Source of the DNA: a virus | Direction: 5' to 3' (one strand) | UHGV virus genome: UHGV-0124909 | DNA length: 23,179 nt | Shown: piece after piece, positions 1-23,179 of the stretch | Layout of the letters: each line of letters begins with the position of its first letter | Position numbering within the stretch: the stretch's first letter is position 1 | Made by a program: the position numbers and the translations under genes | The notes under the pieces: model-generated | Told to the model about the DNA's origin: nothing | The model's database searches: none | Seen by the model: the letters and a program-made list of their open reading frames with translations, nothing else

Positions 1-10
1 AGTTGCCATA

Positions 11-229
11 TCAGTTTTCCTTATACGGATTAATTTTATTGTGCAGTGTGTTGAACGACGCCCATACCACGTCGTTATACAATTCAATAACTGGTTCAAT
101 TATTTTCCCGATTGCCCAGACAAAAATTAGCGGGGATATCGGTATCATCAACACGATAAACAGAATGAGAAACAAAAGTTCTGTCGCTCTACTTTTTCGC
201 GGATATTCTTTTCTGAATAATGTAGGCAC
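11..229 (-). CDS. Hypothetical small membrane protein (72 aa, GTG start)
   Basis: ORF with hydrophobic core LLFLILFIVLMIPISPLIFVWAIG; preceded by the conserved AAAGGAGAGTGA junction (RBS plus upstream stop). Confidence 0.4.
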   Translation of the reverse strand: MPTLFRKEYPRKSRATELLFLILFIVLMIPISPLIFVWAIGKIIEPVIELYNDVVWASFNTLHNKINPYKEN

Positions 230-230
230 A

Positions 231-446
231 TCACTCTCCTTTGTTGCTTCTCAAAATTTTATGCCCTGGCGCAAAAGCACGCGTTTTGTCGACGCTTATT
301 CGCCACCCATCTTTACGTGCCTCTTTTGCACAGCCAGCCCATGACGTACCGATATACTCACCGAAGTCTGGCACTGGATATACACCTTCCGTACACTGGC
401 GGCAGTCACAATAGAGATGCATGGTGTAACTTGCGGCAATAGCCAT
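231..446 (-). CDS. Hypothetical Cys-rich small protein (71 aa)
   Basis: Start MAIAASYTMHLYCDCRQCTEG at the ATG 1 nt after the upstream gene's TGA; AGGAG RBS in the conserved junction; ends in KGE encoded by the next junction. Confidence 0.45.
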   Translation of the reverse strand: MAIAASYTMHLYCDCRQCTEGVYPVPDFGEYIGTSWAGCAKEARKDGWRISVDKTRAFAPGHKILRSNKGE

Positions 447-459
447 ATCACTCTCCTTT
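442..459 (-). repeat. Conserved gene-junction sequence (copy 2 of 3)
   Basis: Exact 18-mer GCCATATCACTCTCCTTT (plus strand) shared with 1104-1121; on the minus strand it reads AAAGGAGAGTGATATGGC, i.e. KGE-stop, RBS and next ATG. Confidence 0.8.
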
Positions 460-834
460 ACCCTGAAGCATGGCGGCGCGGCAGGCATTCCAGCCTCTCA
501 CCTCTGCAATAGCGGCAACAGCATCAACCGCGTACATGCTAAGAGGATTAGGCATTGGTTTTTCTTCCGGTACTACTGGAACGGGTGGAGCGGCGTAGAC
601 CTCAATAATTCCATTATCAATAGGCCATTCTCCATCCTTGAGGTAGTCACTTGTGCCGTCAACTTGCTGTTCTGCAATGTGGAATGCACCTATTGGTTTT
701 GCTTCCAGTGATGCCAGCGCAATCCGTGCCAGCTCTTCCGCTTCTTCTGCTGGCAGTACAACGTTGCTACCAGGTCCGTATGTTTCGCGCCACTGCCTGA
801 TTGTCAGCAGTCGCTCTTTGGTAATAGTGGTCAT
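448..834 (-). CDS. Hypothetical early-left protein (128 aa)
   Basis: ORF MTTITKERLL... with AGGAG RBS upstream; C-terminus KGE* lies in the conserved junction. Confidence 0.55.
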   Translation of the reverse strand: MTTITKERLLTIRQWRETYGPGSNVVLPAEEAEELARIALASLEAKPIGAFHIAEQQVDGTSDYLKDGEWPIDNGIIEVYAAPPVPVVPEEKPMPNPLSMYAVDAVAAIAEVRGWNACRAAMLQGKGE

Positions 835-844
835 GTGTTACTCC

Positions 845-1108
845 TTAACCCGCAGTGCTTTCAACTGATGAGGGGAACAAAATCTTTTCATCAAACCCTG
901 CATTCATATCATGAACAGCAACACACCAATCCATCGACGAACGATTATCAAGAGCCTCCATGATTTCATCCATGCGGCGTAGGTCATACAGGTAAATGCT
1001 TTTATCGCCAATGGTGTAAAAACCAATTTTTTTCGGTGATGGGCAGCGATCAAGAACGTCCTGTAATTCGCTCAACCATGCTTGTTCTTTTTTTGTCAAA
1101 GTTGCCAT
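845..1108 (-). CDS. Hypothetical early-left protein (87 aa)
   Basis: Start MATLTKKEQ at the ATG immediately after the junction AAAGGAGAGTGAtATG; the listed ORF 845..1150 is trimmed to this RBS-supported start. Confidence 0.5.
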   Translation of the reverse strand: MATLTKKEQAWLSELQDVLDRCPSPKKIGFYTIGDKSIYLYDLRRMDEIMEALDNRSSMDWCVAVHDMNAGFDEKILFPSSVESTAG

Positions 1109-1121
1109 ATCACTCTCCTTT
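1104..1121 (-). repeat. Conserved gene-junction sequence (copy 3 of 3)
   Basis: Identical 18-mer to 442-459; a variant (GCACATCACTCTCCTTT) is at 226-242. Confidence 0.8.
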
Positions 1122-1667
1122 GATGCCAATGCCAGCGGCGCGGGAATCATCCCATCGCTTTACTTCTTCACGAATTACGTCAATGCATTCTTTCGAATCC
1201 ATTAGGTAATCTTCATCAAAAAGACGTTCCTGTTCGTTTTCTATCGCAACAATGATTGCTTCAACTAACTTTTGTGCCTGAGAACCACTTTCTAACTCTG
1301 CTATGCGCTTACTCCCATCAGAGATAACACCTTCGTAATACTCACGCTGCTCGTTGAGTTTTGATTTTGCTGCTTCCAGCTCAACGCGCAACTTCCCTAC
1401 CGTTAGTGCAATATCCTCGTTCTCCTGGTCGCGGGATTTGATGTATTGCTGGTTCCTTTCCCGTTCATCCAGTAGTGCCAAAGCAATCTTTGGATTAAAG
1501 GCAGCAATAAATTCAGCGTTGTTTTTCAGAACGTGTTGCGCAATGGCCTGACTACTTAGTCGGACCTCATAACCACGTGCGCCACGGTGTGGTTTATATG
1601 AGTCCCAGTCTCCCCACGTTGCTTTTTCTGCCGCCTCACGCAGTACCTGATAGTCAATCTTGCTCAC
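1110..1667 (-). CDS. Coiled-coil early-left protein (Ea22/Ead-like position), about 185 aa
   Basis: ORF 1110..1688 trimmed to the GTG at 1667, which has an AGGAGG RBS 6 nt upstream. Heptad-rich region [20 protein letters not shown]. Family assignment is tentative. Confidence 0.45.
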
Positions 1668-1864
1668 TGGTTGCCTCCTTTGCGCCACATCGCATTCAGA
1701 TATTTGTTTTGATTCACTGAAGGAAAAGAATTTCTCTTAAGCAATTCCTCTCTCGATGGCATTGGCTTTACGCGTTGGCGAATAATCATTTCTGCCGGAA
1801 GAATGCCGGGATTGTATGCACGTCCTCTCATGGTAAATTCCTCAGTCATTACTGATAGCGCCAT
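1664..1864 (-). CDS. Hypothetical small protein (start uncertain)
   Basis: Downstream part of ORF 1664..1981 that does not overlap the Abc2-like gene; its stop overlaps the next gene's GTG start (GTGA). Confidence 0.3.
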
Positions 1865-2135
1865 AGCGTGAGCGGTAATTACGCAGGCGCGGGTCAATTT
1901 CAGGGAAGTGGGTATATGTGGCTTTGCGGAATGGTCGGATTGATGTCTGGTAAATTCGCTCGCGTTCTTCTTTCTCTGCAAGCCATATACAGTGGCGAAA
2001 TTCCTTTTCCTCTTTCGTTTCCTGCGGTAGAGACATTATTCGATCGTAGTTTTTTCTGAATTTATCCAGCACCTCCGATACGGAATTGCCGGAACAGCGG
2101 CGCGCGTCATCCGCACCATACAAAGGCGCTGGCAT
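1842..2135 (-). CDS. abc2: Anti-RecBCD protein Abc2-like (97 aa)
   Basis: [10 protein letters not shown]...[21 protein letters not shown] matches my recollection of P22 Abc2 in length and sequence; sits in the recombination module next to erf. Confidence 0.55.
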
Positions 2136-2158
2136 AATGGAATCCTTATTTTGCTAAT

Positions 2159-2542
2159 CTAGAAGGGAATTGAATCGTCGTATTCAGGATGATTTTGATG
2201 ATTGCTACTTTGTTGCTGTTGGTTGTTTCCTGAAGTTGCAAATCCAATCTTTGCATTCAGTAATTCAAGAGTGATTGATTGACCATTTTGCCCCTGATAA
2301 ACATCAACCCTGATGTTTTCTCCGGTAATTTCTACAATGCCACCTTCAACCAGAACGCTACGGTAGTAATCCGCTTGCGCTCCCGGCTTGGCAAATACAA
2401 CGGCGCTGTAGTTTGTCCATTCTTTCTTTTTTGTCTGGCGATCGTAATACTGAACGCCAGCACGGATGTTGAATCCGATATTTTCCCCGGCCTGAAACTC
2501 TCTTGCGGGCTTGTTTAGTCTTACAGTAATCGAATGTGCCAT
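2159..2542 (-). CDS. SSB-like single-stranded DNA-binding protein (127 aa)
   Basis: Start MAHSITV overlaps the erf stop (TAATG). OB-fold-like body and C-terminal acidic tip ...EYDDSIPF resembling the SSB tail DDDIPF. Confidence 0.6.
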   Translation of the reverse strand: MAHSITVRLNKPAREFQAGENIGFNIRAGVQYYDRQTKKKEWTNYSAVVFAKPGAQADYYRSVLVEGGIVEITGENIRVDVYQGQNGQSITLELLNAKIGFATSGNNQQQQSSNHQNHPEYDDSIPF

Positions 2543-3147
2543 TAAGCAGCCGCCCCTTCTAATTCGTCTCGTCTGATGTTGTAAACGTCCTGCGCTTTTT
2601 GCTGCTCCGGTGTGCCTTCGAGCATCTTCCACGCTTTGGCGAACGCCTGTTTAAGCTCTTCCACGGTGTTTTTCTGCAATGCTGCGTCAGTGAATGCTTT
2701 TAGAACCTGTTCAGGTGTAGGTGATGGTTTTGATTGCTTTGCTGCTGCGTTCTGCTGATGTTTATGCTCGTCTGTATCTGCATCTTTCGCATCATCAATG
2801 CCGAACAAACCATTGAGGCAATACTTGCGTGCATAAGAGCTTGTAGCTCCCGTAACTTGTGCAGAATCCATTCCTTTCTTGCTTTCTTCCTCTCGTGCAA
2901 GAGCGGTTGCCGTATGGCTGTTTTCGCCATCGGTAATAGTTGCCGTGGCTTTCACGTAATACCGATCACCAATCAACACAACTTCATCGCTGATTGATAA
3001 AAACAGACCATTCAGTAACGGCTTAACGCCTTCAAGAATATCTTCGCAGCTTCTGTATTTATATTTACCGAATGAGTTGTACTGATTCTTTGGCGCGTTC
3101 AGATTCTCCTGAATGGCTGCCAGCCTTGCATAAAATTCTTTGCTCAT
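2542..3147 (-). CDS. erf: Erf-family single-strand annealing recombinase (201 aa)
   Basis: MSKEFYARLAAIQENLNAPKNQYNSFGKYKYRSCEDILEG... closely matches remembered P22 Erf; position in the PL-operon recombination module. Confidence 0.75.
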   Translation of the reverse strand: MSKEFYARLAAIQENLNAPKNQYNSFGKYKYRSCEDILEGVKPLLNGLFLSISDEVVLIGDRYYVKATATITDGENSHTATALAREEESKKGMDSAQVTGATSSYARKYCLNGLFGIDDAKDADTDEHKHQQNAAAKQSKPSPTPEQVLKAFTDAALQKNTVEELKQAFAKAWKMLEGTPEQQKAQDVYNIRRDELEGAAA

Positions 3148-3248
3148 ATGTTTGTTCTCAGAATGGACATGGCCAAAGGAAATAACGCTGATTTAATACT
3201 TCGACTCGGGACAAATTAAGGCATACCCGCATTCCTTCGCGGTCGCCA

Positions 3249-3407
3249 TTATGGCGATACCAGAGAGCTTTCTGCGTGTACATGCGTCTCTGTAACTTGC
3301 TCTCCTTTACTGTGGTTGCAAGTGACATGAATATCTCCTTCGTTACCGATTAATTCTTTCATCTGACGAATGAATTCTTCGTCTGACCAGTTATCTGTAA
3401 AACTCAT
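3249..3407 (-). CDS. Hypothetical small protein at the kil position (52 aa)
   Basis: Start MSFTDNWSDEEF is coupled to the cIII-like stop by an ATGA overlap. No similarity to lambda Kil recognised. Confidence 0.35.
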   Translation of the reverse strand: MSFTDNWSDEEFIRQMKELIGNEGDIHVTCNHSKGEQVTETHVHAESSLVSP

Positions 3408-3574
3408 GGACGGCCTTGTTGTTTCAAAATATCCCAAAGCTTTTCGAGCAAACTTTTCATTCTTGGTTGTTTAAAGTCTGCTCCGGTTAAAATGTTTTTT
3501 CGTGAATGCTGTACCGATAAAATCGGGTTGAAAGGGCGAACCGATGCCGCCCCTGCAATAGCGAACTGTTGCAT
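3404..3574 (-). CDS. cIII: cIII-like regulator (FtsH protease inhibitor), 56 aa
   Basis: MQQFAIAGAAS...LLEKLWDILKQQGRP resembles lambda CIII (MQYAIAGW...); AGGAG RBS 7 nt upstream of the ATG at 3574. Longer listed ORF trimmed. Confidence 0.6.
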   Translation of the reverse strand: MQQFAIAGAASVRPFNPILSVQHSRKNILTGADFKQPRMKSLLEKLWDILKQQGRP

Positions 3575-3640
3575 AGGATGCTCCTTCTGTTTGATTGCAT
3601 AACGAAAACGCCTCGAGTGAAGCGTTATTGGTATGCATAT

Positions 3641-3665
3641 AAAAAGGCCCCCCACATCGGAGGGC
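3641..3665 (-). terminator. Putative intrinsic terminator upstream of cIII (tL-like)
   Basis: Minus strand GCCCTCC-GATGT-GGGGGGC (7 bp, one G.U) followed by CTTTTT. Confidence 0.45.
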
Positions 3666-3760
3666 AAAGAAGATTTCCAATAATCAGAACAAGTCGGCTC
3701 CTGTTTAGTTACGAGCGACATTGCTCCGTGTATTCACTCGTTGGAATGAATACACAGTGC

Positions 3761-3964
3761 TTATTCGCGAGCTTTGAGCATTGCGTCTGCAAACTTATAT
3801 GCAGCGCTTGCTGCATAATTAACAACTCCATCAGAATCATTATCGATAATCGATGGATTGCTAATCATTGCTTGCATAGCCTTTGCCGCGAAGTAATCGC
3901 GTAATGTCGCATCACTTGCCATTTCTGGGCGTTTGATATCTGCTTCATAAAACTCGCACATCAT
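3761..3964 (-). CDS. Hypothetical protein (67 aa)
   Basis: ATGA overlap with the upstream gene; strong RBS GGGAGGTGA. Confidence 0.45.
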   Translation of the reverse strand: MMCEFYEADIKRPEMASDATLRDYFAAKAMQAMISNPSIIDNDSDGVVNYAASAAYKFADAMLKARE

Positions 3965-4257
3965 TCACCTCCCAGAGCCTTGCTGATTGCTGCAAGACCT
4001 TTATTAACAGCTCCATACCATTCTGGATATGTTGTCGTTGTTCTATTTTTGGATTGCTTAAGTAATAACTGAAGTGCTTCGAGAAGGTCAGGTGCTGCCG
4101 CTATTAGATTGGCATCTTCAATACATTGAACTACCTCACAGATTGCAATATACGAACGCCAGCCTGCGCCATTTTCAAGTGAGTCTGCCTGGATTATTTT
4201 AATCTCATCGCCATCCATCATTATTTCCCACTTGCCTTCAGTACCTTTAAATTCCAT
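3961..4257 (-). CDS. Hypothetical protein (98 aa)
   Basis: ORF with a GAGG RBS; intrinsic terminator immediately upstream on the minus strand. Confidence 0.5.
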   Translation of the reverse strand: MEFKGTEGKWEIMMDGDEIKIIQADSLENGAGWRSYIAICEVVQCIEDANLIAAAPDLLEALQLLLKQSKNRTTTTYPEWYGAVNKGLAAISKALGGE

Positions 4258-4278
4258 GTTAGCCTCTGTTGTTTATGC

Positions 4279-4305
4279 CAAAAATAAAGGCCGACTATGC
4301 GGCCT
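4279..4305 (-). terminator. Intrinsic terminator within the PL operon
   Basis: Minus strand AGGCCG-CATAGT-CGGCCT followed by TTATTTTTGG; the hairpin overlaps the stop of ORF 4304..4774. Confidence 0.65.
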
Positions 4306-4774
4306 AGTAGAATACCCAATTTTCTGTTTCTTGGTTGTGTCCAAAGTTATATTCAATATCTGGTGTTGATGTATCAATATTCTTCATCCCATCAACAAGA
4401 GTTGATACAACAGCCAAATCTTGTTTGATTCTCATTAAATGGTATTTCTTCCGGCGCAATAAACTTTCAATGGCAAGTTTCTTCGTTGGGAATGCAAAAG
4501 ATCTTTCTGCATTTTTTGCTACTTTCTTAATTGCATATCTATTTCTCCTTTGTTTCCATTCCTGTAACCACTGATTTGGTGCTGGTTTAAAATTAACAAT
4601 CCAATGCGCAGGAACCAACCATGCATAATGCTCTGTCTGATGAAAAGCTATATATTGAAGTGCGAATATTTTTATCCCATCTTCTTCAACTGTCGCCTGG
4701 AATCTCCAGAAAACAGGCATTCCATCATGTTCAGTTTCTGATTCAGGAAAAGGTACGCTCCATGATTTTGTCAT
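4304..4774 (-). CDS. Hypothetical accessory protein (156 aa), AT-rich
   Basis: RBS GAGGTGAgat-ATG; visibly lower GC than flanking phage genes; terminator hairpin overlaps its stop. No recognisable motif. Confidence 0.55.
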   Translation of the reverse strand: MTKSWSVPFPESETEHDGMPVFWRFQATVEEDGIKIFALQYIAFHQTEHYAWLVPAHWIVNFKPAPNQWLQEWKQRRNRYAIKKVAKNAERSFAFPTKKLAIESLLRRKKYHLMRIKQDLAVVSTLVDGMKNIDTSTPDIEYNFGHNQETENWVFY

Positions 4775-4828
4775 ATCTCACCTCAAATAAGTGGTTTGCT
4801 GCGAAAGTAAATACGCTTAAGTTACCTG

Positions 4829-4966
4829 TTATTTATCCCACCAAGTTCCGTATCTATCTATCCAGTTACACCAATCATCGACACTCCATTTTGTCGTGTC
4901 GCATTTTGGCAACTGGCATGAATATCTACCTTCTTTGTAAAGTCGACGTTTGACTTTCTTGAGCAT
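4829..4966 (-). CDS. Small Cys/Trp-rich hypothetical protein (45 aa)
   Basis: Hand-translated: MLKKVKRRLYKEGRYSCQLPKCDTTKWSVDDWCNWIDRYGTWWDK. Has the same RBS GAGGTGAgcc-ATG as the neighbouring gene. Not in the ORF track because it is under 60 aa. Confidence 0.3.
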   Translation of the reverse strand: MLKKVKRRLYKEGRYSCQLPKCDTTKWSVDDWCNWIDRYGTWWDK

Positions 4967-4974
4967 GGCTCACC

Positions 4975-5076
4975 TCAATCGTAATAAGCTGGAATTGATT
5001 TTCCGCGTTGCTTCTGGCGACCAACACAAGTCACACCCATTTCACTGCGTGGCTTGCTGTAATAAATTCGGTTAGT
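4975..5076 (-). pseudogene. Relic 3' end of an N-antiterminator gene (N C-terminal fragment)
   Basis: Minus-strand frame reads TNRIYYSKPRSEMGVTCVGRQKQRGKSIPAYYD*, resembling the remembered lambda N C-terminus (...WYSKPGERGITCSGRQKIKGKSIPLI) and the C-terminus of the intact N here. No N-terminal part is present. Confidence 0.5.
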
Positions 5077-5085
5077 TCAGACAAT

Positions 5086-5105
5086 AAAAAACCCACCGAA
5101 GTGGG
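5086..5105 (-). terminator. Intrinsic terminator within the PL operon (tL1-like)
   Basis: Minus strand CCCAC-TTCG-GTGGG followed by TTTTTT, abutting the stop of ORF 5106..5444. Confidence 0.7.
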
Positions 5106-5444
5106 CTATGACCATTTTTTATTTGGATTTCGTTGGTGAGCGTGATTAACAACTCTGTGCATTACATCCTCATATTTTTCATCTTCAATTTTTTCGACAT
5201 CGCGAGGAAATGGTGTTGCTAATGCTTTGTCAACTTTATCCATTGGGTCTTCATTAATCTTATATTCAGGACCGTCATCTATAGCATTAAATCCAGGTGT
5301 TACACCGTTTTTTAATGCATATGCTATCCTCTTTTCCCATCTCGCTATTCTCCTCCTGTCTCGAGATGTAAGACCTCTATCAGATACTTTTCTGTTTTGT
5401 CCGCGGTCAGGATTAACATAAATAGTCTTTTTCACCATAAGCAT
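5106..5444 (-). CDS. Hypothetical protein (about 112 aa), AT-rich
   Basis: ORF directly downstream of N (2-nt gap), followed by an intrinsic terminator. Listed start is TTG; first ATG is at 5444. Confidence 0.5.
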   Translation of the reverse strand: MLMVKKTIYVNPDRGQNRKVSDRGLTSRDRRRIARWEKRIAYALKNGVTPGFNAIDDGPEYKINEDPMDKVDKALATPFPRDVEKIEDEKYEDVMHRVVNHAHQRNPNKKWS

Positions 5445-5446
5445 AC

Positions 5447-5752
5447 TCAATAAGCACCGTACGGTAGTTTACTGTACAATTTTATTTTTTGGACTGCATG
5501 TATTTTGTTTCCTAATGGGTTTGAATCTTTGTAATAAATACTTCTATTTTTTCGAACAACTTCTTCTTTCTTCTTGCAGCAAAGGATTCCTAGTGATGCT
5601 GCTTTGTCTGCTTTGACGCAACCAGAGAGCTTTAGCGCAATTTTTCGCGCCAGTGCTTCATTACTGCGTCGCTCGGCAATAAGTTCTGCTCTGCGAGCTT
5701 TGTAGCGGCTTTTTGCCGTACCTTTGGATTCTTTCCAGACAATGGTTACCAT
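5447..5752 (-). CDS. N: N-family transcription antiterminator (phage-21-type arginine-rich motif)
   Basis: Start MVTIVWKES with AGGAG RBS. N-terminal arginine-rich motif GTAKSRYKARRAELIAERR matches the remembered phage 21 N peptide. First gene of the PL operon, with nutL upstream. Confidence 0.75.
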   Translation of the reverse strand: MVTIVWKESKGTAKSRYKARRAELIAERRSNEALARKIALKLSGCVKADKAASLGILCCKKKEEVVRKNRSIYYKDSNPLGNKIHAVQKIKLYSKLPYGAY

Positions 5753-5862
5753 GATGGTCTCCTTTAAGTGGCTTTGGCGCATGACGCGTCGAGGTGCTTA
5801 TCTTCTCGATCGCTGTCTTGCAGCTGCAATTCGCGCCATCCCCAAAACCACTCAAGTTCTGG

Positions 5863-5902
5863 TCTCAACGGTTAGGTTGAGAGTCCGTCGATGTTAAAGA
5901 GC
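5863..5902 (-). promoter_or_regulatory. nutL (boxA plus boxB)
   Basis: Minus strand boxA GCTCTTTAA (5894-5902) followed by hairpin TCTCAAC-CTAACC-GTTGAGA (5863-5882), between PL and N. Confidence 0.6.
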
Positions 5903-5948
5903 CTGCCAATCTGTTCCGTTTGGCTTCCAGCGTCCTGCTGATGGCTTA

Positions 5949-5977
5949 AATTTAAGACTTCTTAATTTATTGGTCAA
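5949..5977 (-). promoter_or_regulatory. PL promoter with overlapping OL operator
   Basis: Minus strand -35 TTGACC (5972-5977) and -10 TAAATT (5949-5954) with a 17-bp spacer; operator-like TTAAG-N4-CTTAA at 5950-5967. Confidence 0.6.
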
Positions 5978-6044
5978 GTGCATTTTTGAAGAAAACTTAA
6001 TTTTATGGGCGTGAATTTAGTTTGTCTTTGATTTTTAACGGGAA

Positions 6045-6066
6045 ATAAAAAAGGGGCGAAAGCCCC
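6045..6066 (-). terminator. Intrinsic terminator immediately after the repressor gene
   Basis: Minus strand GGGGC-TTTC-GCCCC followed by TTTTTTAT, directly after the cI/c2 stop codon. Confidence 0.8.
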
Positions 6067-6717
6067 TTAAGGAAGGTTTGCTAGCTTGGCATCAACGACA
6101 ACGCCAATGATTTTACAGTTCCCATTGATTTCAATCATTGGGTATTGTGGATTGAGTGGTTTCAGGAATTTTCTACCGGCATCAATAACTAACTTTTTGA
6201 ATGTCGCCTCGTTTTCCCCTTCAAGTTTGGCGACTACCAGCTTTCCATTACGTGGTTCGACTTCTGGGTCGACGAGAATAATCATCCCCTCAGGAATACT
6301 CAGTCCTGCCGGGGCAGTCATTGAATCGCCTTTAACGTCGAGCCAAAAAGAGTCTTCAGAACAATCTACCGTTGTGTCGTACCAGTTATCTATTGCACGC
6401 CTATGATATGGCTCTACAGCTTCCATCCAACATCCTGCGCTTACCCAACTAATTAGAGGATACGAACCTCTTGGATCATGCCTGCTGTGATAGGCAATGT
6501 TTGAAAGACTATCCTCTCCTTTCAATAGGTAATCAGGGGAGCACTGCAAAGCCTTGGCTAAGGCCAATAGGTTTTCGCCATTGGGCTCAGTTTCAGATCG
6601 CTCCCATTGGGAAATAGCAACATTAGACACGCCAACCATCTTGCCAAGGGCAGCCTGCCTAATCTTGAGTTCTTTTCTGCGAGCGCGAATACGCTCACCC
6701 ATCAGTTGTGTATTCAT
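6067..6717 (-). CDS. c2: Prophage repressor, P22 C2 / lambda cI family (HTH plus LexA-like S24 autopeptidase domain)
   Basis: MNTQLMGERIRARRKELKIRQAALGKMVGVSNVAISQWER... (HTH), Ala-Gly cleavage region and C-terminal ...GDSMTAPAG...KLVVAKLEGENEATFKKL. Near-identical to my recollection of P22 C2. Confidence 0.9.
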   Translation of the reverse strand: MNTQLMGERIRARRKELKIRQAALGKMVGVSNVAISQWERSETEPNGENLLALAKALQCSPDYLLKGEDSLSNIAYHSRHDPRGSYPLISWVSAGCWMEAVEPYHRRAIDNWYDTTVDCSEDSFWLDVKGDSMTAPAGLSIPEGMIILVDPEVEPRNGKLVVAKLEGENEATFKKLVIDAGRKFLKPLNPQYPMIEINGNCKIIGVVVDAKLANLP

Positions 6718-6790
6718 AGTTAAGACATCTTAAATAAACTTGACTTAAGATTCCTTTGGTGGATAATTTAAGTGTTCTTTAATTTCGGAG
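6718..6790 (+). promoter_or_regulatory. OR operator region with PR (and divergent PRM)
   Basis: Three operator-like sites with TTAAG...CTTAA symmetry (6718-6735, about 6744-6761, 6766-6783); PR -35 TTGACT (6740-6745) and -10 GATAAT (6762-6767). Confidence 0.7.
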
Positions 6791-6797
6791 CGAGTCT

Positions 6798-6983
6798 ATG
6801 TACAAAAAAGATGTTATTGACCACTTCGGAACCCAGCGTGCTGTTGCTAAAGCACTAGGCATTAGCGATGCAGCAGTCTCTCAGTGGAAAGAAGTTATCC
6901 CAGAGAAAGACGCCTATCGATTGGAAATCGTTACAGCTGGCGCCCTGAAGTATCAAGAAAGTGCTTACCGCCAAGCGGCATAA
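6798..6983 (+). CDS. cro: Cro repressor (P22-type, 61 aa)
   Basis: MYKKDVIDHFGTQRAVAKALGISDAAVSQWKE... HTH protein divergent from the repressor across the OR operators; GGAG RBS. Confidence 0.85.
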   Translation: MYKKDVIDHFGTQRAVAKALGISDAAVSQWKEVIPEKDAYRLEIVTAGALKYQESAYRQAA

Positions 6984-6989
6984 GCAAAT

Positions 6990-7030
6990 TGCTCTTTAAC
7001 AGTTCTGGCCTTTCACCTCTAACCGGGTGA
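6990..7030 (+). promoter_or_regulatory. nutR (boxA plus boxB)
   Basis: boxA TGCTCTTTAA (6990-6999) and boxB hairpin TCACC-TCTAACCG-GGTGA (7013-7030), between cro and cII; resembles phage-21-type nut sites. Confidence 0.65.
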
Positions 7031-7098
7031 GCAAACATCAGCGGCAAATCCATTGGGTGTGCCGCTATAACTCAATATCAATATAGGAAAATTAACAA

Positions 7099-7395
7099 AT
7101 GGCACAAGCAAGCTACAGCAAGCCAACACAGCGAGAAATTGATCGCGCTGAAACTGATTTACTCATCAACCTGTCAACGCTTACCCAGCGCGGTCTGGCA
7201 AAGATGATTGGCTGTCATGAATCGAAGATAAGCAGAACGGACTGGAGATTTATTGCTTCGGTCTTGTGTGCTTTCGGAATGGCATCAGACATCAGTCCGA
7301 TTAGCAGGGCTTTTAAGTATGCGCTTGATGAAATCACAAAGAAAAAATCCCCGGCCGCCACCGAGGATTTTAAGCAAATTGATATGCAATTCTGA
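7099..7395 (+). CDS. c1: cII/C1-like transcriptional activator (98 aa)
   Basis: HTH region plus C-terminus KKKSPAATEDFKQIDMQF resembling lambda CII C-terminus KKRPAATERSEQIQMEF; position downstream of cro and nutR. Confidence 0.7.
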   Translation: MAQASYSKPTQREIDRAETDLLINLSTLTQRGLAKMIGCHESKISRTDWRFIASVLCAFGMASDISPISRAFKYALDEITKKKSPAATEDFKQIDMQF

Positions 7396-7574
7396 GGGAA
7401 TTACTGGATCAATCCACAGGAGTAATTATGACAAAACGTCGTAAGAAATACCAGGAAAAGAAGAGATTCGACACCCTGATTCACCTGAGGGATTAGTGGT
7501 AGCCGCAGCAAATAACAGGGCGTTCGCAGAGCGCCTTGTTGGTGTTTACAGACTAGCCAAAGCAGGAGTGAAAC

Positions 7575-8465
7575 ATGGGCGTCGTTAAGTTAGCTGATTA
7601 CAGGCATAACCCTGTACAACATCAGGAGGCATCCAGTATGGGGTATGTCTCTATACATCGCCAGTTTATGGACAGCAGGCTCTATAAGGACTCTCAGGCA
7701 GTACATCTTTGGCTTCACTTAATCCTCAAGGCTAATCACGAATCTACTGTCGTCAATACGGATATCGGTCCGATAACTGTTGATCGCGGTCAGATGATAA
7801 CTGGACGCCCGTCGCTGGTCAGAGAAACATTCATCCCCGACAACAAAGTTCGGAGCTTATTACGGACTTTTGAGTCGAAAGGTATGCTTAATATTTGCTC
7901 GATGGGGAAGAAATTTAGCCTGTTTACAATCGTTAAATATGACGATTTTCAGGCAAAAAATTGTCCAACGGTTGTCCAACAGTTGTCCAACGCAAACACC
8001 AGTAATGGTGCGGCTCTCAGCGGAGATTGTCCAACGGTTGTCCAACGGTTGTCCATAAACAATAATATAAATAATATCTCTAATACTGACGTATTAGAGA
8101 GTGCTACAGCAGACAAAAAGTCTGACAAGAAAAAACCTTCCGTTAGCTGTCAGGATGTTGTCGATGCTTACCACGAAATCCTTCCTGAAGCGCCAAAAAT
8201 CCGCGCACTGAATGACAAGCGTAAAAACCAGATCCGAACGTTCTGGCGCAAAGCCGGAGTGATAACCCGCCAGCTTGACGGGCATGGGTTCACGATGCAG
8301 GACTGGAGAAATTATTTGAGCTACGTAGGCGAAAATTGCCGATGGATGTTCGAAGAGCGCCCAAACCATCAGCGCGGAACCGTCTGGCACAAAAAGGGAT
8401 TTGATTTCCTGCTTAACGATAATACCTACCTGAAAGTTCGTGAGGGTGAACACGATGACCGATAA
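7575..8465 (+). CDS. Replication initiator (lambda O / P22 gene-18 analogue), with internal ori iterons
   Basis: Contains the iteron array (TTGTCCAACGG repeats) followed by an AT-rich stretch; located directly upstream of the helicase gene. Confidence 0.75.
   Translation: MGVVKLADYRHNPVQHQEASSMGYVSIHRQFMDSRLYKDSQAVHLWLHLILKANHESTVVNTDIGPITVDRGQMITGRPSLVRETFIPDNKVRSLLRTFESKGMLNICSMGKKFSLFTIVKYDDFQAKNCPTVVQQLSNANTSNGAALSGDCPTVVQRLSINNNINNISNTDVLESATADKKSDKKKPSVSCQDVVDAYHEILPEAPKIRALNDKRKNQIRTFWRKAGVITRQLDGHGFTMQDWRNYLSYVGENCRWMFEERPNHQRGTVWHKKGFDFLLNDNTYLKVREGEHDDR
7961..8056 (+). repeat. Replication-origin iterons inside the O-like gene
   Basis: Six direct repeats of TTGTCCAACGG (or close variants) in two clusters of three at 11-bp spacing, followed by an AT-rich stretch at 8057-8100. 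Confidence 0.8.
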
Positions 8466-9891
8466 TTTTTATGCGCCGCCCCATAGCATCGAGGCAGAGC
8501 AGGCGGTGATTGGTGGATTGCTTCTGGATGATGACAGCAGTGAGCGCGTCCAGAAAGTTCTGGCGATGCTGAAGCCTGATTCATTTTACAGCCGACCACA
8601 CAAAATCATTTTCGAAGAAATAACCAGAATGCACCGGGAGCAAAAGCCAGTAGATGGCCTGACGCTTTTCGATGAACTGGAGCGTAAATCGTTAACGGCG
8701 TCTGTTGGCGGTTTTGCTTATATCGCTGAGATCGCAAAGAACACGCCAAGCGCCGCAAACATCGTTGCCTATGCAATGCAGGTTCGCGAAACCGCAATGG
8801 AACGCTACGCCATCAACCGCATGACTGAAGCGACGGAATTGCTCTATTCCCGCAACGGAATGACTGCAACGCAGAAGTACGAAGCTATTCAGGCGATTTT
8901 CACGCAACTGACAGACCATGCAAAAACCGGATCGCGTCGCGGCCTTCGCTCATTTGGTGAGGTCATGGAAGACTGGGTTAGCGACCTTGAGAAGCGATTT
9001 GACCCGTCAGGCGAACAACGAGGAATGAGCACAGGGATCCCATCGCTGGACAGGATGCTGTCACCGAAAGGTCTGGTGAAAGGCTCTCTGTTTGTCATTG
9101 GCGCTCGCCCTAAGATGGGGAAAACGACGCTATACAGCCAGATGGCAATCAACTGCGCAGTGCATGAGAAAAAGCCCGCTCTGATGTTCAGCCTTGAAAT
9201 GCCCGGTGACCAGATACTGGAAAAACTGGTAGGACAGAAGTCAGGTGTTAACCCGAATATTTTTTACCTTCCGGCGACAAATGACGCTGATGACGGCTAT
9301 CAGGGTGATTACGATGGTGACTTCAACAGGGCGATCGAAACAGCCAATCGCTTAAGTGAAATCGACCTGCTTTACATCGACGACACGCCGGGATTATCTC
9401 TGGCTCAAATCGTCAGCGAAAGCCGTCGAATCAAGCGAGAAAAAGGATGTGTTGGCATGATTCTGGTCGATTACCTGACACTAATGACCGCTGAAAAGGC
9501 CGATCGCAACGACCTTGCTTACGGCATGATCACCAAAGGACTGAAGAACCTTGCCAAAGAGCTTGATTGCGTTGTTGTGCTTTTGACACAGCTTAACCGC
9601 GCACTGGAAAGCCGAACCAATAAACGCCCATTACCAAGTGACTCGCGAGATACAGGGCAGATTGAACAGGATTGCGATTATTGGGTGGGGATCCATCGGG
9701 AAGGTGCTTTTGATGACAGCGTTCCTCCTGGTGAAACCGAACTAATCCTTCGTCTCAATCGTCATGGCAATACCGGCACGGTGTATTGCATTCAGGCAAA
9801 TGGCGCTATTTATGACACAGACCAACAGTCTGCTGAAATGCGCCGACGTGAACGCGAGGAACCGCAGTCCAAGAAGAAAGGAGGATTCTGA
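8455..9891 (+). CDS. DnaB-family replicative helicase (P22 gene-12-like)
   Basis: N-terminus PPHSIEAEQAVIGGLLLDD (DnaB N-domain); Walker A GARPKMGKTT; Walker B ILVDYLTLM. Start trimmed to the ATG at 8455 with a GAGGGTGA RBS. Confidence 0.85.
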   Translation: MTDNFYAPPHSIEAEQAVIGGLLLDDDSSERVQKVLAMLKPDSFYSRPHKIIFEEITRMHREQKPVDGLTLFDELERKSLTASVGGFAYIAEIAKNTPSAANIVAYAMQVRETAMERYAINRMTEATELLYSRNGMTATQKYEAIQAIFTQLTDHAKTGSRRGLRSFGEVMEDWVSDLEKRFDPSGEQRGMSTGIPSLDRMLSPKGLVKGSLFVIGARPKMGKTTLYSQMAINCAVHEKKPALMFSLEMPGDQILEKLVGQKSGVNPNIFYLPATNDADDGYQGDYDGDFNRAIETANRLSEIDLLYIDDTPGLSLAQIVSESRRIKREKGCVGMILVDYLTLMTAEKADRNDLAYGMITKGLKNLAKELDCVVVLLTQLNRALESRTNKRPLPSDSRDTGQIEQDCDYWVGIHREGAFDDSVPPGETELILRLNRHGNTGTVYCIQANGAIYDTDQQSAEMRRREREEPQSKKKGGF

Positions 9892-9974
9892 TGACCATCT
9901 ACATCACTGAGCTAATAACAGGCCTGCTGGTAATCGCAGGCCTTTTTATTTGGGGGAGAGTAAATCGTGGTTGA
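9891..9974 (+). CDS. Putative tiny hydrophobic peptide (27 aa)
   Basis: MTIYITELITGLLVIAGLFIWGRVNRG; its ATG overlaps the helicase stop (TGATG). Speculative. Confidence 0.2.
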   Translation: MTIYITELITGLLVIAGLFIWGRVNRG

Positions 9975-10173
9975 GTTGATTTTCTCTGCATTGAGGATTC
10001 TCGGTGCTATGTGGATGGTGGCGACGTTCATTGTGGTTGCCAGCAGTTTTGTCCGGTTGGTAGGCGAAGGTAAAGACCTGGTTGGTGTGCTTTTCGGTAG
10101 CATTTTCCTGTGGGTGATTATCGGTGTTATGCCTGTTGTCGTAGCAAAAGTGGCGTGGCGTTTTGTTAGTTGA
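9967..10173 (+). CDS. Small membrane protein (68 aa, GTG start, two predicted TM helices)
   Basis: Strongly hydrophobic ORF MVELIFSALRILGAMWMVATFIVVASSFV...; between the helicase and ninB. Confidence 0.3.
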   Translation: MVELIFSALRILGAMWMVATFIVVASSFVRLVGEGKDLVGVLFGSIFLWVIIGVMPVVVAKVAWRFVS

Positions 10174-10180
10174 GGTGACA

Positions 10181-10591
10181 ATGAAGCAAACAATCTTCCT
10201 CCGAACTAAGCAACAACAGCAAGCCGCAATAAATGCCATCCTCGCAACACCACTCGATAAAGACAAGCCAGTCACCATCCGCATTACTGACTACAAGCGC
10301 AACCTTGACCAGAACGCAAAATTTCACGTGATGCTAGCGGATATCGCTCGTCAGGTTCAATGGTGCGGAAAATGGTTAAAACCAGAACAATGGAAGGTTT
10401 TGTTGATTAGCGGTCATGCAGTGGCAACAAAGCAGGAAGCTGATGTTTTGCCCGGCCTTGAAGGCGAATACGTCAACATTCGCGAAAGTAGCGCGCAGAT
10501 GAGTGTGAAGCGTATGGCAAGTCTGATTGAGTACACGACAGCATGGGCTATTGGTCAGGGCGTCAGATTTACCGACAGGAGGTACGAATGA
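10181..10591 (+). CDS. ninB: NinB (Orf family recombination mediator)
   Basis: ATG at 10181 with GAGGTGA RBS; sequence resembles lambda NinB (…DQN.K...L.D..RQV.W.G.WL…); first gene of the nin region. Confidence 0.7.
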
Positions 10592-10764
10592 GACGACAGC
10601 GACGAAGTATCACCGACATAATCTGCGAAAACTGCAAATACCTTCCAACGAAACGCTCCAGAAATAAACCCAAGCCAATCCCGAAAGAATCTGACGTAAA
10701 AACCTTCAACTACACGGCTCACCTGTGGGATATCCGGTGGCTAAGACATCGTGCGAGGAAATGA
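10588..10764 (+). CDS. ninE: NinE
   Basis: [58 protein letters not shown] is near-identical to remembered lambda NinE; ATGA overlap with ninB. Confidence 0.7.
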
Positions 10765-11168
10765 CAATGCTTTTAATTCAACCTGGATTTGGCCTTAGCA
10801 TCCAAAAAGGCCACATGTTTGGCGAGAAAGAGTCACAACGAAAAATGGTGTCTATCCGGTTGCCATTTATCAGTATTTATTGGCTAAACAGGGAGGCAAC
10901 AAATTATTGGTATACATGCGCCAGAGCAGCATTTAACGACCCTGACTGGTTTGTTAAAAACCACCACGCAGTTCGTCAGGCAAAGAGAAAGGCCAACATG
11001 ACATACATGAAGGCGTATCAAAAAGCATGGAAAGAACACCGCGATCGATACCAACAAGACATGGAAAAGCTTGAATCAGAAAACATGGAATTAAGACGAA
11101 AGCTCGGTGAAGCAAAACGAGACATTGATGCTTACAAGCGACTTTTTAATGGTGAAAGCCATGCTTAG
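10761..11168 (+). CDS. Hypothetical nin-region protein (NinX position), C-terminal coiled coil
   Basis: ORF inserted between ninE and ninF (adjacent in lambda); ATGA overlap with ninE; C-terminus [27 protein letters not shown]. Confidence 0.5.
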
Positions 11169-11337
11169 CCCATCCCAAACCCTTCAATACCAGAAAGAAA
11201 GCGTCGAGCGAGCTTTAACGTGCGCTAACTGCGGTCAGAAGCTGCATGTGCTGGAAGTTCACGTGTGTGAGCACTGCTGCGCAGAACTGATGAGCGATCC
11301 GAATAGCTCAATGTACGAGGAAGAAGACGATGAGTGA
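11161..11337 (+). CDS. ninF: NinF
   Basis: [58 protein letters not shown] matches remembered lambda NinF (CxxC...CxxCC). Confidence 0.65.
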   Translation: MLSPSQTLQYQKESVERALTCANCGQKLHVLEVHVCEHCCAELMSDPNSSMYEEEDDE

Positions 11338-11599
11338 TTTCTCTGAGCTTATTTCCTTCAAAAAAGACAGAGAAGAAATGCGGACTGAATCTGTCTATTA
11401 CGTTCAACACCGGAATAAACGCTCGGTGCTTGATCAGGAGTTGGTTATTACCGGAGACCTGGCATTCAGAACATATAAGGCCAGCATGGAAATGAAGGAT
11501 TTCCCTAAATGTGGTTCTGAAAGAGAAGCCGCGTTAAAGCTGGCTGAGTGGATGCAGAGAATGGCTGCTGCAATTGAGAATTACTGGAGTGAACCATAA
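11330..11599 (+). CDS. Hypothetical nin-region protein (89 aa)
   Basis: Translationally coupled on both sides (8-nt overlap with ninF, TAATG with the next gene); occupies the position where lambda has ninG. Confidence 0.5.
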   Translation: MSDFSELISFKKDREEMRTESVYYVQHRNKRSVLDQELVITGDLAFRTYKASMEMKDFPKCGSEREAALKLAEWMQRMAAAIENYWSEP

Positions 11600-11889
11600 T
11601 GGCTAACCTACGCAAAGAAGCGCGCGGCAGAGAATGCCAGGTACGTATTTACGGCGTATGCAATGGCAATCCTGAAACTACAGTTCTGGCACATTACCGG
11701 ATGGCTGGAATTTGCGGAACTGGAATGAAGCCTGACGACCTGATCGGCGCATGGGCTTGTAGCGCGTGTCACGATGAAATCGACCGACGCACCCATAATC
11801 TCGACAACAAAGACGCCAGACTTTACCACCTCGAAGGCGTGATCAGGACGCAGGCGATACTGCTGAAGGAGGGGAAGATTAAGTCATGA
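11599..11889 (+). CDS. YbcO-like (DUF1364) putative zinc-binding nuclease
   Basis: MANLRKEARGRECQVRIYGVCNGNPETTVLAHYR...CSACHDEIDRR matches my recollection of the DLP12 prophage YbcO protein. Confidence 0.6.
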   Translation: MANLRKEARGRECQVRIYGVCNGNPETTVLAHYRMAGICGTGMKPDDLIGAWACSACHDEIDRRTHNLDNKDARLYHLEGVIRTQAILLKEGKIKS

Positions 11890-12281
11890 AAACCTACCGA
11901 ATAAAATTGCCGTGGCCTCCTTCAAACAACCGATATTGGCGACACTCAAGAGGGATCCACTACATCAGCGACTGGGGGAAGAGATACCAAGAAGAAGTAA
12001 TCGAATTAATCCAGCAACAACAGCTAGACATCAAAATCACACCTCGCATCAGAATAACCATCCACGCAGCACCTCCCGATAACCGCAAACGAGATTTGGA
12101 CAATCTGCCAAAAGCCGTTTTTGACGCACTCACCAGTGCGGGCTTCTGGCTGGATGACGGTCAGATAGACGATATGCGCGTCATTCGCTATCAGGCGATT
12201 AAAGGTGGAATGCTTTTGTTGGTTGTGACTGAAACATGCGGCAGTTTGCCAATGATTACAGAGCTACTGGAGGCCGCATGA
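11886..12281 (+). CDS. rusA: RusA Holliday-junction resolvase
   Basis: LPWPPSNNRYWRH...RKRDLDNLPKAVFDALTSAGFWLDDGQIDD: conserved RusA motifs with catalytic acidic residues; ATGA coupling. Confidence 0.8.
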   Translation: MKTYRIKLPWPPSNNRYWRHSRGIHYISDWGKRYQEEVIELIQQQQLDIKITPRIRITIHAAPPDNRKRDLDNLPKAVFDALTSAGFWLDDGQIDDMRVIRYQAIKGGMLLLVVTETCGSLPMITELLEAA

Positions 12282-12484
12282 CGTTCTCAGTAAAAACCAT
12301 TCCAGACATGCTCGTTGAAGCATACGGAAACCAGACAGAAGTAGCACGCAGACTGAAATGTAGTCGCGGCACGGTCAGAAAATACGTTGATGATAAAGAC
12401 GGGAAAATGCACGCCATCGTCAACGACGTTCTTATGGTTCATCGCGGATGGAGTGAAAGAGATGCGCTATTACGAAAGAATTGA
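12278..12484 (+). CDS. ninH: NinH
   Basis: [68 protein letters not shown] matches remembered lambda NinH. Confidence 0.65.
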
Positions 12485-13127
12485 TGGCAGCAAATACCGA
12501 AATATTTGGGTAGTTGGCGATCTGCACGGATGCTACACGAACATGATGAAAAAACTGGAGACGATAGGATTCGACACCAAAAAAGACCTGCTTATCTCGG
12601 TTGGCGATTTGGTTGATCGCGGTACAGAGAACGTCGAATGTATGGAATTAATCACATTCCCCTGGTTCAGAGCTGTACGTGGAAACCATGAGCAAATGAT
12701 GATTGATGGCTTATCAGAGCGTGGAAACGTTAATCACTGGCTGCTTAATGGCGGTGGCTGGTTCTTTAATCTCGATTACGACAAAGAAATTCTGGCTAAA
12801 GCTCTTGCCCATAAAGCAGAAGAACTTCCGTTAATCATCGAACTGGTGAGCAAAGGTAAAAAATATGTCATCTGCCACGCCGATTATCCTTGTGACGAAT
12901 ACGAATTTGGAAAGCCAGTTGATCCTCAGCAGGTAATCTGGAACCGCGAACGAATCAGTAACTCACAAGACGGGATCGTGAAAGAAATCAAAGGCGCGGA
13001 CACGTTCATCTTTGGTCATACGCCAGCAGTGAAACCACTTAAATTTGCCAACCAAATGTATATCGATACCGGCGCAGTGTTCTGCGGAAACCTCACATTG
13101 ATTCAGGTACAGGGAGAAGGCGCATGA
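12462..13127 (+). CDS. Ser/Thr protein phosphatase (lambda PPase / NinI family)
   Basis: Metallophosphoesterase motifs GDLHGCY, GDLVDRG, GNHE; matches remembered lambda phosphatase; 23-nt overlap with ninH as in lambda. Confidence 0.8.
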
Positions 13128-13747
13128 GACTCGAAAGCGTAGCTAAATTTCATTCGCCAAAAAGCCCGATGATGAGCGACTCACCACGGGCCACGGCTTC
13201 TGACTCTCTTTCCGGTACTGATGTGATGGCTGCTATGGGGATGGCGCAATCACAAGCCGGATTCGGAATGGCTGCATTCTGCGGTAAGCATGAACTCAGC
13301 CAGAACGACAAACAAAAGGCTATCAACTATCTGATGCAATTTGCACACAAGGTATCGGGGAAATACCGTGGCGTGGCAAAGCTTGAAGGAAATACTAAGG
13401 CAAAGGTACTGCAAGTGCTCGCAACATTCGCTTATGCGGATTATTGCCGTAGTGCCGCTACGCCGGGCGCAAGGTGCAGAGATTGCCACGGTACAGGCCG
13501 TGCGGTAGATATAGCAAAAACAGAGCAGTGGGGGAGAGTTGTTGAGAAAGAGTGCGGAAGATGCAAAGGCGTCGGCTATTCCAGGATGCCAGCAAGCGCC
13601 GCATATCGCGCTGTAACGATGCTAATCCCAAACCTTACCCAACCCACCTGGTCACGCACTGTTAAGCCGCTGTATGACGCTCTGGTGGTGCAATGCCACA
13701 AAGAAGAGTCAATCGCAGACAACATTTTGAATGCGGTCACACGTTAG
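13124..13747 (+). CDS. Q: Late-gene antiterminator Q (lambda-type)
   Basis: 207-aa protein [19 protein letters not shown]... with zinc-finger cysteines (CRDCHGTG...CGRCKG); immediately upstream of the PR' promoter. Confidence 0.85.
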
Positions 13748-13789
13748 CAGCATGATTACCACGGATGGCAACATATTAACGGCATGATA

Positions 13790-13818
13790 TTGACTTTTTG
13801 AATAAAGTTGGGTAAATT
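13790..13818 (+). promoter_or_regulatory. Late promoter PR' (Q-utilisation region)
   Basis: -35 TTGACT and -10 TAAATT with a 17-bp spacer, matching the lambda PR' hexamers as I recall them, directly downstream of Q. Confidence 0.75.
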
Positions 13819-13852
13819 TGACCCAACGATGGATAAATGCACTCGTTAAATA

Positions 13853-13885
13853 AAGCCCTGAGTTAATATCTCGGGGCTTTTTGCG
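13853..13885 (+). terminator. tR'-like intrinsic terminator (target of Q antitermination)
   Basis: AAGCCCTGAG-TTAATAT-CTCGGGGCTT (10-bp stem with one G.U) followed by TTTTGCGTTTT; only about 35 nt downstream of the PR' -10. Confidence 0.75.
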
Positions 13886-14180
13886 TTTTAAGCACGGCCT
13901 TTCTGAAAGCACATCAAACCAAATACCAGACAGACAAAAATAATCACCTTATCCGCTGTGGCTACGGTGCGGTGTGCTTTGCATAAAAGAAAACCAGCGC
14001 AATGGCTGGCTTCGTGAAAGCGGGTGGCATGAGGTTGCCCTAACAACCTCCTGCCGTTTTGCCCGTGCATATCGGTCACGAACAAATCTGATTACTAAAC
14101 ACAGTAGCCTGGATTTGTTCTATCAGTAATCGACCTTATTCCTAATTAAATAGAGCAAATCCCCTTATTGGGGGTAAGAC

Positions 14181-14504
14181 ATGAAGATGCCAGAAAAAAA
14201 TGACCTGTTAGCCGCCATTCTCGCGGCAAAGGAACAAGGCATCGGGGCAATCCTTGCGTTTGCAATGGCGTACCTTCGCGGCAGATATAATGGCGGTGCG
14301 TTTACAAAAACAGTAATCGACGCAACGATGTGCGCCATTATCGCCTGGTTCATTCGTGACCTTCTCGACTTCGCCGGACTAAGTAGCAATCTCGCTTATA
14401 TAACGAGCGTGTTCATCGGCTACATCGGTACTGACTCGATTGGTTCGCTTATCAAACGCTTCGCTGCTAAAAAAGCCGGAGTAGAAGATGGTGGAAATCA
14501 ATAA
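14181..14504 (+). CDS. S: Holin, lambda S type (class I), with dual start
   Basis: [22 protein letters not shown]... 107 aa; Met1-Lys2-Met3 dual-start motif preceded by a CCCC-TTATT-GGGGG hairpin. Confidence 0.85.
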
Positions 14505-14964
14505 TCAACGTAAGGCGTTCCTCGATATGCTGGCATGGTCAGAGGGAACTGATAACGGACGGCAGAAAACCAGAAATCATGGTTATGACGTCATTGTAGG
14601 AGGAGAGCTATTCACTGATTACTCCGATCACCCTCGCAAACTTGTCACGCTAAACCCCAAACTCAAATCAACAGCCGCCGGACGCTATCAGCTTCTTTCC
14701 CGTTGGTGGGATGCTTACCGTAAACAGCTTGGACTGAAAGATTTCTCTCCGAAAAGTCAGGACGCTGTAGCTCTGCAGCAGATTAAAGAGCGTGGTGCTT
14801 TACCGATGATTGACCGCGGCAGTATTCGTCAGGCAATCGACCGTTGCAGCAATATCTGGGCGTCGTTACCTGGTGCAGGTTACGGTCAGTATGAACATAA
14901 AATCGGTGACCTGATTGCCCGATTTAAAAAAGCTGGTGGGGTAGTAAATGAAGCTGAGATATAA
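14488..14964 (+). CDS. R: Endolysin, lambda R-type lytic transglycosylase (158 aa)
   Basis: [51 protein letters not shown]... catalytic Glu in the AWSEGT motif; overlaps the holin end. Confidence 0.9.
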
Positions 14965-15340
14965 GCTGGTTATTGTTGCCTTCGTTGTTACCGTCATTGG
15001 TTCCTTCATCTGGTCTGCTGGGCATTACTACAGCAAATATCAGCACGAAAAGGAGCGTGCTGATGAGGCTGTACGAAATGCTGAATCAGCAACTGCCATT
15101 ACCCGTAACGTTCTGCAATCACTGCAAATCATCAATACAGTTATAGAGGCTAACCAGCATGCAAAAGAGCAGATCGCACTGGACGCATCGGGAGCCTCGG
15201 CTGATATCCGGGTTGCTGTTGCGAATGATGATTGCACTAATCGCCCTGTCCCTGCTGGCGCAGTTAAGCGGCTGCAACAATTCGCGAACGGTCTACGTCA
15301 AAGTGCCGGTAGTCCCGTTACCGGCCAGCCTGACGGCTGA
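14948..15340 (+). CDS. Rz-like inner-membrane spanin (i-spanin)
   Basis: N-terminal TM helix LVIVAFVVTVIGSFIW followed by a charged helical region; follows the endolysin; contains the o-spanin start in another frame. Confidence 0.6.
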   Translation: MKLRYKLVIVAFVVTVIGSFIWSAGHYYSKYQHEKERADEAVRNAESATAITRNVLQSLQIINTVIEANQHAKEQIALDASGASADIRVAVANDDCTNRPVPAGAVKRLQQFANGLRQSAGSPVTGQPDG

Positions 15341-15482
15341 CACCCCGCAACCGGAAATCCCTGACAACCTGACGTGGGGCCAGAGCCTAGATTTAAACGT
15401 CAGTCTCCTATCAGCGCTTGGGCAGTGCAACCGGGATAAGGCAGATATTAGGCAAGCTGTAAAGAAACAAGCGGGCCAATAA
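15159..15482 (+). CDS. Rz1-like outer-membrane lipoprotein spanin (o-spanin), overlapped architecture
   Basis: Lipobox LAQLSGC followed by a Pro-rich mature region (VPVVPLPASLTADTPQPEIP); starts inside Rz in another frame and extends past it. True start may be the ATG at 15225. Confidence 0.5.
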   Translation: MQKSRSHWTHREPRLISGLLLRMMIALIALSLLAQLSGCNNSRTVYVKVPVVPLPASLTADTPQPEIPDNLTWGQSLDLNVSLLSALGQCNRDKADIRQAVKKQAGQ

Positions 15483-15509
15483 GCCCGCACTTATGGAGGA
15501 TTCAAAATG

Positions 15510-16190
15510 TTACAGAACCCACCACCTGATCGAATCTGTGGGTATGGTTGCAGCCTCGACATTCTGGATCATACCCAACTCGGTGGCCCTTCCCGGATCA
15601 ATGATGGTTGCAGAAGTGATCAAATTAGCCCAGTCAATTTGCTCATCTGGGGCTACAGCGAGAGCCTCGATATTCATCACCTGCACAAATCTTTGCAAGT
15701 CGTCATCCAGACATGCCGCCCATTCCCTAAGCCTGAGGTGATCTGCTTGTGGGGCGGCAAATCCCCAATGTAAAGGATGTAATAAAAATCGCGAGAGAGG
15801 ATTAGCAAACCGCTCAGATCCAGCCATGAAAATAACATTTGCTATAGATTCCACGTTACTAAGGTTATGTGTCTTCACCTTTACAGGAAGAGACTTAAGA
15901 AAGTTGTATGCGGTAAAACCTGCAACGGTATCTCCACCTTTACTAGAGATGTAAATCCTGATCTCAGAGGCTGGTTGGTTAGGGCTTGATATCGCTTTGA
16001 GGCAAACATCCATAAGGCTGGATACAGAAGCAACTGTCACATCTGTCATGAAGTGTACGGTATGGATCATTTCAGTTTCCCAGAGATATGCCGCAATTGG
16101 CATTTTCATAATGCACATAAAGTGAAAGGTTTTCTGCGTAAACCCGGATGAAATAATTTCATGAAGTAAGGCATTACAGAAGCCCTTCAT
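15510..16190 (-). CDS. ClpP-fold (S14-like) putative serine protease, moron gene
   Basis: IRIYISSKGGDTVAGFTAYNFL resembles the ClpP core motif IYLYINSPGG.V.AG.AIYD; candidate Ser in NVESIAN and His in LLHPLH. Opposite strand to the late operon and AT-rich. The first ATG lies in a hairpin loop with no RBS, so the real start may be downstream. Confidence 0.5.
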   Translation of the reverse strand: MKGFCNALLHEIISSGFTQKTFHFMCIMKMPIAAYLWETEMIHTVHFMTDVTVASVSSLMDVCLKAISSPNQPASEIRIYISSKGGDTVAGFTAYNFLKSLPVKVKTHNLSNVESIANVIFMAGSERFANPLSRFLLHPLHWGFAAPQADHLRLREWAACLDDDLQRFVQVMNIEALAVAPDEQIDWANLITSATIIDPGRATELGMIQNVEAATIPTDSIRWWVL

Positions 16191-16201
16191 TGAGGGGCTT
16201 C
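16179..16201. other. Stem-loop 1 (GAAGCCC-TTCATTGAG-GGGCTTC) covering the first ATG of the ClpP-like gene
   Basis: 7-bp perfect inverted repeat with a 9-nt loop; no T-run follows on either strand. Confidence 0.6.
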
Positions 16202-16373
16202 GATAATGAAACCGGAATTTATTCTGGGTAACCAGTTACGGCAGTACAGCGAAACAACCCAAGCCAGTAAGTGGGGAAATAACACTGGCAGCCACTGAAA
16301 GATGAACCTCCTGCCTTATGGCAAAAAAGATTCTTTGTGGTGGCGGACTGATGGAAAGACATCGGTTATTGCA

Positions 16374-16396
16374 GAGACCATTCAATGAGTGGTCTC
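16374..16396. other. Stem-loop 2 (GAGACCA-TTCAATGAG-TGGTCTC) in the moron intergenic gap
   Basis: 7-bp perfect inverted repeat with a 9-nt loop nearly identical to loop 1 but a different stem sequence. Confidence 0.6.
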
Positions 16397-16532
16397 GACA
16401 ATGGCTTATACCCTACACGGGATAACTTAACTGATATCCCCACAAGCGGATAAAGAGATTCTCAATGTCAGGAATCTACTTTTAGTCCTAGTAATGATGA
16501 ACTAGATATCAGCTGAGTCGCTTGGGTGGTGA

Positions 16533-16769
16533 TTACGATTCTGCTTCAAACTCAGAAATTAGTTGATGAACACGTTCAGTATATGATGGGTTAGAACCTA
16601 GAAACTCTTCCACTGTCTGAATGGTTTCATCACCCTCCCATTCAAAATGGCTCACAGGTGACGAATGACCAGCCCTGACTTGGTAGGAGCCATTGTCCAA
16701 TTTGTCCAGGAATATATAAGTTTCATTATCATGACCTGTATTTCGGTAAAAAATTTGCTTTGAGTTCAT
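16533..16769 (-). CDS. Hypothetical small acidic protein (78 aa), moron gene
   Basis: ORF with GAGGA RBS 8 nt upstream; AT-rich codon usage; same strand as the ClpP-like gene and divergent from the small terminase gene. Confidence 0.4.
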   Translation of the reverse strand: MNSKQIFYRNTGHDNETYIFLDKLDNGSYQVRAGHSSPVSHFEWEGDETIQTVEEFLGSNPSYTERVHQLISEFEAES

Positions 16770-16793
16770 TAAAGAAATCCTCTAGAGAAAACT

Positions 16794-17345
16794 ATGGCAC
16801 TCACCGACAAACAAGAGATGTTCTGTCGCGAGTACCTCATCGATTTAAACGCCACACAAGCGGCTATTCGGGCGGGGTACAGCGCAAAGACAGCTAACCG
16901 TACCGCATCCGAAAACATGTCAAAACCTGACATCCAATTCAGAATCGCCGAACTGAAAGCGCAACGCAATGATCTTGTTGGTATTAATGCAGAATATGTG
17001 CTTAATCGCCTTATTGAAATCGACCAGATGGATGTGCTCGACATTCTCCTGCAAAACGGTGAGCTAAAGCCCATTAAAGACTGGCCTAAGGTATGGCGCA
17101 CAACGCTATCAGGAATGGATGTCGTGGAGATGGTATCCGCAGATAGTGCTGCTCTCCTGAAGAAAATCAAATGGCCTGATAAGGTTAAAAACCTTGAGTT
17201 GCTTGGGCGTCATGTTTCTGTTCAGGCGTTTAAAGACAACGTCAAAAATGAAGTGACTGGCGCTGATGGAGGACCAGTCAGAACAGAAATTACCAACTTA
17301 ACGCCGGAGCAGGCTGCAGAGGCGTATAGAAAAATGATGGGCTAA
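16794..17345 (+). CDS. Terminase small subunit (P27 / Terminase_2 family)
   Basis: [34 protein letters not shown]... is the characteristic N-terminal HTH motif of this family; immediately precedes the large subunit. Confidence 0.8.
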
Positions 17346-17347
17346 GT

Positions 17348-18970
17348 ATGCCGTTACCATTCCCCTTCGATTTTAAACATCCTGATTACCAGATGGTTTT
17401 TGAATGGCGGATGGAACGCCTACAGCGCATTCGCCAGAATCCTGAAATATTGCCTGCACTAAAACAGTTTTACCGAACTAATCCGGCTCAGTTCATCATC
17501 GACTGGGGCATGACAACGGACCCACGTAATATTGATTATGGCCTGCCGGTGACCATTCCGTTTTTACTCTTCCCTAAGCAGGAGGAGTGGATCCACTGGA
17601 TTATGGAACGCTGGGGTAATCGGGAGAATGGTATTACCGAAAAATCCCGTGAAATGGGGCTCAGTTGGACCGCGATCGGACTGGCCTGCTCGCTTTGTCT
17701 CTTCAACAAAGAAATGGTTATCGGTTTCGGCTCCCGTAAAGAGGAATACGTCGACAGCACTGGTGACCCGAAAGCATTGTTCTGGAAGGCACGCAAGTTC
17801 GTGGAAACACTGCCCATCGAGTTTCGCGGTTCGTGGGACGAGAAGAAGCATGCGCCTTATATGCGCGTTGAGTTTCCAGATACTGGCGCGGTTATCAAAG
17901 GCGAGGCTGGCGACAATATCGGTCGTGGTGACCGTACCACGCTCTACCTGGTGGATGAGGCTGCATTCCTCCAGCGTCCTCTGCTGATTGACGCGGCGCT
18001 GTCGCAAACCACCCGCTGCCGTATCGACCTGAGTTCGGTTAACGGCATGGCGAACCCGTTCGCGCAGAAGCGTCACGGCGGGAAGATACCGGTATTCACA
18101 TTCCACTGGCGGGATGATCCTCGCAAGGATGAAGAGTGGTATCGCAGGGAATGCGAGAAAATCGATAATCCGGTGGTGGTGGCACAGGAACTTGATCTGA
18201 ACTACAGCGCATCAGCGGAAGGCGTCCTGATTCCATCCGAATGGGTACAGGCTGCCGTTGATGCGCATATCAAACTGGGTATCCAGCCAACAGGCAAACG
18301 ACTTGGCGCGATGGATGTCGCTGATGAAGGCAGGGACAAAAATGCCTTTTCCACCCGTCATGGCTTCCTCCTGGAAAATGTGCGGGAATGGTCTGGTGTG
18401 GGTAGCGACATTTATCAGTCCGTCGAGAAGGTCTTCGGTTTTTGCGAACAGGACAACCTCGAAGAGTTTCGCTTTGACGAGGACGGGCTGGGCGCTGGCG
18501 TTCGCGGCGATGCACGCGCTATCAACGAACTGCGTAACGCTGCGCGCCGACCGTCAATACTCGCCACACCGTTTCGAGGTAGTGGCGCGGTATTTGATCC
18601 GGACGACGAAGCGGTGCGCGGTGACAACGGACAGGCCGCCCGCCTGAACAAGGACTTCTTCGCTAACGCCAAAGCCCAGAGCTGGTGGCGGTTACGTAAA
18701 CTTTTTCAGAATACCTGGCGCGCCGTGGTTGAAGGTATGGATTACAACCCGGACGAAATCATCTCAATCAGCAGTAGCATGGCACTCAAAGATAAACTCA
18801 TCATCGAGCTTTCGCAGCCGACCTATTCCATTAATGGTGTGGGGAAAATCGTTATTGATAAACAGCCTGATGGAACCCGGTCGCCAAACCTTGCCGACTC
18901 GGTGATGATCAGCTACGCGCCAATGAATTCAGCCCTGAATATCTGGGAGCTGCTAGGGAGACAGGCCTGA
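17348..18970 (+). CDS. Terminase large subunit (540 aa)
   Basis: Size and position between small terminase and portal; ATPase/nuclease architecture with acidic motifs ([10 protein letters not shown]); TGATG coupling to portal. Confidence 0.8.
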
Positions 18971-20439
18971 TGGCACGAAACAAACAAGCCACGCGGCGAA
19001 CGGCACAGGCCACCGCTGATGGATATGAGAACTTTGTCGCCCGCGTGGGGATGCAGACGCCTAACCAGCACTCAGCATCGACCTACCGGGCTAACTTCAC
19101 CAGCCGCAACCGCATGCTGGTGGAATGGTCCTATCGTTCGTCCTGGATCATCGGCGAAGCGGTCGACGCTATCCCGGATGATATGACCCGCAAAGGCATT
19201 CGCATCACTTCGGAAATTGATGCAAAAGATCGCGGCATTCTCGAATCACAACTTGATGAGTTGCAGATCTGGGATGCGCTGAACGACGTGCTGAAATGGT
19301 CTCGCCTCTACGGCGGCGCGGTCGGCTTCATCATGATCGAGGGGCAGGCACCAATGACCCCGCTGCGGCTCGAAACCATTGGAGAAGGCAAGTTTAAGGG
19401 CATTCTCCCGCTCGACCGCTGGATGATTAACCCGGCCCTGACCCGCCGCATTAAAGAGATGGGGCCAGATCTCGGCAAACCTGAGTTTTACGACGTGGTG
19501 ACCACTGCAACGGGCATCCCGGCTTGGCGCATCCATCACAGCCGCCTGATTCGCTTCGACGGGGTGACGCTGCCATTCCAGCAGAAGATGACCGAAAACG
19601 AATGGGGAATGTCGGTTGTAGAGCGTATCTGGGATCGGCTTACTGCGTTCGACAGCGCCACTGTCGGCGCGGCGCAGCTGGTCTACAAAGCGCATTTGCG
19701 TACCTACAGCGTGGAGAAGCTACGCGAGCTTATCGCACTTGGTGGTCCTGCGTATGAAGCGTTGCTGAAGAATATCGACCTGATTCGACAGTTCCAGAGC
19801 AATGAAGGCATGACGCTCATGGACTCGCGGGATAAGTTTGAAACCCATCAGTACAGCTTCAGTGGTCTGGATGACATTCTTTCGCAGTTTGCAGAACAGA
19901 TTAGCGGCGCTGTTGGTATTCCACTGGTGCGGTTGTTCGGACAGTCCCCGAAAGGATTTTCTACCGGTGATGCAGATCTTGCCAACTATTACGACCGGGT
20001 GAGCTCATTGCAGGAGCGCCGCTTACGGATGCCGATGCGCCGGATACTGGACATTATGCACCGCTCGGAACTCGGTAAGCCGCTGCCGGACGATTTCACG
20101 TTTGAGTTTAACCCGCTCTGGCAAATGTCTGATGTCGATCGCTCAACGGTGGCGTTAAACACTACCAACGCAATCAGTACGGCGCTGGGTGATGGTCTGA
20201 TGACACTGAAAGCCGCTATGACCGATTTGCGCGAAAATTCTGACGTAACCGGCATCGGGGCATCCATTACCGACGAGGACATAGAGAATGCCGAAGACGA
20301 AGCGCCGCCAGGCATCGGCGAACTTGGCGACAAACCGCCAGAGTCGCCAGGCGGAGATCCGATATCGAACGAGCCTACGGCAGATAGCGCGGGCGGTCGG
20401 GGATATCGTAAATGGGCGCTACGATGGTTCAAACGATAG
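18970..20439 (+). CDS. Portal protein (489 aa)
   Basis: Follows the large terminase; acidic disordered C-terminus (EDIENAEDEAPPGIGELGDKPPESPGG) typical of portals. Confidence 0.7.
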   Translation: MARNKQATRRTAQATADGYENFVARVGMQTPNQHSASTYRANFTSRNRMLVEWSYRSSWIIGEAVDAIPDDMTRKGIRITSEIDAKDRGILESQLDELQIWDALNDVLKWSRLYGGAVGFIMIEGQAPMTPLRLETIGEGKFKGILPLDRWMINPALTRRIKEMGPDLGKPEFYDVVTTATGIPAWRIHHSRLIRFDGVTLPFQQKMTENEWGMSVVERIWDRLTAFDSATVGAAQLVYKAHLRTYSVEKLRELIALGGPAYEALLKNIDLIRQFQSNEGMTLMDSRDKFETHQYSFSGLDDILSQFAEQISGAVGIPLVRLFGQSPKGFSTGDADLANYYDRVSSLQERRLRMPMRRILDIMHRSELGKPLPDDFTFEFNPLWQMSDVDRSTVALNTTNAISTALGDGLMTLKAAMTDLRENSDVTGIGASITDEDIENAEDEAPPGIGELGDKPPESPGGDPISNEPTADSAGGRGYRKWALRWFKR

Positions 20440-21061
20440 CGTAACCGAAATAATGGATGCGCTGGAGCGCTACAGCGAAATCATCACCCCCTGGGCGACG
20501 AAGGTAGCTGAGAACTTTACCGCAGACATAGCGCGCCAGAATGAAAAGCAGTGGCGTCAACACAGCCGGAACATCAGTGCAGAGCTGCGCAACATGGTTG
20601 ACTGCGCCCCGGTAGGCCAGGTGATGAAATCCATCGTTGCCGAGCAGATTAAGTACATCAAATCGCTACCTCTTGAGGCCGCCGATCGGGTGTATGACAT
20701 TCAGAACAAAGCCATCGAGGCAGTTGTGACTGGCGGGCGGGCTGAGTCATTCGCGAAAGAGATAGCGGCGTCAGGTGACGTGTCACGCTCGCGAGCGAAC
20801 CTTATCGCCCGTACCGAACTTGGACGCGCAACCGGCGCGCTCGATCAGGCGCGTGCGCTGTCAATTGGTTCGAATGGTTATATCTGGCGTACAGCCGAAG
20901 ATGGCGATGTCCGGCACTCTCATTGTGAGATGGAGGGCAAGTTTGTCGAATGGGGCCGACCTCCAACGCTTGACGGTATGACCGGTCACGCTGGTGAGCT
21001 GCCGAACTGCCGCTGTTACAAAGAAATCGTCTTCCCCAACCCTCATTCTTATCTCGCCTGA
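20288..21061 (+). CDS. Mu F-like minor head / head-morphogenesis protein
   Basis: Position after portal; conserved C-terminal region (RTELGRATGALDQARALSIG...WRTAEDGDVRHSHCEMEGK) reminiscent of Mu F/SPP1 gp7-family proteins. Start overlaps the portal 3' end by 152 nt out of frame. Confidence 0.6.
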   Translation: MPKTKRRQASANLATNRQSRQAEIRYRTSLRQIARAVGDIVNGRYDGSNDSVTEIMDALERYSEIITPWATKVAENFTADIARQNEKQWRQHSRNISAELRNMVDCAPVGQVMKSIVAEQIKYIKSLPLEAADRVYDIQNKAIEAVVTGGRAESFAKEIAASGDVSRSRANLIARTELGRATGALDQARALSIGSNGYIWRTAEDGDVRHSHCEMEGKFVEWGRPPTLDGMTGHAGELPNCRCYKEIVFPNPHSYLA

Positions 21062-21075
21062 ATCGCAGGTAAACC

Positions 21076-22296
21076 ATGAAATATTTTTTCAATACCCGGC
21101 TGGGGGAAACCCGCTATCAGCTGGCTGACGGCTCGCTGCTGTGCAAAGACGTGCCGATAGGTCGAACGGGTAAGCAGCTCTACGGCGCTGCCGATCTGCC
21201 AAACCTCAAACCCGACAAGCTCGGTGAGATAGTCGTAACGCGTTCTCCTGAGCAGGTATTCAATCCGGCCACGCTCGCCTCATTCGAAGGGATGAGCATC
21301 ACGATCCTGCATCCTGAAGATGAAAACGGGAATGTGCGGCTGGTAAATCCCGAGAACTGGAAAGAGCTTGCTGTCGGGCATCTTCAGAATGTGCGGCGCG
21401 GGACTGGTGACCAGTCTGATTTGATGCTGGCTGACCTTATCGTCAAAGACGAAAACGCCATTCAGCTTATCGAAGATGGCCTGCGTGAAGTGTCGTGCGG
21501 CTATGACGCGGAGTACGAGCAGACCGAGCCAGGTAAAGCCGAGCAGGTCGATATTACCGGAAACCATGTGGCTCTTGTCCCCAAAGGCAGAGCCGGAAAT
21601 CGTTGTGCAATTGGAGACAGAGACACAATGGCAAATCAAAAGAAAAACTGGTGGAACCGCATGCGTGCAGCCATCAAGACAGGAGATGCCGACACCATGA
21701 ACGAACTGGTGGAGTCGGCTCCCGCATCGGTTACAGGAGATGAGGGGGATTTGCCGCAGGGCGTTAATCTCAACATCAACCTGTCCCCGCAGCAACCACT
21801 ACCGGACAAAGCACCAGAGATGGGTGGAGGTCCAACCGTCGACAGTGATGATGACCTCAAAACATTACTGAAAGCCCTGCTGGCTAAGCTGGAAGGAAAT
21901 GCCACGGGCGATAACGATAATAAGCCTGACGATAATCCGACCGGTGACGGCGAGGATGATGAAGAGGAAACCACGATTACTGGTGACTCAGCCTGGCGTG
22001 CCGAAGTTATCGTTCCGGGTATCGATCTGAGCCGTAAGATGAAACCGACCGCGTTCAAACGCGAGGTTCTGGCTTCCGCTGACAAAACGCTGGTTCGCCA
22101 GATAGTCGGTGATGCGGATATCCGCAAATTACCGAAACAATCGGTCAACATGGCGTTTAATGCCGTGTCTGAGATTGCCAAAGGGCGAAACACCCGCGCC
22201 ACCACCGGCGATGCACAGCGCCCAAACATGGGCATGACCAGTATCGCTTCCCTGAACAAACAAAACGCTGAATTCTGGGCAAACCGTAAAGGGTAA
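21076..22296 (+). CDS. DUF2213-like head assembly protein (putative scaffold/prohead protease)
   Basis: 406-aa ORF after the MuF-like gene; acidic low-complexity C-terminal half (GDNDNKPDDNPTGDGEDDEEE) typical of scaffolding proteins. Family assignment from memory. Confidence 0.45.
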   Translation: MKYFFNTRLGETRYQLADGSLLCKDVPIGRTGKQLYGAADLPNLKPDKLGEIVVTRSPEQVFNPATLASFEGMSITILHPEDENGNVRLVNPENWKELAVGHLQNVRRGTGDQSDLMLADLIVKDENAIQLIEDGLREVSCGYDAEYEQTEPGKAEQVDITGNHVALVPKGRAGNRCAIGDRDTMANQKKNWWNRMRAAIKTGDADTMNELVESAPASVTGDEGDLPQGVNLNINLSPQQPLPDKAPEMGGGPTVDSDDDLKTLLKALLAKLEGNATGDNDNKPDDNPTGDGEDDEEETTITGDSAWRAEVIVPGIDLSRKMKPTAFKREVLASADKTLVRQIVGDADIRKLPKQSVNMAFNAVSEIAKGRNTRATTGDAQRPNMGMTSIASLNKQNAEFWANRKG

Positions 22297-22299
22297 AAA

Positions 22300-22512
22300 A
22301 TGAATAATGTATTTCTGTACCGGATGCCTGTTGGCATTGCCGGGGCTGTCTCTCGCCCGCAGGACTTAACCGTCGAACCGGTGGTCCTTAAATCCGATAA
22401 CGCCTTTGCTGCCTATGGGCTGGCTGGTAAATACGATGCTGACGGTTTTTTCGTACCGCTGGCAGATGGTGATACCGCAGACAAGGTGAAGGGGATCTAC
22501 GTGCGTCCTTAA
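22300..22512 (+). CDS. Hypothetical structural-module protein (70 aa)
   Basis: ORF in the head gene cluster; may be the N-terminal part of a gene split from the next ORF. Confidence 0.35.
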   Translation: MNNVFLYRMPVGIAGAVSRPQDLTVEPVVLKSDNAFAAYGLAGKYDADGFFVPLADGDTADKVKGIYVRP

Positions 22513-22519
22513 CCAGGAC

Positions 22520-22753
22520 ATGACGATATCGGTCTGGGTCTTTCCTGATACTGATATTTCAGATGTATCGCGTGAGTTAATTGCGGCAATTAAACAGGGG
22601 TATCTCACAGTAAAAGCCGCCGGGGTATGGGCGGGGGGCATTGAAACTCCTTCGGTGGAAACCCCATCGGAAGGCTCAAAATTTTTTGGTTTTGATATGG
22701 ATAACGAATTCATCAGTGGTTTTGATGTAGGAGCATGGGGAGTATTACTCTGA
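22520..22753 (+). CDS. Hypothetical structural-module protein (77 aa)
   Basis: ORF in the head gene cluster; its reading frame is open back to 22490, overlapping the end of the previous ORF. Confidence 0.35.
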
Positions 22754-23179
22754 TGGCGAAAAATGACTTTAAAGCGTTTGCAACTGATCGAAATGCCAAT
22801 GTTATGTCGCAGGAGGAATGGGAAGCGTTGCCTGCGCTTTTATCCGGATTTACAGCAGGGAAAGCATCCAGTGCGCAGGTGAACAAAGCCATTCGACAGG
22901 CCAGCTTTATTGCTGCAGCTCTGGCCCAGTTTGTAAGTGACAAAACGCAACGGGATGTGCTTGATAATGGTGATCTGCCCGGATTTGTTGAATTGCTGGG
23001 ATCGGGGTTTGCTGTTGAATACCTGAGCCGCAAGAATCCGTTTGGCGATATCAAATCGGATGGCACTGTGCAAACGGCTCTCGAAAACCTTGGTTTGGTG
23101 GATGATTCCGGTGTAGTAGGCCGTTTGCTTAATACTCAAGTGATTACCTCATCTGGTACTTACACCCCAACACCGGGTA
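22753..23179 (+). CDS. Structural protein, 5' partial (runs off the window end)
   Basis: Open frame from the ATG at 22753 to the window end with no stop ([26 protein letters not shown]...[13 protein letters not shown]). Capsid versus tail-fibre identity undetermined. Confidence 0.4.

Follow-up and report, generated by a model that had tools for sequence, protein, structure and literature searches.

A repeated joint between small genes

The window analysed here is a stretch of 23,179 nucleotides of the viral genome UHGV-0124909. Its first positions hold a series of small genes on the - strand, with Erf and Abc2 encoded immediately upstream of them in the same operon. These genes and the junctions between them, the recurring one of which we call the joint, are listed by position:

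1..22, - strand: degenerate fourth junction, AAGGAAAAC TGA T ATGGCAACT
11..229, - strand: DUF4014 gene, 72 aa, GTG start, downstream partner of joint copy 3 (PF13198, E 1.2e-25)
225..242, - strand: joint copy 3 (variant), AAAGGAGAGTGA T GTGCC
231..446, - strand: 71-aa gene (ORF), with the joint at either end
442..480, - strand: joint copy 2, CGCGCCGCCATGCTTCAGGGT AAAGGAGAGTGA T ATGGC
448..834, - strand: 128-aa gene (ORF) ending in KGE, on the upstream side of joint copy 2
845..1108, - strand: 87-aa gene (ORF, MATLTKKEQ...), downstream partner of copy 1
1104..1142, - strand: joint copy 1, extended form, CGCGCCGCTGGCATTGGCATC AAAGGAGAGTGA T ATGGC
1110..1667, - strand: Ead/Ea22-like gene, 185 aa (PF13935, E 3.7e-37)
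1664..1684, - strand: second junction type, CGCAAAGGAGGCAACCAGTGA

The 18-mer GCCATATCACTCTCCTTT (+ strand) is present in two exact copies at 442-459 and 1104-1121, confirming the identity reported in the first-pass annotation. The variant copy that had been placed at 226-242 is also present, but occupies 225-242 as GGCACATCACTCTCCTTT, with 2 mismatches to the 18-mer. Three matches to the 18-mer were found in 0 of 100 dinucleotide shuffles (shuffle mean 0.02), and a repeat search of 1-4400 ranked it first among the repeats, adding a degenerate fourth copy at 1-22 that has TGATATGGCAACT in common with 1101-1113.

On the coding (-) strand the 18-mer reads AAA GGA GAG TGA T ATG GC, the exact copies being AAAGGAGAGTGATATGGC and the third copy ...TGATGTGCC. 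The - strand ORFs end in K-G-E-TGA at 1110, 448 and 231, and the next start lies 1 nt beyond each TGA, at 1108 (ATG), 446 (ATG) and 229 (GTG). The arrangement originally proposed, in which Lys-Gly-Glu and a stop are followed after 1 nt by an ATG, thus holds for the tail and the spacing at all three junctions, while the third start is GTG. The 18-mer is itself the core of a junction of ~30–40 nt with the consensus CGCGCCGCTGGCATTCGCATC-AAAGGAGAGTGA-(T/G)ATG. Copy 1, which has 1 mismatch to the 39-nt consensus, encodes the last 10 residues and stop of the Ea22-like gene; it includes the Shine–Dalgarno (SD) sequence AAGGAG and, after a spacer of 1 nt, the start codon (ATG) of the 87-aa gene. Copy 2 encodes R-A-A-M-L-Q-G-K-G-E-stop of the 128-aa gene, then the ATG of the 71-aa gene, and the two copies are alike further upstream and in register at the CGCGCCGC codons for R-A-A (1135-1142 and 473-480). 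Copy 3 joins K-G-E-stop of the 71-aa gene to the GTG of the DUF4014 gene, and the same variant precedes DUF4014 in another phage locus (L198), there behind a different upstream gene. At the fourth junction the DUF4014 gene ends K-E-N-stop, and the following gene (M-A-T...) extends off the window. K-G-E is encoded by AAAGGAGAG and equally by the SD-altered AAAGGTGAA.

The three junctions join five different genes of the window, and two of the three copies end genes outside the Ea22 family. The Ea22-like gene has a conserved N-terminal/coiled-coil part, a variable C-terminal part and the tail encoded by the joint, so that its protein ends IKGE. Since the 71-aa gene has the joint at both ends, it is a one-gene cassette between direct repeats. 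The start of the 128-aa gene lies at a separate, non-repeated junction, TAAGGAGTAACACATG. The junction at 1664-1684 encodes K-G-G-N-Q-stop of a DUF2737 gene, and the GTG of the Ea22-like gene overlaps this stop (GTGA).

Three direct copies within 900 bp could mean that one gene and its junction were duplicated locally, in tandem, within this phage. BLASTP and BLASTN among the five flanking genes refute this explanation, to which we give practically no weight: there is no similarity beyond the 12–18 nt junction and a weak resemblance (E 0.05) of the C-terminal 18 residues in two of the proteins, and other phages carry each flanking gene on its own, next to different partners. This bears out the earlier statement that the flanking genes are otherwise unrelated, and removes the duplication that had been named as a possible refutation.

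Translation signals

The SD sequence lies 6 nt before the start codon, and its duplex with the anti-SD (-9.1 kcal/mol) is among the strongest of 13 operon starts, supporting the previous assignment of AGGAG as a putative ribosome-binding site. The layout TGA-N-ATG/GTG keeps stop and start 1 nt apart, and the genes are tightly packed on one transcript. We infer from these signals that translation of the downstream gene uses an SD embedded in the final codons of its upstream neighbour, with coupling between the two probable. A promoter or terminator role for the joint was rejected, as neither was found on the - (coding) strand within 1-2400. An integron attC-type site or structured RNA element was likewise rejected: the joint has no conserved inverted repeat, fold energies around the three copies are no better than those of shuffles (z-scores 0.15, 1.06 and -0.75), and an Rfam scan of the whole window matched no family.

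Translationally coupled junctions of bacteria and phages in general share an SD in the upstream coding end, a close stop and start, and tight packing with the joint, where a complement of the 16S 3′-end lies 6 nt before the start (5–9 nt being the range for such junctions) and the stop is near the start on one transcript. In contrast to ordinary coupled junctions, which serve one gene pair each, here the same sequence stands between many unrelated pairs.

Conservation in related phages

We compared 76 early-left regions that were anchored on Abc2 and picked independently of the motif. The core of the joint is present in 49 of them, and 51 of its 52 copies coincide with the stop region of called genes, with a start codon 1 nt after the stop in 49 of these 51, in accordance with the expected enrichment at gene boundaries of related phages. 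KGE is the commonest C-terminal tripeptide in these regions (53 of 585 genes), and the exact AAAGGAGAGTGA is used by 51 of the 53 KGE-ending genes, synonymous variants being almost absent. The 28-nt consensus is exact in 40 of the 52 copies, with the tail G-I-R-I kept at the nucleotide level ahead of unrelated sequence. Identity extends beyond the SD to the AAA, the AG that precedes the stop, the use of TGA as that stop, the spacer nucleotide, and 12–21 nt of upstream codons at synonymous sites.

The joint occurs in at least 120 IMG/VR loci and in 176 phage records, including lambda (in ea22), HK022, Stx phages, P22-like Salmonella phages and the P1-like P7. Lambda retains it though it has no downstream gene there, so retention does not always need a translational role. 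In 185,579 species genomes the exact 18-mer has only 58 matches, of which ~50 are unrelated chance or generic RBS uses; this rejects a universal RBS explanation and points to a lineage-specific enrichment in phages. At a threshold of ≥80% coverage, window positions 1-2400 are found in no phage record and in 0 of 5,426 E. coli genomes; parts of them are matched by 3,232 E. coli genomes, with matches starting at 237 and 444, which are junctions. A literature search for the exact sequence returned only unrelated primers and constructs, and no specific account of the joint was found in the literature on P22-like or lambdoid genomes.

The same optimal arrangement of RBS, stop and start could also have evolved independently at each gene pair, with neither common descent nor a role in exchange. 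Such pure convergence would fit the ~50 matches in unrelated phyla, which are essentially always the RBS and ATG of some gene, and the other window junctions that embed an SD in the last codons (e.g. the GGE-stop with ATGA overlap at 3961-3964). We consider it improbable, since this background is tiny compared with 49 of 76 related phage regions, the identity covers positions without an SD role, including synonymous sites in the upstream codons, and lambda keeps the sequence without a downstream gene. Moreover, convergence would predict similar numbers of junctions with synonymous or nearly equivalent forms (AAG GGN GAA, TAA stops, other spacings), and these are not seen.

Partner combinations and homology breakpoints

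At least 14 upstream and at least 14 downstream protein clusters meet at the joint, in about 40 combinations, and the upstream partners include several non-Ea22 families. A k-mer analysis of the 76 regions placed the joint first in context diversity among 15,209 recurrent 14-mers, with 11–12 left contexts, 11–12 right contexts and 24 combinations, whereas 95% of these 14-mers have just one context to the left, to the right or both. The KGGNQ/GTGA junction, of the type at 1664-1684, is second. Ordinary junctions have one fixed gene pair each, and many have no shared sequence. In 83% of 11,935 pairs drawn from 155 unique contexts of the joint, neither flank is common to the two members. In pairs with one flank in common, homology stops between +12 and +18 or, at the opposite side, between -1 and -22.

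As the first-pass annotation had anticipated, the window's own genes occur with other partners in other phages, with homology stopping exactly at the joint. The 87-aa gene is found behind many different upstream genes, and explicit alignments show the homology switch at all three window copies (L046, L014, L142, L005 and L198). Taking breakpoints as the ends of HSPs at ≥90% identity, and with counts that are not phylogenetically independent, enrichment is 6.3-fold at the joint, 2.2-fold at other junctions and 0.7-fold within genes. Because 65% of the homology breakpoints in these regions fall within genes or elsewhere, away from any junction, the joint accounts for a minority of the regional mosaicism.

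These breakpoints bear on another explanation, in which illegitimate recombination makes random joints, those at boundaries survive selection, and the sequence hitch-hikes with one partner without guiding anything, being either the Ea22 3′ tail or a scar retained for holding the next gene's ribosome-binding site. The prevalence of breakpoints away from the joint and the many junctions without shared sequence are compatible with this, as are the Ea22-family membership of two thirds of KGE-tailed proteins and the general literature argument that conserved sequences are absent from most mosaic boundaries (PMC3029335, PMC2327257). A scar should stay with one partner, however, and the joint has about 24–40 partner combinations with several upstream families outside Ea22; the same 12–28 nt stand between the 83% of pairs unrelated on both flanks, and one-sided homology always stops at the same positions, give or take a few nucleotides. 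For these reasons we regard illegitimate recombination followed by selection as a rather unlikely account of the joint.

The Ea22 tail

The joint is for the most part the 3′-end of genes of the Ead/Ea22 family, lambda ea22 among them, and it ends several unrelated genes too. By an HMM of the Ea22 N-domain, 64% of unique KGE-tailed proteins belong to the Ea22 family, and 49 of 138 are without this domain. Thus, the upstream promiscuity is in part an exchange of the variable C-terminal domain inside the Ea22 family.

In lambda, Phi24B, 933W and P27 the Ea22 proteins have unrelated C-terminal domains, yet each ends K/R-G-E; the significance of this '+GE' tripeptide was left unknown (Dydecka et al. 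2020, PMC7093339). The tripeptide is the tail described here, seen at the protein level, and our analysis shows it to be the in-frame reading of a conserved nucleotide joint, AAAGGAGAGTGA plus the start, that ends non-Ea22 genes too. This accounts for the published '+GE' end, which reflects a signal in the nucleotides and not a motif of the protein, an origin that matters for structural and functional work on Ea22.

Selection on the '+GE' or GIRIKGE tail for a protein function (oligomerisation, a degradation tag or partner binding) would account for the K/R-G-E end of all Ea22 proteins examined (Dydecka et al. 2020, PMC7093339) and for the longer tail RAAGIRIKGE conserved in many Ea22-like proteins. 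Yet the codons are invariant rather than synonymously variable, conservation runs beyond the stop into spacer and start, and the tail is found on unrelated proteins sharing only their operon position, which leaves a protein-level motif very improbable.

A translation joint that may guide gene exchange

The explanation we favour, and think probable, is that the joint is a conserved junction module whose identity by descent also guides in-register gene exchange. The module, about 30–40 nt long, belongs to the accessory operon (ea / exo-xis) in the early-left region of lambdoid phages from enterobacteria. As RNA, it places a strong SD (AAGGAG) within the upstream gene's last codons, forcing the Lys-Gly-Glu protein end, and then TGA, one nucleotide and the next start, so that the downstream gene would be translated from, and probably coupled to, the upstream gene. 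As DNA, the module is identical by descent between unrelated gene pairs and could therefore serve as a homology patch. It is mostly the Ea22-family 3′-end and has spread beyond that family. Recombination inside the patch, plausibly by a phage annealing recombinase (Erf here; Red-beta or RecT elsewhere), would swap the gene on one side, and the recombinants would be viable because stop, ribosome-binding site and start survive the swap. Direct observations cover the joint's anatomy and conservation, its combinatorial partners and the exact homology switch; they agree with the earlier suggestion of a homology patch for gene shuffling, in which homologous recombination would be the mechanism of exchange.

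Patch length is relevant to this mechanism. The minimal pairing segment of Red-beta is 23–27 bp (De Paepe 2014, PMC3945230), which exceeds the 18 bp of identity among the window's own copies, and only the longer Ea22-type unit common to phages, at 28–39 nt, surpasses it. Studies of Rad52-like phage recombinases and their relaxed or short-homology recombination (Martinsohn 2008, PMC2327257; De Paepe 2014, PMC3945230) offer an enzymatic route for exchange at an identical 23–40 nt patch; they concern diverged homology flanking mosaics, in 50-bp windows, and describe no discrete repeated exact junction.

Relation to known systems and wider significance

The joint illustrates a known idea well rather than being a novel type of element. 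The 2001 article of Clark et al. (J Mol Biol 311:657) reportedly described seven boundary sequences. As conveyed by later papers, the boundary sequences of lambdoid phages are short and conserved, and were proposed as foci at which homologous recombination reassorts modules (Clark, Inwood, Cloutier & Dhillon 2001, HK620 genome; via PMC3029335, PMC2327257), and modular theory includes a 'linker' homology (Susskind & Botstein 1978; via PMC3029335, PMC2327257). So described, both are like the joint in being conserved among related phages, at gene or module boundaries, with non-homologous DNA around; the joint is conserved amid non-conserved DNA, lies at gene boundaries and marks a homology switch. 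Compared by these descriptions, the boundary sequences roughly delimit functional modules, while the joint separates single small accessory genes, occurs up to three or four times per operon, and is coding tail, RBS, stop and start at once.

Integron gene cassettes (attC) are similar in forming an array of small unrelated single-gene units with a recurring short element and combinatorial content. Unlike attC, the joint is coding and translational, with no imperfect inverted repeat or hairpin and no integron integrase, and exchange would use homology, not a site-specific enzyme.

The origin of lambdoid mosaicism is an old dispute between homologous recombination at conserved linkers and illegitimate recombination followed by selection. 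The joint, which occurs in lambda itself, Stx-converting phages and a P1-like phage-plasmid, is a clean, quantifiable case for the linker side, with one 30–40 nt sequence found in dozens of different gene combinations. Most nearby mosaic breakpoints do not use it, however, so it cannot decide the debate in general. For engineering, the joint could offer a natural site, ready for expression, at which to insert accessory genes into lambdoid phages.

A broader and doubtful extension is that the early-left accessory region is a standardised cassette array whose slots are set by two 'sockets', the KGE joint and the KGGNQ/GTGA joint (1664-1684), the latter bracketing the Ea22 slot, with both kept by selection. 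Selection would then favour in-register, expression-ready single-gene exchange between co-resident phages and prophages, running through the phage's own annealing recombinase, and if true the array would be a homology-based functional analogue of the integron. Still more speculatively, some cassettes might encode a nuclease that targets the joint; in one locus the joint is directly followed by an HNH gene.

Copies of the joint in the early-left operon

The stretch belongs to a mosaic lambdoid phage or prophage of the E. coli/Salmonella group, and all genes in its early-left part lie on the minus strand. In order of transcription, the genes and the two types of junction sequence, which we call the KGE and KGGNQ joints, are as follows:

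2542-3147, minus strand: Erf, the first gene in early-left transcription order
between Erf and Abc2, minus strand: 127-aa gene
1842-2135, minus strand: Abc2 anti-RecBCD
between Abc2 and the Ea22-like gene, minus strand: DUF2737 gene
1664-1684, minus strand: KGGNQ joint CGCAAAGGAGGCAACCAGTGA, between DUF2737 and the Ea22-like gene
1110-1667, minus strand: Ead/Ea22-like gene
1104-1142, minus strand: KGE joint copy 1, long (R-A-A)-G-I-R-I-K-G-E form, one mismatch
after the Ea22-like gene, minus strand: 87-, 128- and 71-aa genes, in that order, no Pfam family
442-480, minus strand: KGE joint copy 2, related tail R-A-A-M-L-Q-G-K-G-E
225-242, minus strand: KGE joint copy 3, core alone
11-229, minus strand: DUF4014 gene, the last in early-left transcription order
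1-22, window edge, minus strand: degenerate fourth copy AAGGAAAACTGATATGGCAACT from the repeat search, where the DUF4014 gene ends K-E-N-TGA-T-ATG-GCA-ACT

Within 1-2400 the coding strand shows nothing that resembles a promoter or terminator. As the first-pass annotation had described, the 18-mer GCCATATCACTCTCCTTT lies at gene junctions, with exact copies at 442-459 and 1104-1121; a two-mismatch copy is at 225-242. Shuffling the window 100 times with dinucleotides preserved never gave three matches, and the joint is the top-ranking direct repeat of the window's first 4.4 kb. Read on the minus strand as AAA GGA GAG TGA T ATG GC, it ends three ORFs in K-G-E-TGA (stops at 1110, 448 and 231), each followed 1 nt on by the next start (ATG 1108, ATG 446 and GTG 229), such that the proposed spacing to an ATG holds for the first two stops, while the third start is GTG.

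The genes joined by the repeat had been described as unrelated, with a tandem duplication of one gene and its junction named as the competing origin. Since BLASTP and BLASTN among the five genes around the three copies gave no similarity beyond the junction itself and a weak match (E 0.05) of the Ea22-like to the 128-aa protein over their 18 C-terminal residues, these genes are not paralogs and a tandem duplication is excluded. The three direct copies bound two cassettes, one of the 87- and 128-aa genes and one of the 71-aa gene alone, either of which could be deleted or replaced by recombination between copies. At the window edge, the gene after DUF4014 begins M-A-T before leaving the window; because the gene that follows DUF4014 is of the 87-aa MATLTKKEQ family both in E. 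coli E10 and at one IMG/VR locus, the phage may carry a second copy of the 845-1108 gene just beyond it.

Extent and conservation of the joint

An exact scan of IMG/VR with the 18-mer gave at least 120 loci. To avoid selection on the motif, we additionally fetched 80 loci via the neighbouring Abc2 gene and kept 76 non-identical early-left regions. Both sets show the 18-mer to be the core of a longer element: upstream, AAAGGAGAGTGA is very often preceded by (CGCGCCGC)TGGCATTCGCATC, coding (R-A-A)-G-I-R-I-K-G-E in codons that are kept although the DNA farther upstream is unrelated, and downstream stands (T or G)ATG, or TGTG ahead of DUF4014. The 12-nt core is present in 49 of the 76 Abc2-anchored regions, no region having more copies than the window (three), and 40 of 52 copies match the 28-nt consensus exactly. 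KGE is also the most frequent C-terminal tripeptide in these regions (53 of 585 called genes). Exactly AAAGGAGAGTGA codes it in 51 of these 53 genes, with a start codon one nucleotide on in 49 of the 51, in accordance with the earlier expectation that the motif is enriched at gene boundaries of related phages.

Synonymous and non-coding positions of the joint do not vary. If the KGE tail were kept for the sake of the proteins themselves, neither these invariant codons nor conservation running beyond the stop codon would be expected, and the tail is also present on unrelated proteins: an HMM for the Ea22 N-domain places 89 of 138 unique KGE-tailed proteins in the Ea22 family and leaves 49 outside it. 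A K/R-G-E end was previously noted for Ea22 of lambda and of three Stx phages, its 'significance unknown' (Dydecka et al. 2020, PMC7093339), and structural work describes the C-terminal region as the part of Ea22 that varies most (PMC10834534). Translation of a conserved nucleotide joint explains this '+GE' end.

Partner genes at the joint

We counted distinct left and right sequence contexts for each 14-mer occurring at least 5 times in the 76 regions (n = 15,209). Of these, 95% were confined to one context on the left, on the right or on both sides, and only 12 k-mers had at least 9 contexts on both sides, all within one of the two joints. Ten fall in GGCATTCGCATCAAAGGAGAGTG (11-12 left and 11-12 right contexts, 24 combinations, 46 copies) and two in AGCTTCGCAAAGGAG, the upstream part of CGCAAAGGAGGCAACCAGTGA; ordinary junctions in the same regions always link the same gene pair. 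Among the IMG/VR matches listed, 129 joint copies combine 14 upstream with 14 downstream protein clusters in ~40 combinations. On the upstream side stand mainly Ead/Ea22-like proteins that differ in their C-terminal domains, besides a 163-aa protein that is weakly Mom-like, a 64-aa protein, and the 128-aa and 71-aa families; on the downstream side are an HNH endonuclease and numerous proteins without known function, among others. Re-assortment extends to genes of the window itself: 28 unique contexts place its 87-aa gene behind other upstream genes, 4 contexts have other genes after its Ea22 C-terminal region, and in 2 the 128-aa gene stands ahead of the 87-aa gene, opposite to the window order.

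14-mers coding I-A-L-A-S-L-E-A-E-P (ATTGCACTGGCATCGCTGGAAGCAGAGCC), which lie inside DUF551-like genes, the family to which the window's 448-834 gene belongs, also occur in many contexts in the Abc2-anchored set and may mark another conserved, recombination-prone stretch.

Homology breakpoints

Neither flank is shared in 83% of pairs among 155 unique ±200-nt contexts. Where only the upstream flank is shared, similarity stops at +12 to +18, in the spacer or just past the start codon, and where only the downstream flank is shared, it stops at -1 to -22. Copy 1 and locus L046 are 97% identical over 251 nt upstream and diverge past ATGGCAACTTTG, copy 2 shares 383 nt upstream with L142 ahead of a different downstream gene, loci L014 and L005 have in common with the window the genes downstream of copies 1 and 2, behind an unrelated upstream gene, and in L198 a different gene precedes the GTG variant and DUF4014. 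Coverage of at least 80% of window 1-2400 was seen neither in any phage record nor in any of 5,426 complete E. coli genomes; partial matches occur in 3,232 E. coli genomes, several starting at junctions (237, 444, 457 or 461).

With breakpoints taken as ends of HSPs at ≥90% identity in the Abc2-anchored set, enrichment was 6.3-fold at the KGE joint, 7.6-fold at the KGGNQ joint, 2.2-fold at other gene junctions and 0.7-fold in gene interiors, and 65% of breakpoints were intragenic or elsewhere, all as counts that ignore shared ancestry. Illegitimate recombination followed by selection, with the conserved tail hitch-hiking, accounts for most breakpoints lying elsewhere, yet it leaves unexplained the islands of identity between pairs in which both flanks are unrelated.

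The KGGNQ joint, the second most context-promiscuous sequence in the 76 regions, codes K-G-G-N-Q-stop with a GTG start overlapping the stop (GTGA), and together with the KGE joint brackets the Ea22 slot. Breakpoints also cluster inside the Ea22-like gene (window ~1360-1380, 1480-1500 and 1520-1540), consistent with swapping of its C-terminal domain, which is variable, while the coiled-coil part ahead of that domain is conserved.

Proposed working of the joint

AAGGAG stands six nucleotides ahead of the start, its duplex with the 16S 3′ end (-9.1 kcal/mol) is among the operon's strongest, and one nucleotide separates the upstream stop from the downstream start. Judged from sequence, the joint would serve as the ribosome binding site and coupling signal for the downstream gene; the AGGAG named in the first-pass annotation is thus in place, with its use as such predicted. 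No role as an RNA structure, known RNA family, promoter or terminator was supported for the joint.

Conserved linkers at which lambdoid accessory genes re-assort had also been proposed, and the joint does lie between unrelated partners, in many combinations, with homology switching there. Because the joint is identical in different phages, recombination inside it could swap the adjoining genes in register. Erf and Abc2 are encoded in the same operon. Measured against published minimal pairing lengths, 23-27 bp with Red-beta and 31-34 bp with RecA (PMC3945230), the form of 28-39 nt is of sufficient length; the 18 bp that copies within the window have in common are marginal. That short conserved boundary sequences direct homologous exchange in lambdoid phages is an old proposal, made by Susskind & Botstein 1978 and by Clark et al. 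2001, who described seven (as cited in PMC3029335 and PMC2327257). Such exchange has been held to be the exception and not the rule; the KGE joint is a well-documented new case of that known idea.

Distribution across phages and genomes

The 39-nt consensus matches 176 phage records, including phage lambda, HK022, many Stx-converting phages, P22-like Salmonella phages and the P1-like phage P7. In lambda, ea22 (L259 1500-1531) ends ...GGCATTCGCATCAAAGGAGAGTGA with GATC in place of the start codon, and ~190 nt without a gene separate it from ea8.5; this linker is an orphan joint retained without its downstream gene. In P7 (L260 1501-1539), the exact 39-mer links the Ea22-like upf88.3 to upf89.0, and since P7 is a P1-type phage-plasmid, the module has crossed between phage types.

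Across one genome per species (185,579 species), the 18-mer occurs 58 times, ~8 of them with enterobacterial phage flanks. Pure convergence on a good ribosome binding sequence does occur: the other ~50 hits lie in unrelated phyla, where the 18-mer simply supplies a gene with its ribosome binding site and start. Its rate, however, falls far short of what the joint's frequency in these phages requires, and convergence does not account for invariance at positions without relevance to ribosome binding.

Lambda-type ea22 ends also occur in MW057783.1 and OQ055246.1, the names involved being Campylobacter phage CJLB-4 (48,361 bp) and Xanthomonas phage vB_XooS_NR08, and the enterobacterial linker, flanked by E. 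coli phage sequence, occurs on contigs attributed to Segatella copri, Collinsella and Xanthomonas pisi (L204, L213, L250, L251); these records are probably contaminated or mis-binned. Elsewhere in the window, the junction at 3961-3964 likewise places its Shine-Dalgarno sequence within the last codons (...G-G-E-stop, ATGA overlap) using a different sequence, which shows that convergence can produce xGE tails as well.

Follow-up and report, generated by a model that had tools for sequence, protein, structure and literature searches.

What function is served by the inverted repeat that lies between a short minus-strand ORF and the cIII gene of the virus genome UHGV-0124909? An earlier note, made from the letters of this DNA, had proposed that it could be either a protein-binding site or an RNA processing structure. 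The window, i.e., the whole stretch of DNA analysed, comprises 23,179 nucleotides, and all positions given here refer to it unless stated otherwise.

The inverted repeat and its genomic setting

The sequence around the repeat reads ...ccGTGTATTCActcgttggaaTGAATACACagtg..., and it contains a perfect 9-nt inverted repeat with the arms GTGTATTCA and TGAATACAC at 3728-3736 and 3747-3755, separated by a 10-nt spacer (CTCGTTGGAA). The earlier note had recognised this repeat but started it at 3729 and counted a spacer of 9 nt. The repeat is located, as described there, downstream of the ORF 3761..3964, at a distance of 5 nt (minus sense) from the TAA stop codon at 3763-3761. A total of four matches at three distinct places in the window were found for perfect 9-nt inverted repeats with spacers of 3-12 nt, compared with 0.91 +/- 1.07 per window in 200 dinucleotide-preserving shuffles, and the perfect match alone is therefore not significant. 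The palindrome was to be discounted, according to the earlier note, if it was neither conserved nor more frequent than expected by chance; the perfect repeat is indeed not unusual in frequency, but the palindrome is nevertheless conserved, as described below. A repeat finder extends it to an imperfect repeat with arms of 17 nt (3723-3739 and 3744-3760). Elsewhere in the window, perfect inverted repeats of 9-10 nt are TCTCTAATAC/GTATTAGAGA, with a spacer of 4-6 nt, at 8077-8100 inside ORF 7575-8465, and ATCAGCACG/CGTGCTGAT, with a spacer of 8 nt, at 15039-15064.

On the minus strand, the genes for a cI-like repressor and an N-like protein are followed by small ORFs, a terminator-like hairpin, two further ORFs, the palindrome, an sRNA gene homologous to lambda PreS, cIII, and Erf (Table 1). 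This gene order places the palindrome in the PL (leftward early) transcript, in agreement with the earlier note, which had overlooked the neighbouring sRNA gene of 88 nt together with the terminator of that gene. The TAA stop codon of the 67-aa ORF is located 3 nt before the 14-bp stem described below and abuts the outer G-C pairs of the helix.

Table 1. Features around the palindrome and in the flanking early region of the window.
Feature	Position	Strand	Remarks
cII	7099-7395	plus	
cI-type repressor	6067-6717	minus	Peptidase_S24 and HTH
N-like protein	5447-5782	minus	
Terminator-like hairpin	4288..4305	minus	AGGCCGCATAGTCGGCCT + TTATTTTTGG; terminator scan
ORF, 98 aa	3961..4257	minus	XkdD/Y8K6 family phage-associated protein (RefSeq name)
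ORF, 67 aa	3761..3964	minus	No Pfam match
Flanking stem-loop, full interrupted helix (predicted)	3723..3760, 38 nt	minus	RNA sense 3760->3723; folding, covariation
Non-coding stretch, 190 nt	hairpin to cIII	minus	Two terminator-like hairpins, 3665-3647 and 3626-3607
PreS (LPR1) sRNA gene	3639..3726, ~88 nt	minus	Cloning primers and +1 numbering of the PreS authors
PreS intrinsic terminator, equivalent to lambda tL2a	3639..3665	minus	Stem GCCCTCC-GATGT-GGGGGGC (3665-3647), then CTTTTTAT; terminator scan
Second terminator-like hairpin	3601..3626	minus	AACGC..GCGTT + TTTCGTT (AACGCTTCACTCGAGGCGTT + TTCGTT), just upstream of the cIII ribosome-binding site
cIII-type gene, 56 aa (MQQFAIAG...)	3404..3574	minus	AAGGAG before start; annotated CIII in HK542, SPN9CC, and SEN22
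Erf	3147-2542	minus	SSB-like ORF next

Alignment with lambda revealed that window positions 3639-3760 correspond to the ral-ea10 spacer and positions 3575-3640 to the ea10-cIII spacer. Compared with lambda, ea10 is absent, so that PreS lies directly upstream of cIII, and two extra ORFs are present upstream of the palindrome. In lambda and mEpX1, the equivalent of the 4288-4305 hairpin directly precedes the palindrome-PreS cassette with a spacer of only ~30 nt, and the 98-aa and 67-aa ORFs therefore look like a moron-style insertion at the 5' edge of the cassette. The whole arrangement with both extra ORFs was detected in only 30 of 5,426 complete E. coli genomes. Counterparts of positions 3560-3760, at 90-99% identity, occur in 328 phage records and in 2,245 of these 5,426 genomes. 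The homology in common with other phages stops at about 3760-3767, i.e., at the outer edge of the helix and the end of ORF 3761-3964.

The second terminator-like hairpin (3601-3626) is homologous to the lambda ea10-cIII spacer and probably corresponds to lambda tL2b or to the cIII leader. Lambda, HK, and P22-like phages conserve it along with the ribosome-binding site of cIII, and compensatory variants of it, such as AATGC...GGCATT, were observed.

The PreS gene adjoining the palindrome

LPR1, since renamed PreS, is an Hfq-bound and Hfq-dependent sRNA encoded between ral and ea10 of lambda, whose 3' end is the terminator tL2a (Silverman et al., 2024, bioRxiv 10.1101/2024.10.31.621285). It is detected as a band of ~88 nt together with a stronger, processed band of ~68 nt, and is expressed only in the lytic cycle, remaining silent in lysogens (bioRxiv 10.1101/2024.10.31.621285). 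It is reported that PreS activates the translation of dnaN, represses alaS, and promotes phage DNA replication; the Hfq binding, the lytic expression, and the activation of dnaN are properties known for lambda PreS only (bioRxiv 10.1101/2024.10.31.621285). The primers used for cloning and in vitro transcription begin at GAGCAATGTCGCTCGTAACT, and the published pairing positions 42-56 correspond to GAUUAUUGGAAAUCU (bioRxiv 10.1101/2024.10.31.621285).

These primers and the published numbering locate the +1 of PreS at the G of GAGCAATG, which is window position 3726 and lambda position 34011. As the gene runs from there to about 3639, the palindrome constitutes the immediate 5' flank of PreS. G3726 is the last paired base of the 14-bp stem, where it pairs with a C, and the nucleotides +3 and +4 (GC) pair with an upstream GC to form the two outer pairs of the helix. 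The first 102 nt counted from the outer G-C pair, covering the hairpin and PreS nt 1-68, are 100% identical to lambda, including the dnaN/alaS-pairing seed and the 22-nt core GTTCTGATTATTGGAAATCTTC (3690-3669), which spans the published pairing positions 42-56 and was used as a search anchor. Differences from lambda start in the terminator, where only the loop and the 3' arm of the tL2a equivalent are changed. With its homology to lambda across positions 42-56, its GC-rich stem and poly-U 3' end, and its position in the PL operon on the promoter-proximal side of cIII/ea10, the locus is, as far as sequence homology can tell, a copy of the known lambda PreS gene.

The definition of PreS in the preprint starts at +1 and leaves out the upstream stem-loop, and the available parts of the preprint (the text and, for the hairpin, the supplements) do not refer to any hairpin, to cleavage or biogenesis, or to where transcription starts (bioRxiv 10.1101/2024.10.31.621285). 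When PreS is cloned from +1 onwards and the hairpin is left out, the RNA accumulates and both dnaN and alaS are regulated, and the full lpr1 deletion constructed by the authors retains the hairpin, with the homology arm of primer P969 ending at ...GAGTGAATACACG (bioRxiv 10.1101/2024.10.31.621285). Neither 5' RACE nor primer extension of LPR1 is given in the available preprint text (bioRxiv 10.1101/2024.10.31.621285), and the published +1, which seems to derive from the size of the band and the coverage by reads, may be wrong by several nucleotides at most.

A promoter of its own was considered for PreS and rejected. The promoter scan gave no promoter-like site on the minus strand near 3726-3800, and the interval in which the -35 and -10 elements would lie is the variable stem itself. 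Together with the silence of PreS in lysogens, these observations fit the excision of PreS from the PL transcript.

A 105-aa frame starts at an ATG at PreS +6 (window 3404-3721, minus strand) and runs through PreS and both terminator hairpins into cIII, with which it is in frame. It was treated as spurious as a coding frame, with a GGAG only 2 nt from the ATG and two terminators crossed. The annotation of phage mEpX1 includes an extended "putative cIII" of this kind, which overlaps the terminator annotated in that phage. The extended annotation is probably an artefact, the real start of cIII being the ATG at 3574, which is preceded by AAGGAG.

Several candidate relationships were rejected. The EHEC anti-sRNAs AsxR and AgvB, located downstream of PR', were judged to be different from PreS, as was HnrS, which was set apart by its description in the accessible part of the source rather than by sequence. 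Masking of the seed by the loop of the hairpin was likewise dismissed: the complementarity seen by eye extends over 6 nt (UUCCAA/UUGGAA), is estimated to occur by chance at ~0.1, and is absent from the stem types T2-T5 introduced below.

Structure, covariation, and distribution of the stem-loop

In the minus-strand RNA, the predicted helix begins with the outer pairs G3760-C3723 and C3759-G3724, followed by an A/A mismatch and a 14-bp stem (3757-3744 with 3739-3726) that contains two U-G pairs and is closed by the loop CAAC (3743-3740). Its folding energy is -21.7 kcal/mol, with a z-score of -7.6 to -8.6 and no shuffled sequence folding as well, and, when both strands are scanned in overlapping 40-nt windows, it ranks first in stability out of 23,140 (mean -6.25, sd 3.4). 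The plus-strand RNA of the same element reaches only -15.8 kcal/mol. Two related hairpins were observed elsewhere on the plus strand, at 16171-16210 (-21.0 kcal/mol) and 16365-16404 (-19.5 kcal/mol), about 190 nt apart. They rank second and fifth in stability among the distinct sites in the window and are similar in design, with a 10-bp GC-rich stem within outer pairs of the AUAAUG/CAUUAC type.

No T-run follows the palindrome on either strand and the terminator scan makes no call there, so that the GC-rich stem plus U-tract of an intrinsic terminator is not present, as the earlier note had concluded. A role as a transcription pause or atypical terminator hairpin could be envisaged from its stability and its location in a terminator-rich stretch equivalent to the tL2 cluster of lambda. 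This is very improbable, given that a U-tract follows in none of the five stem types, that the true terminator is located 60 nt downstream, and that the pause hairpins known to us are far smaller than a 14-bp stem. The boxB element of nut sites consists of a 5-bp stem with a GNRA-like pentaloop downstream of boxA, in contrast to the 14-bp stem and CAAC loop found here. By-eye comparison with a LexA box, boxB, and a Fur-like motif gave no match for the palindrome. Rfam searches of the window and the P22-type loci returned no family at the gathering score or at the E-value thresholds, and the best weak match, mir-5366, was considered spurious (19 bits compared with a gathering score of 73). The full-text literature search with the sequence strings returned one match, which was unrelated.

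The conservation of the palindrome was examined over several hundred loci with exact-pattern scans, for which the anchor was the seed in IMG/VR, the 5' end of PreS in metagenomes, and the hairpin itself in species-representative genomes. The lambda-type anchors yielded 253 copies of PreS, a number that leaves out L152 and L176 from the metagenome scan, which are chance 19-mer matches and not PreS. A predicted hairpin ending at +1 is present in all 333 PreS-family copies with enough flanking sequence (52 distinct flanks), which establishes the conservation in related phages that the earlier note had suggested looking for. Conversely, the hairpin-anchored genome scan gave 23 exact matches, and PreS comes next in all 21 that could be evaluated.

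The 333 copies fall into five stem types, T1-T5, whose arms are unrelated in sequence but which have one architecture in common, GC-N-C-(N)-[11-14 bp stem, 3-5 nt loop]-(N)-G(+1)-A-GC, with folding z-scores of -3.8 to -8.6 per type. In a minority of the lambda-type copies, the stem is replaced by the unrelated T2, CCUAUAGCAGAUU-UACG-AGUCUGCUAUGUG, and within T2 there is a single case of a pair flip from A-U to U-A (GCAGA/UCUGC to GCUGA/UCAGC). The types reassort with three types of sRNA body and with the upstream contexts. Fifteen representatives were aligned with MAFFT in structural register (alignment A3). In this alignment, 94.2% of the cells form a standard pair, compared with 66.8% after shuffling, and the covariation score is 0.676 compared with 0.147, neither value being reached in any of 500 shuffles. 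When the partners are slid by 1-3 columns, the covariation falls to at most 0.108 and the paired cells to at most 47.6%. Both sides change in 9 of the 15 pairs, while almost no variation is seen in the basal pairs or in the apical A-U/U-G/U-A pairs, which could be subject to sequence-specific recognition. The covariation stems from a handful of whole-stem replacements rather than many substitutions and thus represents few independent events, and a replacement palindrome is self-complementary by origin. In all 52 variants, the PL-sense RNA folds better than the antisense RNA, by 4.2 kcal/mol on average, because of the G-U pairs.

The shared architecture, the two-sided changes of pairs, and the PL-sense folding indicate an element acting at the RNA level rather than a protein-binding site or a terminator. 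The perfect 9-bp half-sites with their 10-bp spacer would suit an operator for a dimeric DNA-binding protein, the first of the two roles in the earlier proposal. Such an operator is hardly credible here, since the half-site is not conserved and five stems with unrelated arms occupy the same position in homologous loci. The stem is also extended by G-U pairs, which are mismatches in duplex-DNA symmetry, the site lies inside an operon and far from any promoter, and no LexA box, boxB, or similar motif was matched by eye.

Between -30 and +60, counted from +1, the copies have an ungapped identity of 0.95-1.0 with the window, and this value drops to about 0.3 beyond -40 and +90. At least eight different upstream contexts and several downstream contexts (ea10, cIII, and others) were found for the cassette; hairpin, sRNA, and terminator thus form one mobile module of ~125 nt (-35 to +88) that moves as a unit through many operon contexts. 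As the palindrome is located exactly where the homology between phages breaks, it might also be imagined as a DNA-level feature of a mosaic junction that marks a recombination boundary, or was left behind by the exchange of modules, and has no RNA function, and the whole-stem replacements could be DNA exchange events. We consider this quite improbable: the five unrelated stems keep their length class, their position, and the pairs with PreS +1, +3, and +4, the G-U asymmetry favours the transcribed sense in 52 of 52 variants, and a compensatory flip of a single pair has occurred within T2.

The family of PreS has been reported as a set with at least 92% identity (bioRxiv 10.1101/2024.10.31.621285). 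A sensitive BLAST search with PreS alone additionally retrieved P22-like Salmonella phages, e.g., ST104 and SEN22, in which only the 5' half of PreS is common, at ~84% identity, and a further scan added 120 loci. The PreS-like genes of these and other phages have the 5' leader GAGCAAT[A/G]TCGCTCGTAAC[C/T]AAAC in common, and an intrinsic terminator forms their end, but their bodies differ, namely a P22 type (...CTCGTTCTGGTTAATCGAAAAATC...) and a third type (...GAGCGAAGACCTGTTCTGGTTAGATTGAG...). They are located at positions 660-810 of locus L266 (phage ST104), at 665-800 of L267 (phage SEN22), and in many IMG/VR loci (L268-L386). The family is therefore wider than the set reported, with different bodies behind the same leader and hairpin, and the P22-like and third-type relatives probably have different targets.

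The exact lambda hairpin was also encountered in assemblies of Pseudoxanthomonas, Shewanella, Pseudomonas, Neobacillus, Oceanobacillus, Kitasatospora, Bradyrhizobium, and other bacteria (L123, L124, L126, L131, L132, L135, L142, and others). Many of these contigs have low coverage, and several measure ~48.4-48.5 kb, compared with 48,502 bp for lambda. They are almost certainly contamination by lambda control DNA rather than real prophages.

The comparative evidence indicates that the palindrome is the DNA image of a conserved, predicted RNA stem-loop in the N-antiterminated PL transcript that is locked to the 5' end of the PreS family. Two points are added to what is known of this sRNA, again at the level of sequence comparison: its flanking stem-loop is obligatory and shows covariation, and its family reaches P22-like phages.

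Possible role in PreS biogenesis

The helix ends exactly at the published PreS +1, which makes a processing role plausible. We lean towards the stem-loop being a boundary or processing element that sets the 5' end of PreS and caps the upstream mRNA, where we infer both the role and the nuclease. The second role in the earlier proposal, an RNA processing structure, thus holds for the structure, which is documented by compensatory covariation and G-U strand asymmetry, while the processing is plausible.

In the proposed mechanism, the stem-loop would fold independently of the upstream gene and fix an endonuclease site that separates PreS from the upstream message. A cut by RNase III in the lower stem would fit the geometry, and a structure-guided RNase E site is also possible. 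As PreS +1 lies inside the lower helix and not in a single-stranded AU-rich tract, a staggered cut of the RNase III type would be the simplest fit. The cleaved upstream mRNA would then carry a flush hairpin at its 3' terminus, which would withstand 3' exonucleases, and PreS would be free to fold, to bind Hfq, and to be trimmed to the ~68-nt form. This second step may take place in the AU-rich GUAAC/UAAAC stretch in an RNase E-like manner.

It is reported that, in vivo, the positions between the staggered cuts of RNase III are paired, usually with at least one G-C, and that the enzyme accommodates ~22 bp, with minimal substrates of ~11 bp from the cut to the end of the helix (PMC6212723). The helix described here comprises 16-17 bp with one or two 1x1 mismatches and is thus shorter than the ~22-bp footprint, and the distance from the presumed cut to the loop is 11 bp in T1 and 10-11 bp in T2-T5. 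If the presumed cut falls before +1, the pairs between the staggered cuts in T1 are G-C and U-G, a geometry that would match the in vivo rule. In T2-T5, one of the two positions between the cuts is a mismatch, depending on the presumed cut site. The RNase III hairpins of lambda, i.e., the N-leader site and sib, are similarly intramolecular stems in PL-derived RNA, and the location of PreS +1 in the lower stem appears compatible with a staggered cut.

It is also conceivable that the stem-loop only stabilises or insulates the upstream message, serving as an intercistronic 3' hairpin that shields this mRNA and holds terminating ribosomes off the sRNA, and that another signal sets the 5' end of PreS. 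The hairpin is very stable, has no U-tract, and starts 3-5 nt after a stop codon in many contexts, including the window (GAATAA-GCAC), and the more abundant 68-nt form arises independently of the hairpin, in the AU-rich GUAAC/UAAAC stretch that lies a further ~20 nt downstream. This explanation is nevertheless unlikely in our view. No ORF ends beside the hairpin in lambda, where ral stops ~50 nt upstream, ahead of a hairpin and T-run of its own; moreover, the hairpin travels with PreS and with no particular upstream gene, and the base of its helix always contains PreS nt +1, +3, and +4. Intercistronic stabilisers such as REP elements and the stems of malE-malF and puf are stable structures without a U-tract that follow a stop codon inside an operon and block 3' exonucleases. 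The PreS-flanking stem resembles them in stability, in lacking a U-tract, and in its place just after a stop codon within an operon, but differs in being tied to a downstream sRNA and in pairing with the first nucleotides of that sRNA.

Alternatively, the hairpin could be the 5' protective stem of a longer PreS precursor or primary transcript whose true 5' end lies upstream, e.g., at a cut in the AAUAA tract. An AU-rich, RNase E-like GAAUAA directly precedes the helix in most contexts, and in the available preprint text the published +1 is not known as a nucleotide-resolution mapping. Such a precursor is improbable, since the bands reported are ~88 and ~68 nt rather than ~125 nt, and a PreS clone that starts at +1, with no hairpin, both accumulates and regulates its targets dnaN and alaS (bioRxiv 10.1101/2024.10.31.621285). 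No promoter-like site is present upstream, and that flank is not conserved.

Excision at the stem-loop, the reading that we prefer, can be compared with known systems. With lambda PreS/LPR1 itself, the locus has in common 100% of the sequence from the helix through PreS nt 68, the PL operon, a tL2a-type terminator, and the seed. DicF may by analogy be the closest mechanistic precedent for the excision of PreS. The 5' end of DicF is generated by RNase E and its 3' end by RNase III or termination, and it acts via Hfq on host mRNAs. It has no sequence similarity to PreS and, to our knowledge, carries no covarying 5'-flanking hairpin. Located in the dicB operon of the Qin prophage and reportedly the subject of work by Faubladier et al. 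in 1990, DicF is said to be a prophage sRNA within a polycistronic early transcript that is released by endonucleolytic processing.

A broader and more tentative possibility is that the stem-loop together with the leader GAGCAAURUCGCUCGUAACYAAAC forms a portable "sRNA-excision module", which might release at least three Hfq-type bodies (lambda PreS, the P22 type, and the third type) from N-antiterminated early transcripts, whatever the upstream gene, and also cap the upstream mRNA.

PreS is reported to reprogram the essential host gene dnaN, and the available portions of the preprint do not deal with how it is released from the PL transcript (bioRxiv 10.1101/2024.10.31.621285); a covarying stem-loop that always abuts +1 makes the biogenesis of PreS directly testable. 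For genome annotation, the "intergenic palindrome" and the stretch leading to cIII represent an sRNA gene and not an N-terminal extension of cIII. The stem-loop is also relevant to the question of how sRNA cassettes keep their function when they are moved from one phage operon to another. If the sRNA-excision module exists as proposed, it would be a general solution for trans-acting sRNAs in mosaic operons, because it is defined by structure and not by sequence.

What the first reader, a model, noticed from the sequence alone, without database searches (positions are those of the whole stretch)
4304..5444. AT-rich accessory genes between N and cIII, bracketed by N-antiterminated terminators
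ORFs 4304..4774, 4829..4966 (Cys/Trp-rich, 45 aa) and 5106..5444 are noticeably AT-richer than their neighbours, have no recognisable motifs, and are separated by intrinsic terminators at 5086-5105 and 4279-4305. In lambda this stretch carries ral and sieB, and in P22 ral, 17 and kil. It is a known hotspot for superinfection-exclusion, anti-restriction and host-takeover genes, so these are candidates for such functions.
Basis: partly seen in the sequence, partly recalled or inferred. Interest (0 to 1): 0.5.

Follow-up and report, generated by a model that had tools for sequence, protein, structure and literature searches.

The report
Known Nun exclusion gene plus two unknowns
The stretch holds the well-studied Nun gene, by which a resident prophage blocks infection by phage lambda, followed by two small, widespread phage genes of unknown function; it is real but largely already known.

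Summary
Three minus-strand ORFs sit at the stated coordinates in the most AT-rich kilobase of the window (38.3% vs 47.8% GC). Intrinsic-terminator hairpins lie at 5107-5090 and 4305-4288.

"No recognisable motifs" is wrong. ORF 5106..5444 is Nun, the phage HK022 transcription-arrest and lambda-exclusion protein. It differs from the solved protein (PDB 6alg) at 1 of 109 residues, and its arginine-rich motif and C-terminal KKWS are intact. It lies just after a phage-21-type N gene with 21-type nutL and nutR. The window has no lambda-type boxB, so Nun should spare its own phage. The same N-nun tandem is annotated in phages mEp235 and mEpX1.

ORF 4829..4966 belongs to Pfam DUF5484 and is related to T-even gp55.4. 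Its cysteines are not conserved. ORF 4304..4774 is 933W L0079 (phrog_1636). It has a confident predicted fold (pLDDT 93) with no PDB counterpart. Neither resembles ral, sieB, P22 gp17 or kil.

No promoter was found for these two genes, they lie behind the nun terminator, and they have relatives in lytic phages. They are therefore more likely N-dependent early lytic genes than prophage-expressed defences.

In passing: nun lies on a 472-bp cassette that splits a phage-21-type N gene.

The parts
5949..5977 (-). PL-like promoter (TTGACC, 17 nt, TAAATT) just left of the cI-like repressor gene (6067..6717) and its terminator (6068-6051)
   Evidence: Consensus scan only, 9 of 12 matches. The position corresponds to pL in the annotated phage 21 record.
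5863..5902 (-). nutL of phage-21 type: boxA GCTCTTTAAC (5902-5893) and boxB hairpin TCTCAACCTAACCGTTGAGA (5882-5863)
   Evidence: The sequence is identical to phage 21 where that record annotates boxA-L and nutL. The hairpin folds. The matching nutR (boxA 6991-7000, boxB TTCACCTCTAACCGGGTGAG about 7012-7031) lies after cro. No lambda-type boxB exists anywhere in the window at up to 2 mismatches.
5447..5752 (-). N antiterminator, 101 aa. The first ~68 codons are phage-21 type (arginine-rich motif TAKSRYKARRAELIAERR). The last ~30 codons are a different tail carried by the nun cassette.
   Evidence: phrog_271 E 7.6e-31. About 99% identical over this stretch to annotated mEp235 N. Aligned to phage 21 N. 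AAGGAG lies before the ATG at 5752.
5106..5444 (-). nun, the transcription-arrest and lambda-exclusion factor. The likely true start is the ATG at 5438 (Met plus the 109-aa mature protein). The N stop codon TGA (5449-5447) lies 8 nt upstream.
   Evidence: 99.1% amino-acid identity to HK022 Nun (X16093, AF069308) and 100% to Lambdavirus PDP110P1. PDB 6alg_N E 2.5e-71, with a single change S11R; PDB 1hji_B (Nun arginine-rich peptide) matches residues 22-47 of the query (E 5.6e-11). phrog_5632 'Nun-like transcription termination factor' E 4.8e-71.
5445..5565 (-). 3' end of N, which is the stretch found upstream of nun in HK022, where the constitutive prophage promoter PNun was mapped. The promoter position here is inferred, not located.
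   Evidence: The ~125 bp upstream of nun differ from HK022 at 3 positions. The title and citation of King et al. 2000 (J Bacteriol 182:456) appear, but the paper could not be read. The consensus scan finds no sigma-70 site here.
5082..5107 (-). Intrinsic terminator after nun (AGCCCAC-UUCG-GUGGGUU plus U6). It ends a prophage nun transcript and acts as a tL1-like barrier to PL transcripts that lack N.
   Evidence: The stem shows a compensatory change against HK022 (CCCAC/GTGGG vs CCCGC/GCGGG).
4975..5073 (-). Untranslated remnant of the displaced original 3' end of the N gene (NRIYYSKPRSEMGVTCVGRQKQRGKSIPAYYD*). ATTTATTACA occurs at 5067-5058 and again at 5539-5530, so the two copies bracket a 472-bp nun cassette.
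   Evidence: The 10-mer occurs exactly twice in the window (0.06 expected by chance).
4829..4966 (-). ORF2, a 45-aa basic, Trp-rich protein of family DUF5484 / phrog_1871, homologous to T-even gp55.4. Function unknown.
   Evidence: Pfam PF17583 E 2.6e-12. phrog_1871 E 1.4e-22. tblastn finds it in 916 phage records, mostly T4-like, at about 50% identity. It is annotated 55.4 in phage JS10. Conserved core PKxDTTKWSVxDW. GAGGTGA Shine-Dalgarno sequence before the ATG.
4304..4774 (-). ORF1, a 156-aa protein corresponding to 933W L0079 (phrog_1636). It has an acidic beta-hairpin N-domain, a very basic middle part (pI 10.9) with a long helix (98-130), and a conserved C-terminal FGHNxETExW motif. Function unknown.
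4279..4305 (-). Intrinsic terminator after ORF1 (AGGCCG-CAUAGU-CGGCCU, U-rich tail). It is a conserved boundary of the cargo slot.
   Evidence: The 41 bp at 4265-4305 are 100% identical to mEp235, although the gene upstream of it there is different.

Best explanation
This is the promoter-proximal accessory segment of the leftward early (PL) operon of a temperate lambdoid phage that has a phage-21-type N/nut antitermination system. It holds one known gene and two unknown ones.

(1) ORF3 is nun. In a lysogen it is most likely transcribed from the constitutive PNun promoter, which would lie inside the 3' end of N, and the transcript stops at the hairpin 5107-5090. Nun binds the lambda-type boxB hairpin of nascent nut RNA from a superinfecting lambda-like phage through its arginine-rich motif. 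Its C-terminal segment (H93...K106 K107 W108) wedges into RNA polymerase and blocks translocation, so the invader's early transcription aborts. The resident phage escapes because its own nutL and nutR carry phage-21 boxB hairpins and no lambda-type boxB is present. Shown here: the gene's identity, intact functional residues, the terminator, the 21-type nut sites and the absence of a lambda boxB. Inferred: the promoter, expression in the lysogen and the exclusion phenotype.

(2) ORF2 (DUF5484, related to T-even gp55.4) and ORF1 (933W L0079 family) are real, conserved, soluble basic proteins. They have good ribosome-binding sites but no detectable promoter, and they sit between two terminators. 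They are therefore most likely made only when N-modified polymerase from PL reads through the nun terminator, that is, early in lytic growth or after induction. My best guess is that each acts independently as a small early host-interaction (takeover or anti-defence) factor that binds a host macromolecule. ORF1 may bind nucleic acid or a nucleic-acid enzyme through its basic helical middle part. This function is inferred, not shown.

(3) The slot between the two terminators is exchangeable cargo, and different phages carry different genes there.
For: Nun identity: (one substitution against PDB 6alg; the 1hji peptide, Nun's arginine-rich motif, matches residues 22-47 of the query, E 5.6e-11). 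Functional residues and mechanism: PMC5386594 and PMC4496710. 21-type nut sites. No lambda boxB. The upstream 125 bp are shared with HK022. Terminators: with a compensatory stem change. The same N-nun tandem is annotated in the viable phages mEp235 and mEpX1. ORF1 and ORF2 are real genes: conserved full-length homologues at 55-99% identity, Pfam/PHROG hits, and T-even homologues. No promoter-like site on the minus strand between 4775 and 5105. No transmembrane segments, and basic pI values of 9.1 and 9.4. ORF1 and ORF2 occur separately: ORF1 without ORF2 in 933W and PA28, ORF2 without ORF1 in phi458. The slot holds different cargo in mEp235, E. coli YZ3-11 and HK022. T-even gp55.4 is reported among early-to-middle transcripts in bioRxiv 10.64898/2026.03.01.708804.
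Against: PNun could not be located: the consensus scan finds no sigma-70 site upstream of nun and the mapping paper was not readable. No expression or phenotype data exist for this phage. For ORF1 and ORF2 there is no functional evidence at all: no Pfam function, no PADLOC hit, no PDB fold match. A weak or non-consensus promoter for ORF2 and ORF1 cannot be excluded by a simple hexamer scan. The efficiency of both terminators and their read-through by N are assumed from lambda.
Confidence: 0.85

Rival explanations
1. ORF1 and/or ORF2 are prophage-expressed defence genes (superinfection exclusion or anti-restriction, like sieB, ral or P22 gp17).
For: They occupy the position between N and cIII where lambda has ral and sieB and where PA28 has a gp17-like exclusion gene. 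They are AT-rich, as horizontally moving cargo often is. The slot is variable. A neighbouring gene (nun) is an exclusion gene.
Against: No similarity to Ral, SieB, gp17 or any PADLOC model. No own promoter-like site, and a terminator separates them from the nun transcript. ORF2 homologues are overwhelmingly in strictly lytic T-even phages. Structural relatives of ORF1 occur in phages of several host genera, at least some of which I recall to be lytic. Neither has a membrane segment, unlike SieB-type proteins.
Confidence: 0.15
2. The nun copy here is silent or non-functional in the lysogen, because in this phage it lies behind a complete N gene rather than behind putL as in HK022. It would then be made only from PL during lytic growth, where it might have a different role such as a general slowdown of host transcription.
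For: No consensus promoter is found upstream. The N stop lies only 8 nt before the nun ATG, so expression could be coupled to N from PL. Nun binds non-specific elongation complexes with a Kd of about 300 nM, and a cited paper reports that overexpression is toxic.
Against: The 125 bp upstream of nun, which in HK022 carry the mapped PNun, differ at 3 positions. The ORF is intact, with one conservative-context change. The gene is kept at >=90% nucleotide identity in all 221 of 5426 complete E. coli genomes that carry it (>=95% in 200). nun mutations do not affect HK022 lytic growth (PMC4496710).
Confidence: 0.07
3. ORF1 and ORF2 are not genes but chance ORFs in AT-rich spacer DNA.
For: They are short, AT-rich and annotated only as 'hypothetical'.
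Against: ORF1 is conserved at full length in many Enterobacterales prophages down to 55% identity without frameshifts, with 41 invariant residues. It gives a pLDDT-93 model. ORF2 passes the Pfam gathering threshold and is conserved in more than 900 phage genomes. Both have GAGGTGA ribosome-binding sites. The antisense ORFs have no family hits.
Confidence: 0.02

Closest known systems
Phage HK022 Nun (UniProt/PDB 6alg chain N; NMR complex 1hji with lambda boxB)
   Same: 108 of 109 mature residues are identical. The arginine-rich motif and the C-terminal H93/R94/N97/H98/H100/R102/K106/K107/W108 are the same. It has the same position left of cI in the PL operon, the same downstream terminator and the same ~125 bp upstream.
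   Different: HK022 has no N gene and uses put RNA. Here nun follows a complete phage-21-type N gene with 21-type nut sites. One substitution (S11R) lies outside the known functional segments.
N-nun tandem of phages mEp235, mEpX1, Kapi1, PDP110P1, PA28 and Stx1a phages
   Same: The cI-PL-nutL-N-nun-terminator module is the same (99.2% identity to mEp235 over 5012-6100). Nun and N are both annotated in those records.
   Different: The cargo after the nun terminator differs: a 207-aa hypothetical in mEp235, ORF1 alone in PA28, and ORF2 plus ORF1 here. No record in the phage or complete E. coli collections covers 80% or more of 3700-6100 as one piece.
933W L0079 / phrog_1636 family
   Same: 99.4% nucleotide identity. 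It is the first gene after N in 933W and many Stx phages, and it is followed by a related junction sequence.
   Different: Nothing is known about its function. In Pectobacterium and Brenneria prophages the homologue sits next to xis-int instead.
T-even phage gp55.4 / Pfam DUF5484
   Same: About 50% identity over 40 residues, with the conserved core PKxDTTKWSVxDW and a similar length (43-45 aa).
   Different: The T-even proteins lack the three cysteines and sit in the gene 55-nrd cluster of lytic phages. No function is known for either.
Lambda ral-sieB / P22 ral-17-kil region
   Same: The position between N and cIII, the function as a variable accessory region, and expression dependent on N read-through of tL1-like terminators.
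   Different: There is no sequence or family relationship between any of the three ORFs and Ral, SieB, gp17 or Kil.

Membership tests
HK022 Nun transcription termination/arrest factor | Sequence homology over the full length to HK022 Nun | tested here: met
   99.1% identity by tblastn. phmmer against 6alg_N gives E 2.5e-71 with 108/109 residues identical. phrog_5632 E 4.8e-71.
HK022 Nun transcription termination/arrest factor | N-terminal arginine-rich motif that binds the lambda boxB RNA | tested here: met
   The arginine-rich segment RDRRRIARWEKRIAYAL lies in the part of the query that is identical to 6alg_N. The 26-residue peptide of the Nun-boxB NMR complex (1hji_B) matches query residues 22-47 (E 5.6e-11; no residue alignment was printed for that hit). 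RNA binding itself was not assayed.
HK022 Nun transcription termination/arrest factor | C-terminal RNAP-interacting residues (H93, R94, N97, H98, H100, R102, K106, K107, W108) | tested here: met
   The C-terminus ...HRVVNHAHQRNPNKKWS is identical to the solved protein. The residue list comes from PMC5386594.
HK022 Nun transcription termination/arrest factor | Constitutive expression from the repressed prophage (PNun), ending at a terminator after nun | tested here: inconclusive
   The terminator is present and shows a compensatory change against HK022. The upstream 125 bp are 98% identical to HK022. The promoter was not located by the consensus scan and King et al. 2000 was not readable.
HK022 Nun transcription termination/arrest factor | Excludes lambda but not its own phage (the resident phage lacks lambda-type nut boxB) | tested here: met
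   The sequence part was tested: no lambda boxB at up to 2 mismatches in 23 kb, and nutL and nutR are phage-21 type. The exclusion phenotype cannot be tested with these tools.
Pfam DUF5484 (PF17583) / T-even gp55.4 | Score above the Pfam gathering threshold over the whole domain | tested here: met
   46.7 bits against a cut-off of 27; residues 5-42 match profile positions 3-41 of 43. About 50% identity to the annotated gp55.4 of JS10.
phrog_1636 / 933W L0079 | Full-length match to the family profile | tested here: met
   E 2.7e-112 over residues 1-156 of 156. 99.4% nucleotide identity to L0079.
   No such family appears among the Pfam (E<=0.1), PHROG (E<=0.01) or NCBIfam hits for any of the three ORFs. 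There is no membrane segment as in SieB.
Known anti-phage defence systems (PADLOC-DB v2) | A significant hit to any defence-protein model | tested here: not met
   Only chance-level hits were found (E 0.018 Cas1_II for ORF1). ORF2 and Nun had none. Nun itself is not in that library.
Moron (autonomous promoter-gene-terminator insertion) | The insertion is bounded by recognisable junctions, its composition differs from the neighbours, and it has its own terminator and promoter | tested here: inconclusive
   For the nun cassette, the junction repeat ATTTATTACA occurs twice, 472 bp apart. The N gene is split relative to phage 21. GC is 37% against a 48% background. A terminator is present. The promoter is inferred only from the HK022 literature.

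The most novel reading that the evidence does not exclude
Probability: 0.3. Interest if true: 0.5.

Novelty: already known. Interest (0 to 1): 0.25.

Why it matters
It matters little as a discovery. Nun is a textbook exclusion and transcription-arrest factor, and the N-nun arrangement is already annotated in sequenced phages.

Three points have practical value. (a) NCBI's PGAP annotation calls nun 'hypothetical protein' in the five RefSeq E. coli records listed; 221 of 5426 complete genomes carry the gene. Lambda-exclusion capacity is therefore under-annotated in natural E. coli. (b) The locus shows that Nun coexists with a protein-N antitermination system of different boxB specificity. It also shows that nun arrived on a 472-bp cassette that split a phage-21-type N gene. 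This explains the N-like remnant upstream of nun in HK022 and suggests that the HK022 arrangement is derived. (c) ORF1 is present in about 13% of complete E. coli genomes and in most Stx phages, directly after N. ORF2 is shared with T-even phages. Both are abundant, well-defined targets for functional screens of early phage effectors.

Tried and rejected
Searches that gave nothing for ORF1 and ORF2:
- Pfam, NCBIfam and PADLOC scans gave no function.
- A Pfam scan of 41 distant ORF1 relatives gave only chance hits.
- Profile searches of the ORF1 and ORF2 alignments against PDB sequences gave nothing below E 0.1.
- The Foldseek afdb50 library was unavailable.
- BFVD returned only uncharacterised phage proteins.
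- Literature searches for DUF5484 and for L0079 with 933W found nothing. A search for gp55.4 found only a transcript-list mention.

Other dead ends:
- The search for related loci with the diverse ORF1 alignment failed because no stretch was conserved enough.
- Rfam found no RNA family in 3000-7300.
- The plus-strand (antisense) ORFs in the region have no PHROG hits and were dismissed.

Hypotheses considered and rejected:
- ORF2 as a zinc-binding Cys-rich peptide: its cysteines are not conserved.
- ORF1 and ORF2 as an obligate two-gene system: each occurs without the other.
- The current N tail and the displaced N remnant as recognisably homologous proteins: BLASTP finds no alignment, and only a short DNA motif is shared.
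Full report
CONTEXT. The window is a lambdoid temperate phage. Around the finding, the minus strand carries the leftward early operon in this order:
- a LexA-family cI-like repressor (6067..6717) with its own terminator (6068-6051);
- a PL-like promoter (5977-5949);
- nutL;
- N (5447..5752);
- the three ORFs of the finding;
- two further small ORFs (3961..4257 and 3761..3964);
- cIII (3404..3574, phrog_550);
- kil-region genes and an Erf-family recombinase (2542..3147).
cro (6798..6983) and cII (7099..7395) run rightward.

OBSERVATION. All three ORFs exist as described. The 1141-bp finding is 38.3% GC against 47.8% for the window and lies at the 0.4th percentile of all windows of that length. 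GC3 is 0.29 for ORF1 and 0.26 for ORF3.

Two terminator-like hairpins with U-tails lie on the coding (minus) strand at 5107-5090 and 4305-4288. They fold at -10.3 and -10.1 kcal/mol, and each begins inside the stop codon of the gene before it. Terminator-like sites are enriched in 3000-7200: 12 found against 3.8 +/- 1.9 in shuffles. The description is therefore correct. The statement that the ORFs have no recognisable motifs is not.

ORF3 IS NUN.
- The 112-aa translation of 5106..5444 is 99.1% identical to the nun product of phage HK022 (X16093, AF069308) and 100% identical to that of Lambdavirus PDP110P1.
- Against solved structures it matches chain N of 6alg (Nun in the E. coli RNAP elongation complex) at E 2.5e-71 with one substitution (S11R). 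It also matches the 26-residue peptide of the Nun-boxB NMR complex 1hji at query residues 22-47, E 5.6e-11.
- PHROG 5632, 'Nun-like transcription termination factor', scores E 4.8e-71.
- The residues that the cryo-EM study lists as contacting RNAP and nucleic acid (H93, R94, N97, H98, H100, R102, K106, K107, W108) are all present.
- The solved protein starts at VKK, so the real start is probably the ATG at 5438. The N stop codon TGA (5449-5447) lies 8 nt upstream.

Published mechanism. Nun binds the boxB hairpin of lambda nut RNA through its arginine-rich motif and competes with lambda N. Its C-terminal segment then blocks RNAP translocation, so lambda early transcription aborts. Nun is dispensable for HK022 growth and lysogeny, and its exclusion is specific for lambda (PMC5386594; PMC4496710).

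WHY NUN DOES NOT HARM ITS OWN PHAGE. HK022 lacks N and uses put RNA. This phage instead has an N gene whose first ~68 codons, together with nutL (boxA GCTCTTTAAC, boxB TCTCAACCTAACCGTTGAGA), are essentially identical to phage 21. nutR after cro has the same boxA and the hairpin TTCACCTCTAACCGGGTGAG. No lambda-type boxB (GCCCTGAARAAGGGC, up to 2 mismatches) occurs in the 23 kb. So Nun has no cognate site on the resident genome.

The same N-nun tandem is annotated in the isolated phages mEp235 and mEpX1, and it is present in Kapi1, PA28 and a set of Stx1a phages. The arrangement is viable and already on record. nun occurs in 221 of 5426 complete E. coli genomes; in the five records listed, PGAP calls it 'hypothetical protein'.

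EXPRESSION (INFERRED). King et al. 2000 mapped constitutive prophage promoters for nun (title cited). From my own recollection of the abstract, they lie just upstream of the coding sequence, and the transcripts were expected to stop after nun. I could not read the paper. The ~125 bp upstream of nun in HK022 align with the 3' end of the N gene here, with 3 mismatches. Whatever promoter lies there is therefore almost certainly retained, inside N. The simple hexamer scan does not find it. The hairpin after nun shows a compensatory stem change between this phage and HK022 (CCCAC/GTGGG vs CCCGC/GCGGG), which supports its function.

ORF2. The 45-aa protein passes the Pfam gathering score for DUF5484 (46.7 against 27 bits) and matches phrog_1871. 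tblastn finds it in 916 phage records. A few lambdoids carry it at 95-100% identity. The rest are T4-like phages of Escherichia, Shigella, Klebsiella, Yersinia and others at about 50% identity, where it is gene 55.4 in the 55-nrdH cluster.

The conserved core is KRxLxKxGxY...PKxDTTKWSVxDW...ID..GxW. The only literature trace is a listing of gp55.4 among early-to-middle T2 transcripts.

ORF1. The 156-aa protein matches phrog_1636 (E 2.7e-112) and corresponds to 933W L0079 (99.4% nucleotide identity). L0079 is the first gene after N in 933W and in more than 200 Stx and lambdoid phage records. It occurs in 702 of 5426 complete E. coli genomes.

Close homologues (55-85% identity, 156-163 aa) occur in Pectobacterium, Brenneria, Cronobacter, Rosenbergiella and other Enterobacterales prophages, with 41 invariant residues. 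In two of those prophages the gene lies next to xis-int rather than next to N. A profile search of 1.8 billion representatives found 87 relatives, most of them 130-160 aa. None carries a Pfam domain, and all matching PHROGs are of unknown function.

With the 41-sequence alignment, AlphaFold2 gives a confident model (pLDDT 92.9, pTM 0.79). It has a long three-stranded beta meander (19-55), short helices, a strand (83-86), a 33-residue helix (98-130) and an extended C-terminal segment carrying the conserved FGHNxETExW motif. The N-terminal 60 residues are acidic (pI 5.1) and the middle 70 are very basic (pI 10.9). There is no membrane segment.

HOW ORF1 AND ORF2 ARE PROBABLY USED. The following points bear on this:
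- Both have strong GAGGTGA ribosome-binding sites.
- No promoter-like site lies on the minus strand between the nun terminator and ORF1.
- They are enclosed by two terminators.
- Their relatives occur in lytic phages.
- They occur independently of each other: ORF1 alone in 933W and PA28, ORF2 alone in phi458, both together in CurroJimenez_Bas106.
I therefore favour N-dependent expression early in lytic growth and independent host-directed functions. I put prophage-expressed exclusion at about 0.15. This is inference.

MOSAIC STRUCTURE.
- 5012-6100 matches mEp235 at 99.2%.
- 4241-5061 matches CurroJimenez_Bas106 at 93.8%.
- 4296-4802 matches 933W and PA28 at 98.8%.
- The 41 bp around the second terminator (4265-4305) are 100% identical to mEp235, although a different gene precedes it there.
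Between the two terminators, mEp235 has a 207-aa hypothetical, E. coli YZ3-11 has an 83-aa hypothetical, and HK022 has IS903. No record in the phage or complete E. coli collections covers 80% of 3700-6100 in one piece. The combination is new only in the trivial mosaic sense.

NOTICED: NUN SITS ON A CASSETTE THAT SPLITS N. Downstream of the nun terminator, one reading frame encodes NRIYYSKPRSEMGVTCVGRQKQRGKSIPAYYD* (5073-4975), with no start codon. Its DNA is nearly identical to the corresponding part of phage 21 N and, further on, to the end of CurroJimenez N.

I made a chimera of the first 68 residues of the window's N plus this remnant. It aligns as one piece with phage 21 and DE3 N (88.7% identity, 96% coverage). 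In mEpX1, mEp235 and Kapi1 it aligns as two pieces about 470 bp apart.

The 10-mer ATTTATTACA occurs exactly twice in the window, at 5539-5530 and 5067-5058, at the two junctions (0.06 expected by chance). So a 472-bp unit was inserted into, or recombined into, a 21-type N gene. The unit consists of a new N tail (which would contain PNun), nun and the terminator. HK022 keeps only the last ~125 bp of that N tail, with the stop codon changed to TGG. This suggests that its N-less arrangement is derived. I could not check whether this has been published.

VERDICT. Those two are common conserved hypotheticals. Novelty: already known. Interest: low to moderate.

Noticed in passing
window 4975-5073 and 5058-5067 / 5530-5539 (minus strand): A start-less remnant of the original 3' end of a phage-21-type N gene lies downstream of the nun terminator. 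The 10-mer ATTTATTACA occurs only twice in the window, at both junctions, bracketing a 472-bp cassette (new N tail, nun, terminator) that splits N.
   Followed up: yes
L001 (HK022 AF069308) 2881-3006 vs window 5445-5565: HK022, which has no N gene, carries the last ~125 bp of this N allele directly upstream of nun, with the stop TGA changed to TGG. This is an N pseudogene remnant that presumably houses PNun, and it suggests that the HK022 put/nun arrangement derives from an N-nun ancestor.
   Followed up: partly
window 3961-4257 and 3761-3964 (minus strand): Two further small PL-operon ORFs lie between the second terminator and cIII. The 98-aa protein (phrog_1273, unknown) corresponds to a gene that PGAP names 'XkdD/Y8K6 family phage-associated protein' in E. 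coli YZ3-11. The 67-aa protein matches phrog_2201, 37111 and 20565 (unknown) and weakly a 'transcriptional regulator' PHROG.
   Followed up: no
window 3607-3665 (minus strand): Two more terminator-like hairpins (3665-3647 and 3626-3607) lie upstream of cIII, inside the long 105-aa ORF call 3404..3721. The real cIII probably starts at the internal Met (MQQFAIAG, about 3574).
   Followed up: no
window 6991-7031 (plus strand): nutR of phage-21 type (boxA GCTCTTTAAC, boxB TTCACCTCTAACCGGGTGAG) lies between cro and cII. A third near-boxA (GCTCTTTAAT) lies at 14782-14791 on the minus strand and is probably a chance match.
   Followed up: partly
window 2159-3437 (minus strand): The recombination module is of the P22/HK022 type: an Erf-family annealing protein (2542..3147), a gene that overlaps it downstream (2159..2632, not identified here) and two small 'recombinase'-labelled PHROGs (3158..3328, 3249..3437). 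It is not lambda Red, so the phage is a mosaic of phage-21, HK022/mEp and Stx-phage modules.
   Followed up: no
RefSeq E. coli genomes (e.g. NZ_CP127004.1 4464575-4464913): nun is present in 221 of 5426 complete E. coli genomes, and all five listed hits are annotated 'hypothetical protein'. NCBIfam has no model that hits Nun.
   Followed up: partly

What the first reader, a model, noticed from the sequence alone, without database searches (positions are those of the whole stretch)
4975..5079. Relic N C-terminus downstream of the intact N gene marks a recombination junction
About 370 bp downstream of the intact N stop, beyond an extra gene and a terminator, the minus strand encodes TNRIYYSKPRSEMGVTCVGRQKQRGKSIPAYYD*. 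This resembles the lambda N C-terminus (…WYSKPGERGITCSGRQKIKGKSIPLI) and the intact N C-terminus here (…NRSIYYKDSNPLGNKIHAVQKIKLYSKLPYGAY). The simplest reading is that a recombination inside an ancestral N gene installed a new N allele plus a passenger gene and terminator, leaving the old 3' end behind.
Basis: partly seen in the sequence, partly recalled or inferred. Interest (0 to 1): 0.5.

Follow-up and report, generated by a model that had tools for sequence, protein, structure and literature searches.

The report
N-gene remnant behind inserted nun cassette
The roughly 100 bases at 4975-5079 are an untranslated leftover of the tail of the phage antiterminator gene N, stranded when the lambda-exclusion gene nun was spliced into a phage-21-type N gene; this is an ordinary recombination scar shared by hundreds of E. 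coli prophages.

Summary
The minus strand of 4975-5079 reads *TNRIYYSKPRSEMGVTCVGRQKQRGKSIPAYYD*. This is the last 32 codons of an N gene. Phage N7 has an intact N with this end (31/32 aa), and window 4772-5073 is contiguous there at 97% nt. Phage 21 N matches 5012-5073 at 96.8%.

The "extra gene" at 5106-5444 is Nun, the HK022 lambda-exclusion factor (PDB 6ALG, E 2e-71). About 485 bp (5074-5558) are absent from N7 and phage 21. Most of this block is shared with HK022 and holds:
- a different N 3' end of 39 codons, now the C-terminus of the intact N;
- the nun promoter annotated for HK022, which lies inside those codons;
- nun;
- an intrinsic terminator (5090-5107).

The intact N is therefore a chimera of 63 phage-21-type codons and 39 "NPLGNKIHAVQ"-type codons. 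It is not a wholly new allele.

The remnant has no usable start, lies behind an in-frame stop and the terminator, shows no RNA structure, and is the most variable segment of the locus.

The same terminator-remnant joint follows nun in 58 of 61 evaluable viral contigs. The whole arrangement is in 217 of 5426 complete E. coli genomes.

Verdict: a real but ordinary mosaic-junction scar, of modest interest.

The parts
5949..5977 (-). pL-like sigma-70 promoter (TTGACC-17-TAAATT) that drives the leftward N operon (context)
   Evidence: Consensus scan. It lies in the block that is 96.8% identical to the phage 21 immunity region.
5863..5902 (-). nutL: boxA (5885-5902, GGCTCTTTAACA...) and a boxB-like hairpin (5863-5882, TCTCAAC-CTAACC-GTTGAGA). 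This is not the lambda boxB (context).
   Evidence: boxA is transferred from the mEp235 record annotation (offset taken from the gap-free alignment). The hairpin was read directly from the sequence. That it is the phage 21 type of boxB rests on my recall.
5565..5752 (-). 5' 63 codons of the intact N gene: phage-21-type ARM (GTAKSRYKARRAELIAERR) and central region
   Evidence: 96.8% nt identity to phage 21 N. Residues 8-29 match PDB 1NYB, the phage 21 N peptide. PHROG 271, N-like, E 3e-30.
5559..5564 (.). Upstream crossover: 6 bases (AGAAGT in N sense, codons E63-V64) shared by phage 21, HK022 and the window. Phage-21-like identity lies on one side and HK022-like identity on the other.
   Evidence: Three-way alignments.
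5447..5564 (-). Foreign N 3' end (39 codons, ...EVVRKNRSIYYKDSNPLGNKIHAVQKIKLYSKLPYGAY*). It is the functional C-terminus of the chimeric N here and a dead remnant upstream of nun in HK022.
   Evidence: 96.6% identity to HK022. It is homologous to the C-termini of full-length N proteins (...YYKDANPLGNKIHAVQKMKLSSKPLI) found.
5471..5499 (-). nun promoter: -35 ATGCAG (5494-5499) and -10 TACAGT (5471-5476), embedded in the N 3' coding sequence
   Evidence: Annotated as the nun gene promoter in phage O276 (an HK022-derived record). The hexamers are identical in the window and conserved in 12 related loci. The generic consensus scan did not find it.
5106..5444 (-). nun, the HK022-type transcription arrest and lambda-exclusion factor (112 aa from MLMVKK; 110 aa from MVKK at 5438)
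   Evidence: One aa difference from HK022 Nun. PDB 6ALG chain N, E 2e-71. PHROG 5632, E 5e-71. The ARM and the C-terminal ...HAHQRNPNKKWS are intact.
5080..5107 (-). Intrinsic terminator of the nun cassette: AGCCCAC-UUCG-GUGGGUU followed by UUUUAUUGUC. The stem starts inside the nun stop codon.
   Evidence: Terminator scan. RNA fold -10.3 kcal/mol, z -3.2. HK022 keeps the hairpin through compensatory changes (CCCGC...GCGGG).
5074..5558 (.). Block of about 485 bp absent from phages N7 and 21, where 13 bp (CGAGCGTAAACAG) stand in its place. It holds the foreign N 3' end, the nun promoter, nun, the terminator and a spacer.
   Evidence: Pairwise blastn and alignments.
4975..5079 (-). The finding: a non-coding remnant of the last 32 codons of a 21/N7-type N gene. 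Homology runs 4975-5073. 5077-5079 is an in-frame TGA. The stop at 4975-4977 overlaps the Shine-Dalgarno sequence (TGAGGTGA) of the next gene.
   Evidence: No Rfam match. No RNA structure, z +0.28. It is the most variable segment of the locus, pi 0.09-0.10 against 0.014 for nun.
4829..4966 (-). 45-aa gene (DUF5484; Sf6 gene 36 type). In SfI it directly follows an intact N with this same 3' end; N7 matches the same stretch contiguously but does not annotate the gene.
   Evidence: Pfam PF17583, E 3e-12. PHROG 1871. SfI gene 36 homologue differs by 1 aa.
4783..4802 (-). Second, tiny N remnant: the last 5 codons plus stop of phage 21 N (SKPLI*), followed by GGTGAGAT and the ATG of the 156-aa gene (4304-4774)
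   Evidence: blastn 4772-4802 against the end of phage 21 N, 30/31. Also present in N7, SfI, mEp235, PA28 and EC20.

Best explanation
The segment is a pseudogene fragment: the stranded 3' end of a phage-21/N7-type N gene. It is a recombination scar.

Proposed history (inferred):
- In an ancestral lambdoid phage, nun sat immediately after a complete N gene of the 'NPLGNKIHAVQ' C-terminal type. The nun promoter lay inside the last codons of that N, and nun's own intrinsic terminator followed it. This is a classic prophage-expressed 'moron'.
- An illegitimate join fused the DNA just past that terminator to about codon 68 of a 21/N7-type N gene in another phage. This created the remnant.
- Homologous or homeologous crossovers inside N, here at AGAAGT (codons 63-64), then put a phage-21-type 5' part (nutL, ARM, central region) in front of the foreign 39-codon tail. 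The result is an intact chimeric N.

How the locus works today (inferred from HK022 and lambda biology):
- In a lysogen, the nun promoter makes Nun, and the terminator at 5090-5107 stops that transcript before the early genes.
- Nun arrests RNA polymerase only on transcripts that carry lambda boxB. It therefore excludes lambda without harming this phage, whose boxB differs.
- After induction, the chimeric N loads at nutL and lets pL transcription read through the nun terminator.
- The remnant is then merely transcribed as untranslated leader. Its last bases supply the Shine-Dalgarno sequence of the 45-aa gene that followed N in the donor arrangement.
- The remnant itself has no function of its own.
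For: Shown:
- The remnant is the C-terminus of the intact N of phage N7 (31/32 aa). It is contiguous there with the downstream 45-aa gene region (4772-5073, 97%).
- Phage 21 N matches both 5530-6100 and 5012-5073, so about 485 bp is missing between them.
- HK022 matches exactly the complementary block, 5089-5564.
- The ORF in that block is Nun.
- The nun promoter hexamers annotated in O276/HK022 are identical here, conserved in relatives, and lie inside the N 3' codons.
- The terminator is predicted, and HK022 has compensatory changes in its stem.
- The remnant has an in-frame stop at its 5' end and no RNA family or structure.
- Diversity of the remnant is 3-7 times that of the neighbouring segments. 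The R codon of NRIYY has mutated to L, I or K codons in different copies. In the PA28 lineage the proximal remnant and the terminator are the most diverged parts.
- nun and the foreign N 3' end co-occur in all 66-67 viral contigs found with either anchor. 58 of 61 evaluable contigs have the same terminator-remnant joint. These include HK022-like contigs with putL instead of an N 5' part.
- 217 of 5426 complete E. coli genomes carry the whole arrangement.
- Full-length N proteins with the NPLGNKIHAVQ-type C-terminus exist, so the foreign tail is a genuine N end.
- The arrangement occurs in isolated, genome-sequenced temperate phages (mEpX1, mEp235, Kapi1), which fits a functional chimeric N.
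Against: - The order and number of recombination events cannot be resolved from the sequences. A single insertion of the cassette into a phage-21-type N gives the same structure.
- The nun promoter is transferred from another record's annotation, and the generic promoter scan missed it. No expression data for this phage were available.
- That Nun spares this phage's own transcripts rests on known lambda specificity and on a different boxB sequence. It was not tested.
- The synonymous versus non-synonymous comparison of remnant and intact copies was underpowered.
- The stop codon of the remnant overlaps the ribosome-binding site of the next gene, so its last few bases are not functionless.
Confidence: 0.85

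Rival explanations
1. The remnant is kept by selection as a cis-acting element. It could be a homology arm ('linker') that lets lambdoid phages swap gene cassettes just downstream of N, or a leader needed for expression of the downstream genes. On this view it is not a neutral scar.
For: - The same N 3' end, followed by TGA-GGTGAnnnATG, precedes at least six different downstream genes.
- It recurs as a remnant behind unrelated upstream cassettes with several different joints: after 933W-type N, after a P22-type N plus an 88-aa gene, and after a 147-aa gene.
- 50 of 119 scored loci that carry its 23-base core are remnants rather than intact genes.
- In this window the motif occurs twice more (4975-4977/SD and 4783-4802).
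- The stop of the remnant overlaps the Shine-Dalgarno sequence of the 45-aa gene.
Against: - In the unbiased nun-anchored sample the remnant is the most variable segment: pi 0.09-0.10, against 0.03 at nun third codon positions.
- It has no predicted structure (z +0.28) and no Rfam hit.
- HK022, HK75 and O276 do without it.
- Serving as a crossover site is a consequence of shared sequence and needs no selection.
Confidence: 0.1
2. The two N 3' ends arose by a local tandem duplication of the tail of N within one phage. The copies then diverged, and nun was captured between them.
For: The two copies are direct repeats of homologous N codons: NRSIYYKD... and NRIYYSK..., with a 16-base overlap in the blastn matches.
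Against: - The two copies are so diverged that the remnant alone gives no BLASTP alignment to this window's own N. Yet each is 96-97% identical at the nucleotide level to a different phage: HK022 for one, and N7 and phage 21 for the other.
- Each type also exists as the sole C-terminus of full-length N proteins elsewhere.
- This is the signature of exchange between phages, not of duplication in place.
Confidence: 0.03
3. The segment is the genuine C-terminus of a separately expressed small protein, for example one starting at the internal ATG (MGVTCVGRQKQRGKSIPAYYD, 21 aa) or made by read-through.
For: The frame is open for 33 codons and ends in a proper stop. Kapi1's annotators placed the start of a downstream gene inside the homologous stretch, in another frame.
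Against: - There is an in-frame TGA at 5077-5079, and no Shine-Dalgarno sequence before the only in-frame ATG.
- The frame differs from that of nun.
- No ORF of 25 aa or more in this frame appears in the ORF list.
- The segment is not annotated in mEpX1, mEp235 or PA28.
- Missense changes occur at residues that are invariant in intact N.
Confidence: 0.02

Closest known systems
HK022 nun locus (nun, its promoter, its terminator; records AF069308, X16093 and MH547045/O276)
   Same: - Window 5089-5564 is 96.6% identical to HK022.
- Nun differs by 1 aa.
- The annotated nun promoter hexamers are identical.
- The terminator hairpin is kept.
- The 39-codon N tail upstream of nun is present in both.
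   Different: - In HK022 the N tail is itself a dead remnant. It is preceded by putL with no N 5' part, and TGG replaces the stop. Here it is fused in frame to a phage-21-type N and is the working C-terminus.
- HK022 lacks the downstream remnant examined here and has IS903 nearby.
Phage 21 N and phage N7 / SfI N genes (the uninterrupted 'empty site')
   Same: - N codons 1-63 match phage 21 at 96.8% nt identity.
- The remnant equals phage 21 N residues 69-89 exactly and the last 32 residues of N7 N at 31/32.
- The 45-aa gene follows, as in SfI.
   Different: Those phages have one continuous N and no nun. The window has about 485 bp in place of 13 bp.
Morons and mosaic 'novel joints' of lambdoid phages (concept from the HK97/HK022 genome comparison; the 'boundary/linker sequence' idea comes from the HK620 genome paper; both recalled, not read here)
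   Same: It is a promoter-gene-terminator unit present in some relatives and absent from others at the same place. It has sharp transitions from about 97% identity to none. A gene fragment is left at the joint.
   Different: The unit is inserted inside an essential regulatory gene rather than between genes. It supplies a replacement C-terminus that keeps that gene intact, and its promoter lies within those codons.
mEpX1, mEp235, Kapi1, PA28 and Stx1a-phage N-nun loci (GenBank records)
   Same: They have the same architecture of N, nun, terminator and remnant. mEpX1 is 98.1% identical over 4780-5900. N and Nun are annotated in the mEpX1, mEp235 and PA28 records.
   Different: - None of the records inspected annotates the remnant.
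- mEp235, Kapi1 and PA28 carry the phage-21-type end (...KMKLGSKPLI*), not the N7/Sf6-type end plus the 45-aa gene.
- In PA28-type loci N has lost its stop and overlaps nun, and the terminator stem has decayed.

Membership tests
Lambdoid N antiterminator gene (the remnant as a member) | Significant sequence homology to the C-terminal part of N (by recall, the RNA-polymerase-binding region) | tested here: met
   31/32 aa to N7 N. 21/21 to phage 21 N residues 69-89. 18/27 to lambda N, E 9e-11.
Lambdoid N antiterminator gene (the remnant as a member) | Complete ORF with a start codon, an N-terminal arginine-rich boxB-binding motif and a central region | tested here: not met
   Only the last 32 codons are present. 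There is an in-frame TGA at 5077-5079, and a terminator lies directly upstream. It is therefore a pseudogene fragment, not an N gene.
Lambdoid N antiterminator gene (the intact ORF 5447-5752) | ARM plus N-family profile match, located just downstream of pL and nutL | tested here: met
   PHROG 271, E 3e-30. Residues 8-29 match PDB 1NYB. The Pfam N_peptide match is below its cut-off (18.4 against 27.9 bits). Promoter and boxA/boxB lie upstream.
HK022 Nun transcription arrest factor | Full-length similarity, including the N-terminal ARM and the C-terminal residues H98, K106, K107 and W108 that are needed for arrest | tested here: met
   PDB 6ALG_N, E 2e-71, over residues 1-109. One substitution (S to R) against HK022. 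The C-terminus is ...HAHQRNPNKKWS. The residue roles come from PMC5386594.
HK022 Nun transcription arrest factor | Excludes lambda by arresting polymerase at lambda nut sites; expressed from the repressed prophage | not testable with these tools
   Inferred from near identity of the protein and promoter. It needs lysogen exclusion assays and transcript mapping.
Moron (autonomous promoter-gene-terminator insert in a prophage) | Present or absent at the same site among otherwise homologous genomes | tested here: met
   Absent from N7, phage 21 and SfI. Present in the window, mEpX1, mEp235, Kapi1 and PA28.
Moron (autonomous promoter-gene-terminator insert in a prophage) | Own promoter upstream and a factor-independent terminator downstream | tested here: inconclusive
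   The terminator is met (and compensatory changes). The promoter is identified only by transfer of the O276 annotation, with identical hexamers. The generic scan did not call it.
Structured regulatory RNA (any Rfam family) | Covariance-model match or a stable conserved fold | tested here: not met
   No Rfam match at E <= 1 in 4200-6100. The remnant folds no better than shuffled sequence, z +0.28.

The most novel reading that the evidence does not exclude
The last 50-100 bases of N, together with the stop/Shine-Dalgarno/ATG junction, may act as a general 'docking sequence' at which lambdoid phages exchange exclusion and accessory gene cassettes. This would explain why remnants of it accumulate in series (three N tails in this window) and behind many unrelated cassettes. 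A related possibility is that the 39-codon tail now used by the chimeric N was, in an HK022-like intermediate, a dead fragment serving only as the nun promoter, and was later restored to coding use by an in-frame fusion to a phage-21 N. That would be a natural case of pseudogene resurrection and of swapping the polymerase-binding end of N.
Probability: 0.2. Interest if true: 0.5.

Novelty: new member of a known kind. Interest (0 to 1): 0.3.

Why it matters
- It shows how the nun exclusion cassette is carried. In nearly all phages sampled, nun is not a replacement for N as in HK022. It is embedded in the tail of N, with its promoter inside N codons.
- It shows that N tolerates exchange of its C-terminal (by recall, polymerase-binding) tail between diverged types. 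The chimeras occur in isolated temperate phages and in about 4% of complete E. coli genomes. They are ready-made material for studying that domain.
- It gives annotators a reason not to call or extend ORFs across 4975-5079. The annotated start of Kapi1_018 reaches into the homologous stretch.
- It marks the N 3' end as a recurrent mosaic boundary.

None of this changes current understanding of lambdoid genome evolution.

Tried and rejected
1. My first reading was that the remnant had two pieces: a phage-21 part at 5012-5073 and a 209-bp insert at 4803-5011. I dropped this when phage N7 and SfI showed 4772-5073 as one contiguous N-plus-gene-36 arrangement. Phage 21 simply has the other allele of the extreme end.
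2. The distal remnant first looked unusually conserved. This was ascertainment bias from anchoring the scan on an exact 23-mer. In the nun-anchored sample it is the most variable segment.
3. Counts of synonymous and non-synonymous changes in remnant versus intact copies contained too few changes to decide anything.
4. The Rfam scan and RNA folding of the remnant found nothing.
5. The Pfam scan of the remnant and of Nun gave no family. Pfam has no Nun model that matched. PHROGs and PDB identified Nun instead.
6. Literature searches for a description of the N remnant or of N-nun co-occurrence found none. The key papers were not held or could not be searched: King et al. 2000 on nun promoters and the Casjens & Hendrix review were looked up and not held; Oberto et al. 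1989 and Juhala et al. 2000 were not looked up. Prior description therefore cannot be excluded.
7. The word-indexed protein search with the 41-aa tail returned only two fragments. The exhaustive phmmer search was needed to find full-length N proteins with that tail.
8. I looked for a promoter in the remnant for the downstream genes. The scan found none.

Full report
**1. The observation**

The minus strand of 4975-5109 translates as IAHFGGFFIV*TNRIYYSKPRSEMGVTCVGRQKQRGKSIPAYYD*. The reported peptide, its stop (4975-4977) and an in-frame stop just upstream (5077-5079) are all real.

Upstream on the same strand lie:
- a repressor gene (6067-6717);
- a pL-like promoter (5949-5977);
- the intact N ORF (5447-5752);
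- an ORF at 5106-5444;
- a hairpin plus T run at 5107-5080 (-10.3 kcal/mol, z -3.2).

The similarity of the fragment to N is not chance:
- Phage 21 N (in DE3) matches 5012-5073 at 96.8%, E 2e-25.
- Phage N7 matches 4772-5073 at 97.0%, E 2e-145.
- The 32 residues match the C-terminus of N7's annotated intact N at 96.9%.
- They match lambda N at 18/27, E 9e-11.

The remnant alone does not align by BLASTP with this window's own N tail. That relationship shows only via phage 21 N (75/96 over the whole protein).

**2. What the neighbours are**

The window over 4766-5944 is about 98% identical to phage mEpX1, whose records annotate N and Nun here.

The "extra gene" is nun:
- It differs from HK022 Nun by one residue.
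- It matches PDB 6ALG chain N at E 2e-71.
- It matches PHROG 5632, "Nun-like transcription termination factor", at E 5e-71.

Nun blocks lambda superinfection. Its N-terminal arginine-rich motif (ARM) binds lambda boxB RNA, and its C-terminal segment jams RNA polymerase (PMC5386594).

The intact N has the phage 21 ARM. Residues 8-29 match PDB 1NYB, and the protein matches PHROG 271 at E 3e-30.

**3. The mosaic**

Pairwise blastn and hand alignments give a clean picture.
- Phage 21 matches 5530-6100 and, separately, 5012-5073.
- HK022 matches exactly the block in between, 5089-5564.
- High identity to phage 21 stops, and identity to HK022 starts, within six shared bases (5559-5564; AGAAGT in N sense; codons E63-V64).
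- At the other end, homology to phage 21 and N7 resumes at 5073 (AACCG..., codon N70), 16 bases beyond the hairpin stem of the nun terminator.
- About 485 bp (5074-5558) therefore stand where phage 21 has 13 bp.

The block contains:
- 39 codons of a different N tail (...EVVRKNRSIYYKDSNPLGNKIHAVQKIKLYSKLPYGAY*), read in frame with the phage 21 part, so that N is an intact chimera;
- the nun promoter;
- nun;
- the terminator.

The promoter hexamers annotated in the HK022-derived phage O276 (-35 ATGCAG, -10 TACAGT) map to 5494-5499 and 5471-5476. They are identical here and conserved in a dozen relatives. They lie inside the N tail codons.

In HK022 the same 39 codons are present upstream of nun. 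There they are preceded by putL instead of an N 5' part, and TGG stands in place of the stop. In HK022 they are therefore a dead remnant.

The HK022 terminator differs by compensatory changes that keep the stem.

**4. The empty site**

Phage N7 has one continuous N ending ...NRIYYRKPRSEMGVTCVGRQKQRGKSIPAYYD*. Its DNA continues through the counterpart of the 45-aa gene at 4829-4966 and on to 4772. SfI has the same tail and the same 45-aa gene behind a lambda-type N. That gene belongs to DUF5484 and is the Sf6 gene 36 type.

The ancestral N is contiguous with this 3' end, and ORF 5106-5444 is absent.

A further 20 bases at 4783-4802 repeat the very end of phage 21 N (SKPLI*) in front of the 156-aa gene. 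The window thus holds three N tails in series. Each is followed by TGA, a GGTGA-type ribosome-binding site and the ATG of the next gene.

**5. How general it is**

217 of 5426 complete E. coli genomes carry at least 80% of 5012-5680 in one piece. About 25 phage records do as well, including mEp235, Kapi1, PA28 and Stx1a phages.

In IMG/VR:
- A pattern from the foreign N tail hit 66 contigs, all with nun.
- A pattern from nun hit 67 contigs, essentially the same set.
- nun and that tail therefore travel together.
- 58 of 61 evaluable contigs show the same terminator-remnant joint. Only HK022, HK75 and O276-type contigs lack it.
- Two HK022-like contigs with putL have both the upstream tail remnant and the downstream remnant.
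- Upstream partners are mostly 21-type, sometimes N7-type. The left crossover differs by a few codons between lineages (EEVVRKNRS, EEVERKNRS, DEVEQKNRR).

The downstream joint is therefore old and single. The upstream one has been remade by recombination within N.

- 64 were intact N genes. Lambda-, N7-, 21- and P22-type 5' parts all carried this same tail.
- 50 were remnants with several other joints. One class follows directly after the stop of 933W-type N. One follows a P22-type N plus an 88-aa zinc-finger-like gene and another terminator (also in E. coli EC20). One follows a 147-aa gene.

Stranded N tails are thus a common feature of lambdoid mosaics.

**6. Is the remnant anything more than a scar?**

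- It has no usable start. The only in-frame ATG would give 21 residues and has no ribosome-binding site.
- No ORF of 25 aa or more in this frame is listed.
- There is no Rfam hit and no fold better than shuffles (z +0.28).
- In the nun-anchored sample, which is unbiased with respect to the remnant, nucleotide diversity is 0.09-0.10 in the remnant. It is 0.014 in nun, 0.030 at nun third positions and 0.029 in the functional N tail.
- The arginine codon of NRIYY has become CTA, TTA, ATA or AAA in different copies.
- In the PA28 lineage the proximal remnant and the terminator are the most diverged parts.

Part of the high diversity reflects exchange with different N-tail alleles. All of it fits absence of constraint. 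Only the last bases matter, as the ribosome-binding site of the 45-aa gene.

**7. Origin of the foreign tail**

An exhaustive phmmer search found full-length N proteins with various ARMs that end ...NRTYYKDANPLGNKIHAVQKMKLSSKPLI. The tail is therefore a genuine N C-terminus of a diverged subfamily.

The stop-to-ATG junction before nun (CTTATTGAGTATGCTTATG) resembles the usual junction after N (CTTATTTGAGGTGAGATATG). This suggests nun once sat in the ordinary first slot after a complete N of that type.

The most economical history has three steps:
1. an N(x)-nun-terminator ancestor;
2. one illegitimate joint to about codon 68 of a 21/N7-type N;
3. later crossovers inside N, or replacement by put in HK022.

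A single insertion of the cassette into a phage 21-type N would give the same structure. The order of events is inferred, not shown.

**8. Comparison and verdict**

This is the HK022 nun moron in its commonest genomic setting, with a mosaic-junction gene fragment behind it. The arrangement is already in public records with N and Nun annotated. None of the records inspected annotates the remnant, and I found no paper describing it.

It is a new, well-documented example of a known kind of feature. Interest is modest.

Noticed in passing
window 4783-4802 (and 4772-4782): A third, tiny N remnant: the last five codons and stop of phage 21 N (SKPLI*), then GGTGAGAT and the ATG of the 156-aa gene. 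The window therefore has three N tails in series, each directly before the start of another gene.
   Followed up: partly
window 4829-4966 and 4304-4774: The 45-aa gene is DUF5484 / Sf6 gene 36 type (PHROG 1871). The 156-aa gene is PHROG 1636. Both have unknown function, and both sit in the variable slot after N, where exclusion genes such as nun (and, by recall, sieB) are usually found.
   Followed up: partly
L011 (E. coli EC20, NZ_CM169481) 1501-2172: A P22-gp24-type N is followed by an unrelated 88-aa gene with a C2H2-like motif (CPLCGRKFSAKAAWKHINDYH) and its own terminator. The same N-tail remnant then follows, starting at the same base (AACCG). This is a different cassette in the same slot. 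RefSeq also annotates a 'tRNA-OTHER' between the repressor and N (2361-2441).
   Followed up: partly
L022, L024, L026 and about 24 other IMG/VR loci (class b): In 933W/H-19B-type loci the stop codon of N (TGA) lies inside GGTGAC. The last 17 codons of the 21-type N tail follow directly as a remnant before the next gene.
   Followed up: partly
L006 (PA28) and L013 (STEC17-183) 1500-2240: In the Stx1-phage lineage the chimeric N has lost its stop (...PYGLIEYAYGEKDYLC*) and overlaps the start of nun by about 30 bases. The nun terminator stem has also decayed (GTGGGT to ATAGAT).
   Followed up: partly
L012 (CPww7) and IMG/VR loci L137, L144, L153, L162, L175: Several nun genes are truncated to 52-92 aa before a stop. 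Some of these may be contig ends. CPww7 is annotated with only a 73-aa C-terminal ORF, so nun may be decaying in some prophages.
   Followed up: no
L007 (Kapi1) 1459-1518: The annotated start of Kapi1_018 lies 60 bases upstream of the start used for the homologous mEp235_037 and reaches into the N remnant. This is probably an over-extended gene call.
   Followed up: no
protein P0013: This is a 118-aa predicted protein. Its first ~49 residues resemble the 98-aa protein of window 3961-4257 (PHROG 1273). The rest is the central and C-terminal part of an N protein. It appears to be a fusion ORF from another mosaic joint.
   Followed up: no
window 5454-5463: The 10-base palindrome ACCGTACGGT sits in the last codons of the chimeric N (…LPYGAY). 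It lies where this tail is about 10-12 bases longer than the usual …SKPLI* end, just downstream of the nun -10 hexamer. Its significance is unknown.
   Followed up: no

Follow-up and report, generated by a model that had tools for sequence, protein, structure and literature searches.

A covarying hairpin family between the lysis and terminase genes of temperate Enterobacterales phages, a candidate RNA element of the late transcript

The 23,179-nt stretch of the viral genome UHGV-0124909 that was analysed here (the window) carries, between a ClpP-like gene and a 78-aa ORF, inverted repeats that resemble each other in their loops and differ in their stems, and the question is what such hairpins do at this locus. 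The original prediction described them as a family of conserved RNA stem-loops in the gap between two moron genes, possibly a structured ncRNA or a cis-regulatory leader. Our analysis revealed that the hairpins are part of the plus-strand late operon, and that the two minus-strand genes were inserted later on either side of them. The tie to the two morons is thus lost, both being minus-strand insertions that flank a conserved stretch of the plus-strand late operon.

Hairpin 1, of the type designated H1a, extends from 16170 to 16210 on the plus strand, and hairpin 2, of type H2, from 16365 to 16405 on the same strand; both were delimited by sequence, folding and the covariance model R1. In both, a lower stem of 5-7 bp (CAUUA/UAAUG) is separated by a 2x2 internal loop (CA/GA) from an upper stem of 10 bp, which contains a conserved U.G wobble and closes on a loop of 3 nt. 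In hairpin 1 the lower stem pairs 16172-16176 with 16204-16208, the internal loop consists of C16177 A16178 and G16202 A16203, and the upper stem pairs 16179-16188 with 16192-16201, with the wobble U16186.G16194 and the loop 16189-16191. The lower stem of hairpin 2 comprises 7 bp, two of which are U.G (16365-16371 with 16399-16405), and is followed by the internal loop C16372 A16373 / G16397 A16398 and by the upper stem 16374-16383 / 16387-16396 with the wobble U16381.G16389 and the loop 16384-16386. The lower-stem flanks read CAUUACA / GAUAAUG in hairpin 1 and UAUUGCA / GACAAUG in hairpin 2. The two inner repeats first noticed, GAAGCCC (16179-16185) with GGGCTTC (16195-16201) and GAGACCA (16374-16380) with TGGTCTC (16390-16396), were borne out in coordinates and pairing, but the 9-nt loops ascribed to them are mostly paired, since UUCAUUGAG in hairpin 1 and UUCAAUGAG in hairpin 2 each contribute three further pairs (U.G, U-A and C-G) and leave 3 nt unpaired.

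Folding of the two 41-mers lies far beyond chance, as hairpin 1 reaches -21.0 kcal/mol (z = -5.6) and hairpin 2 -22.0 kcal/mol (z = -6.9), with 0 of 200 shuffles equal in each case, and their minimum free energy structures are those of model R1. Membership in R1 was defined by the lower stem CAUUA/UAAUG, the CA/GA internal loop, an upper stem of 10 bp whose third pair from the top is U.G, and a loop of 3-6 nt; both hairpins have all of these features. They score 60.4 bits (E = 1.7e-13) and 63.3 bits (E = 3e-14), respectively, and a search of the 23-kb window with R1 returned, below E = 1, only these two and their reverse strands. Two weaker hairpins had been counted as further members. Inverted repeats of 5-6 bp, rich in A and T, are indeed present at 16456-16477 and 16487-16504, but neither was matched by R1 at E <= 10 with filters off, and the fold of 16441-16540 showed no excess of structure over shuffles (z = -0.6 on the plus and -1.7 on the minus strand). 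The family of stem-loops therefore has two members in the window and not four.

Beyond the window, copies of this hairpin of about 41 nt occur in phages of the lambdoid and P22-like groups, and Enterobacterales prophages from more than 20 genera have them as well; the consensus is 5'-(G/A)(G/N)C AUUACA - 7 variable pairs - UUC ANY GAG - GAUAAUG-3'. The conservation of UUC/GAG and of the flanks in the cross-genus set is partly imposed by the search pattern; copies found by the model only retain both, with the variants AUC/GGG, AUUCCA and UGUAAUG. Among 77 distinct model matches from many genera, 99.0% of the cells are paired and 153 carry double-sided changes, distributed over 9 of the 15 pairs, while none of 500 shuffles reached the observed score and slid registers pair in 35-49%. 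Alignments A3 and A4 are model-fitted. In 13 variants collected by hand every cell is paired (100%), and 9/15 pairs are changed on both sides. A pattern search blind to the stem gave a bimodal result, with an upper class of 79 matches having 6-7 of 7 stem pairs, nearly all labelled Enterobacterales (three come from MAGs labelled otherwise), and a lower class of 42 matches with 0-4 stem pairs, almost all from other phyla.

Individual phages agree with this picture. The hairpin 1 type occurs in phiP27 with a compensated change from A-U to C-G, as well as in several Enterobacterales genera, and variants of hairpin 2 with G.U intermediates and compensated changes are found in HK97, P22 and ST160. 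Whole genomes carry two copies in HK97 and one each in P22 and phiP27, all between lysis and terminase, and a phage locus may hold up to three hairpins; the K-12 prophages DLP12 and Qin have none. Parts of the conserved segment in which the hairpins lie match 2279 of 5426 complete E. coli genomes, some of these matches being without the hairpin. Comparison of the copies demonstrates that the structure has been conserved through extensive compensatory change, and that the hairpin stands out as a conserved island where the flanks are unrelated. Because the ends are conserved and the stems differ yet remain complementary, a structured single-stranded element is indicated and not a double-stranded binding palindrome. 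The original prediction of a conserved RNA hairpin in place of a protein-binding DNA site was accordingly upheld by the 77 homologues, and the hairpins were found in the homologous prophage loci on which it had staked its case.

The element also has a polarity. The U.G wobble is invariant, and the frequent G.U pairs become C.A mismatches on the opposite strand; in the 77-copy set G.U pairs account for about 13% of cells. R1 scores are 60-63 bits on the plus strand vs 17-23 bits on the minus strand, fold energies are -21/-22 vs -17/-15, and in lambdoid loci 170 of 171 copies are co-oriented with the late operon. The polarity of the element is that of the mRNA, as its G.U pairs are compatible with one strand only, the one that corresponds to the late-operon transcript. 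Co-orientation with transcription is not strict proof against a role at the DNA level, since genes also keep a fixed order with respect to replication and packaging.

The surroundings of the two hairpins were then resolved into conserved and inserted parts. Hairpin 1 is followed by a variable linker (16211-16237, plus strand; alignment A1) that is missing in P22. A tiny ORF starting at the AUG of GAUAAUG has 30 aa here and, by manual translation, 9 codons in HK97, and it is not conserved. The hairpins are separated by a non-coding core (16238-16363) that is near-invariant among 115 distinct sequences; regarded as coding, it loses its start codons (16302, 16318) in some copies, contains 1-nt indels and lacks codon periodicity. 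Among 102 distinct sequences of very low variation, RNAalifold found no compensatory pairs for the minimum free energy helices of the core, which alone folds at z = -1.9. Wherever a hairpin was found after the core, which holds for all loci except four, its distance ranges from +9 to about +1300 nt. Hairpin 2 is followed by a conserved tail on the plus strand (16406-16454) with a small hairpin GGGAUA...UAUCCC at 16419-16440, and H2, H3 and the hairpin of Stx2 phages all have this tail behind them. Hairpin, core and tail do not form one unit, because each occurs without the others in further phages.

On the right, a window-specific insertion of 335 bp on the minus strand (16455-16789) is missing from the closest relatives, and homology to other phages stops at 16454. 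It contains the 78-aa ORF (16533-16769, minus strand), and both weaker hairpins lie in its 3' region. No Pfam family was found for the ORF, and the insertion had no DNA match in the phage database; in E. coli L210 and Shimwellia L180, which are without it, terS lies about 62 nt past hairpin 2. On the left, the ClpP-like gene (15471-16190, minus strand; PF00574, E = 7e-12), with a terminator-like site at 15488-15471, separates the Rz/Rz1 genes from hairpin 1 and is likewise an insertion. Homology to phages lacking this gene resumes at about 16151-16163 and covers hairpin 1 and its flank. Hairpin 1 was said to hold the first ATG of the ClpP-like gene, which is literally true (CAT at 16188-16190), but this ATG is likely not the real start. 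The PF00574 match aligns residues 71-150 with profile positions 43-123, and since it begins at residue 71 against position 43, the true start is probably near M25-M30 (about 16103-16118), some 70-90 nt downstream in the gene. Sequestration of a ClpP-like start codon by hairpin 1 is most likely a coincidence.

Several conventional identities were considered and rejected. An intrinsic terminator, understood as a G+C-rich hairpin with a U-run immediately after it, was ruled out, as the sequence past hairpin 1 is GAUAAUGAAACC and that past hairpin 2 is GACAAUGGCUUA, which confirms the lack of a T-run noted from the start, and a terminator scan of the plus strand at 15400-16900 was empty. A sigma-70 consensus scan of the same strand and interval gave zero sites vs 3.1 expected by chance; a promoter made of ATTACA...GATAAT was dropped because the spacer is 22-26 nt and the scan contains none. 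A ribosome-binding site in GAG...GAUAAUG was discarded, the AUG being seldom a gene start, and so were the small ORFs of the gap (30, 28 and 35 aa), in view of lost starts, frameshifting indels and absent codon periodicity. A REP-like GTAG arises only where the upstream stop is UAG, and the upstream bases vary. For an integron attC site the core sites RYYYAAC / GTTRRRY are missing, the flanks being AUUACA / GAUAAUG, and no recombinase recurs among the neighbours. Rfam 15 gave zero matches in the whole window at gathering thresholds, and a 1-kb search at E <= 10 gave nothing over either hairpin. To our knowledge, CRISPR I-F/I-E repeats, tRNA T-loops, boxB/put and dif have short words in common with single variants and not with the family consensus. 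No description of the element was found in the literature on lambdoid boundaries, Proteo-phage-1, the anti-sRNAs AgvB/AsxR, Pas sRNAs, P22 pid, BTP1 and Sf6 deletions, and literature text matches to the hairpin sequences yielded no description of it either.

A same-strand ORF of at least 50 codons ends within 10 nt upstream in 64% of copies vs 5% of random positions, and the distance from the upstream stop codon to the hairpin is usually 1-10 nt, with a mode of 1-4 nt. Several of the remaining copies lie directly behind a T-run or intrinsic terminator and not a stop codon, while hairpin 2 and its many copies come after the non-coding core and not an ORF. The element occupies the zone between the lysis cassette and terminase, where the adjoining accessory genes vary (Rha, Gp49, Acb2/Tad1-like); a spanin gene is found in 36 of 78 loci (median -0.9 kb), and endolysin, terS and terL are also neighbours. 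No phage protein accompanies the element in most loci; all that recurs is lysis and terminase genes, which belong to varied families. Downstream genes start 5-150 nt further on, at their own sites, and the AUG of GAUAAUG opens the next ORF (at least 60 codons) in 4 of 62 loci. Stem type tracks the upstream flank (mean of 2.1 differences in 14) over the downstream flank (4.4), the background being 6.2, and 17% of locus pairs with unrelated flanks have nearly the same stem. Different small genes stand between the core and the next hairpin, in gene-hairpin units of a single orientation, and homology joints fall on the hairpin edges. Stx2 phages join an H1b hairpin to the tail that follows H2; in phiP27, cdtI and Klebsiella phages, the 40-nt hairpin is all that is in common with the window.

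With moderate confidence, we regard hairpins 1 and 2 as a cis-acting, single-stranded RNA element of about 41 nt in the Q-antiterminated late transcript of temperate Enterobacterales phages. An element of this kind in the late polycistronic mRNA fits better than an sRNA gene or a leader of the morons, without which the hairpins are conserved. We infer that the element affects the processing or stability of late mRNA. The hairpin would act as an intercistronic processing or stability determinant, either as a barrier to 3'-5' exonucleases that guards the upstream cistron or through cleavage by a double-strand-specific (RNase III-type) enzyme at the conserved CA/GA internal loop. In this way the fate of single accessory cistrons and of the lysis segment could be uncoupled from that of the packaging and structural mRNA. 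The element is inherited along with its upstream gene. The invariant flanks and the U.G wobble hint at recognition by a host factor, as no single phage protein accompanies the element in all loci. As a side effect, the common hairpin may mark the joints of cassette exchange between phages.

Intercistronic RNase III hairpins of long phage transcripts, such as the T7 R1.1-type sites, the lambda N-leader and sib, depend on the host enzyme and not on a phage partner. Their sites comprise about two turns of dsRNA, often with an internal loop, where cleavage is staggered, and the cut leaves a hairpin at the 3' end of the upstream message, which is thereby stabilised. Like them, the element lies between cistrons and consists of two stems, upper and lower, on either side of a conserved internal loop, with copies that resemble each other. 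Unlike them, it has a shorter helix (17-19 bp-equivalents), a symmetric 2x2 loop and no sequence similarity; its copies are confined to one operon zone, with 1-3 per phage. The modelled structure (5-7 + 2 + 10 bp) appears compatible with an RNase III site, for which the predicted helix is at the short end. The conservation of the flanks (AUUACA / GAUAAUG) and of UUC..GAG exceeds the need of a simple exonuclease barrier. The late operons of HK97, P22 and lambda also have hairpins past gene ends, annotated behind the portal, coat and tail genes as "putative terminator" or "stem_loop", but these are individual terminator-like hairpins elsewhere, without an R1 match at their positions, and the present family is unannotated in the detailed HK97 and P22 records.

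An alternative that we consider unlikely is that the element acts at the DNA level as a cassette boundary or recombination element, either a hairpin folded from one strand or a short linker at which accessory cassettes insert, delete or swap, analogous to integron attC sites, Xer/dif modules and the promoter-stem-loop (PeSL) cassettes of T4-type phages. The gene-hairpin units, of which a phage has up to three, are cassette-like and of one orientation; the element directly adjoins the stop codon and moves with its upstream gene as attC does; and both the breakpoints at the hairpin edges and the nearly identical stems amid unrelated flanks would follow from such a role. A folded attC has a lower stem, an unpaired spacer, an upper stem and a variable loop, an architecture that the element resembles. 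As in attC and PeSL systems, gene-plus-hairpin units stand in tandem, outer bases are conserved while the inner stem varies, and cassette content differs among otherwise related genomes; unlike in them, the integron integrase, the attC core motifs and the PeSL promoter component are absent. No IntI-type integrase or other recombinase co-occurs, an integrase-family ORF being found at 2 of 62 downstream positions, and the element sequence lacks the attC core consensus and the dif arms. Moreover, the longest contiguous conserved blocks of 7-9 nt are poor substrates for homologous recombination, breakpoints at the edges are equally expected of any strongly selected element in a mosaic region, and the high G.U content and strict co-orientation suit RNA better. 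G.T wobbles are tolerated also in folded single-stranded DNA. A related and similarly improbable reading is an unrecognised cassette system in which the hairpin, via a host or phage factor, would tag genes for accessory and anti-defence functions (Acb2/Tad1-like, Rha, Gp49 and others) at their 3' ends, control their expression and mediate their shuffling, functionally resembling attC or PeSL cassettes without a dedicated integrase.

The tight stop-codon spacing raises the doubtful alternative of a link to translation, whereby a hairpin 1-10 nt past the stop would hinder the terminating ribosome and thus attenuate the upstream gene, or insulate or couple cistrons. REP/BIME elements are imperfect palindromes of about 35-40 nt, intergenic within operons and near stop codons, which, once transcribed, stabilise mRNA or attenuate translation. 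The element is likewise an imperfect palindrome of that size near stop codons inside an operon, but it has no conserved GTAG and no RAYT transposase, and it occurs in 1-2 copies per phage and not genome-wide. REP elements no more than 15 nt away from a stop codon reportedly attenuate upstream expression, as Liang, Rudd and Deutscher are said to have described in 2015. The purine-rich 3' arm GAG(G/U)GG followed by GAUAAUG superficially looks like a sequestered ribosome-binding site. However, the peptides that could start at its AUG are not conserved and this AUG is rarely used, downstream genes have start sites of their own, and the copies behind the non-coding core or behind an intrinsic terminator have no ORF or stop codon in front of them.

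It is quite improbable that the locus encodes a discrete trans-acting or processed sRNA of about 235 nt, made of hairpin 1, the core and hairpin 2 as a protective 3' end. The plus-strand fold of 16163-16440 is stable (-99.2 kcal/mol, z = -6.5) and the core is extremely conserved and non-coding, but this z-score comes almost wholly from the two hairpins, the core on its own giving z = -1.9 and being free of compensatory change, and the independent occurrence of hairpin, core and tail speaks against a single molecule. A free-standing sRNA gene, which would have its own promoter and terminator, was rejected, as consensus scanning of the plus strand at 15400-16900 detected no such site and there is no Rfam match; the structured ncRNA of the original prediction is thus not indicated in that form. 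The orphan structured RNA motifs Proteo-phage-1 (RF03044) and int-alpA (RF02996) of proteobacterial prophages are comparable in kind, but neither overlaps the hairpins. Core positions 16258-16293 resemble the unpaired ends of Proteo-phage-1, a weak similarity that would favour an sRNA; the match reaches 16.8 bits (E = 3.4) against a gathering threshold of 42, with both internal hairpins deleted in the alignment, and Proteo-phage-1 was therefore rejected for the core. A genuine int-alpA RNA (42-45 bits) follows the core in the lysis/terminase zone of the relatives L038 and L062, so this zone does host RNA motifs.

A last alternative makes the hairpins a regulatory leader of the minus-strand morons (ClpP-like and 78-aa) or a trap for their start codons, or else chance inverted repeats; what speaks for it is that hairpin 1 has, at its top, the first ATG of the longest ORF of the ClpP-like gene. 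It is effectively refuted by the conservation of the hairpins in hundreds of phages without both genes, by the C.A mismatches and low scores of the minus-strand forms, by the ClpP start derived from the Pfam alignment, and by E-values of about 1e-13 together with covariation, which exclude chance.

If the cis-acting mRNA element is real, it represents a structured RNA motif that is widespread, strongly supported by covariation and missing from Rfam. For annotation, it corrects spurious small ORFs drawn across the hairpin, such as P22 orf25, the tiny ORFs of phage Dewey and, in the window, the 5' extension given to the ClpP-like gene. The junction between lysis and packaging is the zone where phages keep accessory and anti-defence genes, and 41 nt make a cheap marker for locating such loci; should the cassette-system reading be true, the hairpin could serve as a sequence beacon for new anti-defence genes. 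A real element of this kind could explain how cistrons within an antiterminated transcript of about 25 kb differ in expression level, and why mosaic joints cluster at the lysis/packaging junction.

The two strong hairpins of the window form a single-stranded structure that is conserved and has the polarity of the mRNA. The inverted repeats lie exactly at the predicted positions, within hairpin 1 (H1, 16170-16210) and hairpin 2 (H2, 16365-16405) on the plus strand. The 9-nt loops ascribed to them had to be revised, as in both the supposed loop adds U.G, U-A and C-G pairs and a 3-nt loop remains. The lower stem is closed across a 2x2 CA/GA internal loop by the flanks CAUUACA...GAUAAUG in H1 and UAUUGCA...GACAAUG in H2. 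The 41-mers fold at -21.0 kcal/mol (z = -5.6) and -22.0 kcal/mol (z = -6.9), respectively, and their reverse complements are weaker by 4-7 kcal/mol, because U.G pairs turn into C.A mismatches. No Rfam family matches the hairpins.

Stem types from lambdoid loci differ, yet flanks and stem top are common to all. The types are GAAGCCC/GGGCUUC, GCAGCCC/GGGCUGC, GAGRCCA/UGGYCUC, AAGCCCA/UGGGCUU with a UACG loop, AAAGCCA/UGGCUUU with a 6-nt loop, AAGCGUC/GGGCGCUU and GGAUGCA/UGCAUCC. In a seed of 13 sequences all 15 pairs are standard in every cell, with both-sided change in nine, and the third pair from the top is a U.G wobble throughout. In the window, the covariance model of the 41-nt element built from this seed (R1) picked up, below E = 1, nothing besides H1 (60.4 bits), H2 (63.3 bits) and their minus strands (17-23 bits). 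Of the four hairpins originally grouped as a family, only these two belong to it, since the weaker ones at 16456-16477 and 16487-16504 give no R1 match. R1 located about 165 copies in 100 lambdoid loci. Searched as whole genomes, HK97 has just two copies and P22 and phiP27 a single copy each, without exception in the lysis-to-terminase zone; among copies collected by regular expression, 170 of 171 are co-oriented with the late operon.

The family extends across the Enterobacterales. It was sought in one genome per species, with a pattern that fixes only the flanks and UUC/GAG and leaves stem pairing free. Among the matches listed the result was bimodal. At least 79 have 6-7 of 7 stem positions paired, and almost every one of these bears an Enterobacterales label (Serratia, Citrobacter, Enterobacter, Kluyvera, Leclercia, Raoultella, Klebsiella, Pectobacterium, Brenneria, Erwinia, Pantoea, Rahnella, Rouxiella, Yersinia, Kosakonia, Shimwellia, Atlantibacter and others); the exceptions among the matches listed are three MAGs labelled Bacillota (L170), Advenella (L183) and Chitinophaga (L203). 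The copies in L170 and L183 are enterobacterial-type, and we suspect contamination. At least 42 matches have 0-4 positions paired, almost all from unrelated phyla (one exception, L192, is a Xenorhabdus), and represent chance expectation. R1 matches in the scan loci comprise at least 77 distinct sequences with 99.0% of cells paired, 153 cells changed on both sides and 3-5 pair types per variable position, in an alignment fitted to R1 whose UUC/GAG and flanks were imposed by the search pattern. None of 500 shuffles reaches its score, slid registers are only 35-49% paired, and copies found by R1 alone show the same features with minor variants. The both-sided changes bear out the earlier reading of the stems as covarying, RNA-type structure.

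Conservation in homologous prophage loci, on which the original prediction hinged, was observed, the H1/H2 segment being present across lambdoid phages. Positions 16163-16454 share 85-99% identity with a stretch in about 200 phage records, in which it is unannotated or inconsistently annotated; it lies at 38655-38931 in HK97 and 40180-40368 in P22, and is also carried by HK022, mEp234, Kapi1, Sf6, HK620, epsilon34 and Stx2 phages. Of 5426 complete E. coli genomes, 2279 contain matches to parts of the segment. Always located between lysis and packaging genes and oriented as late transcription, the segment belongs to the late operon as a conserved part and is not specific to the two morons. Sub-segments differ by phage: P22-like phages lack H1, phiP27, the cdtI phage and a Klebsiella phage have only the 40 nt of H1 in common with the window, and in Stx2 phages an H1-type stem-loop is fused straight to the sequence normally found after H2. 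In Stx2a phage WGPS8 (L005:1498-1572) the junction between the H1-type part and this tail falls exactly at GAUAAUG. The hybrid looks as if recombination from hairpin to hairpin had removed the inter-hairpin segment. A role in the DNA itself, as an attC/PeSL-like cassette or recombination element, is a less likely alternative to the mRNA role proposed below.

The core between the hairpins (16238-16363) is a separate module, nearly invariant among 115 distinct lambdoid sequences. It is non-coding, with loss of start codons, indels of 1 nt and no periodicity. Small or 5'-extended ORFs annotated across core and H2 are mutually inconsistent (P22 orf25, L004:1350-1427; phage Dewey, L002:1542-1761; ST160 Orf118, L007:1355-1711) and are probably annotation artefacts. 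No compensatory support for helices predicted in the core was found; alone, it is barely above shuffles in stability (z = -1.9), and 16258-16293 shows sub-threshold likeness (16.8 bits) to the unpaired ends of Rfam Proteo-phage-1. In all but four lambdoid loci a family hairpin follows the core, either directly at +9 (H2) or past one or two small genes (+112 to about +1300). In two IMG/VR lambdoid contigs int-alpA RNA (RF02996; 42-45 bits, which exceeds the gathering score) directly follows the core and precedes small cassette genes (L038:2722-2784, L062:6828-6890), so other orphan RNA motifs also reside in the lysis-terminase zone.

The window is the late region of a lambdoid prophage, with the Q antiterminator (13124-13747, PF03589), a holin/endolysin/spanin cassette (14181-15482) and, from 16794, both terminase subunits and the portal. 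The minus-strand ClpP-like ORF (15510-16190; partial PF00574 match, profile positions 43-123) and, after a 342-nt gap, the minus-strand 78-aa ORF (16533-16769; no Pfam family) interrupt this order. The former is an insertion between Rz1 and H1, the second in the region, with its own clean terminator-like site (15488-15471); its longest ORF is probably about 25-30 codons too long, reaching into conserved H1. The other insertion, 335 bp (16455-16789), is evident by comparison with E. coli L210 and Shimwellia L180, in which terS lies about 62 nt past H2; it holds the 78-aa ORF and both weaker hairpins, and the phage collection gave no DNA match to it. CUUUAU comes after the 16456-16477 hairpin on the minus strand, where the hairpin may serve the 78-aa ORF as a weak terminator. 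In P22 the pid moron occupies the equivalent place after H2 (PMC8835761).

Of the cross-genus copies, 64% have the end of a same-strand ORF (50 codons or more) within 10 nt before AUUACA, versus 5% of random positions, with a modal distance of 1-4 nt; several other copies directly follow the T-run of an upstream terminator. This tight spacing to the stop codon suggests a possible translation-termination-linked role, another of the less likely alternatives. The downstream same-strand ORF usually starts 5-150 nt past the hairpin. Neighbouring genes vary widely and fall into 38 clusters upstream and 43 downstream; they include Rha, Gp49/Sf6-gp66 and a Big_1 protein upstream and terS, a phage metallopeptidase, DUF2560 (P22 orf80) and DUF2513 downstream. 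The one setting that recurs has a spanin or endolysin about 1 kb before the hairpin and a terminase 1-2 kb after it. Stem type follows the upstream flank more closely than the downstream one: stems differ at 2.1 of 14 positions between upstream-flank relatives, 4.4 between downstream relatives and 6.2 in the background, from small pair counts (29 and 11). In the IMG/VR lambdoid contig L027, family hairpins (5005-5044, 5626-5665) flank one 172-aa ORF between the Q gene and the holin; lying upstream of the lysis cassette, they show that the family is not strictly confined to the lysis-terminase gap.

We infer that a cis-acting role in late mRNA is the most economical explanation. The hairpin would be an intercistronic element of the Q-antiterminated transcript, located at the 3' ends of accessory cistrons, and might block exonucleases, offer an RNase III-type site in the conserved internal loop, or do both. 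The invariant flanks and wobble would be explained by a host factor, as no phage protein co-occurs with the element. A processed sRNA spanning the gap is a further, unlikely reading. The hairpins are not intrinsic terminators, as no U-run follows them; promoter and ORF were ruled out, and so was a ribosome-binding site, the AUG of GAUAAUG beginning the next ORF in only 4 of 62 loci. Control of the minus-strand morons and chance inverted repeats are effectively excluded.

The element is not marked in the P22 and HK97 records, both of them rich in annotation, and the literature searched, also for the hairpin sequences as text, gave no description of it, although genome papers in subscription journals may mention it. 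We rate it a new family within an already known kind, the intercistronic hairpins of phage operons. In the cross-genus set, the proteins of the largest upstream cluster have an Acb2/Tad1 hairpin domain (PF24729; representative, E = 4.7e-8) and are encoded in Serratia, Mangrovibacter and other Enterobacterales prophages (L131, L133, L217, L232, L242, L247, L250); this family comprises anti-CBASS/anti-Thoeris nucleotide sponges. Being the commonest gene directly upstream of the hairpin, it suggests that the lysis-terminase zone is an anti-defence hotspot, and there is a modest chance that accessory and anti-defence genes form a cassette system marked by the element.
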